A stretch of 64,000 bases of DNA from Pseudomonadota bacterium (GTDB lineage: Archaea; Thermoplasmatota; SW-10-69-26; JACQPN01; JAJPHT01): the NCBI GenBank assembly GCA_021325135.1, contig JAJPHT010000045.1, positions 32,001 to 96,000 on the forward strand, given 5' to 3'. Positions 1 through 64,000 of this stretch are shown here, in pieces (positions within the stretch are counted from its first letter, which is position 1; each line of letters starts with the position of its first letter). The notes beneath the pieces were generated by a model. That model saw only the letters and a program-made list of their open reading frames with translations. It did no database searches and was not told where the DNA came from. The translations under genes and the position numbers were made by a program.

Positions 1-1122
1 CGAGCCGGGCGGCTCGCTCAACATGCGCGTCGCGAGGAGGCCGCGCAGGCGCTGGCCCTTGAGCGTCGCGAGGATCGCGTGCTCCTCGCCGTTGAGGTCG
101 CGCTCCAGGAGCACCGAGGCGAGGCGGCTGGCCTCCTCCATGAGGACGCTGCGCTCCTCCAGCGTCGCGGCGCCCTGCGCCTCGCGGAGCATCGCGTTGA
201 GGCGCCGCTCCAGGCGCACTCCCGCGTCGCTCCACGAGAAGACCAGCGCGTGGCAGCAGGGGCCTTCGAGCCACGCGCGCAGGCGGCGCGCCTCGGCGGC
301 GTCGCCGCGCACGTCCAGGTGCGCGCCGCGGGCGAGGGCGGGGAACGCGAGGCGCGAGGCGCGCACGCGCAGCGCGGGGGAGAGCGCGCCCTCCGCGCGC
401 GGCGGCAGGCGCACCACGAGGGCGCTCCCGTCGCGCTCGCACGAGGCGCCGTTCTCGGTGAGCGCGGCGGCGAGGGCGTCGAGGTCCGCCTCGGCGTGGA
501 GGCGGTCGCGGGGGCGCAGCGGAAGGGTGGCGAGGTCGAGGAGCGCGACGCCTGCGAGGCTCCAGCCGCGGACGAGGTGCCGGGGGAGCCGGCCCGGCGC
601 GTCGAGGACGACGCGCAGCGTCAGCGCGAGGCCGGCGCGCTTCCCCGACGCGTCGAACGCGCGCTCCAGCGCGGCGAGGCGCGCGCCCGCCAGCAAGGGG
701 GCGAGGAGCGCGGCCGCGAGGCCCAGCGTCCAGCCCCACGCGCCGCTCGTGGGCAGCAGCGCGAGGACGGGGCCGCCCCACGGGGCGAGGGCGTGGCCGG
801 CGACGGCCAGCACGAGGGCGAGGGTCCCGGCGAGGCCCGCGAGGGTGAGCCACGCGCCGCCGCGGCGGCGGGCGGGGACGAGGAGGGCGAGCGCGAGGAG
901 CGCGGGAAGCGCGATCCACGGCGCGAGGGCGAGGCCGCCGACGCGCCCGTCGAGGCGGCCCGCGAGGAGGCCTGCGGCGCCCCACACGGCCACGGCCCCC
1001 GCGACGCAGGCGAGGAGGCGGGCGCGGGCGACGAGGGAGGGGCCGCTGGAGCCGGCGAGGCCGCCCGGGGGGCGCGGCGCTTCATGGAGGCGCGACGTGC
1101 CGGCGAGCGGGCTCCAGGCCAT
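1..1122 (-). CDS. hypothetical membrane protein, runs off the window start
   Basis: Not in the ORF track. ATG at 1122 after GGAG; frame reads MAWSPLAGTSRLHEAP...LLACVAGAVAVWGAAGLL... with several hydrophobic helices, then a soluble region, open to position 1. Confidence 0.6.
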   Translation of the reverse strand, partial: MAWSPLAGTSRLHEAPRPPGGLAGSSGPSLVARARLLACVAGAVAVWGAAGLLAGRLDGRVGGLALAPWIALPALLALALLVPARRRGGAWLTLAGLAGTLALVLAVAGHALAPWGGPVLALLPTSGAWGWTLGLAAALLAPLLAGARLAALERAFDASGKRAGLALTLRVVLDAPGRLPRHLVRGWSLAGVALLDLATLPLRPRDRLHAEADLDALAAALTENGASCERDGSALVVRLPPRAEGALSPALRVRASRLAFPALARGAHLDVRGDAAEARRLRAWLEGPCCHALVFSWSDAGVRLERRLNAMLREAQGAATLEERSVLMEEASRLASVLLERDLNGEEHAILATLKGQRLRGLLATRMLSEPPGS

Positions 1123-1194
1123 GCGGCTCCATCTCCGGGGTCGCACCATAATCGTTTGGAAACGCTTCTTGGCGGGCGCCGCCATGCCGCGCTC

Positions 1195-1656
1195 GTGGCG
1201 GAGCGGCGCCTGGTGAACGTCATGGTGTTCGCGGCGCGCCCGCTGCGCGTCCTCCTGCTGCGCCGCCCGCCGGAGCGCGCCGCAGGGTGGCAGTCGGTGA
1301 CGGGCCGCGTCGAGCCCGAGGATGCTCACGGCCCCGCGCCCGCGATGCTGCGCGGGCCCCCCGCGACGCCCGAGGTCCCCACCCTCGTCCGCGCGTGCCT
1401 CCGCGAGATCGCGGAGGAGACGGGCCTGGGCCCGCCGCTGGAGCTCATCGACCTGGGGCGCGAGTCGTCGTTCGTCGGGTACGACGGCGTGACGTACCGC
1501 CAGCGCACGTTCGCGGCCCGCTACGCGGACGCGACGCCGCCCCTGCACACGCCCGAGCACGAGGAGGGGCGCTGGGTGGGGGCGGAGGAGGCGATGAGGC
1601 TCTTCACGTGGGAGACGGACCGCGAGTCGCTGCGCGCGCTCCTGGCGGCCTGGTGA
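1195..1656 (+). CDS. NUDIX hydrolase (NudB-like)
   Basis: LLLRR..WQSVTGRVE...CLREIAEETG Nudix box with an insertion; start taken at GTG 1195 within ORF 79..1656. Confidence 0.8.
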   Translation: MAERRLVNVMVFAARPLRVLLLRRPPERAAGWQSVTGRVEPEDAHGPAPAMLRGPPATPEVPTLVRACLREIAEETGLGPPLELIDLGRESSFVGYDGVTYRQRTFAARYADATPPLHTPEHEEGRWVGAEEAMRLFTWETDRESLRALLAAW

Positions 1657-1677
1657 GGCGGGCCTCGTCGCGCGGGC

Positions 1678-1902
1678 TCAGACGGAGAGGATGCCGTGGA
1701 CGTGGATCGACTCCACGCACCCCAGGAGCCAGTCGCTCCAGTGGGGCAGGACGTCCAGGCCTGGCACGGGGCAGAGGATGTCGACGCAGACCGTGACCAC
1801 GTCGCAGAGGGGCGAGCTTGCCCTGAGGTCCGCCTCCGCCGCCGCGAAGGGGGCGGGGAGCAGGAGCGCGAGGACCACGCCGAGGGGGAGGAAGCGGTTC
1901 AT
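1678..1902 (-). CDS. small secreted Cys-containing protein
   Basis: Signal peptide MNRFLPLGVVLALLLPAPFAAA; 4 Cys in the mature part. Confidence 0.55.
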   Translation of the reverse strand: MNRFLPLGVVLALLLPAPFAAAEADLRASSPLCDVVTVCVDILCPVPGLDVLPHWSDWLLGCVESIHVHGILSV

Positions 1903-2064
1903 GGGGGCACGTCGCGCCCCGACGCGCCCCGCGGGGGATCAACTCCGCCCTGCCCCTGGGGGGACGGACGAAACGCGGCTCTCCGTCGTTGCGTCGGTCG
2001 CGCCCCTTCTCCGGCCGGGCTCTAGCTTTATGTCTCCCTGGGTGGGTCGGCAGAAGGGCAGGCC

Positions 2065-4704
2065 ATGGCTCTGGACGTCGATCGCGCGCTGGGCAAGGCC
2101 GTCTCCCGCGTCTTCACGTGGAGCGTGCGCCACGCGGCCGTCGTGGTGGCGGTCTACGTCGCCATCACGCTGGCCTTCGCCTACGGCCTCACCGAGATCC
2201 AGGTCCGCTCCACGGACTACGACCTCATGCCGGACAGCCACCCCTCGGCGCAGGCGAACTACGCCGCGCTGGACAAGATCCCCGGCTTCCGCAACGCGGA
2301 CACGCTCTGGATCGAGGTCTCCAACGCCACCGTGTGCGACAACGGACCCCAGGGGCAGAACTGCCATCGCGACAACATCACGTCGCCCAACAGCGTGCGC
2401 GCCGCCGAGGAGGCTGCGCAATACATCCAGGCCCGCGTGCCGGAGATGAAGTACGTCATCGACCTGCCCTACCTGGCCAAGCTCATCAACTACACCCTCT
2501 CGGGGCAGCCCGACCCCGCCAACGCGGTGGTCTGCAGCGCGCCGGGCGCCTCGCCCGTCCCCGTCCCCGTGCTCCCCGGAGGGCCCGCGGCGTGCGATCC
2601 CAACAAGCCGCCCCTGAACCCGCCCAACGAGTCGGCCTTCGCGCTCCCCGGCGACGACCTCACCCTTACCCGCGACCTGGACGTGCTGGAGCAGGCCGCG
2701 CCCGACGTCATCGCCGCGCAGACCAACGAGAAGTACACCGGCGCCATCATCGTCTTCATCTACGACGTGAACGTCACCAAGGAGGGCCCCGAGAAGGTCG
2801 TCCCCGTCGCGACGCGCTTCGTGCACGCCGCCATGGAGTGGCGCGAGCAGGGCTGCCCCAACATGGCGCAGAAGAACCTGCTCAACAACGGGCCCGCGTT
2901 CGACTGCTCCAAGACCTACATCCTGGGCCAGTCCATCAACGGCCACTTGACCGAGCTGGCGCAGAGCGACTTCCAGACCTTCGCGCCCATCGTGTTCATC
3001 GCGACGTTCTTCGTGCTCGTCGTCGCGTTCACCGACGTCACGTCCATGCTCATCGCCATGGTCTCGTTCTGCATGGGCCTCGTGTGGACGTACGGCCTCA
3101 TGGGCTACCTCCACATCCCGCTGACGTTCTTCGGCCTCCTCATCGTGCCCATCACCATGGGCGTCGGCAAGGAGTACGCCATCTACGTCACGAACCAGTA
3201 CATGGAGTACGTCGCGAGCGGGCGGAGCAAGGACGAGGTGTGGCGCATGGTGGGCCGCCGCGCGGGCGCCGCCCTGGCCATCGCGACCGTGACCAGCATC
3301 TCGGGCCTCGTCGCGATGTACTTCGCCGGCTTCCACATCATGCGGGACCTGGCGTTCCTGTGCATCTTCGCCTTCGCGTCGCTCTTCTTCCTCTCGGTCA
3401 TGTTCATCCCCGCCGCGCAGGCGTTGAGGCGCCGGCAGGCGAAGCCCAAGCCGTTCAAGCCCAGCCTCCTCATGGGCGCCGTCGCGCGCGGCATCAGCAG
3501 GAACCGCACCGCGGTCGTCGTCGTCACGGTGATCCTCACCGGCGCCCTCTACTACGAGAGCACGAAGCTGGAGGAGTACTTCGGCATCTCCGGCGGCTTC
3601 CGCCAGGGCGACTACCTGGAGGAGAGCTACAAGTTCTACAACACCGCGCTGGGCGGCTCCGGCACCGAGCTGGTGGTCATCAAGGGGGACATCGCCGACT
3701 GGAAGACGCTCCAGTACCTCACGAGCCTCGACGCGAGCCTCGTCGCCGACAAGGAGCACGTCCCCAAGTCCAGCAACGTCGCCTCGCTCATGCTGGGCCT
3801 GCGCACCTACTACGACCTGCGCAACGGCCTCACGAACCCGGCCATCCTCACCGAGAAGGCCAAGAGCGACCCCAACTTCAACGTCCCCCACGACGCCGCG
3901 GCCATCCGCCACGATATCAAATTGATGTACAACTCCACCGTGTGGGCGCCCCTGGTCGCCATCTTCGTCTCGCCCGACGCGGATTACGCCGTCACGCACA
4001 CGTTCTACCACATCGCCAAGGAGGACTTCGCCGGCCTCCAGGGCGACTGGGACGCGCTCAACTGCGACGTGGGCAACCCCGAGCAGTCCAGCTCGCCCTG
4101 CGCCACGCAGGGCCCCCAGAAGCCCGACACCGTGAAGTCGGTCAACCTCGTGGGCACGCAGGACACGTTCTACCTCTTCGTCAAGTACGGCCTCCCGTGG
4201 CTCGACTACGTGAGCTACATCGCGGCGGGCCTCACGTTCGTCATCGCCTTCGCGGTGCTGCGCAAGCCGCGCGACGTGCTCGCCGTCATGGTGCCCATGG
4301 TCGTCGCCGGCGTCTGGTGGCTGGGCCTGCTGCCCCTCTTCGGCATCGAGAAGTCCATGACGCTCATGCTGCCCACCGTGCTGCTCATCAGCGTGGGCTC
4401 CGACTACGCCATCCAGTACGTCTGGAACTACCGCGAGGTGGGCGACATGGAGGAGGTCTACCGCACGACGGGCAAGGCCAACCTCTACGTCGTCATCGCC
4501 ACCATCATCGCGTTCCTCCTCTTCGTGCCCATGAAGCTCGTGCTGTCCAGCCAGGGCGCCCTCGCCGCCGCGCTGGCCATCGGGTGCATCTTCCTGAGCA
4601 CGACGCTCCTCGTGCCTCTCTTCTACCCCGGCGCCGGCCGCGGCGAGCGCGTCACCGTGCGCGAGGTCGAGGAGGACGCCGTGACGCTGCCGGTGACGCG
4701 GTAG
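2065..4704 (+). CDS. MMPL/RND family transporter
   Basis: Two repeats of TM + large loop + 5 TM; GVGKEYAIY and SVGSDYAIQ motifs; strong codon bias. Confidence 0.9.
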   Translation: MALDVDRALGKAVSRVFTWSVRHAAVVVAVYVAITLAFAYGLTEIQVRSTDYDLMPDSHPSAQANYAALDKIPGFRNADTLWIEVSNATVCDNGPQGQNCHRDNITSPNSVRAAEEAAQYIQARVPEMKYVIDLPYLAKLINYTLSGQPDPANAVVCSAPGASPVPVPVLPGGPAACDPNKPPLNPPNESAFALPGDDLTLTRDLDVLEQAAPDVIAAQTNEKYTGAIIVFIYDVNVTKEGPEKVVPVATRFVHAAMEWREQGCPNMAQKNLLNNGPAFDCSKTYILGQSINGHLTELAQSDFQTFAPIVFIATFFVLVVAFTDVTSMLIAMVSFCMGLVWTYGLMGYLHIPLTFFGLLIVPITMGVGKEYAIYVTNQYMEYVASGRSKDEVWRMVGRRAGAALAIATVTSISGLVAMYFAGFHIMRDLAFLCIFAFASLFFLSVMFIPAAQALRRRQAKPKPFKPSLLMGAVARGISRNRTAVVVVTVILTGALYYESTKLEEYFGISGGFRQGDYLEESYKFYNTALGGSGTELVVIKGDIADWKTLQYLTSLDASLVADKEHVPKSSNVASLMLGLRTYYDLRNGLTNPAILTEKAKSDPNFNVPHDAAAIRHDIKLMYNSTVWAPLVAIFVSPDADYAVTHTFYHIAKEDFAGLQGDWDALNCDVGNPEQSSSPCATQGPQKPDTVKSVNLVGTQDTFYLFVKYGLPWLDYVSYIAAGLTFVIAFAVLRKPRDVLAVMVPMVVAGVWWLGLLPLFGIEKSMTLMLPTVLLISVGSDYAIQYVWNYREVGDMEEVYRTTGKANLYVVIATIIAFLLFVPMKLVLSSQGALAAALAIGCIFLSTTLLVPLFYPGAGRGERVTVREVEEDAVTLPVTR

Positions 4705-4853
4705 CCCCCTCCGCCTGACGAAAGGCCCGAATGCTCAAATAGGGGCTCCGAAATGGAGGGACGCCCTGGGGCGCGATCCCAAGGGATGGCGGCTCCGGTC
4801 TGCTGCCTGCGCTCCTTCGCTGGACGCGGGCGGATCGCACGCATGGACCAACT

Positions 4854-4926
4854 GGGGTGGTAGATCAGTTGGGAGATCGTCTGACTGAAGATCAGAAGGT
4901 CGCCGGTTCAAGTCCGGCTCACCCCA
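4854..4926 (+). tRNA. tRNA-Phe (GAA)
   Basis: 73-nt cloverleaf: acceptor GGGGTGG/TCACCCC, D stem GATC/GATC, anticodon arm TCTGA-CTGAAGA-TCAGA, T arm GCCGG-TTCAAGT-CCGGC; no encoded CCA; T-rich tract follows. Confidence 0.95.
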
Positions 4927-5010
4927 CTAGCTTTTCTCCGTTTTCTCGCTCCGCCTGATCGATCAACCCACCCCGGGCGCCCACAGGCGAAAATAACAAG
5001 CTCGCCGCGC

Positions 5011-5508
5011 GTGTCCCGTGGGGCGATGATCACCCCCACTCCTTGGGAGGCCCTGGGGATCGCTGCTTCCCTCGCGACCCTCGCGGCATTCCCGTCTGTC
5101 CTCCTCGCCGCCAAGGGTTGGGCAGAGGTGCGGCTGACGGTGGGGCTTCTCATGGTCGCGGCTGCGGTTCTGCCCCTGCTCCTGGCGTGCGTGCTGCTCC
5201 TCTTCGGAAGCGGCCCGGTCTGGGCCCCTCGGGGCGGCGTCCTCCTGGCCGACGCGTGCATCGTGGCGCTTGCGTCGTTCATCTACGTGGCGGTGGACGA
5301 CGGGAACTGGGCGCAGCACGAGGCGCAGATCATCGTCTACTTCCGTCTTCAGGCGGCGACCACGGTCCTGGGCACGACGTTCGCCTTCGCGACGCCCTCC
5401 GGCGCATGGCCCGCGCTGGTGGCCATGGTCGTCGTCCAGGTGCTGGGCCTCTTCATGGAGACGTTCGCCGTCGCGCACCCTCCGCGGCGGGGGCGGCTCG
5501 TTCTCTGA
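5011..5508 (+). CDS. hypothetical multi-pass membrane protein
   Basis: About 5 hydrophobic segments; start may be ATG 5026. Confidence 0.6.
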   Translation: MSRGAMITPTPWEALGIAASLATLAAFPSVLLAAKGWAEVRLTVGLLMVAAAVLPLLLACVLLLFGSGPVWAPRGGVLLADACIVALASFIYVAVDDGNWAQHEAQIIVYFRLQAATTVLGTTFAFATPSGAWPALVAMVVVQVLGLFMETFAVAHPPRRGRLVL

Positions 5509-5518
5509 TCGCCGGGCG

Positions 5519-5986
5519 TCACGGCCCGGGGGCGCTGCCCGTCGCGGCGTGCCCCTTGGCCAGCTCCCGCAGGAACGCCCCGTACTGCTCGCGCTTCTCG
5601 AACGACAGCGGCAGCCCCTGGTAGCCGCAGCGGGGGCACACCTGCTGGGAGAGGAGCGTGCCGCCCCCGGCGAAGGCGCCGTCGCGCACGGTGGCGGGGC
5701 GGATGCCCAGGTAGCCGCAGTCGGGGCACGCGGTGAGGGGCTGCGGGAGGTCGGCAAGGGTCGCGTCGTCGACGGGCGGGACGGGGGTCTTGGCGAGGCT
5801 GCGGGCCACCTGCTCAGGCTCGGGCCGGGGGGAGGTGGGGCCGGCGGCGAGCCCTCGGGCGCCCACGGCGGCGAGCCCCAGCGCGAGGGCACCGAACCAG
5901 AGCCCCGTGGCGACGCTCCGTCCCAGGAAGGCGAAGAAGGCCGTGAAGGCGAAGAGGCCGGCCAGGACGAGGAGGACCGAGGCCAT
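5519..5986 (-). CDS. membrane-anchored zinc-ribbon protein
   Basis: Two N-terminal TM helices; CPDCG and CPRCG knuckles. Confidence 0.7.
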   Translation of the reverse strand: MASVLLVLAGLFAFTAFFAFLGRSVATGLWFGALALGLAAVGARGLAAGPTSPRPEPEQVARSLAKTPVPPVDDATLADLPQPLTACPDCGYLGIRPATVRDGAFAGGGTLLSQQVCPRCGYQGLPLSFEKREQYGAFLRELAKGHAATGSAPGP

Positions 5987-6150
5987 GGTGCGGTTCAAGC
6001 GAAGCTCTCCCTGCGTCGCGAAGAGGCGCGGGCCGCCTTGGCGCCGCCGTACATACTGTAGGCACCCGGGCGGTCCTCCGACGCGCATAGGGTGAAAGGA
6101 CAACCCTGAGAACCCCTCGCACGCCTGCGCGGCGTGGGAGGCCACCCGCC

Positions 6151-8076
6151 ATGCGCCGCGCGCTGCTCACGCTCTCCATCTCCCTTCTGCTCCTCGCGCC
6201 CCTCGCCGCGTCGCTGCCCACGCTCGCGCCCGTCGCGCCCCGCGCGGCCCCGGCCCCCGCCGACGCGCCCTTCCTGGTGGGCGCCGCAGCGCGTGATATC
6301 ACCCCGGCGACGCCGCAGTACCTGGGCGGCTACGGCACGGACCGCGTGAGCACGGGCACGGACCCGAACACGCCGCTCCAGGTGCGCGCGTTCTCCGTGA
6401 GCAACGCCACGGGCGCCACCGTGATGTGGGCCGAGGTCGACACGCAGGGCTACTTCTCGGGCTATCAGGAGGGAGCCTACGGCACGCTGGACGTGCGCCA
6501 GAGCGTCGAGCGCGACCTGGGCGTCCCGCAGGGGCACGTCGTGGTGGCGTCCTCGCACAGCCACGCCGCGCCGACGCTCATGGGCATCTGGGGCCCCACG
6601 GACCCGGCCTACCTCAAGCTCGTGCACGACCAGACGATCGGCGCGCTGGAGGACGCGTACCGCGCCCGTGAGCCCGCCTCGCTCACCGTCGCCGTGGCCC
6701 ACCACGCCGACATGATCGGCACCAACCTCTCCTACGGAGACATGATGGTGGGCTGGCCGGTGGACGACACGCTCTCGGTGCTGCGCGCGCAGGCGCCCGA
6801 CGGCCGCGACGTGGCGACGTTCGTCAACTTCGGCGTGCACGCGGACATCGTCGCCAAGAGCCTCATGTCCTCCGACTGGCTGGGGCCCGCCCGCGACTAT
6901 CTCCAGGCGCGCCTGGGCGGCACCGTCGTCGTGGCCGAGGGCACGCTGGGCCACCAGGAGGCGCCCATCGAGGACAACCGCGGCGGCGACCCGTACCAGC
7001 AGATCGTCCGCTTCGGCGACCTCCTGGGCGAGCGCGCGCTGGACGCGCTGGCCACCGGCGGCCGCCCCGTGGCGGGCGACGCGGTGGACGGCGACATGGA
7101 ATATTTCGCCATCCCCATCACGAACCCCGCGCTCCTGGCCCTCGTGCTGGGCGCGAACCCGCACGACACGCCCGGCATCCAGCAGGCGGTGGACAACTAC
7201 CCCATCGACCGCGCGATCCTGCCCCCCTTCGCGCTTCCGCCCCTGGGAGCGACGTGGGCGGGCGCCGTGCGCTTCGGCGACGAGATGCTCTTCACGCTGC
7301 CCGGCGAGGCGTTCGCGGACGTGCCCTTCGCGGTGCGCGACGCCACCACGGGCTGCCGCGCGGACTTCAAGCTGGGCCTCGCGCAGGAGCAGTTCGGCTA
7401 CCACTGGATGTCGTGGGAGACGGCCAACGCCGCGCCCGTGGGCGACTTCCTCATCTACAACGTGAACCCCGCGCTGGGCGACGTCGTCGCCAACGTGGAC
7501 GTCGTGGCCGCCAACAAGATCGGCTGCGCCGCGGGGCCCGCCGTCTCCAAGCCGGAGTACCGCGGCACCAGCAGCATCACGGGCAGCGACCCCTTCGGCA
7601 CGCAGGCCCTCGCGTTCCCCGACCAGACCGACGCGGGGAGCCCCATCACCTTCGAGGCGTTCGCGTTCGCAGGCGGCGACGCCCTGGCGTGGGACTTCGG
7701 CGACGGGACCACCGCCGCGGGCGAGCGCATCGTGCACGCCTTCGCGGACCCGGGCGACCATCGCGTCACGATGACCGAGACCTCGTCGAGCGGACAGGCC
7801 GCCCGGGTCGACATGGACGTGCGCGTGTGGCCCGCCGCGGGCGCCGCCCTCTCGTCGCGCGACCTGGGCGGCCACGTCGCGGAGCTGGGCGCCGCCCTCA
7901 CGGGCGCCTCGGGCCGCCCCATGCAGGCGCAGTGGGACTTCGGCGCGGGCGACGGGGCGTGGGGCCTCGCGGTGGAGCACGCGTTCCCCGCCGCGGGGAC
8001 CTACCCTGTGGGCGTCCGCGTGGCGGACGCGTCGGGCCTCGTGGGCGAAGGCCACGCCCTGGTCACGGTGTCGTGA
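6151..8076 (+). CDS. secreted neutral/alkaline ceramidase-like protein with two C-terminal PKD domains
   Basis: Signal peptide; VGAAARDITP, SSHSHAAP, TLPGE motifs; WDFGDG and WDFGAG PKD motifs. Confidence 0.75.
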   Translation: MRRALLTLSISLLLLAPLAASLPTLAPVAPRAAPAPADAPFLVGAAARDITPATPQYLGGYGTDRVSTGTDPNTPLQVRAFSVSNATGATVMWAEVDTQGYFSGYQEGAYGTLDVRQSVERDLGVPQGHVVVASSHSHAAPTLMGIWGPTDPAYLKLVHDQTIGALEDAYRAREPASLTVAVAHHADMIGTNLSYGDMMVGWPVDDTLSVLRAQAPDGRDVATFVNFGVHADIVAKSLMSSDWLGPARDYLQARLGGTVVVAEGTLGHQEAPIEDNRGGDPYQQIVRFGDLLGERALDALATGGRPVAGDAVDGDMEYFAIPITNPALLALVLGANPHDTPGIQQAVDNYPIDRAILPPFALPPLGATWAGAVRFGDEMLFTLPGEAFADVPFAVRDATTGCRADFKLGLAQEQFGYHWMSWETANAAPVGDFLIYNVNPALGDVVANVDVVAANKIGCAAGPAVSKPEYRGTSSITGSDPFGTQALAFPDQTDAGSPITFEAFAFAGGDALAWDFGDGTTAAGERIVHAFADPGDHRVTMTETSSSGQAARVDMDVRVWPAAGAALSSRDLGGHVAELGAALTGASGRPMQAQWDFGAGDGAWGLAVEHAFPAAGTYPVGVRVADASGLVGEGHALVTVS

Positions 8077-8516
8077 GGAGCCGCAAGGCGCAAGAGGGGC
8101 CGCGGCCTAGCCGCCGCGTGCGCTGGCCGCCGCTCCTGGTGGTGCCCGTCCTCGTGCTCGCCAGCGGATGCTTCCTCCCGCCGCAGCCCCCAGCCCCCAC
8201 CGCGGGCGAGTTCCACGTGGAGCTGCTTGGCGCGTCGCCCACGACCCAGGCCATGCGCTGGAACGTCGCGCTCTCCAACGGCAACGCGGCCGCGATGCAC
8301 GGCATCAAGGTCCAGATCACGGTGAAGTATTACCGCACCCGCGACGCGGGGCACGACGAGAAGACCCTGGACATCGATGCCAACAACACCACCGTCGTGC
8401 TGCTGAGCACGGCGTTCATGGGGTTCGGCGACTACGACTACGTCCTCCAGGCCGTGGGAAGCGACGGCACGATCCTGGACACGGAGCAGGACCTCTTCGA
8501 ACTGTGCGCGTGCTGA
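8073..8516 (+). CDS. putative lipoprotein
   Basis: Lipobox LASGC after a hydrophobic stretch; GTGA overlap with the upstream stop (alternative start GTG 8118). Confidence 0.6.
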   Translation: MRSRKAQEGPRPSRRVRWPPLLVVPVLVLASGCFLPPQPPAPTAGEFHVELLGASPTTQAMRWNVALSNGNAAAMHGIKVQITVKYYRTRDAGHDEKTLDIDANNTTVVLLSTAFMGFGDYDYVLQAVGSDGTILDTEQDLFELCAC

Positions 8517-8555
8517 GGGGCGAAGCTTCATCCCGAGCGGCACGGGTCCAGCCGC

Positions 8556-9617
8556 GTGCGCGCCGAGGCCCTGCTGCCCGACCTCATCCGCCGCGCCGGG
8601 CGCTCGCCCCACGACGTGCTCGCCGGCGTCGAGCCCGCGCTGCGCGCGCTGGGCTTCGCGCCGCGGCGCACGCGCGAGGGCCCCGAGGCGGTGCTGTGGA
8701 CGCGCGGCTCGCCCAGGCTCGCCCTCTCGGGGCACGTGGACGTCGTCCCGGTGGGCGAAGGGTGGAAGCAGGACCCCCACGGCGGCGCGCTGGCGGAGGG
8801 CCGCGTCTGGGGCCGCGGAGCGTGCGACATGCTGGGCGCCGTCGCGGCCTTCGCGGGCGCGGCCGAGCTTGCGCCCGACGCGCCCTGCGCCATCCTCCTC
8901 ACCACCGACGAGGAGACGCGCATGGGCGCCGCCGAGGGCGCGCTGCGCGACGGATTGCTATCGGGCCTGGAGGCCGTGGTCGTGGGCGAGCCCACGGGGC
9001 TCGCCGTGGGCACAGCCGAGAAGGGCGTCCTCTGGATGCGCGCGCGGACGGCGGGCCGCAACGCGCACGGCTCCATGCCCGAGCTTGGCGACAACGCCGC
9101 GGACCGCCTCGTGCGCGCGCTCCACGCCCTGCAGGCCGCGCCGCTCCCGGGCCACCACGCGCTCCTGGGCCGCCCCACGCTCAACGTGGGCCGCCTCGCG
9201 GCGGGCGAGGCCGTGAACCAGGTCCCCGCCAGCGCCAGCGCCGAGCTTGATATCAGATATCTTCCTGGCATGGACGCGGCGGGCGTCGAGCGCCACCTCA
9301 TGCAGGCCTTCGGCCGCGCGGGCGAGGCCCCGGGCCTGGAGACCATCGGCCACCACCCGCCCTTCGAGACCTCCGCCGACGCGCGCCTCGTCAAGGCCGC
9401 CGCGGGCGCGGTCGCCTCGGTGCGCGGCCAGCCCCCCGAGGTCGTGGGCTTCCCCTACGGCACCGAGGCGTCGCGCTACGCGCCCGCGGGCCTCGACTGC
9501 GTCATCCTCGGCCCCGGCGAGCCCGCCCTGGCGCACACCAACCGCGAGAGCGTGCGCGTCGACGCGCTGCGCGAGGCCGAGGAGATCTATGCGGCGCTCT
9601 TGAGAGAGTACGCATGA
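8556..9617 (+). CDS. M20 family metallo-amidohydrolase (ArgE/DapE-like)
   Basis: SGHVDVVP, GRGACDMLG, DEE, VGEPT, AHGS, AHT motifs. Confidence 0.9.
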   Translation: MRAEALLPDLIRRAGRSPHDVLAGVEPALRALGFAPRRTREGPEAVLWTRGSPRLALSGHVDVVPVGEGWKQDPHGGALAEGRVWGRGACDMLGAVAAFAGAAELAPDAPCAILLTTDEETRMGAAEGALRDGLLSGLEAVVVGEPTGLAVGTAEKGVLWMRARTAGRNAHGSMPELGDNAADRLVRALHALQAAPLPGHHALLGRPTLNVGRLAAGEAVNQVPASASAELDIRYLPGMDAAGVERHLMQAFGRAGEAPGLETIGHHPPFETSADARLVKAAAGAVASVRGQPPEVVGFPYGTEASRYAPAGLDCVILGPGEPALAHTNRESVRVDALREAEEIYAALLREYA

Positions 9618-10552
9618 GGCCCCCTGGCTGGCTCGTCGCGGGGACGATCATGCTCTCCATCCTCGCCGTCTCCACCGCGGCTCCGGTCATCCGCCTCGCG
9701 GGGAGCGCGCCGCCCCTGGCGATCGCGTTCTGGCGCCTGCTCGACGCGACGGTCCTCCTGGTCCCCCTCGCGATCCTCTTCGCGCGCCGCGATCTTGCGC
9801 GCCTCTCGGGGCGCGACTGGGCGATGCTCCTGGGCGTGGGCGCGATCCTGGGCCTGCACTTCGCGACGTGGATCACCAGCGTCACGCTCACCAGCGTCGC
9901 GGCCAGCGTCGTCCTCGTCACGCTGCACCCGGTGTTCGTGGGCTTCGCCGCGCACCGTCTCTTCGGCGAGGGCCCGCGCCCCCTGGGGTGGGTCGGCATC
10001 GTCGTCGCGCTGGGCGGCGGCCTCCTCATCGCGGGCGGAGACGCCCGGGGCGGCGCCATGCCCCTTGTGGGCGACGCGCTGGCCTTCGCGGGCGCGCTCT
10101 GCGCCGCGCTCTACTTCCTCGCGGGCCGACGATATCGCCAGCGCCTCGGCCTGCTCGCCTACGTGACTCCCGTCTACGCGGGCGCCACCGTCACGCTGGC
10201 GATCCTCCTCGTCGCGCTGCCCGCGCCGTGGGGCGGCGGCTTCGCGACCTACGGCGCCGCCAACCAGGGGCTCTTCCTCGCCCTCGCGCTGGGCCCCATG
10301 ATCCTGGGCCACACGGGGCTCAACTGGGCGCTGAAGTACGTGCGCGCGCCGGTCATCGCCACCACCATCCTGGGCGAGCCCGTGGGCGCCTCCCTCCTCG
10401 CGCTCCTCCTCCCGCAGATCCACGAGGTGCCGCCCCCGACGACGCTCCTGGGCGGGGCGGTCGTCCTGGCGGGCATCCTCCTGGTGGGGCTGGACGAGGC
10501 GAGGCGGGACCGCCCCTCGGCCGCGCAGGAGGCCGCCGAGGTCGGCGGCTGA
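9614..10552 (+). CDS. EamA/DMT family transporter
   Basis: About 10 TM; IAFWRL, HFATW, GD.LA, LGEPVGA motifs; ATGA overlap. Confidence 0.9.
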   Translation: MRPPGWLVAGTIMLSILAVSTAAPVIRLAGSAPPLAIAFWRLLDATVLLVPLAILFARRDLARLSGRDWAMLLGVGAILGLHFATWITSVTLTSVAASVVLVTLHPVFVGFAAHRLFGEGPRPLGWVGIVVALGGGLLIAGGDARGGAMPLVGDALAFAGALCAALYFLAGRRYRQRLGLLAYVTPVYAGATVTLAILLVALPAPWGGGFATYGAANQGLFLALALGPMILGHTGLNWALKYVRAPVIATTILGEPVGASLLALLLPQIHEVPPPTTLLGGAVVLAGILLVGLDEARRDRPSAAQEAAEVGG

Positions 10553-10592
10553 AGCATCAAGCTTCAAGCCCGGGGCGGGGCCTGGGTCGGCG

Positions 10593-13586
10593 TTGAACCC
10601 GAGGCTCTGGTGGGCGCTGGGCGCCTTCGCCCTCGCCCTGGTCCTCCTGGCGCCCAGCCTCGCGCCGCTGCCGGCCAGCATGGACGAGTTCGCCAGCGAG
10701 CTCTCCAACGGCACGTTCCGCCCCTTCGGCCCGCCCGGGGGCAAGGGCCTCGTCGCGGGGCCCAACGCGCTGGGCGGGTTCACGGGCGCCTCCACGGGGA
10801 ACTACGTCGCGGGCGCAGGGGACGTCCCCAACGAGTGGGCGCTGGACCGCGAGAGCGGCGGCGGGGCCGTGGTCATCGACTACGTCTGCAACCCCAGCCC
10901 GGGCGCCATGAAGCGGCTGAAGGCCTTCGACCAGCTTGGGCCCGACGGCGCGACGCTGGAGGTGGCCGACAAGCGCCTGCGCCCCGTGGAGCCCGACAAG
11001 TCGCTCACCTACGACAGCCTCGTCGCGTGCAGCTTCCCCGTGCAGATCCATCCGGGCACGCCCGTGCCCATCTTCAGCGTCGCGCCCAAGGGGTTCGTCG
11101 TCTCCACGTGGAGCACCGATCCGCCCCTGGCGCGCCCGCTCTCGTTCCTCAAGGACGGCGCGGACACGTTCTACGTCCTGGGCAACGAGGAGAAGCGCGT
11201 CACGCTCAACCTCACCTTCCTCGTGGACAGCGGCTACTTCTCCTTCTCGCCTCCTCCGGGCGCCCGCGTCTCGGACTACGCGCGGGGCCTCGTGCCCGCG
11301 CTGCCCCCGGGGATCGCGGACGCGGCGAAGATCGTCATGGCGCGCGCGGGCGTCAAGGACCCGACGCTCGTGGGGCCCACGCTGGACGCGCTCAACGCCT
11401 ACTTCCGCTCCTTCACCGACGGCCCCATCCCCGGGCCCGACGAGGTGGACAGCCTCTACCTCGCCCTCGCGCTCTCGGGGCACGGCTGCTGCCGCCACCG
11501 CGCGTTCGCCTACATGGTCACGGCGCAGGCGGCGGGCATCCCCGCGCGCGTCGTCGTGAACGAGGCGCACGCGTTCCCCGAGGTCATGTTCCCCGACGGG
11601 AGCTGGCACCAGGTCAACCTGGGCGGCTGCGGCGCGTACACCGTCAACAACCCCAACAACTACCCCAGCCTCTTCGACGCCGCCGCCGAGCCGCGCCGCG
11701 AGGCGAACCCCGACGAGGGGCGCCCCCAGACGGCGGTCGCGACGTTCACCAACATCACCGAGGCGCCCCCGCGCATGGTCAAGGGCGAGGTCTACTTCGT
11801 GAACGGCACGGTGGAGGCCTCCAACGGGCGCCCGGTGGGCGGAGCGCCCGTCGACCTCTACCTCAACGCGACCAAGGCCACCAAGGGCAAGCTCATGACG
11901 TCGGGGCAGACCGACGCGTTCGGCCGCTTCAGCATCCAGTCGCGCGTGCCCGTGGACGTGGCGGCGCAGGGCTATCAATTGGTGGCCTCGGGCGGCACGG
12001 TGAGCGCGGGCCCCTTGCGCTACGAGGGGAGCTGGAGCGACCCCGCGGTGGACGTCTTCACGCCCACGCGCATCGTCCTGGCGCACGCCACCGCCGCGGC
12101 CGGCTTCCCCGCCAACGCCACGGGCCGCCTCGTGGACGTGGACGGGAACCCGGTGGGGCCCGCCACCATCCGGTGGTCCATCGGCTCGACGCAGGAGCGC
12201 GACCTCCAGGCCGACTCCACGGGCCTCTTCACCGCCGCGTTCCAGGCCAACGCCACGGGGAGCCTGGCGCTGTCGTTCTCCTACGACGGGGACGCGCACC
12301 ACGGCGCGTCGCAGGCGGACGAGGTGGTCGCGGTGACGCGCGGCACCATCCTCGCGCCCGCCAACGCGCCCATCCTCCTGCGCGGCGAGGTGGGGCTCGT
12401 GAGCGGGGACCTCGCCGTCTCGGGCGCCAGCCTCGCCGGGCGCCTCGTCACCGTCGCGCTCACCAACGCCACGCGCATTGTCGCCATCCCGCCGGCCCAG
12501 GCGACCACCGACGCCAGCGGCCACTTCGTCGCGCGCGTGCGCGTGCCCGCCAACGCGCTGCCCGGCGCCTACGCCGTGGACTACCGCGCGCCCGACCTCC
12601 AGGTGAACGCCACGGGCGTCGTGCGCGTCGCCATCCGCCCGGGCTTCGTCGTCGAGGCGCCCTCGCGCGTCGGGCCCACGGAGGGCTGGACCGCGACCGC
12701 CCAGGTCACCAGCGACGACGGCTCCGCGCTGGGCGGCGGCATCGTCGAGCTTCACGTCGACGGCAACGCGACGCCCCTCAAGACGCTCCTCACCAACGCG
12801 ACCGGCGTCGCGCGCTTCCAGGTGGAAGGCGGCGCGCTGCCTCCCGGGGACCACGCCATCACGCTGGCCTTCGCGGGCGACCGCGACCGCGCGCCCGCCG
12901 AGCAGACGGCCAACCTCCGCGTGCTGCCCCCCTTCTGGGCCCTCGTGCCCGCGTGGGTCTGGATCGCCCTCGGAAGCGCCGCGCTCGTGGGCGGCCTGGG
13001 CGCGTGGCTGCTGCGCCCCGGCGGCGTCGTGCGGAGGGTGGTCCTGCGCCCGCGCTGGCGGATCGACCTCTCGTGGCCCGACTTCCCGCCTGGCGTGGCG
13101 CCCGTCGCCGAGCCCGGCACCGCGGTGCGCGTCGTCGCCCAGGCCTTCGACGCGCAGGGGCGCCCGCGCAAGGCGCGCTTCGTCCTCGTGGCGCCCGGCG
13201 TCCGCCTGCGCTCGAAGGGCGAGTTCGAGCTTCGCGCGGGCGAGCCGGGCGTCCTGCCCCTGGAGGTGAAGGCCCGCGGCCGCGCGCGCTGGCTCGCCGC
13301 GCCCGCCCTCGCGCGCCTCCCCGTCGCGACCTACCGCGCCGCGGTGGAGCAGGGGTTCGTCGCGCTGCGCGGCGCGGCGAAGCTCGACGCCAGCGCGACG
13401 CCGGGCGACCTCGTCGACGCGCTCTCCCCCAAGCTGGAGCCCGCGCCGCGCGCGAGCCTCGCCGAGGCCGCGCGCCTCTTCGAGACGGCCGACTACAGCG
13501 AGGCGCCCGTGGACCGCGCGTTCTACCACGCCTTCGCCCAGGCGCGGCACGCCGTGGAGCGCGCGCTGGAGGGGGCCGATGGCTGA
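10593..13586 (+). CDS. transglutaminase-like domain surface protein with Ig-like repeats, TM and C-terminal DUF4129-like domain
   Basis: GCCRHRA...GIPAR..HAFPEV...W transglutaminase core; LFETADYS C-terminal motif; many NxT/S sequons. Confidence 0.8.
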   Translation: MNPRLWWALGAFALALVLLAPSLAPLPASMDEFASELSNGTFRPFGPPGGKGLVAGPNALGGFTGASTGNYVAGAGDVPNEWALDRESGGGAVVIDYVCNPSPGAMKRLKAFDQLGPDGATLEVADKRLRPVEPDKSLTYDSLVACSFPVQIHPGTPVPIFSVAPKGFVVSTWSTDPPLARPLSFLKDGADTFYVLGNEEKRVTLNLTFLVDSGYFSFSPPPGARVSDYARGLVPALPPGIADAAKIVMARAGVKDPTLVGPTLDALNAYFRSFTDGPIPGPDEVDSLYLALALSGHGCCRHRAFAYMVTAQAAGIPARVVVNEAHAFPEVMFPDGSWHQVNLGGCGAYTVNNPNNYPSLFDAAAEPRREANPDEGRPQTAVATFTNITEAPPRMVKGEVYFVNGTVEASNGRPVGGAPVDLYLNATKATKGKLMTSGQTDAFGRFSIQSRVPVDVAAQGYQLVASGGTVSAGPLRYEGSWSDPAVDVFTPTRIVLAHATAAAGFPANATGRLVDVDGNPVGPATIRWSIGSTQERDLQADSTGLFTAAFQANATGSLALSFSYDGDAHHGASQADEVVAVTRGTILAPANAPILLRGEVGLVSGDLAVSGASLAGRLVTVALTNATRIVAIPPAQATTDASGHFVARVRVPANALPGAYAVDYRAPDLQVNATGVVRVAIRPGFVVEAPSRVGPTEGWTATAQVTSDDGSALGGGIVELHVDGNATPLKTLLTNATGVARFQVEGGALPPGDHAITLAFAGDRDRAPAEQTANLRVLPPFWALVPAWVWIALGSAALVGGLGAWLLRPGGVVRRVVLRPRWRIDLSWPDFPPGVAPVAEPGTAVRVVAQAFDAQGRPRKARFVLVAPGVRLRSKGEFELRAGEPGVLPLEVKARGRARWLAAPALARLPVATYRAAVEQGFVALRGAAKLDASATPGDLVDALSPKLEPAPRASLAEAARLFETADYSEAPVDRAFYHAFAQARHAVERALEGADG

Positions 13587-14571
13587 GGAGGTGACGCCGG
13601 GCCCCACCGAGGCCGGCGCCTGGCTCGTGGCGGGCGTCGCGTTCGCCGTCGCGCTCCTGGTGTTCCGCTCCGCGACGATCCTGCCCGCGGGCCTCTTCGA
13701 CGGGTGCGCTGCCGCGCTGGTCGCCATGGGGGCGGCGCCTCTCGCGCACCGCCGCCTGGGCCCCGCCGCGGCGACGCTGCTGCGCGGCGCGGGCCTCGTC
13801 GCCGCCGCGCTCCTCGTGACCGCGAGCCTCGTGGCGCCCTGGGATCGCGCCGCGCCCCCCCTCGCCCTGCTGATCGCGGGCGCGACGCTCCTCCAGGCCG
13901 CGCGCGGGCGTCTCCTCGCTGGGGTGGGCCTCGCGACGCTGGCCGCCGGGCTCGCGCTGGGCTGGTGGCTCTCGGGCGACTTCCCCGAGAGCGGCCGCCT
14001 CCGCTTCGCCCTCGCGCTCACGGCCGCGGGCGCGGCGGGGCTCCTGGCGGCGCGGCGGAGCCTCGTCGCGCGCGGGCACGGCGCCATCGTGCCGGGCCCC
14101 GCCGGGCTCATCGCCGGCGCCGCCGTGGGCGCGACGTACCTCTCGTACCGCGGCCTCGTCGCCCTCCACGTCGGGAACCTGCCCCTCTACGAGTGGAGCC
14201 TGGGCGTCGCGCTCTCGCTGCTGCTGCTCGCGCGCATCCGCCGCGGCGCGCGCGAAGGCGAGGCGCCCGAGGCGTGGAGCAGCGAAGCGCGCCGGCACGC
14301 TCAAGACGCGACGCCCCTCTACGACGCGCGCATGGCCCCTCTGGCCGCGGTGCTCGCCCGTTACCTGGAGACGGGCGCCGGCTTCGAGGAGTACCGCGCG
14401 ACGCTGGAGGCCGCCGCGCCCGACGCCGCGCCGCGCCTGAAGGCCATCCTCGCCGCGCCGCACCCCGCGGAGGGCCGCTCCCGCGCGGCCCGCCGGGAGG
14501 CGGCCGCCCGCCGGCTGGCCGCCCACAAGGCCGCCCTTGAAGCCATCGAGACGCCGATCCGGAGCCGCTGA
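13579..14571 (+). CDS. hypothetical membrane protein of the MoxR operon
   Basis: Multiple TM helices; overlaps the upstream gene. Confidence 0.7.
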   Translation: MAEEVTPGPTEAGAWLVAGVAFAVALLVFRSATILPAGLFDGCAAALVAMGAAPLAHRRLGPAAATLLRGAGLVAAALLVTASLVAPWDRAAPPLALLIAGATLLQAARGRLLAGVGLATLAAGLALGWWLSGDFPESGRLRFALALTAAGAAGLLAARRSLVARGHGAIVPGPAGLIAGAAVGATYLSYRGLVALHVGNLPLYEWSLGVALSLLLLARIRRGAREGEAPEAWSSEARRHAQDATPLYDARMAPLAAVLARYLETGAGFEEYRATLEAAAPDAAPRLKAILAAPHPAEGRSRAARREAAARRLAAHKAALEAIETPIRSR

Positions 14572-14572
14572 C

Positions 14573-15574
14573 ATGGACGCCCCCCAGCCCGCGTGTGCCC
14601 GCATCCTCGACGGCGTCGCCCAGACCTTCGTGGGCGACCGCCTCCTCCTGCGCAAGCTCCTCTCGGGCGCGCTCGCCAACGGGCACGTCCTCTTCGAGGA
14701 CCACCCCGGCCTCGGGAAGACGCTGCTGGTCAAGGCCTTCGCCCGCGCCATCGGCTGCGACAGCAAGCGCGTGCAGTTCACCCCGGACCTCCTCCCCGGT
14801 GATATCACCGGCACGCACGTCTGGAGCAGCCGCGACGAGCGCTTCCAGCTCGCCCGCGGCCCGGTCTTCACCAACGTGCTCCTCGCGGACGAGATCAACC
14901 GCGCGCCCCCCAAGACGCAGAGCGCGCTCCTGGAAGCCATGGAGGAGCGCCAGGTCACCATCGAGGGCGAGACGCACTTGCTCCCCTCCCCCTTCTTCGT
15001 CCTCGCCACGCAGAACCCGCTGGAGCAGGAGGGGACGTACCCGCTCCCCGAGGCGCAGCTGGACCGCTTCGTGCTGCGGCTCACCACGGGCTACCCCAAG
15101 GACGTGGAGAGCGAGACGGAGATCCTCCGCCGCCGCCTCGCGTGGAAGCGCGACGACCCCACCAAGGACCTCAAGCCCGTGGTGGACGCCGAGGGCTTCC
15201 GCCGCATGCAGGAGGAGGTGGAGGAGAAGGTCTACGTCCACCCCGCGCTCCTCGTCTACATCAGCCGCCTCGTGCGCGGCGTGCGTGAGCACCCCCACGT
15301 CGCGGCCGGGCCCAGCCCCCGCGGCGCTCTGGCGCTCCTTCGCCTCTCCCGAGCGCACGCCTACGTGCAGGGGCGCAACTTCGTGACGCCCGACGACGTG
15401 AAGATCTTCGTCGAGGACGCGCTCTCGCACCGCATCCTGCTGGACGTGGAGCGCGCGCTGGAGGGGCGCGAGGAGCGCGCCGTCGTGCGCGAGGTCCTGG
15501 ACAAGACCGAGGCGCCGCTGCGCTTCGGGAACCAGCCGCCGGAGGCCGCGCCGCCCAAGCGCGCGGGGGTCTGA
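14573..15574 (+). CDS. moxR: MoxR family AAA+ ATPase
   Basis: PGLGKT Walker A, RVQFTPDLLPGDITG, LLADEINRAPPKTQSALLEAM, ATQNPLEQEGTYPLPEAQLDRF. Confidence 0.95.
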   Translation: MDAPQPACARILDGVAQTFVGDRLLLRKLLSGALANGHVLFEDHPGLGKTLLVKAFARAIGCDSKRVQFTPDLLPGDITGTHVWSSRDERFQLARGPVFTNVLLADEINRAPPKTQSALLEAMEERQVTIEGETHLLPSPFFVLATQNPLEQEGTYPLPEAQLDRFVLRLTTGYPKDVESETEILRRRLAWKRDDPTKDLKPVVDAEGFRRMQEEVEEKVYVHPALLVYISRLVRGVREHPHVAAGPSPRGALALLRLSRAHAYVQGRNFVTPDDVKIFVEDALSHRILLDVERALEGREERAVVREVLDKTEAPLRFGNQPPEAAPPKRAGV

Positions 15575-15575
15575 G

Positions 15576-16880
15576 GTGGCCCGCCTCGCCCGCGCCGGCG
15601 CGGCCCTCGCCACCGCGGGGCTGGGCCTCCTGGGCCTGGGCATGGCCGTGGGCAACCTCGCCCTCCTCGCGCTCTCCGTCTTCCCGCTCTCCCTTCTCGC
15701 CTACTCCATCGCGACGCAGCCGCGCGGCGATCCCCTGGGCAGCCGCCAGCTCTCCACGCGCTCGCCCCGGCGCGGCGAGGCGGTGGAGATGGTCGTCCGC
15801 TCGCAGGCCTCCGAGGCGGGCGACGTCGTCGAGGTCCACGCGCCCATGCCCGAGTCCACCAGCATCGAGTGGGGCAGCAACCTCACGCTCCACCACGGGC
15901 CCGGCGCGCGCGGCGCCATCGTGCGCTTCCGTGTCCACGCCCGCGGCGCCGCCGCGCTGCCCCCGGTCGTCGCCGAGCGCATCGACGCCCTGGGCCTCCT
16001 CGCGCCGCGCTCCACGGAGATCGCGCCCGCCGAGACGCTGCGCGTGGCGCCCCGCGTCTACCCCTCCGAGGGCTTCCGCCGCCGCGGCGCGGGCGCGCTG
16101 CGCCTCCAGCAGGCGCGCCTGGGCGTCGGCAGCGCGGACTTCCGCGAGCTTCGCGACTACGCCTGGGGCGATCCCCCCAAGAGCATCCACTGGCGCGCGA
16201 CCGCGCGGCGCCTCTCCGCCTACGCGGGCCGCGGCGGCCCGGGCAGCACGCCGCTGGTCAAGGAGTACGACAAGGAGGGGCGCCGCAGCGCGCTGGTCCT
16301 CCTGGACGGCGGCGACGCGCTGCGCGTCGGCACCACGCTGGAGACGGGCCTGGACCACGGCGTGGAGGCCGCGCTGGCCGCGTGCCGCCTTTTGCTATCG
16401 CAGGGGATCCGCGTCGGCGCGGCCACCTATGGCGCGAAGGCCGGGCTGCCCGAGCCCCCCGAGGCGGGCGAGGGGCAGATGCCGCAGCTGGAGCGCGCGC
16501 TCTCCCCCGGCGAGCCCGACGCGGCCGCGACGCCCGTGCGCGCGCTCCAGCAGCTCCAGCCCCACCTCGTGGGCTCGCGCCCCGTGCTGGTCGTCGTGAC
16601 GCGCGTGACGCCCGCCACCGCGGCCCAGCTGGCGGAGACGGCGGGCCACCTGCGCGTCATGCTGCGCGAGAAGGGCCGGCGCCTGCCCCTGGTGGTCATC
16701 GACGTGCGCGCGCTCTCCCTCGTCCCCGAGCGCGGCGAGGCGTGGAGGGGTGCTACGCGCCTCGTGGAGCGCGAGGACGCGGCCGCCGCGAGGCGCGTTG
16801 CCGCCGCGGGCGCCCGCCTTGTCCCGTGGCGCCCCGGTGACGACCTGCACGCGCTCCTGGCCCGGGAGGGGATCGCGTGA
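15576..16880 (+). CDS. DUF58 domain protein
   Basis: DFRELRDYAWGDPPKSIHWRATAR...VKEY motif; directly downstream of moxR. Confidence 0.9.
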   Translation: MARLARAGAALATAGLGLLGLGMAVGNLALLALSVFPLSLLAYSIATQPRGDPLGSRQLSTRSPRRGEAVEMVVRSQASEAGDVVEVHAPMPESTSIEWGSNLTLHHGPGARGAIVRFRVHARGAAALPPVVAERIDALGLLAPRSTEIAPAETLRVAPRVYPSEGFRRRGAGALRLQQARLGVGSADFRELRDYAWGDPPKSIHWRATARRLSAYAGRGGPGSTPLVKEYDKEGRRSALVLLDGGDALRVGTTLETGLDHGVEAALAACRLLLSQGIRVGAATYGAKAGLPEPPEAGEGQMPQLERALSPGEPDAAATPVRALQQLQPHLVGSRPVLVVVTRVTPATAAQLAETAGHLRVMLREKGRRLPLVVIDVRALSLVPERGEAWRGATRLVEREDAAAARRVAAAGARLVPWRPGDDLHALLAREGIA

Positions 16881-17524
16881 GCGCCATGCGCCTCCTCGTG
16901 CGCGCGCCCTTCCTGGCGCTCCTCGCGCTGCTCCTCATGCTCCTGGGGCTGCGCTCCAGCCTGCTGCGCCTCGTGCCGCTGGACCTTGGGGCCTTCCCGC
17001 TCAACGCGCTCCTCTTCGCCGCGCTCGCGCTCCTGCTCCTCCCCGCGCTCCTCGCCCGCGGCTCGCCCCTTCCCCTCGCCACCGCCGTCGCCCTGCCCGT
17101 GGTCACGCTCTCGGCGTATGGCGAGAGCAAGCTCGACTGGCTGCGCACGCTCAAGGACTTCGGCGTCGCCGAGACGGGCGGCACCTCCTTCGCGCGCCTG
17201 GGCCTCGCGCTGGCGGTCCTCGTCCTCCTCTGGGCGCTCCACGCGACGGACTTCGCCGCGCGCCTGCGCTGGCGCGCCCTCTCGCGCGGCATCCCCGAGG
17301 AGCAGGCCAACGGCGCGGCCCTCGCCTCGCTGGCCCGCAGCGGCGCGGCCACCCTCTTCGCCCTCGCCGTCACGGCCCTCCTGGGCGCCGCCGTCTTCTG
17401 GAGCGCCGCGCTGGGCGACGTGCTGGGCCTCGCGGGGCTCGCGTTCGTGGTGCCGCTGGCGGCGACCGCGCTCGTGGGGATCGGCGGCTACGTCCTGGTG
17501 CGCGGGGCGCGCTCGTCCGAGTGA
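16877..17524 (+). CDS. hypothetical membrane protein
   Basis: Highly hydrophobic; GTGA overlap with DUF58 gene. Confidence 0.7.
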   Translation: MSAMRLLVRAPFLALLALLLMLLGLRSSLLRLVPLDLGAFPLNALLFAALALLLLPALLARGSPLPLATAVALPVVTLSAYGESKLDWLRTLKDFGVAETGGTSFARLGLALAVLVLLWALHATDFAARLRWRALSRGIPEEQANGAALASLARSGAATLFALAVTALLGAAVFWSAALGDVLGLAGLAFVVPLAATALVGIGGYVLVRGARSSE

Positions 17525-17614
17525 TTCTCCCCCTGCTCGCCGGTCCCCGATGCAACCCGAACCCACGAACCGCCGGACCACAGTCCCTACTTTGGTCCGG
17601 TGGAGAATGAAAGG

Positions 17615-18178
17615 TCAGCGGACCAAAGTCAAGAGATCAGCCTTCGAGACGATCCCGACGACCTTCCCCTTCTCCAGCACCAGGATGGCGTCTTGGTCCT
17701 CCAGGAGGCGGTACGCCTGCTCGACGCCCATCTCGGGCCCGGCCATGGGGAGCGGCGGCGCCATGAGGTCCTGCACGGGCGTCCGCGCGAGGGCGTCCGC
17801 GTCGGTGGCCTCCGAGAGCGCGTGCACGATGACGCGGTCCGACAGGCTGCCCACGGGGGAGCCCTTGGCGAGCACGGGGACCTGGCTGATGCCCTTCTCG
17901 CGCATGACGCGGATGGCGACGCTCACGGTGTCGGTGGCGCGCACGGTGGCGACGGGCCGCGTCATGACCTCGCCCAGGAGGATGCCCTTCCCTTCAGCGC
18001 GGTTGAGCGCCTCCAGGATCGCGTTGTAGGTGGAGCAGCGCGGGTCCACGGTGCCGTTCTCGATGCGCGCGATCAGGGGCTGCGAGACGCCGGCGGCCTT
18101 CGCGAGCTGCGCCTGCGTGAGGGCGAGCTTCTTGCGCAGCGCGCGCACCTCGGCCGGGTGCGGCATGTGGAGCGGCAT
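17615..18178 (-). CDS. XRE-HTH + CBS-pair transcriptional regulator (archaeal type)
   Basis: LTQAQLAKAAGVSQPLIARIENG.VDP HTH; ISQVPVL and VVGIVSKADLL CBS motifs. Confidence 0.9.
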   Translation of the reverse strand: MPLHMPHPAEVRALRKKLALTQAQLAKAAGVSQPLIARIENGTVDPRCSTYNAILEALNRAEGKGILLGEVMTRPVATVRATDTVSVAIRVMREKGISQVPVLAKGSPVGSLSDRVIVHALSEATDADALARTPVQDLMAPPLPMAGPEMGVEQAYRLLEDQDAILVLEKGKVVGIVSKADLLTLVR

Positions 18179-18269
18179 CGATCCCTGCATGAGAACCGGC
18201 ATTTGATAACCCTTGTGCATGCACGCCAGCCGGCCAAGGGCTTTTGCGGCCCCCTGGGGATGCGCCCGC

Positions 18270-19001
18270 GTGAGGCTGCTTCCCGCGCTCCTCGTCGCCA
18301 TCCTCTGCGCCGCTCCCGCCGCGCTGGCCGAGGACACGCTCACCTCCTTCGAGACGCCCCACCAGGGGAAGGACGCGCAGTGGACGTTCCTCGTGGAGGG
18401 GCGCGAGGCCTACAACGCCAGCGCGGTCGTGTTCCTCAACGCCGTGCGCAGCCCCTTCGAGATCATGGTCCGCGCCCAGAACGGCACGACGATGTTCGAC
18501 CAGAAGGGGGCGCGCGGCATCCAGACGCTGCCTCCGCTGGCGCCAGGCCGCTACACGGTCGTCGTCAAGGGGGACGGCACCTTCTCCATCACGCAGCGCT
18601 ACCTCGACGCCGCGGGGACCGCGGGCGGCGTCACCGACGTGAACGCCACGCTGGGCGCCACGCAGGGATGGGTCATCGTCCCCTCGCAGGCGTGGCGCGT
18701 GTTCGTCAACGGCAGCGTCTCCGTGGACTGGGACGACCTCGTCACGGCGGGCGGCTCCGCGAACCTTGAGCGCCTGGAGGCCCCGCTCAACCACACTATC
18801 CTCGCGGGGCGGCCCGCGTTCCTCCTGCTGCGCGGCGACCCCGGCTCGGCGTACTCCATCCACCTGGAGCCCGCGCCCGACCTCGCCGCCGCGGCGTCCG
18901 CGCCCCCGGCGGCCAAGACCCCGGGCCCCACGCTGGCGCTCGTCGCATGCGCGACGCTCCTCGCGCTGGCGCTGCGCCGTGGCCTCGGCCGCAGGCCTTA
19001 A
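18270..19001 (+). CDS. secreted surface protein with PGF-CTERM-like sorting signal
   Basis: Signal peptide; C-terminus KTPGP + TM helix + RR. Confidence 0.7.
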   Translation: MRLLPALLVAILCAAPAALAEDTLTSFETPHQGKDAQWTFLVEGREAYNASAVVFLNAVRSPFEIMVRAQNGTTMFDQKGARGIQTLPPLAPGRYTVVVKGDGTFSITQRYLDAAGTAGGVTDVNATLGATQGWVIVPSQAWRVFVNGSVSVDWDDLVTAGGSANLERLEAPLNHTILAGRPAFLLLRGDPGSAYSIHLEPAPDLAAAASAPPAAKTPGPTLALVACATLLALALRRGLGRRP

Positions 19002-19028
19002 GGGCCACCGCCGGGCTGCCCACGCCTG

Positions 19029-21080
19029 ATGGAGCAGCAGCGAATCCTCGTCGCCGTCGCGTGGCCCTACGCCAACGGGCCGCTCCACCTGGGCCACGTC
19101 GCGGGGAGCCTGCTCCCGCCCGACGTGTTCGCCCGCCACCAGCGCATGAAGGGCGCCAAGGTCGCCATGGTCAGCGGCTCCGACATGCACGGCACGCCCA
19201 TCACCGTCGCGGCCGAGAAGGCCGGCATGGCGCCCGAGACGTTCGCCGCGGCCTACAACGCCAGCCACAAGGAGTCGTTGAAGGCGCTGGGCATCCGGTT
19301 CGACCTCTTCACCAGCACCGCGACCGCGAACCACCGCGAGGTCGTGCACGACGTCTTCCTCACGCTCCTGGAGCAGGGCCACATCACCAAGCGCAGCATG
19401 ACCGCGCCCTACGACCCCACGGCGCGGCGCTTCCTTCCCGACCGCTACGTGGAGGGCACCTGCCCGCACTGCGGCTTCGAGGGCGCGCGCGGCGACCAGT
19501 GCGACAACTGCGGCCGCACGCTGGACCCGCAGGAATTGAAGAGCCCGCGCAGCAAGCTCTCGGGCGCGGCGCCGGAATACCGGGAGACCGAGCACTTCTT
19601 CCTGCGCCTGCCCGCCTTCGAGGAGCGCCTCAAGGCGTGGACCGCGCAGAACGAGGACCACTGGCGCGCGAACACCATCAACTTCACGCGCAACTGGCTC
19701 GCGGAGGGGCTCAAGGACCGCCCCATCACGCGCGACATGACCTACGGCGTGCCCATCCCCCTCCCGGGCTACGAGGACAAGCGCATCTACGTCTGGTTCG
19801 AGGCCGTGATCGGCTATCTTTCCGCGACCAAGGAGTGGGCGAGGCTCTCGGGCCACCCCGAGGCGTGGAAGGAGTTCTGGCTCGACCCCAAGGCGCGCAG
19901 CTACTACTTCCTGGGCAAGGACAACATCCCGTTCCACACCATCATCTGGCCCTCCATGCTCATGGGGTACGGCGACGGCAAGGGGCGCGCGTACAACCTG
20001 CCCTACGACGTGCCCGCGAACGAGTTCATGAACTTCCAGGGCGCGAAGTTCAGCAAGAGCCGCGGCAACCTCATCACCGTCGACGAGGCGCTCTCCACCT
20101 TCGAGCCCGACGCCGTGCGCTACTACCTCGCCATCAACCTCCCCGAGAAGGGGGACGCCAACTGGGACTGGCCCGACTTCGTCGCCAAGGTCAACGACGA
20201 GCTGGTGGGCACCTGGGGCAACCTCGCGCACCGCGTCGTGAGCTTCACGCGCAAGCACGTCGACCACGTCCCTCCCGCCGGGCCCCTGGGGGAGCGCGAC
20301 CGCGCCATGCTCGCGCGCATCGAGGCCACGCACGCCACCGTCACCGACCTCCTGGGCCGCGTCGAGCTGAAGAAGGCGCTGCGCGAGGTCATGGCCCTCG
20401 CCGCCGAGGGCAACCGCTGGTGGGACGAGAAGGCCCCCTGGAAGCAGGCCAAGGAGGACCCCGAGGCGCTGAAGACGACGCTCCACGTGGGCCTGCGCCT
20501 CGTGCGCTCGCTGGCCCTCCTCACCGCGCCCTGGCTCCCCTTCAGCGCCGAGAAGCTCTGGCGCACGCTGGGCGAGACGGGCAACGTCCACGACGCGCGC
20601 TGGGACGACGCGCTCAGCGATATCCGGCCCCACAACAAGGTCCACGAGCCCACGGTGCTCTTCACGAAGCTCGACCCCAAGATGGTGGAATCCATGACGC
20701 AAGCCCCTCCCCCGGCCGCCGCGGCGCCCGCCGCCCCCGCGCCTTCGCCCTTCAAGCCCCAGGTGACCATCGACGACTTCGCCAAGCTGGACCTCCGCGT
20801 CGCCCAGGTGATCTCCTGCGAGCCGCACCCCAAGGCCGACAAGATCTGGGTCCTCCAGGTGGACCTGGGCGTCGAGAAGCGCCAGATCCTCGCGGGCCTG
20901 CGCGAGCACGTCAAGCCCGAGGAGCTCGTCGGGAAGAAGATCGTCGTGATCGCGAACCTGGCGCCGCGCCAGATCCGCGGGCTGGAGAGCAACGGCATGG
21001 TCCTCGCGGCGGAGGTCGACGGCGTCGTCGCGCCTCTCACGCCCGCGAAGGACGTGCAGCCCGGCGCGGGGATCAAGTGA
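19029..21080 (+). CDS. metG: methionine--tRNA ligase
   Basis: WPYANGPLHLGH, Zn knuckles, YVWFEA, KFSKS, C-terminal tRNA-binding OB domain. Confidence 0.97.
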   Translation: MEQQRILVAVAWPYANGPLHLGHVAGSLLPPDVFARHQRMKGAKVAMVSGSDMHGTPITVAAEKAGMAPETFAAAYNASHKESLKALGIRFDLFTSTATANHREVVHDVFLTLLEQGHITKRSMTAPYDPTARRFLPDRYVEGTCPHCGFEGARGDQCDNCGRTLDPQELKSPRSKLSGAAPEYRETEHFFLRLPAFEERLKAWTAQNEDHWRANTINFTRNWLAEGLKDRPITRDMTYGVPIPLPGYEDKRIYVWFEAVIGYLSATKEWARLSGHPEAWKEFWLDPKARSYYFLGKDNIPFHTIIWPSMLMGYGDGKGRAYNLPYDVPANEFMNFQGAKFSKSRGNLITVDEALSTFEPDAVRYYLAINLPEKGDANWDWPDFVAKVNDELVGTWGNLAHRVVSFTRKHVDHVPPAGPLGERDRAMLARIEATHATVTDLLGRVELKKALREVMALAAEGNRWWDEKAPWKQAKEDPEALKTTLHVGLRLVRSLALLTAPWLPFSAEKLWRTLGETGNVHDARWDDALSDIRPHNKVHEPTVLFTKLDPKMVESMTQAPPPAAAAPAAPAPSPFKPQVTIDDFAKLDLRVAQVISCEPHPKADKIWVLQVDLGVEKRQILAGLREHVKPEELVGKKIVVIANLAPRQIRGLESNGMVLAAEVDGVVAPLTPAKDVQPGAGIK

Positions 21081-21170
21081 CCCCCGAAGCGCGGCCACGT
21101 CCAGCCTAACACTCTGGGAGTTCCGCAGCGATCAAATAGGGAAGCCCGCCCACGCTGGGCGGTCGAACCC

Positions 21171-22418
21171 ATGGGGAAGGCGTCCCGAATCGTCCTCGTC
21201 GCGCTCGCGCTGGTCCTTCTCCTGCCTTCGGCCCTCGGCCAGGATGACAACGCTCCGAGGACCATCCACGCCCACCACTACGTCCGCGTGCCCCTGGACC
21301 CTTCCGCCACCGAGCGGCCCATCCTCGTCTCGTGGAACGCCACGGCGCCCATCGACGTGCTCGTCCTCACCAGCGAGGAGGCCGAGCGGTTCGCGAACGA
21401 CTCGGACTGGGTCGTCCCGGGGGACGCCTTCCTCGCCGTGCGCTCCGCGACGCAGGGGCAGTCCCACGTGACGATCCCCCCTGGCGTCGCCGCCGCGATC
21501 ATCTGGGACAACACCGCGAACCCGGCCGACGGCGCGCCGGGCGCCACGGACGTGTCCGTCGAGATGGGTGCCTACGACGTCGTCCTCCCCGACTCCAGCC
21601 CCCAGGGGCTCCTCCGGACGGCCACGTTCCAGCAGGAGGCATGGGCCCTCCCGGGGCTCCCGGGGATGGGCATCGCGCCCCAGGCCATCCTCTTCCTGGC
21701 GATCGCCATCGGGTGCGAGGTCGTCGCGTGGCGCGAGGACAAGCGGCGCTGGATCGACCTGGGCATCATGGTCGCGCTGGGCGCGCTGTTCAGCGCGTTC
21801 GTCTCGACGGAGGGCGTCATCCTCCCCGACACGCGCCTCCTCACCATTCCCGCCGTAATCGTGGGCATCTACGCGGTGCGCCGCTACCGGACGAGGGCGG
21901 CCGCCGTGGCGGGCGTGTTCGCCGCCTGCTTCTGGGGGCCGTTCCTGGGCGGGGACGTCCTGAGCCTCGCCCTGCACCACGGCACCATCGAACGCCTCTG
22001 GGACACCCAGTCCACCGTGTTCGTCATCGGCGGCGCGGGCTGGGGCGACGCCCTCGTGCTCGTGCCCATCCTGGGCGTGCTGTCCTTCGCGCTGCGCGGC
22101 TTTGGCGTCCTGGGGCTCCTGGAGCGCCGCCGCAAGCCGGCCCCGCGCCCCGTGGTGGCCGGCACGCGCAACGCCGAGGGCGTCCACATCGACGTGCGGA
22201 ACCCCACCGACGCGCCCCTGGAGGGGCTCCAGGTGGAGGTGTTCGACGGCGACTCGCGCGAGAAGCTGCACGGGCAGGACGTCGAAGGCGCGGTGTCGCC
22301 CGGCTCGGCCATGCAGATCGCCGTCCCGCTCTCCGCCGCGGTCGCGGCGCTCCCCGCGCTCCACGTCGTCCTGCGCTCGTCGCGCGGCGAGCACGCCCTG
22401 GACCTGCGCGCGCCGTAG
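21171..22418 (+). CDS. membrane protein with a DUF1614-like central region
   Basis: Signal peptide, soluble domain, TM bundle with GGDVLSL...VIGGAGWGD, resembling the DUF1614 signature. Confidence 0.55.
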   Translation: MGKASRIVLVALALVLLLPSALGQDDNAPRTIHAHHYVRVPLDPSATERPILVSWNATAPIDVLVLTSEEAERFANDSDWVVPGDAFLAVRSATQGQSHVTIPPGVAAAIIWDNTANPADGAPGATDVSVEMGAYDVVLPDSSPQGLLRTATFQQEAWALPGLPGMGIAPQAILFLAIAIGCEVVAWREDKRRWIDLGIMVALGALFSAFVSTEGVILPDTRLLTIPAVIVGIYAVRRYRTRAAAVAGVFAACFWGPFLGGDVLSLALHHGTIERLWDTQSTVFVIGGAGWGDALVLVPILGVLSFALRGFGVLGLLERRRKPAPRPVVAGTRNAEGVHIDVRNPTDAPLEGLQVEVFDGDSREKLHGQDVEGAVSPGSAMQIAVPLSAAVAALPALHVVLRSSRGEHALDLRAP

Positions 22419-22458
22419 CGGCAGCACGTTTTTCAGGCGGCGCGCCATCGGGCCTCCG

Positions 22459-23235
22459 ATGCGCCGCCCCTACGGCCGCAGCGCCGGCTACTACGACGCC
22501 ATCTACTCCGAGCGCGTCGACTACGACGGCGACGTGGAGTACCTGGCCAAGGTGTTCAAGACCTACGCCATGGGCAAGCCCAAGCGCATCCTCGACCTGG
22601 GCGCGGGCACGTGCACGCACGCGGTCCTGCTCGCGAAGAGCGGCATGCAGGTGGACGCCGTGGACGTCTCCGAGGCGCTCCTGGACGTGGCGGAGGCCAA
22701 GGTCAAGGGCGAAGGCGTCGCCAAGAAGGTCCACCTCCACCGCATGGACATGACCAAGAAGCTCCCCGAGGGGGAGTTCGACGCCGCCATCAGCATGTTC
22801 GGCGCGTGGTGCTATCTGCGCACCGACGAGGAGGCCTCGCGCATGCTCTCCATGCTCTCGCGCCGCCTCCCCATTGGCGGCCTCTTCGTCTTCGAGTTCT
22901 GGAGCCCCCTGGGCTGGAACCCGCAGAACCGCTGGGACGAGGCGGACCTCTCGGACGGCTCCCGCGTCCTGCGCTTGACGCGCCCCAACCTGGAGCTGAA
23001 GGACGACGTCTACGAGTTCGAGATGGAGCACGTCGTCGTCAAGGACGGCCAGCTTCTGGCGGACTTCAGCGAGGTGCACGGCCTGCGCCTGCGCACGCCC
23101 TTCCAGACGCGGGCCCTGCTCCAGCGCAACGGCTTCGAGGTCGTGGCCATGACCAAGGGCGCGCGCGAAGGCAAGTCGTTCGAGCCGCCCGGGCCCAACG
23201 AGTTCCGCGTGATGGCGATCGCCAAGCGGGCGTAG
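22459..23235 (+). CDS. class I SAM-dependent methyltransferase
   Basis: YYDAIY, ILDLGAGT, VDVS, DM, FDAA, GGLFVFE motifs. Confidence 0.9.
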   Translation: MRRPYGRSAGYYDAIYSERVDYDGDVEYLAKVFKTYAMGKPKRILDLGAGTCTHAVLLAKSGMQVDAVDVSEALLDVAEAKVKGEGVAKKVHLHRMDMTKKLPEGEFDAAISMFGAWCYLRTDEEASRMLSMLSRRLPIGGLFVFEFWSPLGWNPQNRWDEADLSDGSRVLRLTRPNLELKDDVYEFEMEHVVVKDGQLLADFSEVHGLRLRTPFQTRALLQRNGFEVVAMTKGAREGKSFEPPGPNEFRVMAIAKRA

Positions 23236-23271
23236 CCCGCCATTCGGCCGCGGCTCGCCCTGCGCCTCGCG

Positions 23272-23727
23272 TCACGCCTGATCCTTGGAGCTGGCAAGCT
23301 GCCCGCTGAGCGACTGGAGCTTTCCCGCGGCGGCGTCCTCCTCGTCGGCCAGGGAGACGAGCCGCTCCTTGAGCGCGGGCGTGGGCGCGTCGCGCGCGGC
23401 GCGGCGCAGCAGCTCGGCGCTTGCCCGCTTGACCTCCACGAAGCTCTCCACGATCTCCGCCGCGTCGAGGCCGCCGGGTGCCAAGGGCTTGGGCTTGCGC
23501 GGCGCCTCGGTCAAGTGCGCGGTCCAGTCCTCCAGGATGCTCTCCAGTTCCAGGGACGCGCTCGCGGCGCGGCGCCTCAAGGCCTGCACCATGGCGCGCT
23601 GCTCCTCGTCGGGCAGCGCATCGGCCAGACGACGGAGCCCGGCGGGGCCCACCGTCTCCTCGAGGTACTGGATCGTGCGAAGCTCGTTGAGCGTCCGGCC
23701 GAGGGCGGGGGAGAGCTCGTTCTGCAC
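23272..23727 (-). CDS. hypothetical helical protein, possibly ferritin-like fold
   Basis: Two helix pairs, AARDAPTPALKERLVSLADEE; no clear ferroxidase centre. Confidence 0.5.
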   Translation of the reverse strand: MQNELSPALGRTLNELRTIQYLEETVGPAGLRRLADALPDEEQRAMVQALRRRAASASLELESILEDWTAHLTEAPRKPKPLAPGGLDAAEIVESFVEVKRASAELLRRAARDAPTPALKERLVSLADEEDAAAGKLQSLSGQLASSKDQA

Positions 23728-23880
23728 GTGGACGACCGTGCCCTCCTCTGACTTTGGGAGGTTGAAGCACCCTCTGGTTCAACCCACGAAATCGGGGGCT
23801 CCGCCGCCCGGCCCGGCGGGGGAAACCGGCATATAGCTGATCGGGGGAATGCGGCCGCAGGAACCTGGAGGACTGACCGG

Positions 23881-26154
23881 TTGCCCACCATCGAGTCGAC
23901 CCCCGCCTTCGTCGAGGAATCCTACAAGAAGATGGAGACGCGCCTCGAGAAGGTCCGGGCCCGGCTCAACCGCCCCCTCACGCTGGCCGAGAAGATCGTG
24001 CTTGGCCACCTCCACGACCCCGAGGGGCAGGAGATGGAGCGCGGCAAGGCGTACCTCCTGCTGCACCCCGACCGCGTGGCCATGCAGGACGCCACCGCGC
24101 AGATGGCCATCCTCCAGTTCATGACGGCGGGCCGGCCCTCCGTCGCCGTCCCCACCACCATCCACTGCGACCACCTCATCGTCGCCAAGGAGGGCGCGGC
24201 CAAGGACATGCCCGTGGCGCTCAAGGAGAACCAGGAGGTCTACGACTTCATGGCCAGCGCCGCCGCCAAGTACGGCATCGGCTTCTGGAAGCCCGGCAGC
24301 GGCATCATCCACCAGGTCGTCCTGGAGAACTACGCGTTCCCCGGCGGCATGATCATCGGCACCGACTCCCACACGCCCAACGCGGGCGGCCTGGGCATGG
24401 TCGCCGTGGGCGTGGGCGGCGCGGACGCGGTGGACGTCATGGCGGGCTTCCCCTGGGAGGTCCTCCAGCCCAAGATCATCGGCGTGAAGCTCACCGGCAC
24501 GCTCTCCGGCTGGACCGCGCCCAAGGACGTGATCCTCAAGCTCGCCGGCATCCTCACCGTCGCGGGCGGCACCAACGCCATCATCGAGTACTTCGGCGAG
24601 GGCACCAGGAGCATCAGCGCGACGGGCAAGGCCACCATCTGCAACATGGGCGCCGAGATCGGCGCGACGTGCAGCGTCTTCCCCTACGACGAGCGCATGC
24701 GCACCTACCTTGCCGCCACCGAGCGCGCCGGGCTCGCCCAGGTCGCGGACCGCCACAAGCACCTGCTCGTGGCGGACGACGACGTCGCGAAGCACCCCGA
24801 GAAGTACTTCGACGAGGTCATCGAGATCGACCTCTCCACGCTGGAGCCCCACGTCGTGGGCCCGCACACGCCCGACCTCGCGCGCCCCATCAGCAAGCTC
24901 GCCGAGGCCGTCGCCAGCGAGAAGTACCCCAACAAGATCAGCGTCGCCCTCATCGGCTCCTGCACCAACTCCAGCTACGAGGACATCAGCCGCGTCGCGG
25001 ACGTCGCCAACCAGGCCAAGGCCCACGGCGCGAAGATGGCGAGCCCGCTCCTGGTCACGCCGGGCAGCGAGCAGATCCACCTCACCATCCAGCGCGACGG
25101 CCAGATGCAGGCCATCGAGGCCCTGGGCGCCACCGTGCTGGCCAACGCGTGCGGCCCCTGCATCGGCCAGTGGAGCCGCCCCGAGCTGAAGCCCGGCGAG
25201 GAGAACGTCATCGTCACCTCCTACAACCGCAACTTCCCCAAGCGCAACGACGGCAACGCGGGCACGCTGAACTTCATCGGCAGCCCCGAGCTCGTCATGG
25301 CCATGGGGCTCGCGGGGCGCCTCGACTTCAACCCGCTCAAGGACGAGCTGGTGGGCGCCGACGGCAAGAAGTACCGCCTCCACGCCCCCGCGCCCGCCCC
25401 CGAGATCCCCGCCAAGGGGTTCGTCAAGGACGAGCACGGCTACCAGGCGCCCGCCAAGGACCCCACCAAGGTCCAGGTGCAGGTCGCCCCGGACAGCAAG
25501 CGCCTCCAGCTGCTGGAGCCCTTCGCGCCCTGGAACGGCCGTGATATCACCGGCGCGCCGCTGCTGCTGAAGGCCAAGGGCAAGTGCACGACGGACCACA
25601 TCAGCCCCGCCGGGCCCTGGCTGCGCTTCCGCGGCCACCTCAACAACATCAGCGACAACATGTTCCTGGGCGCCATCAACGCCTTCACCGGCGAGGCCGG
25701 CAAGGGGAAGAGCCAGATCACGGGCGCCACCGAGGCGTTCCCCGCCGTCGCGCGCGCCTACAAGGCCGCCGGCCAGCCGTGGGTCGTCGTGGGCGACGAG
25801 AACTACGGCGAGGGCAGCAGCCGCGAGCACGCCGCCATGGAGCCGCGATATCTCGGCGGCGCCGCCATCCTCGCCCGCAGCTTCGCGCGCATCCACGAGA
25901 CGAACCTCAAGAAGCAGGGCCTCCTGCCGCTGAAGTTCGCCGACAAGAAGGACTACGAGAAGGTGCGCGAGGACGACCGCATCGACGTGCTGGGCCTCCA
26001 GACCCTCGCCCCCGGCAAGCCCCTCACCGTCGTCCTCCACCACAAGGACGGCACGAAGGACCAGTTCCAGGTGACGCACACCTTCAACGCGGAGCAGGTC
26101 CAGTGGTTCCGCGCGGGCAGCGCGCTCAACGTGCTGCGCCAGGCGAAGCACTGA
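23881..26154 (+). CDS. acnA: aconitate hydratase (mitochondrial-like AcnA)
   Basis: [62 protein letters not shown]; TTG start after GGAGG. Confidence 0.95.
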
Positions 26155-26156
26155 GG

Positions 26157-26180
26157 GGCCGCAGGGAAAACCCTGCGCCC
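26157..26180 (+). terminator. stem-loop downstream of aconitase
   Basis: GCAGGG-AAAA-CCCTGC hairpin right after the stop codon. Confidence 0.4.
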
Positions 26181-26211
26181 GGTTAAGGGGGCGTGAGGGC
26201 TCTCCGGGCCC

Positions 26212-26409
26212 GTGATCCGCGCCCTTCTCCTGGTCTGCGCCCTCGTCCTGCTCTCCGTCCCCGTCGTGGCCGCCGACCCGGGGCCCGGCGGCCCGCCCGA
26301 GGAGCCCTGCAACCCCAATTGCACCGGGAACCCCGCGATGGACGCCCTCGCGGGCGACCTGCTGGCGTTCGTGGACGGCCCCGGCACGCCCTGCCGCCCC
26401 AGCTGCTGA
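26212..26409 (+). CDS. small secreted Cys/Pro-rich protein
   Basis: Signal peptide; PCNPNC and PCRPSC motifs. Confidence 0.55.
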   Translation: MIRALLLVCALVLLSVPVVAADPGPGGPPEEPCNPNCTGNPAMDALAGDLLAFVDGPGTPCRPSC

Positions 26410-26456
26410 GCCGCGTCTCCGTCACCTTCACATCCCCGGAGGGCTCCTGCGCCCGC

Positions 26457-26690
26457 GTGAGCGCGGACCTCTTCGAGCGCCGCGGCGTGGCGCCGAGCCC
26501 GCGCAAGGTGCCCTGCGAGTTCTGCGGCCAGCCCCTGGTGGACCCCATCGAGGAGCCGTTCAACCTGGCCTTCATCGGGCACCTCAAGGAGAGCGCGCGC
26601 TGCATGGAGCTGTTCAGCTACGGCATGACGGCGCTGCGCAACGAGATCGGCGTGCGGCTGGGCCAGAAGCCGCAGGTCGACGGCCTCTGA
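26457..26690 (+). CDS. small zinc-finger protein (CxxC...H...C)
   Basis: GTG after GGAGG; CEFCG...FIGHLKESARC. Confidence 0.6.
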   Translation: MSADLFERRGVAPSPRKVPCEFCGQPLVDPIEEPFNLAFIGHLKESARCMELFSYGMTALRNEIGVRLGQKPQVDGL

Positions 26691-26691
26691 C

Positions 26692-26976
26692 TCAGTCCTT
26701 GTAGCTCATGTGGCTGGGGTGGCGCGGGAAGTCCTGCGGCTCGCGGCGCGAAGGGGGCGTCGCGCGCAGGATGCGGTCGGAGCGCGTGGCGTCGGCGAGG
26801 CGGCCCAGGTCCGCGATGGCGCTGAGGTAGTGGAGCCTCGCGTTGGGGGCGAGGCCCGAGGCCTTGAGGTCGGCGCTGATGCGCGCGAGGGCCTGGCGGG
26901 GCTTGGAGGGGAGGGGGGCGATCTTCTCGGCGATGCGGCTCTCGGCGTAGGCGTCGGTGACGGGCGCGCGCGTCAT
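26692..26976 (-). pseudogene. possible N-terminal remnant of a tyrosine recombinase
   Basis: DLKASGLAPNARLHYLSAIADL resembles the integrase SAM-like N-domain; no catalytic domain follows. Confidence 0.3.
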
Positions 26977-27032
26977 GGGTCCTGCTGGGCGCTCGTGGGA
27001 TTTGGCTTTGCGGGCGAATCCGTTCCGGCCCT

Positions 27033-27677
27033 TCAGGCGGGGGGCTTCCCGTAGAGCTGGTCGAGCCCCTGCTTCACGCGCTGCGTCTGCCACCGGGTCA
27101 CGTCGCGGCCGATGAGGGTGAGCTTGGGGACGAGGCTGCGGGGCAGGCGGAGGAGGTCCGGGTTCGCGTCGGCGTGGTCGAAGACCCACTCCATGAGAGC
27201 GGTGTTCTCCTCCACGATCCGGTCGGGAAGCTCGCGTGTGGGGAAGGCTTGGAGAAGCAGGTCGTCGTAGTCCTTCGCGCTTTCCACCCGGGCCAGCGTC
27301 GCGAGGTCGGGGAGGCGCCTGGCCATCTCGGCCTCGCACCGCTCCAGCACGGGCTGGAAGCGCGCGTCCTTGACCTTGACGATGAGGTTCAGCTCGCGCA
27401 GGCGCAGCACGCGGGGCGCGTTCTCGCGGGCGAGGCGTAGCGCGTCCTCCCCGGCGTCCACGCGGCGGGCGAGGTCCAGGAGGAACTGCACGTCCTCGCG
27501 CAGGCGCGGGCGAAGCTCCAGCGCGGCCAGCCCGCCCATGACCGCGGCCTCGACGCCGCGGGCGAGGAAGGCGAGGGGGCCGTGGGCTTCCTGGGAGAGG
27601 CGCTCGCGGAGGTGGTGGAGGCCCGCGTCCAGGTCGGCCTCCGCCTTGGCGAGAAGGATGCGCTCCGCGTCGCGCAT
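27033..27677 (-). CDS. hypothetical protein
   Basis: 214-aa ORF with typical codon usage, co-oriented with the upstream gene. Confidence 0.65.
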   Translation of the reverse strand: MRDAERILLAKAEADLDAGLHHLRERLSQEAHGPLAFLARGVEAAVMGGLAALELRPRLREDVQFLLDLARRVDAGEDALRLARENAPRVLRLRELNLIVKVKDARFQPVLERCEAEMARRLPDLATLARVESAKDYDDLLLQAFPTRELPDRIVEENTALMEWVFDHADANPDLLRLPRSLVPKLTLIGRDVTRWQTQRVKQGLDQLYGKPPA

Positions 27678-27681
27678 GGGA

Positions 27682-27972
27682 TCACTCGTACTCGAGCACG
27701 AGCTTGTCGTCCTTGATCACGCGGAGGCTCGCGGTGCGGCCCATCTCGGGGTTCATCAGCGGCAGGGCGATGCGGTAGTGGACGTGCTCGGGCTCGCGGC
27801 AGTGGCAGGGGCCGCTCTCCTGGATCTTCGTCTTCAGCGTGCTCTTGCCCACGGTGAGCTGGAAGGGCGTTCCGGGGGCGGGGAGCTTGGGGAGCCAGGC
27901 TTTCTCGACGAGGAGGAAGCCTTCCTCGGCCTCCTCGGCGCCGATCTTGCGTTTCATCGTGTTCGAGGCCAT
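27682..27972 (-). CDS. hypothetical small protein with CxC...HxH motif
   Basis: CHCREPEHVH; typical codon usage. Confidence 0.65.
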   Translation of the reverse strand: MASNTMKRKIGAEEAEEGFLLVEKAWLPKLPAPGTPFQLTVGKSTLKTKIQESGPCHCREPEHVHYRIALPLMNPEMGRTASLRVIKDDKLVLEYE

Positions 27973-28169
27973 GATCGCTCGACTCGGGCCGCGCGGGGCG
28001 GCGGGGAAAGAACCGTGAGCGCCGCGAAAACGCGGAGCGCCGGGGGCGTTGCCCGCCTTTCGATGAGGCGCTTCCGGATTTGAATCTTGTGGTCACGCGG
28101 CTGCGGCGTCCGCCCCCGGAGAAACCCTAATAGGGGGCACTCGGTTGGCGCGCCCAAGAGGCGATCCCC

Positions 28170-29561
<1,392 letters not shown>

Positions 29562-29761
29562 GCCTCGTCAAGAGCGCCCGGCGCGCAGCGCCGAGGCGCG
29601 TGCGATGCCTATCGCCCCTCGCCGCAGCGAGGGGCGCGTAGGGCGTATTGCGCCGCTGGTACGCCAGCGGCCAGCGGGGGCCTGTGCGGGACCGCGGGTG
29701 TTGGGCACAATGGCCCGCGGCCCCGCCAAGCTTCCTCGCCCGGGGCGATCAAGGCGTGGAG

Positions 29762-30223
29762 CTATTTCAAGCGAGGCAGCAGGGCGGTTGCGTCCCTGGA
29801 CAACCGTCCCTCCTCTTCCAGCGAGTCCCAGGCCTCGCGGACGTAGGTCCACAGCGCCGCCGGCGTCGGGTTGCCCGCCTGCGCGTAACGGATGCGACCC
29901 TCCGCGTCGACGAGCAGCAGCGTGGGGGTCTCGGTCACGCCCAGCGCGCGGGCGAGGCCGGGCCGGTCGTGGACCGAGAGGGGGACGGCGGGCACCTCCG
30001 GCGCGGCGTCGAGGACGATGCCCGGCGTCTCCGCGCACTCGCTGCAGAGCCGGCTCGTGAAGTAGAGCGCGGTGAGGGGCGCCCGCGGCGCGGGGAGCAC
30101 GTCCTCCGGGACGCGGGCGAGGCGCGGCCGGAAGCCTGCGCGCCGGCGGGCGCGCGCCCACGCGAGGGCGATCACCAGCGCGACGAGGGCCGCCGCGATG
30201 CCCAGCCGCGCGAGGACGTCCAT
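29762..30223 (-). CDS. membrane-anchored thioredoxin-like protein
   Basis: N-terminal TM; FTSRLCSEC (CxxC); cis-Pro motif TPTLLLVD. Confidence 0.8.
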   Translation of the reverse strand: MDVLARLGIAAALVALVIALAWARARRRAGFRPRLARVPEDVLPAPRAPLTALYFTSRLCSECAETPGIVLDAAPEVPAVPLSVHDRPGLARALGVTETPTLLLVDAEGRIRYAQAGNPTPAALWTYVREAWDSLEEEGRLSRDATALLPRLK

Positions 30224-30226
30224 GGC

Positions 30227-30661
30227 TCACGCCTGCGCGGAGCGCCCGGTCCAGCGCGCGAGGAGCGAGTAGACCTCGCAGCCCACGCAGACGTCGGTCA
30301 CGGCGGCCAGGAGCGCCAGCGCGGCCACGAGGAGCGCCAGACCCCAGCCCACGAGGGGCGAGGCGAAGACCAGGAGCGCCAGCGAGGCGGCGGCGAGGAA
30401 CGCGAAGCCGACTCCCTGCGCGAAGCGCACCGGGGCCGCGTCCTTGAGGCGCGCGGGCGGGCCCAGCTTGAGCGCGGGCACGACGGCGTGCTTCCAGAGC
30501 AGCGCCAGCGGGTTGGCCTGCGGGCCGAGGAACGCGCCCGCGCCCAGGAGGAGCGCGAGGACGGGAAGGAGAAGCGGGACCTTGAGCACGAACGCGACGA
30601 GGGAGAGCGCGCCGACCACGCCTTGGTTGAAGCGCGGGGCGCGGGGGTCGATGCGGGGCAC
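30227..30661 (-). CDS. DUF4395 family membrane protein
   Basis: IDPRAPRFNQ, PVRFAQGVG, CVGCEVY; paired with a thioredoxin-like gene. Confidence 0.85.
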   Translation of the reverse strand: MPRIDPRAPRFNQGVVGALSLVAFVLKVPLLLPVLALLLGAGAFLGPQANPLALLWKHAVVPALKLGPPARLKDAAPVRFAQGVGFAFLAAASLALLVFASPLVGWGLALLVAALALLAAVTDVCVGCEVYSLLARWTGRSAQA

Positions 30662-30708
30662 GGGAAAGGAGGACGCGCGGGCCACCAAGAAGAGGCGCAA
30701 CGCGGCAA

Positions 30709-30927
30709 CTAGCGCCGGCTCCAGCTCCACCCCTGCTGGGGGCCTTCGCGCGGGCGGCGGAACGTGTTGATGTACGCCAGCGTGATGCCCGCGGCGAGGG
30801 TGAGGCCGCCGATGACCATGCCCGTCGCGACCGCGACGATGGGGTAGTGGTTGCTCGTGAAGTACGCGACGAGCGTGAGGAGCGCGCCGAGGCCCATGAG
30901 GATCGCGGGATGCCAGCGGGGGTCCAT
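30709..30927 (-). CDS. small two-TM membrane protein
   Basis: 72 aa, two hydrophobic helices. Confidence 0.6.
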
Positions 30928-30989
30928 GGACGCGGGGGCACCGGCGGCGGTCCATAAGGCATTTCCCTTGGGGCGCGGTCGCCTCGCCC

Positions 30990-31718
30990 ATGGCTCGGGT
31001 CGTCCTCGTGACGGGAGCGGGGCGCGGCTTGGGCGCCGCGACGGCGGAGCGCCTGGCGCAGGACGGGTGGGACGTCGTCATCAACTACCGCCAGACGGCG
31101 GAGGGCGCCGAGGCGGTGCGGACCACCGTGGAGGCCATGGGCCAGCGCGCGCTCGTGGTGAAGGCCGACGTCTCGCGCTGGGACGAGGCGCAGGCCATGG
31201 TGGCGGAGACGATCTCCTCCCTGGGCCGCCTCGACGCGGTGGTCAACAACGCGGGCATCTACCGCCGCGCCACCGTGGACAAGGTGGAGCCCGAGGACTG
31301 GCACGAGGCGCTGGACGTGAACCTCACCGGCACGTTCTACGTCACCAAGGCCGCGCTGGCGCACCTGCCCGACGGCGCGCGCATCGTGAACTTCACCAGC
31401 GTCCTGGGCGCCATGGGCAGCAAGCACGGCGCCCACTACTCGGCGAGCAAGGGGGGCGTCATCGCCATGACCAAGAGCCTCGCCAAGGAGCTTGGCCCCC
31501 GCGGCATCCTCGTCAACGCCATCGCCCCGGGCGCCATCGCCACCGACATGATCGGCCAGGACACGCCCGAGCAGCGCGCGGCGCGGGAGAAGACCATCCC
31601 CCTGGGTCGCGTGGGCCGGCCGGAGGAGATCGCGGGCGTCGTGAGCTTCCTCCTGGGCCCCGACGCGTCCTACCTCACCGGGCAGGTCCTGCACGTCAAC
31701 GGCGGATTGTACGTTTGA
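30990..31718 (+). CDS. SDR oxidoreductase (FabG-like)
   Basis: [23 protein letters not shown]. Confidence 0.92.
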
Positions 31719-31791
31719 GGGCACCCAGTGGGTAGCCATTGGGGAAAACCGATATCGCCACCCCTGGGCCTGCGCCGGGCGAGGCCGTCCC

Positions 31792-33339
31792 GTGAGGCTG
31801 TCCATCGTCGCCCTCGTCGCGCTCCTGCTCGCCCCCGGCGTGCTCGCCCTTCAGCCGCTCCCGCCCGCCGCGCCCCGCGTGGCCGGGGGCTTCACCGTCG
31901 CGCTGCTGGCGCCCGTCGCCGGCCCCACCGCGCTGGCCTTCGGGCCCGGCGGCCCGGACCTCTACGCGACGACGCTCACCGGCGACGTGCAGCGTGTGCC
32001 CCTGACGTGGACGCCCGCGGGCCCCGTCGCCTCGGGCGCGCCCTCCACGGTGGCCTCCGGCTTCGCGCAGCCCCTGGGCGTCGCCTTCGGCCCCGACGGC
32101 GCGATGTACGTCAGCGACTCGCACCTCAACCCCGCTTCGGGCCGCACCGACGGCTACGTCACGCGCATCGACCTCGCGGGCTCCCGCGTCGTGGTGGACG
32201 GCCTGCCCAACGGGCGCCACAACACCAACCACCTGCGCTTCGCCCCCGACGGCCGCCTCGCCATCGCCAACGGGAACTCCAACGACGACGGCGTGAGCGG
32301 CGGCTCCGCGGACGCCTTCCCCTACTCGGGCGCGCTCCTCACGGTGGACGCGGCGCAGGTCTCCGCGAGCCCGGCCATCCTCCGCTGGACCGACGCCAAC
32401 GGGAGCCCCCTGGACGCGGGCGCGGTCGCCGCCGACCCCGGCAACGCGGACTTCGCCTCCAAGGTGCAGGTCCTCGCCCACGGCTTCCGCAACGTGTTCG
32501 GCGTCGCGTGGTCCAGCGACGGCACGGCCTACACCGCGATGAACGGCCCCGACACGTTCCCGCAGGACGCGCAGGACGCGCTGTTCAAGGTCGCGCCCGG
32601 GACCGACTACCGCTACCCGTTCTGCTTCAACCAGGGCAGCGACGCGGGCACCGACGTCGCGACCGCCAACAACCCGCTCTTCCCCGGCGCGGACTGCGCG
32701 GGCATCCCCCACGCGACGGCGCTCCTGGGCTGGCACGTCTGCGCGACGGGGCTGGACGTCGCGCCCGCGGGCAGCGCGTTCGGCCGCGCCGCGTTCGTCG
32801 CCGAGTGCGGCCCCTTCTTCCCCGACCCGCAGGACCACGGCCTCTCCACGCAGGACACGGGGCACAAGGTCGCCCGCGTCGCGCTGGACGCCCACGGCGA
32901 CGCCACCGAGGTGGACGACTTCCTCACGGGCCTCGCGCTCCCCACCGACGCCCTCTTCGGGCCCGACGGCGCGCTCTACGTCGCGGACGCGGCCGGCGTC
33001 TACCGCGTCGCGCCCGTCCAGGCCCCCGCCGCCACCGTGACCGTCGAGGCCGTGGGCACGCAGTTCGCGCCCGCCGCGCTGGTGATTCCCGCCGGCACGA
33101 CGGTCCAGTGGCAGACGCCCGCCATCGCGCACACCGTGACCACCGCCGCGAGCCTGGACGACGCGCGCGCCGGGCACGGCAACGATCCGCTCAACCGCGA
33201 CGGGAACCCCGACACGTTCTCGCTGGGCCTCGCGCCCAACCAGGCGGCGACGCACACCTTCCTCACGCCGGGCACGTACTACTATTACTGCGCCTTCCAC
33301 GTGGGCGCCGGCATGGTGGGCGTCGTCGAGGTGGTGTAG
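31792..33339 (+). CDS. secreted PQQ-dependent sugar-dehydrogenase-like beta-propeller fused to a C-terminal cupredoxin
   Basis: Signal peptide; FGPDG repeats, GFRNVFG; type-1 Cu ligands HTVT and YCAFH..AGM. Confidence 0.8.
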   Translation: MRLSIVALVALLLAPGVLALQPLPPAAPRVAGGFTVALLAPVAGPTALAFGPGGPDLYATTLTGDVQRVPLTWTPAGPVASGAPSTVASGFAQPLGVAFGPDGAMYVSDSHLNPASGRTDGYVTRIDLAGSRVVVDGLPNGRHNTNHLRFAPDGRLAIANGNSNDDGVSGGSADAFPYSGALLTVDAAQVSASPAILRWTDANGSPLDAGAVAADPGNADFASKVQVLAHGFRNVFGVAWSSDGTAYTAMNGPDTFPQDAQDALFKVAPGTDYRYPFCFNQGSDAGTDVATANNPLFPGADCAGIPHATALLGWHVCATGLDVAPAGSAFGRAAFVAECGPFFPDPQDHGLSTQDTGHKVARVALDAHGDATEVDDFLTGLALPTDALFGPDGALYVADAAGVYRVAPVQAPAATVTVEAVGTQFAPAALVIPAGTTVQWQTPAIAHTVTTAASLDDARAGHGNDPLNRDGNPDTFSLGLAPNQAATHTFLTPGTYYYYCAFHVGAGMVGVVEVV

Positions 33340-33417
33340 CCCGGGCACATCCGGGACCCTCCGCGCCCGAAACCTTGACAAAGAGTGGCGCGGGTTGGGG
33401 GTCCGAGGCTTGAAGAC

Positions 33418-33579
33418 ATGGCTCCCCCCACCGTCTCCGACATCGAGCGCCTCGATCGCGCTCCCTACGGCCGCTCCCTGGGCGTCCGAGCGGGCCCCGA
33501 GGCGGGCCCCGTGTGCACGAACATCTGCTCGCTCACCCCGGGCAGCATTCCCAACCTCTCGCGCAAGGTCTGCGGCTGA
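33418..33579 (+). CDS. RiPP (lanthipeptide) precursor peptide A1, 53 aa
   Basis: MAPPTVSDIERLDRAPYGRSLGVRAGPEAGPVCTNICSLTPGSIPNLSRKVCG; paralogue of the next ORF; upstream of kinase/lyase/LanC. Confidence 0.85.
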   Translation: MAPPTVSDIERLDRAPYGRSLGVRAGPEAGPVCTNICSLTPGSIPNLSRKVCG

Positions 33580-33588
33580 GGTGTGACC

Positions 33589-33741
33589 ATGGCCCCCACC
33601 GTCTCCGAGATCGAGAGGCTCGACCGCGCGCCCTACGCCCGCTCCCTGGGCGCCAAGGGCTCGGACGCCAAGATTCCGCCGTGCACGGGTGTGTGCTCGC
33701 TGACGCCCGGCAGCCTGCCCCTCTCGCGCACCATCTGCTGA
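33589..33741 (+). CDS. RiPP (lanthipeptide) precursor peptide A2, 50 aa
   Basis: Not in the ORF track. MAPTVSEIERLDRAPYARSLGAKGSDAKIPPCTGVCSLTPGSLPLSRTIC; RBS GAGGTG; stop 4 nt before the kinase ATG. Confidence 0.85.
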   Translation: MAPTVSEIERLDRAPYARSLGAKGSDAKIPPCTGVCSLTPGSLPLSRTIC

Positions 33742-33745
33742 CGCC

Positions 33746-34858
33746 ATGGACCGCGCGCCTCCGCGCCTCGCGCTCGAAGGCGTGCCCTCCTACCTTCTCC
33801 GCCGCGGCCTCGTGCCGCGGAGCACCCTCGTCCACGGCCCGCTCCGCGTCGAGGGGCGCTCCCGGCGCAACCGCAACTACAAGGTCCTCCTGCCGCGCGG
33901 CGGCCTCCTCGTGAAGCAGGCCGGCGACCCGCAGGACCCCGTCTGGCGCCGCGCGCTGCGCGCCGAGGCGGACGTGGTCCGCGTCCTCGCCTCGCACCCC
34001 CGCACGCGGCGCTGGACGCCCGGCTTCGTCCACCACGACGCGGGGCGCGCCATCCTCGTCACGCGGCTGCTGCGCCCCGCGACGACGCTGAGCAAGTACC
34101 ACCTCAACCTGGGCGACGTGCGCTTCCCCGCGGACGCCGCGCGCACCGCGGCGCGCGCCCTCGCCGCGGCGCACGCCGTGGGCGCCCGCGCCCTCGCCTC
34201 GGGCCGCCTCGCGGCGCCCCCGCGCAACCTGCCCGCCGCGTGGAAGCTCGCCGGCATCCCGGGCCTCCCGCCGCCCAAGCCCGGCGGGGCCGCGGACGCC
34301 GAGTACTTCCGTCTCCTGCGGCGCGAAGCGCCCTTCTACGCCCGCGTCCCGGGCCTCATGCGCGAATGGCTGGACGCGCGCGGCCTCGTCCACGGCGACG
34401 TGCGCTGGGACAACTACCTGGTCGGCGCCGGCGCCCGCGCGGAGGGCGAGCTGAACCTCCGCCTCGTGGACTGGGAGATGTGGGGGCAGGGCGACCCCGC
34501 GTGGGACGTCGCGTGCCACCTCGCCGAGCACGTCCGCTTCTGGTACGGCGCGGGGCTCCTCCACAACGCCGAGACCCTGGAGCAGATGCGGGAGCGCGTG
34601 CCCTTCCCCGTCTCCCGCGCCCACGAGGCGTGCCGCGCCTTCCTCGACGCCTACGCGCGCGAGGCCGCGACGCCCCGCGGCGCCCTCCTCGCCCGCGCGC
34701 TGGAGTACGCCCCCTTCTGCCTCGCGCTGGTGGGGTTCGAGAGCCTCCAGCGGCGCGACCAGATGCCCGCCGGCGCGCGCGTCGCCGTCGCGCTGGCCAA
34801 CGCCGCCGCGGAGGACCCCAAGGCCTACGCCCGCGAGTGGCTGGGGGTCGCGCCGTGA
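33746..34858 (+). CDS. APH-family kinase, LanK-like subunit of a class V-type dehydratase
   Basis: SRRNRNY..LLVKQ, HGDVRWDN catalytic loop, LVDWE..GDPAWD. Confidence 0.85.
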   Translation: MDRAPPRLALEGVPSYLLRRGLVPRSTLVHGPLRVEGRSRRNRNYKVLLPRGGLLVKQAGDPQDPVWRRALRAEADVVRVLASHPRTRRWTPGFVHHDAGRAILVTRLLRPATTLSKYHLNLGDVRFPADAARTAARALAAAHAVGARALASGRLAAPPRNLPAAWKLAGIPGLPPPKPGGAADAEYFRLLRREAPFYARVPGLMREWLDARGLVHGDVRWDNYLVGAGARAEGELNLRLVDWEMWGQGDPAWDVACHLAEHVRFWYGAGLLHNAETLEQMRERVPFPVSRAHEACRAFLDAYAREAATPRGALLARALEYAPFCLALVGFESLQRRDQMPAGARVAVALANAAAEDPKAYAREWLGVAP

Positions 34859-35703
34859 CGCTGGACGTGCCGCTGGACCTCGACGGCCCCGCGCAGGTCG
34901 CGCACCTCGCGCGTCGCGTCGCCATCCTCTCCCGGGACGAGTACGCCTGGGACGGCGAGCCGGAGCGCGTCGATCCCTCGCGCCTGCGCACGCCCGTCCG
35001 CACGCCGGAGCCCGTCGTCGCCGAGGTCGCCTCGCGCCTCTACCACGAGGCCTACGGGCGCCCCCACGACGGGCGCGGCGCCTACGCCCACCTGCCCGAC
35101 CAGGACCTGCGCCGCGCCTTCGCCGACGCGCTGCGCCGCCACGCCGCCATCGTGGACGACCTCCAGCCCGGCTGGATCCACGCCCGCGCGCCTGTGATAT
35201 CATCCTCCACGCCCCTCGTGCGCGTCTACTGGCACCTGGCGCCGCAGGGCGCCGCGCCGCTCCTCGCCGCCGCGACGCGGGCGCTCCGGAAGGCCAAGGC
35301 GGCGTTCATGCTGAAGCTCATGGACGACCCGCAGTCGTACCGCCGCGCGGACTCCGCCGTCCTCTACGTCCCCGCCGGAGAATGGCCCCGCGCCGCCGCC
35401 GCGCTGCCGCGCGTCCACGCCGCCGTGGCGCCCTACCTGCGCCGCGCGGCGCCCCTCTTCACGCTGCGGCTCGCGCCCGGCGTGGGGCTCGCGGAGGACC
35501 CGGGCGGCGACGAGAGCTTCGGCCTCCACCGCTCGCGCCTCGTGGCGGAGGGGCTCTTCGCGGCGCGCGGCGCGCAGGGCGACCCCGAGCGGCTGGCCAT
35601 CGTGCGCGGGCACCTGGCGCGCGCCGGCGTCGACCCCGACGCGCCGCACCTGAACGCGGGCACGCGGGAGATCCTCGCGCCGCGGCTGGAGGCGGCGCCG
35701 TGA
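34855..35703 (+). CDS. HopA1-family phosphoSer/Thr lyase, LanY-like
   Basis: VRVYW, FMLK, YRRADSAVLY, PLFT..LAPGVGLAEDP, SFGLHR; GTGA overlaps on both sides. Confidence 0.85.
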   Translation: MTLDVPLDLDGPAQVAHLARRVAILSRDEYAWDGEPERVDPSRLRTPVRTPEPVVAEVASRLYHEAYGRPHDGRGAYAHLPDQDLRRAFADALRRHAAIVDDLQPGWIHARAPVISSSTPLVRVYWHLAPQGAAPLLAAATRALRKAKAAFMLKLMDDPQSYRRADSAVLYVPAGEWPRAAAALPRVHAAVAPYLRRAAPLFTLRLAPGVGLAEDPGGDESFGLHRSRLVAEGLFAARGAQGDPERLAIVRGHLARAGVDPDAPHLNAGTREILAPRLEAAP

Positions 35704-36953
35704 GCCGCTTCCTCGACGAGGCCTCCGCCCTCGCGGACCGCCTTGCGGAGTCGGCGACGTGGGACGGCGCGTGCGCGACGTGGCTCGCGCGCGCCATCCC
35801 TCCCGGCGAGGACCCCGAAGGCCCCGAGGCGCATCCCGAGCTGGTCGGGCTGGACGCGACCGTCTACCGCGGCACGGCCGGCGTCGCGCTGGTCCTCGCG
35901 CGCGTCGCGGCCCGCACCGGCGAGCGCGCGCACCGCCGCGCGGCGCGGGGCGCCATGGAGCACGCCCTCCGCCACGCGCGCGGCCCCGGCTCGGAGGGCG
36001 AGCCCGTGGGCGCGGAGTGGCGCCTCTCGTTCCTCATGGGGAGCCTGGGCGTCGCGTGGGCCGGCCACGAGGTGGGGCTGCTCCTCGACGACGCCGCGCT
36101 CTCCCGCCGCGGGCTGCGCCTCGCCGCGGCGCTCGTCCGCGACGGCGCGCCGGGCCCCGAGGTCGACGTCATGTTCGGCGCCGGGAGCGGCATCCCGACG
36201 CTCCTGGACCTGGGCGCGCGCGGCGTGCGCGGCGCGCCCGAGCTGGCGGCCCGCCTGGGCGACGCGGCCCTTGCGGCGGGGCGCTCCGAGCGCGGCGGGC
36301 TCGCCTGGAGGGACGGCCTCACGGGCTACAGCCACGGCGCGGCCGGCGTGGGGTCGGCCCTCGCGGCCCTCGCCGCGCGCACGGACGCGGAGCGGCACCG
36401 CGCGGGCGCCCGCGCCGCGTTCGCCTACGAGCGCGCGCTCTTCCAGCCCCGCGACGCCAACTGGCCCGACCTCAAGGCCAAGCCCCGCGCCGACGGCTCG
36501 TGGCCCTGCGAGGCGAACTGGTGCCACGGCGCGCCGGGCATCGGCCTCTCGCGCGCCCTCGCGCTCCCCCGCCTCAAGGACCCGGCGCTCCTCGACGAGG
36601 CGCGCGTCGCCCTCGCCACCACCGTCGCGCGCCTGAGGGATGACGCGCAGGAGCCGGGCCGCGACTTCACGCTCTGCCACGGGGTGGCGGGCCGCGCCGC
36701 GTGCGCGCTGCGGATCGGCCACGCCGTGGGGGGCGACGCGGGGCGCTCCGCCGCGCGGGAGGTGGTGGGCGCCGCCGTCGAGGCGTTCGGCGCGCGCGCC
36801 CGCCAGCGATGGGGAGAGGCCACCGATTGGCCCAACCCCCTGCCCGCGGGGCTCCACCCCTCGCTTTTCCTTGGGGCGGCGGGGATCGCGCACCTGTTCC
36901 TGGAGCTTGACGACCCCCGGCTGCCGGGCGTCGTCGCGCCGCCGGGCGCGTAG
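35700..36953 (+). CDS. lanC: stand-alone lanthionine cyclase, LanC-like
   Basis: YRGTAG, GYSHGAAG, NWPD, WCHGAPG, LCHG (Zn ligands Cys/Cys/His), SLFLGAAG. Confidence 0.9.
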   Translation: MSRFLDEASALADRLAESATWDGACATWLARAIPPGEDPEGPEAHPELVGLDATVYRGTAGVALVLARVAARTGERAHRRAARGAMEHALRHARGPGSEGEPVGAEWRLSFLMGSLGVAWAGHEVGLLLDDAALSRRGLRLAAALVRDGAPGPEVDVMFGAGSGIPTLLDLGARGVRGAPELAARLGDAALAAGRSERGGLAWRDGLTGYSHGAAGVGSALAALAARTDAERHRAGARAAFAYERALFQPRDANWPDLKAKPRADGSWPCEANWCHGAPGIGLSRALALPRLKDPALLDEARVALATTVARLRDDAQEPGRDFTLCHGVAGRAACALRIGHAVGGDAGRSAAREVVGAAVEAFGARARQRWGEATDWPNPLPAGLHPSLFLGAAGIAHLFLELDDPRLPGVVAPPGA

Positions 36954-36954
36954 A

Positions 36955-37218
36955 TCAGAAGACGACGTACACGACGACGGCGAGCGCCGCGACCAGGAGG
37001 GCGCCGTAGCTCGCAAGGCGATCCGCGCGGGATTCCAGGGAGCGCCAGATCGCGTAGCGGGACGGGACGGGGCCGACGGTCGCAGACATCAGGACCGCGT
37101 CTCCCTTGGTCGCAGGTTGACTTAACGGCACCGTCTCGGGTGGGGATACACCGATCGAAACGTCGGGGAGGAGCGCCGCGTCCAGGGAGGATTCAGGAGA
37201 AAGCAGCACGGCGCTCAT
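36955..37218 (-). CDS. small hypothetical protein with C-terminal TM
   Basis: 87 aa, convergent with lanC (1-nt gap); atypical codon usage. Confidence 0.4.
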   Translation of the reverse strand: MSAVLLSPESSLDAALLPDVSIGVSPPETVPLSQPATKGDAVLMSATVGPVPSRYAIWRSLESRADRLASYGALLVAALAVVVYVVF

Positions 37219-37308
37219 GGGGGCCGCCTTGTCCCGGGGGCGTCTTCATCCCAGCGCAAGGTCCGCTGGGGACCCCGGCCCCGCAAGCTTCAGGGCCCCT
37301 CCGCCCGG

Positions 37309-37896
37309 GTGCCCGGCGTGGACGCGCGGGACGCCTGGCGCCGCAAGCACGCCCGGGAGGCGGCGCCCTGGCGGGGGCCCGTCCACGCCGCGCCCCTGCT
37401 GGCGGGCCTCTCCGGCCGCGTGGTGGAGCTCGGCGCGGGCGGGGGGAAGGTGGCCGGCGCGCTGCCGGCGGAGAGCGTCGCCCTGGACTGGGCGCCGGAG
37501 GGGCTCCGCGACGCGGGGCGCCCCCGCCTGGTCGCGGACGCGCGCGCCCTCCCCTTCCGCGACGGCTCGCTGGACGCGCTGGTGGCCATCCACGTCCTGG
37601 GCCACCTCGCCGCGGCCGACCGCCCGCGCGCGCTGGCGGGGTGGGCCCGCGCGCTGCGCCCCGGCGGCGCGCTCGTGCTGGAGGTCTTCGCCCGCGGCGA
37701 CGCCCGCGAAGGGGAGGGGCGCGAGGTGGAGCCGGGCACGTGGGAGCGCGGCGGCGTCGCGACGCACCACTTCTCCGAGGCCGAGCTTCGCGCGCTGCTG
37801 GCCGGGTGGCGCGGGGACCTCCTTGTGGAGGAGCGCCGCCTGAGGTGGGGGACCCGGCGGGCGCTGCGGGGCCGCTTCACCCGTCCCGCGCCTTGA
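37309..37896 (+). CDS. class I SAM-dependent methyltransferase
   Basis: VVELGAGGGK, ADARALPFRDGSLD, LRPGG. Confidence 0.8.
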   Translation: MPGVDARDAWRRKHAREAAPWRGPVHAAPLLAGLSGRVVELGAGGGKVAGALPAESVALDWAPEGLRDAGRPRLVADARALPFRDGSLDALVAIHVLGHLAAADRPRALAGWARALRPGGALVLEVFARGDAREGEGREVEPGTWERGGVATHHFSEAELRALLAGWRGDLLVEERRLRWGTRRALRGRFTRPAP

Positions 37897-39040
37897 CGAC
37901 GAACACGCAGGCGGGCTCGCCTTGGCTCTGGCAGCGGATCTCGCTGCCCAGCGCGTGCCCGCCGTGGCGCCGGGCGACGGTCGCCTCCAGGACTCCTAGC
38001 GCGATGTGGCACGTGGGCGTCGAGTGGCCGCGCCCGGCCTCCAGCATGTCGGTGGCGTGGAACTCGTAGCGGCCCGCCTCCTCGCGCGCGAGGGCGATGG
38101 CGCCCAGCCCCATGTCCCGCAGCGCCTGGAGCGTCGCGTCGAGGGATTGCCCTTCGAGGTCCGCCGCCAGCGTGCGCCCCAGCGCGCGGCGCGAGACGGC
38201 CGTCGCGGAGGAGCCCTCGGTCAGGGCGCGCAGGATGCCGCGCACGAGCTTGCGCGCGACCAGCTGCCGGCGCGCCTCCTCCTCGCCGCGCTTGCGCGCC
38301 GTGATGTCGCGCATGACGCCCGTGTAGCCGATGAGGTGGCCCTCGGCGTCGCGCGCGAGGTTGATGCTGACGCTCACGTCCACCAGGGAGCCGTCCTTGC
38401 GGCGGCGCTTCGTCTCGTGGTCGCGCAGCGCGCCCTCGGCCCGAAGCCGGTCCGCGAGGAGCTTCGACTCGTCGGGCAGGTCGGGAGGAAGGAGCATCTG
38501 GCCGTCCTGCCCCAGGACTTCCTCCTTGGAGTAGCCGAAGAGGCGCTCCGCGCCCGCGTTCCACGTGAGGAAGCGCCCCTGCGCGTCGATGGTCATGATG
38601 GCGTCGTCCGCGCTCTCCACGGCCAGGAGGAGCCGCGAGCGGGCGTCCTCCGCGCGGCGGCGCTCGGTGATGTCGATGCCCACCGCCAGGACGCAGGGCG
38701 CGCCCGCGACGCTCACCACGTCCAGGGAGACGATGCAGTGCCGCTGCGCGCCGTCCTTCCGGTAGAAGACCAGCTCCACGTTGCGGGCGCGCCCGTGCGC
38801 GCGCAATTGGGCCTGCACGTCCGCGCGGGGCGCCTCCCGCCACACGCCCAGGGCGTAGGCGCTGCGGCCGACGACCTCCGAGCGCTCGTAGCCCAGCATC
38901 TCCAGCATGTGCCGGTTCGCGTCCACGAAGGTCCCGTCCCCCATGCGCGTCAGGCTGATGGCCGCAGGCACCTCCTGGTAGACCAGGGGGAAGAGCGAAG
39001 CGACGTCGGGGGCGGCGGGCGGTTCGGACAAGCCGCGCAC
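37877..39040 (-). CDS. PAS-PAS-V4R sensor protein
   Basis: Two PAS/PAC domains (DANR..LGY..EVVG; WNAGAERLFGY; RKDG; DIT.RK); C-terminal PTCH...EIRC..QG..AC.F V4R. Confidence 0.8.
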   Translation of the reverse strand: MRGLSEPPAAPDVASLFPLVYQEVPAAISLTRMGDGTFVDANRHMLEMLGYERSEVVGRSAYALGVWREAPRADVQAQLRAHGRARNVELVFYRKDGAQRHCIVSLDVVSVAGAPCVLAVGIDITERRRAEDARSRLLLAVESADDAIMTIDAQGRFLTWNAGAERLFGYSKEEVLGQDGQMLLPPDLPDESKLLADRLRAEGALRDHETKRRRKDGSLVDVSVSINLARDAEGHLIGYTGVMRDITARKRGEEEARRQLVARKLVRGILRALTEGSSATAVSRRALGRTLAADLEGQSLDATLQALRDMGLGAIALAREEAGRYEFHATDMLEAGRGHSTPTCHIALGVLEATVARRHGGHALGSEIRCQSQGEPACVFVVKARDG

Positions 39041-39100
39041 CTTTCCCTTCCCACTTACTTAACGATGACCCTTTTGCCCCAGGCGGGTCCTCTGGCTTCC

Positions 39101-39823
39101 GTGACGCGACGCCTCTATCTCGAAGACGCCTACCTGCGCGCCTGCGACGCGACCGTGCTGCGCGCCGAGGGCAACCGCGTCGTCCTCGACCAGACCGTCC
39201 TCTACGCCGAGAGCGGGGGGCAGGCGGCCGACCACGGCGTGCTGCGCTGGGACGGGGGCGAGGCGCGGGCCGTGGACTCCCAGATCGAGGGCGGGGGGCA
39301 CGTGGGCGACGTCTCGCACACGCTGGAAGGCGGGACCCCGCCCGCGGGCGCCCGCGTCCGCGTGGAGGTCGACTGGCCGCGGCGCTACGGTCTCATGCGG
39401 CACCACACCGCGGCGCACCTCATCGCGGCCGTCGTCTACCGCGACTTCAAGGCCAAGTTCACCGGGGGCCAGCTCTACCCCGACCGCGCGCGCCTGGACG
39501 TGCACTTCGACGGCTGGGACCCCGAGACGCCGCGCCGCGTCGAGGCCGCCGTCAACGCCGAGATCGCCAAGGGGCACGAGGTGAGGAACTACGACATCGG
39601 CCGCGAGGAGTTCGAGCGCCGCGACCTGCTGCGCACCGCCGAGAACCTCGTGGACCCGAGCCTTGAGCGCATCCGCCTCACGGACATCGTGGGCCTCGAC
39701 GTGCAGGCCGACGGCGGGACCCACGTGGGCAACGTGCGCGAGGTGGGCCGCGTCCTCGTGGGCAAGGCCGAGAACAAGGGGAAGGGGCACCGCCGCCTGA
39801 GCTATCAGTGCGTGGACGCGTGA
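39101..39823 (+). CDS. alaXM: alanyl-tRNA editing protein AlaX-M
   Basis: LYLEDAY, LDQTVLYAESGGQ, MRHHTAAH, DGGTHV. Confidence 0.9.
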   Translation: MTRRLYLEDAYLRACDATVLRAEGNRVVLDQTVLYAESGGQAADHGVLRWDGGEARAVDSQIEGGGHVGDVSHTLEGGTPPAGARVRVEVDWPRRYGLMRHHTAAHLIAAVVYRDFKAKFTGGQLYPDRARLDVHFDGWDPETPRRVEAAVNAEIAKGHEVRNYDIGREEFERRDLLRTAENLVDPSLERIRLTDIVGLDVQADGGTHVGNVREVGRVLVGKAENKGKGHRRLSYQCVDA

Positions 39824-39873
39824 CCGCCCGGTAGGCGCCACGCTTTTGCGCCCGCCGCCCTCCGCCATGCGGC

Positions 39874-40596
39874 GTGGCGCGCGACGAGCACGGCGAATCG
39901 CCCGCGCAGGTGCGGCGCGACCTCCTCATCTCCGCGCTGGCCATCGTGAGCGTGGCCATCGGGATCTACCAGCTCGCGCACGCCAAGGAGAGCCCCGAGT
40001 TCACCTGGCTCGACGCCGTGGACCTCGGCATCGTCGCGGTCTTCATCGTGGACTTCGTCGTCCAGGCGCGCCGGTGCGGCGACTGGCGGCAATACCTCCG
40101 CTGGCACTGGTGGGAGATCCCCAGCCTGATCCCCGTGGGGGGCGCCTTCGTCACCGGCGTCCCGGGCCTCGCGATCATCCGCGGCATCCGCCTCGTGCGG
40201 CTCGTGCGCGTGCTGCGCCTCCTGCGCCTCCTGGGCCTCGTCGCGCGCTTCCGGCGCATCGGGCGCTACGTGAAGCGCGTCGTCCACCGCGCGCACCTGG
40301 GCGGCATCCTCCTCGCGGCCGCGGCGGTCGTCGCCGGGGGCGCGCTCCTGGCCTTCGCCCTGGAGTCGGACGCCAACCCGGCCTTCTCCAGCTTCGGCGA
40401 CGCGCTCTGGTGGAGCCTCAACACGTTCGACAACGTCGCGTACCTGGACTTCCAGCCCGCCACCCTGGGAGGGCGCCTTCTCGCCGGCGCGCTGGAGGTG
40501 TGCGGCATCGGCTTCATCGGCGTCTTCACCGCGAGCCTCGCGGGCGCCATCCTCCAGGAGCCCAAGCCCGACGAGGAGGAAGAGGCCCGAGTGTGA
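39874..40596 (+). CDS. voltage-gated ion channel (KvAP-like 6TM) with a non-canonical filter
   Basis: S4 RGIRLVRLVRVLRLLR; pore helix DALWW; filter reads NVAYLD instead of TVGYGD. Confidence 0.8.
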   Translation: MARDEHGESPAQVRRDLLISALAIVSVAIGIYQLAHAKESPEFTWLDAVDLGIVAVFIVDFVVQARRCGDWRQYLRWHWWEIPSLIPVGGAFVTGVPGLAIIRGIRLVRLVRVLRLLRLLGLVARFRRIGRYVKRVVHRAHLGGILLAAAAVVAGGALLAFALESDANPAFSSFGDALWWSLNTFDNVAYLDFQPATLGGRLLAGALEVCGIGFIGVFTASLAGAILQEPKPDEEEEARV

Positions 40597-40665
40597 GGGA
40601 TTCCATCCACTCCGTCGCGCGCCTCCCAAGCGCGGCCTGCGGGCCGCGCTGCGCGCGACTCCGTG

Positions 40666-40717
40666 GCAGGGGCTCTGCCCCTGCACCCCGCCAGGGGCGG
40701 GGACGCCCCTGGACCCC
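40666..40717. repeat. REP-like double hairpin
   Basis: GCAGGGGC-TCT-GCCCCTGC then CCAGGGGCG-GGGA-CGCCCCTGG, each followed by ACCCC. Confidence 0.6.
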
Positions 40718-40769
40718 ACCCACGGGCCCGACGAAAGGTTCACTCGCTCCCAGCGCGAAGAGGCCTGCC

Positions 40770-41057
40770 ATGGCGGGCGCGCGCGTCGTCCTCTTCATCA
40801 CCCGGAGCGATCCCCAGGGCCGCGAGCGGCTGGGGGCGTACCTTCCGGACGGCCGCCTGGTGGACCTCCAGGCCGGCCACATGGCGATGCGCGGCGTGCC
40901 TTCGCCCTTCCTGCGCGACCGCACCGCGTTCACCTTCGGCGCGGGGCCCGCCGCCGCCACCGTGGAGCAGGTGCTCGCCTGGGTCGCCTCGCAGCAGCCC
41001 CCCGGGGTCCTCGTGCCCGACCGCAACGTGCAGGTCACCGAGCCGCTGCGGGCGTGA
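40770..41057 (+). CDS. hypothetical protein resembling the N-terminal domain of FAH-family hydrolases
   Basis: ERLGAYLPDGRLVDL..., ends VTEPL where the catalytic domain would begin. Confidence 0.5.
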   Translation: MAGARVVLFITRSDPQGRERLGAYLPDGRLVDLQAGHMAMRGVPSPFLRDRTAFTFGAGPAAATVEQVLAWVASQQPPGVLVPDRNVQVTEPLRA

Positions 41058-41066
41058 CGCGGGCCC

Positions 41067-42089
41067 TTGGCAAAGGCAGATAACAGGGGATCGGGCGAGC
41101 AGGGGGGCGTGCTCCCGGCCCAGGCCTTGGGCATCCTCGCCGCCTGCCTCGTCCTCCTGAGCGGGCTGACCGCGGCCCTTGCCTTCGCGCTCTGGAGCGG
41201 CCCGCGCAAGGCCGCGCCGCCCGGGTCCCGACCCGCGCAGGCCCCTCTGTCCTGGGGCGCGCTTCTGCGGGATGGTGCCCTCCTTTCGGCCTCGCTGGGC
41301 GTCGCGATCCTGGGCATCGCCGCCCTTTGGGGCGCCTTGTCTCTCCTGCGCTGGGCGTGGACGGGCGCGCCCGGGTGGGTCGTCCTGGGCGCCCTCGTCG
41401 CGGCGGGCGGGACCTACGCGATGCGCGAGCGACGCCGCAAGCGGGCGCGCGAGGCCGCCGAGCAGGCCGCTCGCCAGGAGGCGGAGGCGCGGCAGAAGCG
41501 CGAAGCGGCCGAAGCCGGAGCGCGCCGCGCCGAGGAGGCCCGCCAGGCCCGCGCCCGCTTCGAGGAGGAGCAGCGCCGCCGCGGGCTCGTGCCGCACGCG
41601 GGGCGCGACGGCGCCACGCGCTGGGTCGCGCCCGCCGAAGCGGAGAGCCTGGCGCGCCGCGCGGCGGCGTCCGAGGAGGAGGCGATGGTGCGCGCGTGCC
41701 TCGATGCGTTCTCCCCCTCGATGCGCCACGACCACGAGCTGCCCTACCACATGGAGCTCCTCGGGTACCTCCGCGCCAGGCTTCCCGCCGCGCTGCCGGA
41801 GGTGCAGGTGGGCTCCTCGCGGCCGGACATCGTGGTGGGCCGCATCGCCATCGAGGTCAAGGGCCCCACCGACGTGGCGGCGCTCCAGACCGTGGCGGAC
41901 AAGTGCGTCCGCTACGCCCAGCACTTCGACGTGGTGATCGTCGTCCTCTTCGACGTCACCGTGGGCGAGCGCATGTACGCCGAGTGGGAGCGCGGCATCG
42001 CGAGGACGTTCCCCCAGGTCGCCCTCGTCCGCAAGGCCCCGACGCGCGGGCCCGCCTCCTTCGGGAGCTACTCGTCCCGGGTCCGCTGA
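41067..42089 (+). CDS. membrane-anchored coiled-coil protein with C-terminal PD-(D/E)xK nuclease-like domain
   Basis: 3 TM, E/R/A coiled coil, E...RPDIVVGRIAIEVK. Confidence 0.65.
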   Translation: MAKADNRGSGEQGGVLPAQALGILAACLVLLSGLTAALAFALWSGPRKAAPPGSRPAQAPLSWGALLRDGALLSASLGVAILGIAALWGALSLLRWAWTGAPGWVVLGALVAAGGTYAMRERRRKRAREAAEQAARQEAEARQKREAAEAGARRAEEARQARARFEEEQRRRGLVPHAGRDGATRWVAPAEAESLARRAAASEEEAMVRACLDAFSPSMRHDHELPYHMELLGYLRARLPAALPEVQVGSSRPDIVVGRIAIEVKGPTDVAALQTVADKCVRYAQHFDVVIVVLFDVTVGERMYAEWERGIARTFPQVALVRKAPTRGPASFGSYSSRVR

Positions 42090-42140
42090 GCCCCGCCGGT
42101 GTGTCGCGGCGCAGCAGGTCGCCCCCGGGAGAGGCAGCCC

Positions 42141-42146
42141 TTATAT
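42141..42146 (+). promoter_or_regulatory. archaeal TATA box of the thiolase gene
   Basis: TTATAT ending 23 nt before ATG 42170, suggesting a leaderless transcript. Confidence 0.55.
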
Positions 42147-42169
42147 TCGGAAAGGCCCGATGGCCAAGC

Positions 42170-43318
42170 ATGGCCTCGCCCCGCGAAGCGGTCATCGTCG
42201 ACGCGATCCGCACCCCCTTCGGCAAGCGCAACGGCTCCTTCAAGGACACGCACCCCGAGGTCCTGGGCGCCATGCCGCTGAAGGCCTTGACCGAGCGGCT
42301 GGGCCTTCGCCCCGACGAGATCGACGACGTCATCTACGGCAACGTGACCCCCGTGGGCGAGCAGGGGCTCAACATCGCGCGCAAGGTCGCGCTCCTCGCG
42401 GGCTGGGGCGACGGCGTCGCGGGCGTGCAGCTCAACCGCATGTGCGGCTCGGGCCAGCAGGCCATCAACTTCGCCGCGCAGGGCGTCATGAGCGGCGTCA
42501 ACGACCTCGTGATCGCGGGCGGCGTCGAGCACATGACGCGCGTGCCCATCGGCAGCGACGCGGGCCCCGTCTCGGAGGAGCTGGCCAACCTCTACGAGAT
42601 CCTCCACCAGGGCGAGAGCGCGGAGCGCATCGCCGACAAGTGGGGCTTCACGCGGGCGGACCTCGACCAGTTCGCGCTGGAGAGCCAGCACAAGTACGCC
42701 AAGGCGCGCGACGAGGGGCGCTACAAGAGCCAGATCGTCCCCGTGCGCGTGACGGTGGACGGCCAGGAGAGGATCGTCGAGGCGGACGAGCACCCGCGCC
42801 CCACCACGGCGGAGGGGCTCGCGAAGCTCAAGCCCGTCTTCCGCCCCGACAACGGGAGGATCACGGCGGGCAACAGCAGCGGCATCGTGGACGGCGCCGC
42901 CGCGGTCGTCGTCACGAGCGCGGAGAACGCGCAGCGCCGCGGCTGGAAGCCCCGCGCGCGCATCGTCGCGCAGGCCGCCGTGGGCAGCGACCCCGTGCTT
43001 ATGCTCACCGGCCCCATCCCCGCCACGAGGAAGGTCCTCGCCAAGGCCAAGCTCAACGTGGGCGACATCGACCTCTTCGAGTGCAACGAGGCGTTCGCCA
43101 GCGTCCCCCTCGCCTGGCAGAAGGACTGCGGCGTCGACCCCAGGAAGGTCAACGTCAACGGCGGCGCCATCGCCCACGGCCACCCCCTGGGCGCCACCGG
43201 CGCGGCGCTGGTCACCAAGCTCGTCAACGAGCTGGAGCGCACCGGCAAGCGCTACGGCCTCTCCACCATGTGCATCGGGTTTGGCCAGGGCATCGCGACC
43301 ATTGTGGAGCGCCTGTAA
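42170..43318 (+). CDS. thiolase (acetyl-CoA C-acyltransferase)
   Basis: NRMCGSG, ECNEAFA, GGAIAHGHPLGATG, MCIGFGQG. Confidence 0.95.
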   Translation: MASPREAVIVDAIRTPFGKRNGSFKDTHPEVLGAMPLKALTERLGLRPDEIDDVIYGNVTPVGEQGLNIARKVALLAGWGDGVAGVQLNRMCGSGQQAINFAAQGVMSGVNDLVIAGGVEHMTRVPIGSDAGPVSEELANLYEILHQGESAERIADKWGFTRADLDQFALESQHKYAKARDEGRYKSQIVPVRVTVDGQERIVEADEHPRPTTAEGLAKLKPVFRPDNGRITAGNSSGIVDGAAAVVVTSAENAQRRGWKPRARIVAQAAVGSDPVLMLTGPIPATRKVLAKAKLNVGDIDLFECNEAFASVPLAWQKDCGVDPRKVNVNGGAIAHGHPLGATGAALVTKLVNELERTGKRYGLSTMCIGFGQGIATIVERL

Positions 43319-43396
43319 GCCGGTCATCCAGGCAGGTGTGGGTCCGCCGCAGCGGACCCACGGCGCATTGCGCCGCTGGTGCGCCAGCGGTGTCGG

Positions 43397-43441
43397 ATCG
43401 GCTTCGGCCAGGGAATCGCGACGATCGTCGAGCGCCTGTAA
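43397..43441 (+). repeat. direct repeat of the last 45 nt of the thiolase gene (43274-43318)
   Basis: Encodes the same IGFGQGIATIVERL*; 39/45 identical, all six differences synonymous. Confidence 0.85.
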
Positions 43442-43520
43442 CACCCGGCATGCGTCAGGGACGCCGAAGGCCCCGCACCAGAAGACGTATCCTCGCGCGC
43501 CCGACCACGTCTGGTACGGG

Positions 43521-44261
43521 ATGACGTCCGACGACGTGCAGGCGGCCCTGGGCGACACCGTCGACGCGCTGCTGGTCCTCGACGAGCCGCTCCTGAGCCC
43601 GCGATATCACGGCATCCTCGCGCGCCGCGCCACCGCGGGCATGCAGCAGGACCTCGCCAGGCTGCGCGGGCTCGTCCTCCAGGCGAACCGCGTCGCGCGC
43701 GCGGGGGCCAGGAAGTGGGCGCGCGCGTCGGCGCACGTCGTCGTCCACGACTTCCTCGATTGGGGCGAGCGGACGCTGCTGGACTCCTTCCTGAGCCTCG
43801 CCGAGACGGAGATGCGCGTCCTGGCCTCTGCCGCCCGCGCTGCCCCCACGCGGGAGATCCGCGCGGACTTCGACCAGACGGTGCTCCTCCACCGCGAGGC
43901 CGCGCGGACGCTGCGCGACGCGCTGGCGCCCCTGGACCCGGGGCGCGCCCTCGCCCCGCCGCCGCGCATGCCGGTGCGCCCCGTCCAGGAGGAGGCCGTC
44001 CCGGGGGACCTGCGCGGCCAGATCGAGGCGGCGATGCGCGGCTCCCTCGCCGCCGGACGCCCCATCCGGCAGGTCGCGCTGAGCCCCACCGCGCTGCGGC
44101 ACCTCCGCGACCAGGGGTGCTTCCAGGACGGCGAGACGACGCTCCTTCAGGTGCCCGTCGTCGTCGACTTCGGCTGGGACGTGTCCGCCTTCGCGCTCCA
44201 GACGCGCGACTGTGTGCCCCTGGAGGAGATCGTCCAGGAGCGCCGCGAGCGCGCCGGCTGA
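43521..44261 (+). CDS. hypothetical protein, ferritin-like N-domain plus small alpha/beta C-domain
   Basis: AARAAPTREIRADF echoes AARDAPTPALKERL of 23272-23727. Confidence 0.55.
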   Translation: MTSDDVQAALGDTVDALLVLDEPLLSPRYHGILARRATAGMQQDLARLRGLVLQANRVARAGARKWARASAHVVVHDFLDWGERTLLDSFLSLAETEMRVLASAARAAPTREIRADFDQTVLLHREAARTLRDALAPLDPGRALAPPPRMPVRPVQEEAVPGDLRGQIEAAMRGSLAAGRPIRQVALSPTALRHLRDQGCFQDGETTLLQVPVVVDFGWDVSAFALQTRDCVPLEEIVQERRERAG

Positions 44262-44334
44262 AGGGCCACAACGCCGCAACGACGCAGCGGCCCCAGCGCA
44301 GCGCGCAAGCGCCGCCGCCCCCTCCCCGGCGCCC

Positions 44335-44520
44335 ATGCGTCGGGCCCTGCTCGCCGTGGGCGCCGCCCTCCTCAGCGCCATGGCCGCCGGCATCCTCCTC
44401 CTTCCCCACCCCGCCCCGGGGGCCGTCGGCGTCACCAGCAAGGAGGCCGGCGCCGCCTTCCTGGGGCTCATCATTCTCGTCGTCGCGATCCTGGGGCCGG
44501 ATTGGAGGGACTGGTTCTGA
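44335..44520 (+). CDS. small two-TM membrane protein
   Basis: 61 aa, hydrophobic. Confidence 0.55.
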   Translation: MRRALLAVGAALLSAMAAGILLLPHPAPGAVGVTSKEAGAAFLGLIILVVAILGPDWRDWF

Positions 44521-44593
44521 GACGCTTCGCGTCTCAGCCTCGGTCCGCGCCGAAGGCGCGGACCGACTCGGCTGGGGGCCCTTCGGGCCCCCG

Positions 44594-44707
44594 GCGAGCG
44601 CCCCTTTTTTCGCAGAAATGCCCTTAGGGGCGCTCCGGCGCCGCCTTCGGCGGCGCCTGCGGCCCCTACAAGGCGTCCGGCATTTCTGCGAAAAAACGGG
44701 CGCTCGC
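44594..44707. repeat. 114-bp inverted-repeat element
   Basis: 29-bp terminal arms (28/29 complementary) enclosing a nested GGCGCCGCC-TTC-GGCGGCGCC hairpin. Confidence 0.8.
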
Positions 44708-44758
44708 TGGTTCGCAAAGGGGGCAAACCTCAAGGTGCGGTCGCTTGCTTGCGGCGGC

Positions 44759-45670
44759 GTGAGCAGCCCTCTGCTTGTGGTCGGCACGGTGGCGTTGGAC
44801 AGCGTGGAGACGCCCTACGGGAAGGCCTCGGACGTGCTGGGCGGGAGCGCCACGTACTTCGCCGCCGGGGCGTCGTTCTTCGCGCCGGTGCGGCTGGTGG
44901 GGGTCGTCGGGGACGACTTCCCCATGGAGAAGCTCTCGTTCCTCCGGCGGCGCGGCGTCGACCTGGCGGGCATCGAGGTGGTGCCCGGGGGGAAGACGTT
45001 CCGCTGGGCGGGGCGATATCACCTTGACCTCAACCACCGCGACACGCTGGGCACGTGGCTCAACGTGCTGGAGACGTTCCAGCCCAAGCTCCCCGACGAG
45101 TGGCGCGACACGCCCTACGTGTTCCTCGCCAACATCGACCCCGTGCTCCAGCGCCAGGTGCTCGACCAGGTGAAGACGCCCAAGCTCACCGTCGCGGACA
45201 CCATGAACTTCTGGATCGGCAGCGTGCGCCCGGAGCTGGTGAAGACGCTCGCGCGCGTGGACGCCCTCATCGTCAACGACGAGGAGGCGCGGCAGCTTGC
45301 CGGCGTCCCCAACCTCGTGCGCGCCGCGGGGATCATCCGCCAGATGGGGCCCCGCACCGTGATCGTGAAGAAGGGCGAGCACGGCGCGCTCCTCTTCCAC
45401 GAGGGGAAGGTCTTCAGCGCGCCCGCCTACCCCCTGGAGGACGTGTTCGACCCCACCGGCGCGGGCGACACGTTCGCGGGCGGCTTCTACGGCTACCTCG
45501 CCAAGCAGGGCAAGGCCGACGAGGCCACGCTGCGCAACGCGGTGCTCTACGGCAGCGCGCTCGCCTCCTTCTGCGTGGAGCGCTTCGGGCCCGACCGCCT
45601 CGTCGACCTCACCTTGAAGGAGATCGAGGAGCGCGTCCAGGCCTTCCGGGACCTCGTCCGGGTGTCCTGA
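44759..45670 (+). CDS. PfkB family carbohydrate/nucleoside kinase
   Basis: VGTVALD, GGSATY, VKKGEHG, DPTGAGDTFAGG. Confidence 0.92.
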   Translation: MSSPLLVVGTVALDSVETPYGKASDVLGGSATYFAAGASFFAPVRLVGVVGDDFPMEKLSFLRRRGVDLAGIEVVPGGKTFRWAGRYHLDLNHRDTLGTWLNVLETFQPKLPDEWRDTPYVFLANIDPVLQRQVLDQVKTPKLTVADTMNFWIGSVRPELVKTLARVDALIVNDEEARQLAGVPNLVRAAGIIRQMGPRTVIVKKGEHGALLFHEGKVFSAPAYPLEDVFDPTGAGDTFAGGFYGYLAKQGKADEATLRNAVLYGSALASFCVERFGPDRLVDLTLKEIEERVQAFRDLVRVS

Positions 45671-45725
45671 GGGAGAAGAGGCGACTTCCGCTCCTTCATA
45701 TACCTGGGAGAACGACGGCGCCTCC

Positions 45726-45797
45726 ATGACGACGGAGAAGCGCGAGACCCCCCGGCAGACCCCCACCGACGACGTGGACCCCTGGACCCTGCCGTAG
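45726..45797 (+). CDS. candidate 23-aa microprotein
   Basis: MTTEKRETPRQTPTDDVDPWTLP; GC3-rich codons; TTCATATA ends 23 nt upstream. Confidence 0.4.
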   Translation: MTTEKRETPRQTPTDDVDPWTLP

Positions 45798-45832
45798 GGC
45801 AGCTTGAAGCCGCGGCCCGATCTCCCCTTTTC

Positions 45833-46477
45833 GTGGAGCCCGAGGCCCTTCTCTTCGATCTCGACGGGACGCTTGTCGACGGCGCCGCCGCGATCCACGA
45901 CGCCTTCGAGCACGCGCTGCGCGAGACGGGCATGCCCCCCGTCCCCCGCGACCGCGTCGCCGGCATGATCGGCGCGCCGCTGCGCCTGATGTTCCGCGAG
46001 CTGTGCCAGGTGAGCGACGCGGACGCCGCCCTTCTCGTGCGCGCCTACCGCGCCCGCTTCGAGGCCGTGGCGCCCACGCTGGTCCGCCCGACGCCCGGCG
46101 CGCTGGAGGCGCTGGACCGCTTCCCCGGCACGCCCATGGCCGTCGTCACCACCAAGGCCGCCGACCCCGCGCGGCTGGTCCTCCGCGCCCTGGGCGTCGA
46201 GGAGCGCTTCGCGACCGTCGTGGGCGTGGACACCGTCCTGCGCCCCAAGCCCGACCCCGAGGGCGTGCGCGTCGCGCTGGCGCGCCTGGGCGTCGGCTCG
46301 CGGCGCGCCGTGTTCGTGGGCGACACCGTGATGGACGTCGTCGCGGGCCGCGGCGCGGGCGCCAGGACCATCGCCGTCGCCAACGGGCACGGCGACCCGG
46401 GCGAGCTTCGCGCCGCCTCGCCCGACGCGCTCATTCCCGATCTCACGCGGCTCCACGAGGCGGTGAGCCGGCTGTGA
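45833..46477 (+). CDS. HAD-IA hydrolase (phosphoglycolate phosphatase-like)
   Basis: FDLDGTL, VVTTK, KPDP, VGDTVMD. Confidence 0.9.
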   Translation: MEPEALLFDLDGTLVDGAAAIHDAFEHALRETGMPPVPRDRVAGMIGAPLRLMFRELCQVSDADAALLVRAYRARFEAVAPTLVRPTPGALEALDRFPGTPMAVVTTKAADPARLVLRALGVEERFATVVGVDTVLRPKPDPEGVRVALARLGVGSRRAVFVGDTVMDVVAGRGAGARTIAVANGHGDPGELRAASPDALIPDLTRLHEAVSRL

Positions 46478-46869
46478 GCGCCGACCCCGTCGACCTGCTG
46501 CGGCGCTTCCGCCGCATCGCCGTCGTGGGCTGCTCCGCGACGCCGGGCAAGGACGCCCACGAGATCCCCAAACACATGCTCCACCACGGCTATGATATCA
46601 TCCCCATCAACCCCGGCGCGGCGGAGATCTTCGGCGTGCGCGCGTACCCCACCCTCGCGGACGCGCCCGGCCCCATCGAGATCGTCGACGTGTTCCGCCC
46701 TCCAGCCGAGGCGCCCGCCGTCGCGCGGCAGGCCGTGGCGGCCGGCGCCAAGGCCCTCTGGCTGCAGCTTGGCATCCGCAGCGAGGAGGCGCGCCGCATC
46801 GCCGAGGAGGCGGGCCTTCTCTACGTCGAGGACCGCTGCCTCAAGGTGGAGCTTCGGAAGCTCCGCTGA
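46474..46869 (+). CDS. CoA-binding protein (YccU-like)
   Basis: IAVVGCS, IIPINP, IVDVFRP, LWLQLGI, DRCLKVE. Confidence 0.9.
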   Translation: MSADPVDLLRRFRRIAVVGCSATPGKDAHEIPKHMLHHGYDIIPINPGAAEIFGVRAYPTLADAPGPIEIVDVFRPPAEAPAVARQAVAAGAKALWLQLGIRSEEARRIAEEAGLLYVEDRCLKVELRKLR

Positions 46870-46951
46870 TCGCCCGCCGCGCATCGACGCAGCGGCGAAG
46901 CGCCGCACTCGCGCCATCGTCAAATAGGCGACGCGTCGCAGGCGCGCCACC

Positions 46952-48217
46952 ATGCGCCCGATCGCCTTCGCCCTCGGTCTTGCGCTCGTCCTCGCTCCCG
47001 GCCTCGTGCCCGTGTCCGAGGCGGGCCTTCTGGGAGCCTCCGGCGGAGGCACGCTCCTCGTGGGCTACTCCCCTGGCGCGCTGACGCCCGTGACGGGCCT
47101 CGTCGCCTCCCTAGGCGGCTCCATCACCGGCTCCTCGCCCGAGCTGTCGGTCCTGCGCGCGGACGTGCCCGACGTCTCCGCCGCGCTGCTTGCGCTCCAG
47201 CTTTCGCCCCTCGTCGCGTTCGCCGAGCGCGACGGGCAGGCGGTCCTCACGGGCGCCGAGTGGAACGGCGCGGAGTGGAACGTCGTCGACGAGAACGGCG
47301 CCGAATGGAACGGGGCCGAGTGGAACGGCCAAGGCTCCTCCGCGCTCCCCGACCCGGGCATCCCGCTCCAGTGGGGCCTCGTCGCGGCCGACGTGCCCCC
47401 GGCGTGGGCCGTCACCACCGGCCATCGCGCGGCGCCGCTGTGCGTCGTGGACTCCGGCGTCGACCTCTCGCACCCGGACCTCGCGGCCAACCTGTGGACG
47501 GGCCCCTCGGGCGAGCACGGGGTCAACCTCCTCTCGCCCGGCTCGCCGCCCCAGGACGACGCGGGCCACGGCACGCACGTCGCGGGCATCGCCGCCGCCG
47601 TCGTGGGCAACCAGTGGGGCGTCGCGGGCGTCGGCAACGAGCCCATCATGGCCGTGAAGGTCCTGGACAGCACGGGCCACGGCCGCGAGTCGGACGTGGC
47701 GTTCGGCCTCGTCTGGTGCGCGACCCACGGCGCCAAGGTCGCGCTCCTCGCCCTCTCCGCCGACGGCACGACGACGCTGAAGCGCGCGCTGGCGTTCGCC
47801 TCGGACCACGACGTGCTCGTCGTCGCGTCCGCCGGGAACAAGGGGCCCTGCGCCGGCTGCGTCTCGTTCCCGGCCAGCGACCCGCACGTCCTCGCCGTGG
47901 GCGCGATCTCTCCTTCGCGCACGCTGGCGCCCTTCAGCAGCAGCGGCCCGCAGGTGGCCCTCGCCGCGCCGGGCGTTGATATCACCTCCACCTTTGCGGG
48001 CGGCCTCTACGCGACGGGCAGCGGCACGAGCCAGGCCGCGGCGTGGGTCGCGGGCGCCGCCGCCCTCGCGCGCGACGCGGGGCCGGGCCTCAGCGCGCAG
48101 GCCACGCGCGACGACCTCGTCTCCCACGCGGTGGACCTCGGGCCAAAAGGTCCCGATCCCCTCTACGGCGCAGGCCTCCTGGACGTGCGCGCGGCCGTGG
48201 CGGCCGCCAGCGGGTAG
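46952..48217 (+). CDS. secreted S8 subtilisin-like serine protease with GAEWN repeats
   Basis: Signal peptide; VVDSGVD, GHGTHVAG, SAGN, GTSQAA catalytic motifs. Confidence 0.9.
   Translation: MRPIAFALGLALVLAPGLVPVSEAGLLGASGGGTLLVGYSPGALTPVTGLVASLGGSITGSSPELSVLRADVPDVSAALLALQLSPLVAFAERDGQAVLTGAEWNGAEWNVVDENGAEWNGAEWNGQGSSALPDPGIPLQWGLVAADVPPAWAVTTGHRAAPLCVVDSGVDLSHPDLAANLWTGPSGEHGVNLLSPGSPPQDDAGHGTHVAGIAAAVVGNQWGVAGVGNEPIMAVKVLDSTGHGRESDVAFGLVWCATHGAKVALLALSADGTTTLKRALAFASDHDVLVVASAGNKGPCAGCVSFPASDPHVLAVGAISPSRTLAPFSSSGPQVALAAPGVDITSTFAGGLYATGSGTSQAAAWVAGAAALARDAGPGLSAQATRDDLVSHAVDLGPKGPDPLYGAGLLDVRAAVAAASG
47252..47326 (+). repeat. 15-bp / pentapeptide repeat GAEWN x4 with one VVDEN spacer
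   Basis: GAEWN GAEWN VVDEN GAEWN GAEWN, each copy with different synonymous codons. Confidence 0.85.
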
Positions 48218-48222
48218 GCGCC

Positions 48223-50469
48223 ATGTCCTTCGTCGGAAGCCGGGCAGCCCGCGCCCCCACGCGGGACGCCCTCGCGCCCGTCCTCGGCGCCACCGTGGCC
48301 GCCGGAGCCGCCGCGCTCGCGGCCGCGCTCCTGGCCGCCCTGGGCGCGCCCGCGGCCGCCTTCCTCGCCCTCGCGCCCCTCGCGCTGGGCCCCGTGCTCT
48401 GGCCCGCGACCGCGGCGTTCGCGCTCCTCTTCTTCCTCCTCCAGAAGCAGGGGTTCGTGTTCCACTGGCGCGCCGAGAGCACCAAGGTGAGCCTCGACGA
48501 GATCGCGCTCTTCCTGGGCGTCCTGGCGTTGCCGCCCGCGCACGTCGTCCTGGGCGTCGCGGCCAGCTCCCTGGCGAGCCAGGTCGTCCACCGCAGGGCC
48601 GCGTACAAGGCGGCGTTCAACGTCGCGCAGTACGCCCTGGCCGCGACGGGCGCCGCGGGCGTCGCCCTGGCGATGCGCTCGTGGGGCGTCCCCTCGCCCT
48701 GGTTCGCCCTCGCCTCGCCCCTGGTCTTCAGCGTCACGACGAGCCTCCTCGTGAGCTTCCTCTTCGGCCGCATGGAGGGCGAGCCCGCGCTGCGCGTCTT
48801 CCGCGCGCGCTTCATGCCCTTCAGCGCCATGAGCGCGACGCTGGGCGCCTCGCTGGGCCTCGGCGTCGTCGCGCTGGCGTCCCTCTCGCCGTGGGCGACC
48901 CTCGCCGCGGTCCCCGTCTTCCTCCACGTGCGCCGCTTCGGCCGCCTCGCCGAGTGGGCCGACGCCGAGCTTCGCACGCACCAGCGCCTCGCCGCCATGA
49001 GCGCGGAGGTCGCCGGAAGCGCGGACCTCGACTCCGTCGCGACGCGCATCCTCGCCGCGTGCCGCGAGATCCTCGACGCGGGCGAGGTGCGCCTCCTGCT
49101 CTCGGGCGCGCAGGGCCCGCGGGAGTGGCGCGAGGGGCCGGGATCGGCCTCGGGCTCGGTCGCGGCGCTCGTGCAGGACGCGCGCGGGCAGGCCATCGGC
49201 TCGCTCAGCGCCGGCCCCAAGCGCGGCCAGCGCGCGTTCGGCGAGCGCGAGCGGCACCTCCTCCAGACCGTCGCGGCCAGCGTCGCCAGCGCGTCCGCCA
49301 ACGCGAGCGCGCTGCGCGCGGCCGAGGCCGCGAACCGCAGCCTCTCCGAGAGCGAGTCGCGCTATCGCACCCTCTTCGAGACGTCGCGCCTCCAGCTCCA
49401 CGTCCTGGACCGCGAGGGGCGCATCCTCGACCTCAACCCGGCCGCCGCGCGCATGCTGGGCCTGCCTCAGGAGGAGGCCGTGGGCCGCGCGCTGCCGGAG
49501 CTTCTCCCCGACGCCGCGGGCGTGCTGCGGGGCGCGCTGGAGGCGGGCTTCGCGCGGGGCGAGGCCCACGACGTGGAGTGCGCCTCGCGCGGCCAGCACT
49601 TCCTCCTCGACGCGCGCGCCCTGCCCGGCGAGCCCGCGCGCCTCGTCGTCTTCGCCCGCGACGTGACGCCCTTGAAGGCGCTGGAGGCCGAGCTTCGCGA
49701 ATCCAACCGCGTGCAGCACGAGACAATCCGCCGCCTGGAGAACATGAACCGCGAGCTGGAGGAGTTCACGCTCTGGACGACCCACGACATGCGCGAGCCG
49801 CTGCGCAGCATCGGCACCATCGCGGGTTTGCTCCACGAGGACCTCGACCGCGGCATCAGCCCCGAGGAGGCGCGCGACATGACGCGGCGCATCTGCGAGG
49901 GGAGCGAGCGCCTCAAGGAGCGCGTGAAGGCGCTCCACGCGTTCAGCCTCATCGTGCAGCGCGACGACGCGTTCGGCAACGTGGACCTCCAGGAGGTCGT
50001 GGACGTCGTCGTCGACAGCATGGAGGCGAAGGTGCGCGAGCGGCGCGCGCAGGTCGTCCTCCCGCGCGGGCGCTTCCCCATCGTGCGCGCCCAGCCGCAC
50101 CGCATCCACCAGGTGGTGGCGAACCTCGTGGAGAACGCCCTCAAGTACGGCCACGCCCAGGAGCCGCGCGTGGAGATCGGCCACGAGGAGACGCCCGAGG
50201 GGCTGCGCCTCTTCGTGCGCGACAACGGGCCGGGCATCCCCGCGCAGTACCACCACCGCATCTTCCAGCTCTTCCAGCGCGGCCCCGCGACGCAGGAGCC
50301 CGGCAGCGGCGCGGGCCTCGCCATCGTCAAGCGCATCGTGGAGCAGCACGGCGGGCGCGTCTGGGTGGAGAGCGAGGCCGGCCAGGGCGCGTGCTTCTAC
50401 GTGCTGCTCCCCTCGGAGACCGCCCGAAAGCCATTTGAAGGGGCCGAAGGCTCGCCCGCTCGCCCATGA
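48223..50469 (+). CDS. membrane sensor histidine kinase (TM bundle, GAF-like, PAS, HisKA, HATPase)
   Basis: THDMREPL H-box, NLVENALKY, DNGPGI, IFQLFQR, GSGAGLAI. Confidence 0.92.
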   Translation: MSFVGSRAARAPTRDALAPVLGATVAAGAAALAAALLAALGAPAAAFLALAPLALGPVLWPATAAFALLFFLLQKQGFVFHWRAESTKVSLDEIALFLGVLALPPAHVVLGVAASSLASQVVHRRAAYKAAFNVAQYALAATGAAGVALAMRSWGVPSPWFALASPLVFSVTTSLLVSFLFGRMEGEPALRVFRARFMPFSAMSATLGASLGLGVVALASLSPWATLAAVPVFLHVRRFGRLAEWADAELRTHQRLAAMSAEVAGSADLDSVATRILAACREILDAGEVRLLLSGAQGPREWREGPGSASGSVAALVQDARGQAIGSLSAGPKRGQRAFGERERHLLQTVAASVASASANASALRAAEAANRSLSESESRYRTLFETSRLQLHVLDREGRILDLNPAAARMLGLPQEEAVGRALPELLPDAAGVLRGALEAGFARGEAHDVECASRGQHFLLDARALPGEPARLVVFARDVTPLKALEAELRESNRVQHETIRRLENMNRELEEFTLWTTHDMREPLRSIGTIAGLLHEDLDRGISPEEARDMTRRICEGSERLKERVKALHAFSLIVQRDDAFGNVDLQEVVDVVVDSMEAKVRERRAQVVLPRGRFPIVRAQPHRIHQVVANLVENALKYGHAQEPRVEIGHEETPEGLRLFVRDNGPGIPAQYHHRIFQLFQRGPATQEPGSGAGLAIVKRIVEQHGGRVWVESEAGQGACFYVLLPSETARKPFEGAEGSPARP

Positions 50470-50585
50470 TCATCTGCAAGAGCTGCGGCCGCAAGATCGA
50501 GGCCTCGGAGGTCAAGTACCGGACCACCGAGAACGGCAAGAGCGTCACCATCTGCCCCGACTGCGCGAAGCAGCGCGGCATCTAG
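50466..50585 (+). CDS. 39-aa zinc-finger microprotein
   Basis: Not in the ORF track. MIICKSCGRKIEASEVKYRTTENGKSVTICPDCAKQRGI; ATGA overlap with the kinase stop. Confidence 0.75.
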   Translation: MIICKSCGRKIEASEVKYRTTENGKSVTICPDCAKQRGI

Positions 50586-50637
50586 GCCCCACGCGGGGAT
50601 CGAAAGGGTCTTCCTGGGGCCCGGGCCTCGCGAAGGC

Positions 50638-50817
50638 ATGGACCTTCTCGCTTCGCTGCCCGTGCTCTCGCGGACGCAGGCCATCGTCGCCGCGGTCATC
50701 GTCGTCGTCCTGGTCCTCCTTGCGTGGAAGTTCCTCAAGTTCGCGTTCAAGGTCGCGATCATCGTCGCCGCGGCCGTGCTCATCTACCTCGCCATCCACG
50801 CTGCGGGGATCGTTTGA
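50638..50817 (+). CDS. 59-aa two-TM membrane protein
   Basis: Not in the ORF track. MDLLASLPVLSRTQAIVAAVIVVVLVLLAWKFLKFAFKVAIIVAAAVLIYLAIHAAGIV. Confidence 0.7.
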   Translation: MDLLASLPVLSRTQAIVAAVIVVVLVLLAWKFLKFAFKVAIIVAAAVLIYLAIHAAGIV

Positions 50818-50874
50818 GCCGGGCGAGGCCGGGAAGCCGCCATCTTGATTCCCTGGGGCGGCGCGGTACACGCG

Positions 50875-51654
50875 ATGCGCCGGCGCATCGCCTTCCCCCT
50901 CCTCGCCCTCCTCGTCTCCGTCCTGGCCGGGTGCGCGGCCGGGCCCTCGCAGAGCTCGGCGGGCACGCCCCCCGGGACCACGCCGACGAGCGCCACGCCC
51001 GCGTCCAACGCCACCAACGACAGCGCGGCCTTCCTGCTCGTGGGCCCTGAGCTGCGCTTCCCCAACGGCACGGCCTCCACGGCGTTCCACGAGGACGACG
51101 CCATCGTCGCGCACTACGTCATCTCCCTCACGCCCGGCGCGCCCCACGACGCGACGGCCCTCGCGGCCTACCTGGTGAACGGCAAGGTCGTCGACGTGCA
51201 GACCGTCCACCTGAGGCCCGGCGAGTCGCGCCCCTTCGACGCCGCCGTCTCCCTGGCCAACCAGACGATGCTGCGCGTCCAGGTGAAGGTGGGCGCGGCG
51301 GAGGGCGACGCCACCGCGAGCATCGTGCGCTGGCCGCGCGTCAACGAGACGTTCATGCTGGGCAACGCCAGCGTGACGCTCACCTGGTGGGCGCACGACG
51401 CGCAGGGCGTCCACGCGGACCTCTCCGTCTGGACGCCGCCGGAGGGCAGCGTGACCGCGCTGGACGCCGCGCTCCTCTGCCCCGGCTCCGAGGGCAAGCT
51501 CGCCTCGGGCGGCGCCCAGCCCGTCCCCATGGCGCCCGGCCAGGCGGCCGCCTCCTCGCTGGACTTCCCGCCCTGCACGTGGCCCTACGGCCTGGCGCTG
51601 TCCGCTTCCGACGCGGGCGGGACGCATCTCGGCCGGGTCCTCTTCGGGCAGTAG
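50875..51654 (+). CDS. lipoprotein
   Basis: MRRR + hydrophobic + LAGC lipobox; S/T/P linker; beta-rich domains. Confidence 0.75.
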   Translation: MRRRIAFPLLALLVSVLAGCAAGPSQSSAGTPPGTTPTSATPASNATNDSAAFLLVGPELRFPNGTASTAFHEDDAIVAHYVISLTPGAPHDATALAAYLVNGKVVDVQTVHLRPGESRPFDAAVSLANQTMLRVQVKVGAAEGDATASIVRWPRVNETFMLGNASVTLTWWAHDAQGVHADLSVWTPPEGSVTALDAALLCPGSEGKLASGGAQPVPMAPGQAAASSLDFPPCTWPYGLALSASDAGGTHLGRVLFGQ

Positions 51655-51766
51655 CCCATGCGATATCAAGGACGGGACAAGGTCCCCTGGGGCCCGGGCC
51701 CGCTCAGTTTCCCTGCGCATCCACAAAGGGGAAGGCTGGCCCCCGCCGAGAAGGGGACCAGTGCCC

Positions 51767-52648
51767 ATGAGGAAGCTCCTGATCGCGGTCGCGCTCCTGG
51801 CGCTGGCCGCCACCCTTCCCGCCGCGTCCGCCCTCGAGGCGCGCGTCAGCGTCCAGGCCCGCGCGCCCGACGCCGCGCTCCCCCAGGTCCCGGCGATCCC
51901 CGCGGCGCCCCACGCCTCCCTGACCCCCCTTCCGCACGTCGCGGTCCCCGCCCCCGCGCTGCCCGTGGGCGCCAAGGCCTCCGCGGGCGGGGCGGACCTC
52001 ACCATCACCCCCGCCTCGGCGCCCCAGGCCGCGCCCGACCCGGCGCCGGACGCCGCCGCGAAGCTCGTCCCCCTCGCCCGCAAGGCCGCGCCCCCCGCCA
52101 TCGCGGCGGCCGGCCTCTTCGCGCTCCTCCAGTCGCTGGGCGCCTTCCGCTTCGCCGGCGCGGGCGCCTTCGCCCTCTACTCGCGCCTCACGCGCAGCAA
52201 CCTCCTGGACAACGGGCACCGCGACCGAGTCTACAAGCTCATCCAGGAGTCGCCCGGCCTCAACGTGAGCGAGATCGGCCAGCGCGCCGGCCTCGGCTGG
52301 GGCACCACGGTCTACCACCTCGACCGCCTGGAGCGCGAAGGCTTCGTCGCCGCCGAGCGCGCGGGCCTCTCCAAGCGCTTCTTCGCCGTCGGCCTGGTCG
52401 ACCGCGAGACGCGCCGCACCACCGCGCAGCTCAAGGACGGCCCCCGCCGCGACGTGGCCGCCGTCCTCCTCGCCACCCCGGGCATCACCCAGAGCGAGCT
52501 TGCCGCCACCCTGGGCATGAGCGCCTCCGCCGCATCCAAGCAGGTCACCAAGCTGGAGAGCGCGGGGCTCGTGCGCCGCGAGCGCGACTGGAAGACGGTG
52601 CGGCTCTTCCCGGGGCCCGCCCTCTCGGCGGCGCCGCTCCCGGCGTGA
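51767..52648 (+). CDS. membrane-associated double winged-helix transcriptional regulator
   Basis: Signal peptide, P/A linker, hydrophobic helix, then LYSRL...LLDN..R..PG..YHL and PGITQSELA wHTH pair. Confidence 0.8.
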   Translation: MRKLLIAVALLALAATLPAASALEARVSVQARAPDAALPQVPAIPAAPHASLTPLPHVAVPAPALPVGAKASAGGADLTITPASAPQAAPDPAPDAAAKLVPLARKAAPPAIAAAGLFALLQSLGAFRFAGAGAFALYSRLTRSNLLDNGHRDRVYKLIQESPGLNVSEIGQRAGLGWGTTVYHLDRLEREGFVAAERAGLSKRFFAVGLVDRETRRTTAQLKDGPRRDVAAVLLATPGITQSELAATLGMSASAASKQVTKLESAGLVRRERDWKTVRLFPGPALSAAPLPA

Positions 52649-52663
52649 TCGCCACAGGGGCGC

Positions 52664-53218
52664 TCAGAGCGGCGCGATCCGCCCGAAGGAGCCCAGCGTC
52701 ACGATGGCGGGCTCGTCCTCCAGGCGCTCCTCGCGGCCGTCGGCCCACCACACGGCGCCCTGCGCCTTGCCGCGCAGCGCGAGGTCCACGCCCCAGCAGG
52801 TGAAGCGCTTCGAGCCCCACACGGGCCGGCCCTCGCCGCCGTAGGGCGCCTGCTGCGGCGTCGCGTCCGCAGGCGCCACCAGCGTCATCTCCGCCAGCGC
52901 GATGGGGCCCACCTCGGCGCGCAGCATGCCCGCGACCACGCGCCCGTCGCCGCGCTCGGTGAGGAGCAGGTCGTCCTCGGGCACGCGGTGCGTCTCGCAC
53001 TCGGGGTAGCGCTCCGCCATGAAGCGCGCGCCCGCCTCGGAGGAGACGTACACGGTGGCCGGGACGCTGGTGGAGGCGCCCAGCACGATGAAGACGTCGA
53101 AGACGCCGTGCGTCGGGCTGCGGATGCGGCACCACTCGAAGCGGCCCTCGACGTGCGCGAAGGGGGCGAAGAACTCGTAGGCGACGCCGGGGCCGTCGGG
53201 CGGGCGCAGGAAGCTCAC
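52664..53218 (-). CDS. hypothetical protein
   Basis: Good codon bias from GTG 53218. Confidence 0.6.
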   Translation of the reverse strand: MSFLRPPDGPGVAYEFFAPFAHVEGRFEWCRIRSPTHGVFDVFIVLGASTSVPATVYVSSEAGARFMAERYPECETHRVPEDDLLLTERGDGRVVAGMLRAEVGPIALAEMTLVAPADATPQQAPYGGEGRPVWGSKRFTCWGVDLALRGKAQGAVWWADGREERLEDEPAIVTLGSFGRIAPL

Positions 53219-53436
53219 GCGGCGCGCAGGCCGCGACGCTGGCTTGAGCCTTCGCCGCGGGGCGGCGCCGCGGCCAAGCCCCCTGGCTTCCGACGCGCCG
53301 CCCGCGAGCTTGCTCCCCCTTTGGGGCCGCTCCGGCGGTGCGGTCCAGAACTGACATGCCCTGGGACGCCGCACGAGCACCCGAGGGCCATGGAGATCCG
53401 AAGACGAGGCTCCCCATCGCCGGGCGGGCCGGGCCC

Positions 53437-54003
53437 GTGACGACCTACCAGCCGGAGCAGTGGGAAGGCTTCTTCCTGGCGGTCGGCGGGGGCGCTGCGG
53501 TCCTCACGGGCCTCGTCGTGGTGGCCATGTCGATGCACCTGCCCGTGATCACGGCCGACCCCGCGCTCCGGCATCGCGCCCGGATGATCCTCGCGAGCCT
53601 GGCGGGCGTGTTCATGCGCTGCTCGCTCGCCCTCATGGGCGGCCAGGACGGACGCGCGGTCGCCATCGATCTCTTCGCCGTCTGCCTGGTTCTGGTCGTC
53701 CTCAACCTGCGCAGCTACGCCCCCGTCGCGAAGAGCCACGTGGCGCATCGCGTCTCGCGGCTGCGGACGATGGGCGGGATCGCCTGCTACGGCGCCGAGA
53801 TGATCGGCGCGGCCCTCCTGTTCTCCGGCGTGGGGTGGGGGCTCCACGTGGCCGCCGTCGCCATGGTGGCCAGCTTCGCCGTCATGATCAGCAGCTCCTG
53901 GCTCCTCCTGCTCGGGGTCCGGCCGGACGAGAACCCTTCTCCGGAGGACGCCCGCGGCGTGGCCCGGCGCGTCCGGCTGCCGTCGCGGGACCCGCGGGGA
54001 TGA
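53437..54003 (+). CDS. conserved hypothetical membrane protein
   Basis: WEGFFLAVGGGAAVLTGLVVVAMS N-terminal motif; about 5 TM. Confidence 0.65.
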   Translation: MTTYQPEQWEGFFLAVGGGAAVLTGLVVVAMSMHLPVITADPALRHRARMILASLAGVFMRCSLALMGGQDGRAVAIDLFAVCLVLVVLNLRSYAPVAKSHVAHRVSRLRTMGGIACYGAEMIGAALLFSGVGWGLHVAAVAMVASFAVMISSSWLLLLGVRPDENPSPEDARGVARRVRLPSRDPRG

Positions 54004-54375
54004 CGCCGCGCGCCCAGAATGCGGGGCCGAGGGCTGTCCGAAGCTCCCCTGTCGCCGCGCGCTAACAGTGCAATTCCTCGTCCGCAAGCGGGCATCACAC
54101 CGCCGTGCGGCCTCCTTTTCCTGACCCGCGCGCGGGCTTCTCGGGGAGCGGGACTTCTTCTGCGGCCCCCGGTTGAACCGCGATCAACGCATGAGGCTCG
54201 CGCCTCGCTCCAGCGGTGGCCCAATGGCCAGGGACCCGTGTGCGCCCTCCCCGCGGGGGCCCCGTCACAGGTCGGGGGCCGGTCGTGGAGCGGGCAAGCC
54301 CCCTCAGGCCTCCTCGCGGATAGCCTTTCCGGCGCGCGCGAAAACCCTTTGAGCGGGGCGTGGCTTGCCGCGCCG

Positions 54376-55929
54376 ATGGCCGTCCGCCGGCTGCTGCCCC
54401 TCCTGCTCCTCGTGGTCCTCCTGGCGCCCCTGGCGAGCGCGGAGGACGCGCCGGTCATCGTGGAGCGCGCGGACGCCGGGGGCCTCTCCGCCGACGTGGG
54501 GCAGGACGCGACGGCCGTGCTCGCGCTCTCGAACCTCAACCCGTCGACGGACTTCTACGTGAACGTCCACGTGGACGGCGCGCCGGGCTGGTCCGTGCGC
54601 GTGCAGCCCAACGACTTCCTGCTCCCGGTCCGTCCGGCGGCGGGGCGCGTGCCCACCAACGTGACCGTGACGTTCAGCGCGATGGAGCGGCCCCGCGCGG
54701 ACGCGGTCTTCCACGTGAACGTCAGCATCGTGAGCACCGCGACGGGCGCGCTCACGAGCGTCGTGCAGGACGTCGCCGTGGCCAACGCCGCGCCGCCCCT
54801 CGTGCTCGAGGCGTTCCAGAACCCGCTGGGCCCCCCGCTGGACAACGTGTGGGGCACGTTCCTCCTGGACATGGCCTTCTGGGTGGTCGCCTCCGTGGCG
54901 GCCGTCTTCGCGGGCAACTGGGTGATCCGCGTCGCCACGCTGCGCGCCGCCAAGTACGTCTCCACCGAGATGGCGCAGAAGCTCAGGCTGCCCCTCTTCC
55001 TCTTCGCGCTCTCGCTGGGCTTCTCGTCGAGCCTGCACGTGCTTCCGCGCAACTTCTTCACCGAGGAGGTCGCGCGCATCGCGCTGGCCATCGGCGTGGG
55101 CGTCTTCGGCCTCTACGTGCTCTACAAGCTCATGGACGCCGGGCTCTACTACTACGAGAAGGAGATCGCGCCGCGCACCGAGACGAAGATGGACGACGTG
55201 ATCATCCCCGTCGTGCGCAAGGTGGGCGTCGTCGTGCTCTGGGTCGTGGGCGGCGTGCTCACGCTGCGCCAGCTGGGCTGGGACCCGACGGTCATCTTCG
55301 CGGGCGCCTCCATCGCGGGCATCGTGATCGGTTTCGCCGCGCAGGACACGCTGGGCAACCTCTTCAGCGGCGTCTTCATCATGCTCGACCAGCCCTTCGT
55401 CGAGGGCGACGACATCATGCTGGAGACGGGCGAGACGGCGCGCGTGGAGACCATCGGCCTGCGCACGACGCGGCTTTACAACTACATGACGCACGAGAGC
55501 ATCATCGTGCCCAACAACGGCCTCGCGTCCAAGCGCATCGTCAACCACACGGGGCCCGACTCCAAGTACCGCCTCTCCGTGGACGTGGGCGCGGACTACG
55601 GCTCCGACCCCGAGACGGTGCGCCGCGTCCTCCTCCAGGTGGCGGAGGCGCACCCCAAGGTCCTCAAGGAGGCGCCCTGGGAGCCGCGCGTGCGCTTCAA
55701 GAGCTTCGGCGACTCCAGCCTGGACTTCACGCTGCGCGTCACGATCCCCGAGTTCAAGGACCGCAACGAGATCGCCTCCGACCTGCGCTTCGGCATCAAG
55801 AAGGCCTTCGAGCAGAACGGCATCGACATCCCCTTCCCCCACCGGACGCTCGTGGTCAAGGGCGACGGAGCGGCCAAGGTGCTCACGCCCTCCGTGGACT
55901 CCCCCGACGCTCCCCCGAAGAAGCGCTGA
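54376..55929 (+). CDS. MscS mechanosensitive channel with extracellular N-domain
   Basis: GFAAQDTLGNLFSG, PFVEGD, IGLRTT, IVPN, FGDSSLDF, IDIPFP. Confidence 0.92.
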   Translation: MAVRRLLPLLLLVVLLAPLASAEDAPVIVERADAGGLSADVGQDATAVLALSNLNPSTDFYVNVHVDGAPGWSVRVQPNDFLLPVRPAAGRVPTNVTVTFSAMERPRADAVFHVNVSIVSTATGALTSVVQDVAVANAAPPLVLEAFQNPLGPPLDNVWGTFLLDMAFWVVASVAAVFAGNWVIRVATLRAAKYVSTEMAQKLRLPLFLFALSLGFSSSLHVLPRNFFTEEVARIALAIGVGVFGLYVLYKLMDAGLYYYEKEIAPRTETKMDDVIIPVVRKVGVVVLWVVGGVLTLRQLGWDPTVIFAGASIAGIVIGFAAQDTLGNLFSGVFIMLDQPFVEGDDIMLETGETARVETIGLRTTRLYNYMTHESIIVPNNGLASKRIVNHTGPDSKYRLSVDVGADYGSDPETVRRVLLQVAEAHPKVLKEAPWEPRVRFKSFGDSSLDFTLRVTIPEFKDRNEIASDLRFGIKKAFEQNGIDIPFPHRTLVVKGDGAAKVLTPSVDSPDAPPKKR

Positions 55930-55957
55930 GCCCGCCGCTGCTTGCCTCCCTGGTCAA

Positions 55958-56057
55958 GGGTCCAAAGAACGCGATGAGCGCGAAGAGCGCCAAGGACGCG
56001 ACGAAAGGAGACTTCGCGACCTTGGCGCTCTTCGCGCTCTTTGCGTTCTTTGGACCC
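55958..56057. repeat. 100-bp palindrome built from roughly 9-nt units
   Basis: 44-bp arms with 3 mismatches; units like CGCGAAGAG/CGCCAAGGA. Confidence 0.8.
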
Positions 56058-56152
56058 GCAAGACCAGCGAGGCAAGCCATTCGGGCTCGGGCGCGTTCGC
56101 GCGTTGATCCAAAAGCGCCAACCTGCCGCAGGCTGCCGGGGGCGCGACGCCC

Positions 56153-57781
56153 ATGGAGTCCGTGTCCCATCGCCCTGCGAGCAAGCTTGCCTGGAGGGAC
56201 CTCCGGTGGGGCGCGCTCCTGAAGCACGCCTGGCTGCTGCCCATCCTCGCCCTCGCGCTCTGGCTGCGCCTCGCGGGTATCGGCGACCACCACCTCTACG
56301 GCGACGAGGCCGAGTACGCCATCGTCGCGCGCTACCTCAGCCGCGACTTCCTGTTCCTCTCCTACCCCGCCATCGATCCGTTCTCGACGGCTCCGTTCGT
56401 CTCGCAGCCGCCGCTGCTCCTCTACGTGACGGCGCTCTTCATGCGCGTCATGGGGCCCACCGACATGGCGGCGCTCCTGCCGCCCATCCTCTTCGGCACG
56501 GCGACCGTGGCCGTCACCTACGCGCTGGGCAACCGGCTGGGCGGCCGCTTCGTGGGCCTCGCCGCCGCGGCGGTCATCGCGGTGCTGCCCTTCCACGTGC
56601 AGATGAGCCGCCGCGCGATGCTCGACTCGGGGTTCGTCTTCTTCGTCGCGCTCACGGCGTACTTCCTCGTGCGCTGGCTCCAGACGCGCACGCGCGGCTC
56701 GGCGCTGGGCGTGGGCATCGCGGGCGCGTGCGCCGCGCTGGCGAAGCTCCCCGGCGTGCTGATCCTCTTCGTGGCCGCCATCGCGTTCGTCGCCGCGGTG
56801 GGCCTCGTCGTCGCGCGCCGCGCGCGCGGCAAGGCCACGCCCGCCGAGGTGCGCGAGACGCTGGTGCAGGGGGGCCTGGGCGTGGCGCCTGTCGTCGTGG
56901 GCGCGCTCCTCTACCTCGCGCTCCTCTGGAAGCTCCAGGCCATCACGAACCTCTGGGTGAAGCTCATCTGGCAGGCGGGCCGCGTCAACACCGCCAGCGC
57001 CGCCTTCGTGGACGTCGCGCAGCAGACGCGCGACTGGTCGTGGTACCTCACCGACCCCAAGTTCAGCTTCGGCGCCGAGTTCGGCCGCCCGATCCTCGTG
57101 CTGGGCCTCCTTGGCCTGGCCATCGGGCTCGCCCGCTTCCTGAGGCGCCCCGCCGCGCGCCTGGAGCACCTCGTCGCGCCCCTGGCGGCCGTCGTCATGG
57201 CGGCGTTCTTCTTCTACAGCGACCGCAAGGAGGGGTTCTACCTCCTGCCCTTCGCGCCCTTCCTCGCGCTGGGCGTCGGCTTCGCGGGCGCCGCGCTGCG
57301 CGACCTGCTCGCGTGGGCGAACATCCGCCTCACGCGCGACGGGGCGCCGCGCTTCGCCCCCATCGCCATCGGCGTCGCGGCCATCCTCGTCGCGGTGCCC
57401 GCCTACGGCGCCGCCAACGACAGCTATCACATCTTCGCCCTGGGCGAGTCGCAGGAGAAGTACCTGGGCGAGGGCACGCAGGAGGCGGCGGACTACATCC
57501 ACCAGCACGATCCCGACGCCATCCAGTACGGCACGCTCCTGGGCCGCTTCACGCTCTACTGGTACAACGAGCAGCCCGCGTACCACTGGTACGTCGACCA
57601 CACGTTCGTCGAGAGCCAGATCGAGGCGGGCCACCTCAAGTACGTCGTCAAGGACAACTACATCGGCCTGCCCTTCGACGACCAGTACCTCAACGACCTC
57701 ATCAACCAGCACCACGGCAAGCTCGTGGCGGAGTACCACCACGGATGGGGCAAGGTGCAGGTGTTCGAGGTATCGCCCTGA
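56153..57781 (+). CDS. ArnT/PMT-family (GT-C) glycosyltransferase
   Basis: LRL...DEAEY, QPPL, SRRAMLD, many TM. Confidence 0.85.
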   Translation: MESVSHRPASKLAWRDLRWGALLKHAWLLPILALALWLRLAGIGDHHLYGDEAEYAIVARYLSRDFLFLSYPAIDPFSTAPFVSQPPLLLYVTALFMRVMGPTDMAALLPPILFGTATVAVTYALGNRLGGRFVGLAAAAVIAVLPFHVQMSRRAMLDSGFVFFVALTAYFLVRWLQTRTRGSALGVGIAGACAALAKLPGVLILFVAAIAFVAAVGLVVARRARGKATPAEVRETLVQGGLGVAPVVVGALLYLALLWKLQAITNLWVKLIWQAGRVNTASAAFVDVAQQTRDWSWYLTDPKFSFGAEFGRPILVLGLLGLAIGLARFLRRPAARLEHLVAPLAAVVMAAFFFYSDRKEGFYLLPFAPFLALGVGFAGAALRDLLAWANIRLTRDGAPRFAPIAIGVAAILVAVPAYGAANDSYHIFALGESQEKYLGEGTQEAADYIHQHDPDAIQYGTLLGRFTLYWYNEQPAYHWYVDHTFVESQIEAGHLKYVVKDNYIGLPFDDQYLNDLINQHHGKLVAEYHHGWGKVQVFEVSP

Positions 57782-57827
57782 AACAAACGGTCGTCGCGCG
57801 CGCCGCAGCGCGCGCACCCACGGGGGT

Positions 57828-57849
57828 TTCAGGGGGCGAAGCCCCCTGA
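57828..57849. repeat. REP-like hairpin
   Basis: TCAGGGGGC-GAA-GCCCCCTGA preceded by GGGGTT. Confidence 0.5.
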
Positions 57850-58014
57850 CGTGAAGCCCCGCTCCAGCCGACGGCCAAACTCGGGGATTTTTCTCGGCCT
57901 CGCGCGCGGGCGTTCGCGCCTGGAGAATCCCCTCGCGGAGCCCGCGCACGAGGGCCCATCACCCGCTCGCCACGACTGGGCAACGTCCAAGCGAGGGGAC
58001 TCCGATCCCGCTTC

Positions 58015-58332
58015 GTGGACTGGCGCGTCGCGGTGAAGCCCGCCAAGGGGGGCTGCGCGCTGGAGGTGGAGGTCGTGCCCGGCAGCCGCGAGAGCCGCTT
58101 CCCCGCGGGCTTCAACGCATGGCGCGGGCGCCTGGAGGCGAAGGTCCGCGCGCCCCCGGAGGAGGGGCAGGCCAACGCGGAATTGGTGGGCCTCGTCGCC
58201 GACGCGCTGGGCGTCCCGGCCTCGTGTGTGCGCGTGGGGGCCGGCGCGACCTCGCGCCGCAAGACGCTGCACGTCGAAGGGCTCGCGCCGCAGGAAGCGG
58301 CCGCGCGCCTCGCCGCAACGATGGGGCCCTAG
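58015..58332 (+). CDS. DUF167/UPF0235 (YggU-like) protein
   Basis: VEVVPGS...VRAPPEEGQANAEL...GATSRRK. Confidence 0.9.
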   Translation: MDWRVAVKPAKGGCALEVEVVPGSRESRFPAGFNAWRGRLEAKVRAPPEEGQANAELVGLVADALGVPASCVRVGAGATSRRKTLHVEGLAPQEAAARLAATMGP

Positions 58333-59732
58333 GTCGCACCCCAGCCCGGGAACGCGGCGCGCAGGGGCTGGCTGCCGTGCCAGACCTGGAGCGCGCCGCC
58401 CGAGGCGTTGACGGCGGCCACCATGCCGAAGGTGCCATCGCCCCAGAGGTCGCCCACGGCGACGCCGCTGCGCGTGACGGGGGGCGTCGCCAGGAAGCCC
58501 TTCACGCCGCCTCCGGCCAGGTCGAGGAGGAGCAGCCCCGTCCGCCCGTCCTTCGTGCCCGGCGCGATCACCACCTGCTTGCCGTCGCCCCGCACGTCCG
58601 CGACGGCGAAGTCCTTGTTGCTCTCCGCGGCGTTGAGGTCGCGGTGCCAGATCTCCTTGCCCGTCGCGGAGAAGAGGAACGCATGGCCGGGCCCGACGCG
58701 CTCAAAGTTGCCGGGCTTGTGGCCGATGGTGTTCCAGTCGCCGCCCAGGATCACGGGCCGGCCCCCGACGCTGAGCACGATGGGCCGCGTGTGCGTGAGG
58801 GGCGCGCCCCACGAGGGCTGGGCCTTCCAGAGGAGCTGCCCGTTGGGGCTCACGGCGAAGAGGACGAAGTGGTCCCGCGTGAAGTCGGTCGCGTCGTGCG
58901 CGTCGCGGGCGCCGAAGACGACCTCCGGGTGCCCGTCGCCGGTGAGGTCGGCCAGCGTGGGCGCGGCGGGAATGCTCGCGGGCGTGACGTAGGCCGAGGC
59001 GCGGAACGTCCAGCGCGTGGCGCCCGTCGCGCCGTTGAGCGCGTAGACGGTCCCCGCGTCGTTGGCGACGACCACCTCGCGCCTCCCGTCGCCGTCGAGG
59101 TCCCCGACGCTGGGCGACGCGTGGCCGCCGGGGATGGCGCGGGCCCAGAGCGTCGTGCCGTTGGCCCTCACGGCGAAGACCCCCGTCTCCTCCGTGACCA
59201 CCACGACGTCGAGCTTGCCGTCGCCGTCCAAGTCCGCGACGACGGGCGTCGCGTCCATGGTGGTGAAGGACTGGTACGGGTTGTAGCGATGCTCCCAGAC
59301 CTTGACGAAGGCCAGGTGCGTCGCGTTGCTGGCCGCCGGGCTCACCTCGAAGCGCACGACCACCGCGGCCGTGTCGGCGACGACCACGTCGAGGCGGCCG
59401 TTGCCATCGAGGTCGGCCACGACGGGCGCGTTGATGGGCCCGCTGACCCCTTCGAAGGAGTAGCACGCCGACGTGCAGCCCGCGTTCCCTGGCGCGAACC
59501 GGGCGAGCACGGCTCCGGTCGCGGGGCTCACGACGTACACGCTGCCATCGTCGCTCTGCACGACGGCCTCGGGGCGCCGGTCCCCGTTGAAGTCCGCCAG
59601 GGCGATCTGGAGGCCGTTGAACGGTCCGGCGCCCGGCGAGATCGTCCGTTGCAGGCTCGCCGTGGCCGCGGCCGGGGGGCTCGCCAGCAGGCCTGCCAGA
59701 AGCAGGATCGGGACCGATCGTCGGAAGAGCAT
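58329..59732 (-). CDS. secreted FG-GAP/VCBS-repeat beta-propeller protein
   Basis: Signal peptide MLFRRSVPILLLAGLL; repeated D(L/F)xGDG Ca-binding loops. Confidence 0.8.
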   Translation of the reverse strand: MLFRRSVPILLLAGLLASPPAAATASLQRTISPGAGPFNGLQIALADFNGDRRPEAVVQSDDGSVYVVSPATGAVLARFAPGNAGCTSACYSFEGVSGPINAPVVADLDGNGRLDVVVADTAAVVVRFEVSPAASNATHLAFVKVWEHRYNPYQSFTTMDATPVVADLDGDGKLDVVVVTEETGVFAVRANGTTLWARAIPGGHASPSVGDLDGDGRREVVVANDAGTVYALNGATGATRWTFRASAYVTPASIPAAPTLADLTGDGHPEVVFGARDAHDATDFTRDHFVLFAVSPNGQLLWKAQPSWGAPLTHTRPIVLSVGGRPVILGGDWNTIGHKPGNFERVGPGHAFLFSATGKEIWHRDLNAAESNKDFAVADVRGDGKQVVIAPGTKDGRTGLLLLDLAGGGVKGFLATPPVTRSGVAVGDLWGDGTFGMVAAVNASGGALQVWHGSQPLRAAFPGWGAT

Positions 59733-60032
59733 GGCATACTTCCGTGCAGGCGGCGGCTTGGCAACTCTGGAACACGACGCCCACGCCGGGCTCCGGCCGC
59801 TTGGCAAAGGTTTTAACACCCGAGCCGGCATGGGCGGCGCGAACCGGGAGACCCCGCGTCTCCTCGTCCACCATTCACCATCCTTCGGACGTGATGGGCC
59901 TCGGCCCGCGTCCGCGTATGCCCCCTTCCTTGGGCAGGCGACCCGGCGAACCGCGCCGGCGACCTCCGCGGCCTGGCACCCTGGCCCCAGTGGAGCCGAT
60001 CCTGCGGCGTGCCCGGTTCCAGGAGACACACG

Positions 60033-61745
60033 ATGTCCAACTCCACCAACATCGACCCGACCACGACCAAGTATCTCATCCGGGCCTCCATCGCCGCCGA
60101 GGGCGTCATCGAGAAGCCCGACGTCGTGGGCGCCATCTTCGGCCAGACCGAGGGGCTCCTCGGCGAGGACCTGGACCTGCGCGACCTCCAGAAGAGCGGC
60201 CGCATCGGCCGCATCGAGGTCATCATCGACTCCAAGAAGGGCAAGAGCACGGGCGACATCCACCTGCCCTCTTCGCTCGACAAGGTCGAGACCGCCATCC
60301 TCGCGGCCGCGCTGGAGAGCATCGACCGCGTGGGCCCCGCCAAGGCGGAGATCAAGGTCCGCGGCATCGAGGACGTGCGCAGCGTGAAGCGCGACGCCGT
60401 CATCGCCCGCGCCCGCGAGCTTCTCGCCACCATGGGCGAGATGGGCCAGGGCGAGAGCGCCTCCATCATGGAGGCCGTGCGCGACTCCGTGCGCGTCGAG
60501 GACATGGTCAGCTACGGCCCCGACCGCCTCCCCGCCGGCCCCAACGTGAGCAAGTCCGACTCCATCATCGTCGTGGAGGGGCGCAACGACGTCGCGAACC
60601 TCCTCAAGCACGGCATCAAGAACGCCATCGCGGTCGAGGGCACCAACGTTCCCAAGACCATCATCGACCTCTGCAAGGACAAGAGCGCCATCGCGTTCGT
60701 GGACGGCGACCGCGGCGGCGAGCTGATCCTCAAGGAGCTTCTCCAAGTCGCCGAGATCGACTTCCTCGCCCGCGCGCCCCGCGCCCACGAGGTCGAGGAG
60801 CTGACGCAGAAGCAGCTCATCAAGGCCCTGCGCAACAAGATCCCCGCGGACCAGTTCACCGAGCTCTACTCCCTGGAGCAGGGCCGCGCCCGCGACACGC
60901 GCGACAACCCCCGCGGCGGCGACCGCCGCGGCCGCCCCTCGGGCCGCGGCCACCCCGCCGACGCCGAGGAGGACGAGGACGAGGACGTCGACCTCACCTC
61001 CCCCATCGAGGGCGTCGACATGACGCCCATGGTGCAGCCCCAGCGCCGCGAGCAGCCGCGCCAGGAGCGCCGCGAGGAGCGCGCGCCCCGCGAGGACCGC
61101 GAGGAGCGCCGCGACGACCGCCGCCGCGAGGAGCGCGGCGAGCGGCGCGACCGCGGCGAGCGCCGCGACGAGCGCGGCCCGCGCGAGGACCGCCGCGAGC
61201 CCCGCGAGGAGCGCATGCCGCGCGAGGAGCGCGAGCGCGAGGCGCCCCGTGAAGAGCGTCGCCCCCGCGAGGAGCGCCGCGAGCGCAGGCCCGCCGAGGA
61301 CGCCGACGCGCGCCCCCGTGCCGAGCAGCGCCGCCCCGTGGAGGACGCCGAGGAGCGTCCGGCCGAGCGCCGCGCCCCGCGCGAGCCCGTCGAGGAGCCC
61401 GCGGCCGCCGAGATGGCGGAGCCCGCCGAGCCCGCCCGCCCCAAGGGCGACCGCGAGGGCAAGTACCTCGCGATCCTGGAGGAGCTCAGCGGCAAGCTGC
61501 AGGCCGTCATGCTCAACGACGCCTTCGAGCGCGTCGGCGACAAGGTGGCCGTGCGCGACCTCGCGGACACGCTGAAGAAGGACACGCCCGGCGTCACGCA
61601 GGTCGTCTTCGACGGCGTCGTCACGCAGCGCCTCATCGACATCGCGATGGACAAGAAGATCGCGACCCTCGTGGGCGTCAAGACGGGCAACATCACCAAG
61701 AAGCCCGCCGGCGTCGAAGTGGTGACCCGCGCGGACCTCGCCTAG
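60033..61745 (+). CDS. dnaG: archaeal DnaG (primase / exosome-associated)
   Basis: KPDVVGAIFGQTEGLLG, LQKSGRIGRI, VVEGRND, DGDRGG TOPRIM, FDGVVTQRL; RBS AGGAGA. Confidence 0.95.
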   Translation: MSNSTNIDPTTTKYLIRASIAAEGVIEKPDVVGAIFGQTEGLLGEDLDLRDLQKSGRIGRIEVIIDSKKGKSTGDIHLPSSLDKVETAILAAALESIDRVGPAKAEIKVRGIEDVRSVKRDAVIARARELLATMGEMGQGESASIMEAVRDSVRVEDMVSYGPDRLPAGPNVSKSDSIIVVEGRNDVANLLKHGIKNAIAVEGTNVPKTIIDLCKDKSAIAFVDGDRGGELILKELLQVAEIDFLARAPRAHEVEELTQKQLIKALRNKIPADQFTELYSLEQGRARDTRDNPRGGDRRGRPSGRGHPADAEEDEDEDVDLTSPIEGVDMTPMVQPQRREQPRQERREERAPREDREERRDDRRREERGERRDRGERRDERGPREDRREPREERMPREEREREAPREERRPREERRERRPAEDADARPRAEQRRPVEDAEERPAERRAPREPVEEPAAAEMAEPAEPARPKGDREGKYLAILEELSGKLQAVMLNDAFERVGDKVAVRDLADTLKKDTPGVTQVVFDGVVTQRLIDIAMDKKIATLVGVKTGNITKKPAGVEVVTRADLA

Positions 61746-61756
61746 GCGAGGTCAAG

Positions 61757-61853
61757 GGCGGGTCGCGAGGGGCTTCGGCCGCCTCGTGACCTGCCCCTCC
61801 GCGGGGCCCCTGGCGAGCAGCCGCGGGCCCCCTTTGTTCTCCTATCCTCTTTC
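61757..61853 (+). terminator. hairpins plus pyrimidine tract after dnaG
   Basis: GGCGGGTCGCGAGG...TTCG...CCTCGTGACCTGCC stem, a second GGGCCC stem, then T/C-rich tract. Confidence 0.5.
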
Positions 61854-62233
61854 TGGCTAGCCCGGCGTCAGCTTCAAGTCCGGCTGCCCAAGTGGCGCCT
61901 CCGTCGTCCGTCCGGCGCTGACAGGCTCCCTGCCGGCACGCGGTCGTCCATCGGGTCGCTACCTTCCTCTGCTTCCAGTGCGCTCTTTATGTGCCCGAAA
62001 CGGGTCCGTCGGGAGGAGGTCAACCGGGCCGGATTTCCGTCGCCGCGGCGACAATTCGTCGTGTCTGTCGTTGTCATGCACGGAAAACAACCTGAAAACC
62101 GGATTCATGACGTTGGCAACATAAGGCCCATGACCGGGCGACGTGGATTTCCATTGCATCCGGCGGAACGACGGGCCTGGCACCAAGGTTTATCTACCCT
62201 CGGGTTTTAATAGGGGTGCAACGGGTGGGTTCG

Positions 62234-62521
62234 ATGCAGAAGGATGAACTGATCCAAATGCACACCCTGCTTTGCCAGATCAAGAACCACCTGCAGAGCA
62301 CCGGTGTCGTGAACGGCGACTCCTTCGTGGAGTACGAAAACCTCGGCATTTCCCCGGTGCACGTGCACCGCTCCAAGGGCGACCACAAGCGCGCCATCTT
62401 CCTCCTCGGGAAGGAGTTGGCCCAGTTCGCCTCCCGGGGCGAGCTTTCCGGCCCCGCGCTGGTGAGCAGCCGCTTCGCCGCCCTGGCCGCCAACCGCGAG
62501 CGCGTGGCGGCGCGGCTTTGA
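62234..62521 (+). CDS. UPF0058 family protein
   Basis: MQKDELIQMH...Y..LGISPVHVHRSKGDHKRAIFLL. Confidence 0.88.
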   Translation: MQKDELIQMHTLLCQIKNHLQSTGVVNGDSFVEYENLGISPVHVHRSKGDHKRAIFLLGKELAQFASRGELSGPALVSSRFAALAANRERVAARL

Positions 62522-62659
62522 CGTTGACCTGTCAATCTTTTGGCGGAGGTGGGCGCAGGTGCGCGCACGTCGTCCCGCCCGCGCTCTCTTGACCCGACCC
62601 GGGAGCTTGTGGGCCTACGTCCGCCCTCTTATGCGCACGTCCCCGCAGCCGGTCCGTCC

Positions 62660-63103
62660 TCACGCGATGAGCTTCGTCATGAGGTAAGCATCCTCCCCGT
62701 CGGCGTAGTACTTCGGGAGGATCTTCCTCTTCTCGAACCCCAGCCGCTCGTAGAGCCGGATCGCGTTCTCGTTGGTGACGCGCACCTCCAGGTTGATGCG
62801 GCGGATGGCGCGGTGGAGGAACCGCTCCTCGAACAGCTTGACCAGCCGCGCGCCGATGCCCTTGCCGCGGGCGCGCTCGTCGACGGCGAGGATGAGGATG
62901 CGCGCTTCGTAGGCGCGCTCGATGACGCCCAGGAGGAAGCCTTCGATGCCCTCCTTGCTCTCGCAGACGATGAAGCCCTCGGGGTAGAGGTCACCCAGCT
63001 GGAGGAAGAGGCCGCCGTCGTAGCTCTCGTTGAGGCTCCGGTTCGCGAGGCGCACCACCTCGAAGAGGTCGTCGTGCTCGAAGTTGCGGAAGTGGAGCAG
63101 CAC
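62660..63103 (-). CDS. GNAT N-acetyltransferase (RimI/Ard1-like)
   Basis: LAVD..RGKGIG, LEVRVTN..AI.LY..GF, YYADGEDA. Confidence 0.9.
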   Translation of the reverse strand: MLLHFRNFEHDDLFEVVRLANRSLNESYDGGLFLQLGDLYPEGFIVCESKEGIEGFLLGVIERAYEARILILAVDERARGKGIGARLVKLFEERFLHRAIRRINLEVRVTNENAIRLYERLGFEKRKILPKYYADGEDAYLMTKLIA

Positions 63104-63164
63104 GTCACGGGGCGATGCGCGGCCCTGCCCGTTGGCTTTTTCGGTCTTGGGGCGCTCGCGTCGC

Positions 63165-63587
63165 GTGGAGCCGCTGCCCTCGTCCCTCGTCGCGCGCGTG
63201 GCGAAGGCGCGGCGCGTCGTGGAGGTGGGGGCCGGCGCGCGCTTCGAGACGGCGCTGGCGGTGGCGGCGCTGGGCCCCGAGGTGCTGGTCACCGACGTGG
63301 ACGCGCGCGTGCTGGCGGCGCCCGCTCCGTTGCGCGCCCTCGTGCACGACGTCGTGCGCGGTGATCCCCGGCTTCTGGGGCCCGCGGACGTGGTGCTGGC
63401 GGTGCGGGCGCCCGAGGAGCTTCAGCTTCCCATCGCCCGCGTGGCGCGCCGCCTGGGCGCGGACCTGGCGCTGCGGCCGCTCAAGGACGAGTGGGCGGAC
63501 GTCTCGGAGGCGTTTCCCCGGTGGGAGGCGCTGGGAGCGGGGTGGCGCTGGCACGCGCGGCCATCGAGCGATGGGCGCGAATGGTGA
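63165..63587 (+). CDS. UPF0146 family protein
   Basis: VVEVGAG, VTDV, HDV, AVRAPEELQ...A.L.LRPL. Confidence 0.75.
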   Translation: MEPLPSSLVARVAKARRVVEVGAGARFETALAVAALGPEVLVTDVDARVLAAPAPLRALVHDVVRGDPRLLGPADVVLAVRAPEELQLPIARVARRLGADLALRPLKDEWADVSEAFPRWEALGAGWRWHARPSSDGREW

Positions 63588-63612
63588 AAGGGGGCGGCGC
63601 CGAGGACGGAGC

Positions 63613-63711
63613 ATGAAGGTCATGCGGACCCTGGCCATGGCGGCCCTCGGATTCGGCGCCTACGCGGCGTACAAGCGATGGCGCGACAACCGGAAGACGC
63701 TCAACGCTTGA
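63613..63711 (+). CDS. 32-aa membrane-anchored microprotein
   Basis: MKVMRTLAMAALGFGAYAAYKRWRDNRKTLNA after GAGGA/GGAG. Confidence 0.45.
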   Translation: MKVMRTLAMAALGFGAYAAYKRWRDNRKTLNA

Positions 63712-64000
63712 GGTCGTACTCGGTGGCGCCCAGCGCGTAGAGGATGCCCTTGAGGTTCTCGCGGCTGAGGCTGCCCGAGGCGGCGCGCTTGAGGATCTCC
63801 TTGGCGTTGAAGGCGATGCCGAGGCCCGCGTTGCGGATCATGATCTGGTCGTTGGCGCCGTCGCCCACGGCCACGACCTCGTCGCGCTTGAGCCCCTCGC
63901 GCGCGGCCAGCTCCTCCAGGATCTCCCCTTTCCTGTGCATGTCGATGACGTCGCCTTCGACCTCGCCGGTGACGACGCCGTCGCGGATGACGAGCCGGTT
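63701..64000 (-). CDS. serB: phosphoserine phosphatase, C-terminal part
   Basis: NRLVIRDGVVTGEV...K...AVGDGANDQIM..AGLGIAFNAK; 5' part outside the window. Confidence 0.85.
   Translation of the reverse strand, partial: NRLVIRDGVVTGEVEGDVIDMHRKGEILEELAAREGLKRDEVVAVGDGANDQIMIRNAGLGIAFNAKEILKRAASGSLSRENLKGILYALGATEYDLKR

Follow-up and report, generated by a model that had tools for sequence, protein, structure and literature searches.

A probable class Vb lanthipeptide gene cluster in an uncultured Thermoplasmatota archaeon

What kind of peptide does a tight run of five genes on an archaeal contig make? We addressed this question in a window of 64,000 nucleotides (the whole stretch of DNA analysed, to which all coordinates refer). 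The run is very probably a class Vb lanthipeptide cluster of a Thermoplasmatota-specific branch, working by the pathway proposed below. It occupies positions 33418-36953. An earlier note on this DNA had described five co-oriented genes with gaps of 9 nt (A1/A2) and 4 nt (A2/kinase), then two GTGA overlaps; the re-derived coordinates agreed exactly, and the kinase, HopA1 and LanC motifs quoted there were all found in the ORFs:

Precursor A1, 33418..33579, + strand: 53 aa; DIERLD leader motif at residues 8-13; Cys33, 37 and 52; Thr34, Ser38, Thr40, Ser43 and Ser48.
Precursor A2, 33589..33741, + strand: 50 aa, paralogue of A1 (65% identical); Cys32, 36 and 50; six core Ser/Thr.
LanK, 33746..34858, + strand: 370 aa, APH-fold Ser/Thr kinase (Pfam APH); K57, E74, H216, D218, N223 and D242; PATTL at 111-115.
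LanY, 34855..35703, + strand: 282 aa, phospho-Ser/Thr lyase of the HopA1 family (Pfam HopA1); R123, K154, R164 and Y171.
LanC, 35700..36953, + strand: 417 aa, stand-alone zinc cyclase (Pfam LANC_like); D156, H212 and W274; zinc ligands C275, C326 and H327.

The neighbours of the cluster were a dehydrogenase-cupredoxin gene, an SDR, a methyltransferase and a PAS protein. The dehydrogenase-cupredoxin gene (31792-33339, upstream) was rejected as a part of the cluster, as it does not lie beside other clusters of the clade described below. The same holds for the methyltransferase (37309-37896, downstream), which is also 355 nt off. Neither Pfam nor the neighbouring genes revealed a protease or transporter in the cluster. 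No sigma-70 promoter site was found upstream. With a BRE/TATA matrix trained on the genome itself, the top upstream site had a score of 7.3; its position is atypical, and 4.7% of coding controls scored as high.

Precursors, kinase and leader docking

Judged by their sequences, A1 and A2 are more than chance ORFs, because they are 65% identical, differ mostly synonymously, and share their core with three precursors upstream of the sister kinase at another locus (L138). This bears out the two paralogous peptides of the earlier note. Their calculated monoisotopic masses before any modification are 5477.8 Da (A1) and 5184.7 Da (A2). The 60-nt leader repeat has six nucleotide differences between A1 and A2, four of them synonymous, and in the CSLTPGS core all three are. 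Five precursors from two organisms share invariant C33, T34, C37, S38, L39, T40, P41, G42, S43 and C52 (A1 numbering), each of the five has a Ser/Thr four residues before the last Cys, and the 3-Cys core is kept in an orthologous cluster. A likeness of the SLTPG segment to nisin rings A/B was rejected, as the Pro-Gly is not followed by a Cys. A1 and A2 had no family match in Pfam or NCBIfam, and A1 no usable match in the ESM Atlas.

Across the clade we counted at least 37 precursors of 32-207 aa with 1-21 Cys, and the leader pattern DIE(R)L(E/D) was matched by 36 of 37. Four clusters with 11 precursors are found in the host genome.

Profile searches with APH, HopA1 and LANC_like models, as the earlier note had proposed, placed all three enzymes above the cut-offs. 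The kinase matched Pfam APH (PF01636) with 41.5 bits (cut-off 23.2) and, by profile, the LxmK structure 9DK1_A, while the LxmK equivalog NF038156 gave 63.8 bits, below its cut-off of 315. Its catalytic residues are invariant among 28 homologues. Of the 22 kinases in the clade, 19 carry the PATTL motif, as against none of 67 others, and modelling points to this clade-specific motif as the leader-docking site. The kinase-A1 complex model reached an ipSAE of 0.85 (best of three controls 0.00), with I9, L12 and D13 of the leader at the predicted interface; among solved complexes 58 of 80 attain the mark for this score, against 2 of 110 mismatched pairs, a calibration that is rough here (own alignments). 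The model runs agreed in at least 51% of contacts, with a partner pLDDT of at least 55.

The shortened lyase and the cyclase

The lyase matched Pfam HopA1 (PF17914) with 115.7 bits, above the cut-off. Its R123, K154, R164 and Y171 are spaced 31/10/7, compared with 32/10/7 for R187, K219, R229 and Y236 of CaoY, and are invariant across 24 LanY sequences. The LanY model (pLDDT 93.3) had LxmY as its closest solved fold (9DK3_B, Z 23.4, rmsd 2.8 over 236 residues). An in-frame deletion has removed about 50 residues, the counterpart of LxmY 104-160, leaving five residues in a region that has 50-66 in full-length LanY.

Dehydration could be impaired, because in LxmKY and CaoKY the missing beta subdomain helps to form the main interface of the heterodimer with the kinase, and residues V132 and V136 of the LxmY interface fall inside the lost segment. 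The short LanY might then be a decaying or dependent paralogue unable to partner LanK, with peptides that stall in the phosphorylated state or need the full-length LanY of sister cluster C39 in trans. LxmY without LxmK aggregates, the sister lyase at L138 retains the subdomain, and the host genome has one full-length LanY, at C39, all of which would fit. We nevertheless consider decay or dependence unlikely: the loss is in frame with every catalytic residue retained, and the short protein is confidently modelled as an LxmY fold. Three of the four copies in the host genome and one in a congener are of the short form, the orthologous short pair being 64% identical with intact motifs. There were two or more independent losses of the subdomain, 4-5 under parsimony, and Pseudomonas HopA1 structures are likewise short (255-257 residues).

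The LanC matched Pfam LANC_like with 122.3 bits, above the cut-off, and retained H212 besides the zinc ligands C275, C326 and H327. The best fold matches of its model (pLDDT 94.0) were LanCL2, LanCL1, LicM2 and CuvL. The earlier note had called it a class I-type cyclase. It does stand alone, but its sequence is far closer to the cyclase domains of LanM enzymes (LicM2 114.9 bits, NisC 33.2), the cyclase domain of LicM2 being the closest solved protein by 60 bits.

Eukaryotic LanCL adds glutathione to Dha/Dhb. With human LanCL1/2 among the top fold matches and many clade precursors extremely Cys-rich (up to 21 Cys), the LanC might instead add an external thiol to Dha/Dhb, or the Cys might go into disulfides or metal binding; the product would then be dehydro-peptide or metallothionein-like. 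We regard such a product as very unlikely, given the closeness to LicM2 in sequence, the co-conservation of Cys and Ser/Thr positions at ring-like spacing, and the lanthionines made by the homologous bacterial system.

Host and clade

The host is a non-halophilic Thermoplasmatota archaeon, as the earlier note had supposed for a non-halophilic archaeon, and its genome is congeneric with ‘Thermoplasmata archaeon BP_742’. The dnaG check suggested there gave an archaeal-type DnaG (NF003108, 523 bits) on the same contig. A bacterial source of this DNA, brought into an archaeal genome by mis-assembly or mis-binning, is barely credible and largely refuted: the genome is metagenome-assembled with 5.57% contamination and the enzymes have bacterial relatives, but the DnaG shares the cluster's 132-kb contig, two contigs of even depth join the cluster to both flanks, its GC3 (0.97-0.98) equals the genome median, and the same clade occurs in five Thermoplasmatota genomes. 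Identical pieces of the cluster region were also recovered in a second study.

The kinases from these five genomes formed one clade (SH-aLRT 100; supports in this tree are SH-aLRT or SH-like only). For the Nitrosocosmicus kinase (L027), a test of common origin with the clade gave an AU p of 0.35. Class V in archaea, with a Thermoplasmatota branch that has its own leader signal and shortened lyase, appears to be undescribed. Literature searches for class V lanthipeptides in archaea returned no relevant paper, which does not prove absence from the literature, and the portion of the PMC12144867 supplement covered has no class V entry.

A wider reading is tempting, though we lean slightly against it as a whole. 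It would make this the first archaeal class V lanthipeptide system, in which one old acquisition by Thermoplasmatota gave rise to a prochlorosin-like library (at least 37 precursors) with one leader code. Clusters in a genome would share a membrane M50 peptidase, LanY would be a minimal form without the kinase-docking subdomain, and dehydration would be organised by LanK with its bound leader instead of by a fixed LanKY cavity.

Proposed pathway and known systems

In the proposed class Vb pathway, LanK would bind the precursor leader, the DIERL helix being modelled against the PATTL strand and residues 226-230. It would then phosphorylate core Ser/Thr using ATP. LanY would remove the phosphate to give Dha/Dhb, up to five in A1 and six in A2. 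LanC would activate the three Cys on zinc and add them to dehydro residues, forming at most three thioether rings. In the likeliest pattern, the C-T-x-x-C-S segment would give two close or overlapping N-terminal rings, a Ser(i)-Cys(i+4) lanthionine would lie at the C terminus, and some Dha/Dhb would be left over. AviCys is not expected, because LanD/LanX are absent. Leader removal and export would come from outside the cluster. The best candidate is the only clade-associated M50 membrane peptidase of the genome, located at C39, which could work in trans. A secreted peptide for competition or signalling is the probable product.

The chemistry itself is not new. The cluster would represent a second route to archaeal lanthipeptides, unrelated to class II, in uncultured non-halophilic Thermoplasmatota. 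With 3.5 kb, three enzymes and short substrates, it offers an easy second test of LanC dictating the ring pattern, and the natural lyase deletion a direct test of the need for a lexapeptide-type LanKY interface. For peptide engineering, a leader common to such dissimilar cores would be useful.

The family matches and intact residues confirmed a split LanK/LanY dehydratase plus zinc cyclase with two substrates and no LanD/LanX, and the product is uncharacterised, as the earlier note had said. The three-enzyme hybrid that it inferred is not new. According to PMC12328550, PMC12291118 and PMC11186320, which cite the original work, the K-Y-C trio defines class Vb, already named and reconstituted for SmoA (SmoA/SmoK/SmoY/SmoC; Pei, Zhu, Sarksian, van der Donk, Nair 2022, doi 10.1021/jacs.2c06808); as that note itself had allowed, this removes the novelty of the architecture. 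A synteny search, also suggested there, found the trio, in K-Y-C order, in most of ~70 bacterial loci.

By 2024 a single member of class Vb had been characterised (PMC11186320). The cluster resembles Smo, as described in these papers, in its stand-alone LanK (PF01636), LanY (PF17914) with catalytic Arg/Lys/Arg/Tyr and dedicated LanC with zinc ligands, in precursors with a conserved leader and a Cys/Ser/Thr core, and in lacking LanD/LanX, the Smo product having only (Me)Lan rings. The two overlapping rings and C-terminal Lan of mSmoA (PMC11186320) fit the three-Cys cores. Set against the same descriptions of Smo, the cluster differs in its archaeal host, separate PATTL kinase clade, DIE(R)L(E/D) leader, lyase shorter by ~50 residues, and a genome that holds four clusters with 11 precursors.

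HopA1/phosphotransferase clusters with LanC or HopA1-LanC fusions (Eyles 2021, PMC8153245) have the same trio and predicted lanthionines, but come from bacterial phyla. There, 20% of 1,340 bacterial HopA1 proteins were near or fused to LanC, and the text of three supplements contains no archaeal term.

Class Va (lexapeptide LxmKY, PDB 9DK1-3; cacaoidin CaoKY, PMC9486802) shares kinase-lyase dehydration, equal lyase residue spacing and a leader predicted to bind the kinase. It differs in needing LanD flavoprotein and LanX for AviMeCys and in having no LanC, whereas this cluster has a single APH and a LanC. The LxmY 104-160 subdomain is missing from this LanY, and the leader of A1 and A2 differs from the type-A one (Tyr-17, Ala-Pro). 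No cluster gene matched the LanB of class I, the dehydratase being the K/Y pair.

In published surveys, which cover as many as 11,644 archaeal genomes, the lanthipeptides of archaea are described as class II and come from haloarchaea (PMC12144867); of 50 archaeal clusters, 48 were class II and the remaining two were not (PMC10105419). These archalans (PMC10105419, PMC12144867) are likewise archaeal, and the LanC here resembles LanM cyclase domains. They differ in a single fused LanM, restriction to haloarchaea, a Kx(Y/F)(D/E)xx(F/Y) leader and an unrelated dehydratase. Here the LanM model TIGR03897 matched the 417-aa LanC ORF over model positions 548-932 only, with 171 bits, under its cut-off of 304.

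Genes and enzymes of the cluster

The earlier note had described five co-oriented genes, and all five ORFs were found as claimed, with gaps of 9 and 4 nt, then two GTGA overlaps, and with every motif that it quoted.

31792–33339, forward strand: glucose/sorbosone dehydrogenase-type propeller, apparently secreted, with a cupredoxin fused at its C terminus; it lies 78 nt ahead of A1, and its association with the cluster is not conserved
33418–36953, forward strand: precursors A1 and A2, kinase LanK, HopA1 lyase LanY and stand-alone LanC

The enzymes matched the Pfam families APH (41.5 bits), HopA1 (115.7 bits) and LANC_like (122.3 bits), each above cut-off. A1 and A2 had no family match in Pfam or NCBIfam. 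They behave as coding sequence: 4 of the 6 differences in the leader are synonymous, as are all 3 in the CSLTPGS core.

The kinase retains K57, E74, H216, D218, N223 and D242, and the first match of its profile in the PDB was LxmK, the lexapeptide kinase. In the lyase, R123, K154, R164 and Y171 are spaced as R187, K219, R229 and Y236 of the cacaoidin lyase CaoY (PMC9486802), and are invariant across 24 homologues. The lyase model superposed on LxmY with a Z of 23.4 and an rmsd of 2.8 over 236 residues. The cyclase, modeled as a LanC barrel, retains H212 and a C275/C326/H327 zinc set, roles that we presume from NisC; its sequence scored 114.9 bits against the LicM2 cyclase domain versus 33.2 bits against NisC.

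An archaeal branch with a recurrently shortened lyase

The archaeal origin of the contig was borne out by an archaeal-type DnaG encoded within the window. In the sequencing run that probably supplied the genome, the upstream gene, kinase and lyase lie on a single contig and the lyase, cyclase and downstream genes on another, both without differences and at a depth of ~22. A second study, of a mine metagenome, yielded short pieces of the cluster and its flanks, nearly all identical and at similarly low depth. At third codon positions, the GC content of the enzyme genes is the same as the genome median. Mis-binning of the cluster and a very recent transfer both appear unlikely.

The source genome (G000) has four such clusters, on contigs C42 (the window), C7, C39 and C50, with 11 precursors in all, and G002, of the same genus, has two. 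Of 401 sampled Thermoplasmatota genomes, 5 had HopA1 (G000, G002 and three genera of one family outside the class); the class's remaining 19 genomes, many of which are incomplete, gave no match. A branch with SH-aLRT 100 sets the nine kinases of these five genomes apart in a tree where they sit among bacterial class Vb kinases, and metagenomic homologues bring this clade to 22 members. Where contigs were read, genes flanking the metagenomic loci usually had homologues in G000, from which we infer that these members are also archaeal. The cyclase tree gave the same grouping (support 99); the lyase tree was less resolved. The simplest reading is one acquisition, then duplication and loss. Outside this clade in the trees falls the kinase at L027:3978–5823, where a LanK and a LanY cut by the contig end lie in a Candidatus Nitrosocosmicus genome (32% GC) in which no LanC was found, a possible second archaeal occurrence.

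From the end of its N-terminal helices to the PGW motif, the window LanY has 5 residues, versus 50–66 in full-length LanY proteins. The lost segment aligns with LxmY 104–160, which helps to form the main contact between LxmK and LxmY (PMC12141560), and matches the predicted interface of CaoY (PMC9486802). LanY is also short in C7, C50 and the congener's C50 orthologue, and partly short in loci L086 and L142; L138, the locus of the sister kinase, and C39 retain the segment. With the deletion columns removed, the trees imply no fewer than two losses, and parsimony puts the number at four or five. This recurrent in-frame loss alongside an intact active site argues that the segment is dispensable. 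A real rival is that the short lyase depends on the full-length C39 lyase.

Other clusters of the clade were as follows.

L002:6233–15169 (G000:C39:72232–81168): paralogous cluster with two luciferase-like oxidoreductases, six precursors (4–16 Cys), M50 peptidase and full-length LanY, then five small secreted Cys-rich ORFs
L003:7358–10673 (G000:C50) and L011:5710–9103 (G002:C89): orthologous clusters encoding 2 (L003) and 4 (L011) precursors, all very short, one of them on the opposite strand; in LanC, Cys-Cys-Gly replaces Cys-His-Gly, a three-Cys zinc site
L001:6312–9663 (G000:C7): paralogous cluster with one 83-aa precursor, a single leader then two CTAxCS cores
L141:4073–18200: kinase-LanY-LanC trio flanked by YcaO, four 2OG-Fe(II) oxygenases and four JmjC/cupin genes; two leader-bearing peptides with one Cys apiece
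L144:8194–9799, L148:5633–6178 and L149:4112–11618: very long repetitive precursors with the clade leader (up to 207 aa, 18–21 Cys), the latter two from Thermoplasmatota genomes of another class

By analogy with lexapeptide, the C39 oxidoreductases may convert Dha/Dhb into D-amino acids by reduction. ProcM also has a three-Cys zinc site. The L141 product would be a much more decorated RiPP.

Precursors and predicted product

A D-I-E-x-L-E/D leader pattern, usually followed by NTS, was found in 36 of 37 clade precursors. The kinase-A1 complex model scored 0.85 (best control 0.00), with runs agreeing in at least 51% of contacts and partner pLDDT of at least 55; the mark used, which 58 of 80 solved complexes and 2 of 110 mismatched pairs attained, applies here only roughly. 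A1 residues I9, L12 and D13 were placed on kinase residues 111–122 and 226–228. The modeled contact stretch is a PATTL motif, which 19 of the 22 clade kinases carry and all 67 other kinases lack. The model supports leader binding by the kinase, in agreement with predictions for CaoK and LxmK (PMC9486802, PMC12141560); the titles of solved LxmKY entries say apo or nucleotide-bound.

The three precursors at L138 have the same core as A1 and A2. All five share an invariant C33, T34, C37, S38–S43 and last Cys, and have a Ser/Thr at position −4 from that Cys. Three Cys per precursor allow at most three rings. Core conservation and likeness to mSmoA, the product of the class Vb type system, suggest a C-terminal i,i+4 lanthionine plus two tight N-terminal rings.

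No protease or exporter was found within the cluster. Ten distinct clade loci have as a neighbour an M50-type membrane peptidase bearing HExxH, which the bacterial loci all lack within the flanks retrieved. Its one copy in G000, at C39, could plausibly act in trans on the window's precursors because the leaders are shared.

Relation to class Vb

In the papers covered, archaeal lanthipeptides are described as class II, from haloarchaea (PMC10105419, PMC12144867), and class V from bacteria (e.g., PMC8153245, PMC12328550). The literature searched, which contained few subscription papers and not Pei 2022, yielded no mention of class V in an archaeon. The three-enzyme hybrid, put forward in the earlier note as a good candidate for an uncharacterised RiPP system, already has a name, class Vb, and a type member, mSmoA. 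PMC12291118 defines the class as LanK, LanY and LanC without LanD/LanX. mSmoA is produced with SmoC, its ring pattern differing without it (PMC12328550), and combines a pair of overlapping rings with a C-terminal Lan (PMC11186320).

Eyles 2021 placed 20% of 1,340 bacterial HopA1 proteins near or fused to LanC (PMC8153245). Our own scan found the trio or a LanY-LanC fusion in most of ~70 bacterial loci, from Actinomycetota, Pseudomonadota, Acidobacteriota, Planctomycetota and others. Long single ORFs matching LanY and LanC in bacterial loci L016, L018, L030, L032, L034, L036, L041, L045 and L048 are probably such fusions (cf. PMC8153245). Proteobacterial class Vb precursors of ~80 aa, upstream of the kinase (L039, L040, L042, L044, L046, L051, L053 and L058), have C-x-x-V-x-F-T-A-G-C as a recurring unit, with a distinct leader not evident. 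By all gene-level criteria testable, the window cluster is class Vb, an archaeal variant and not a new kind.
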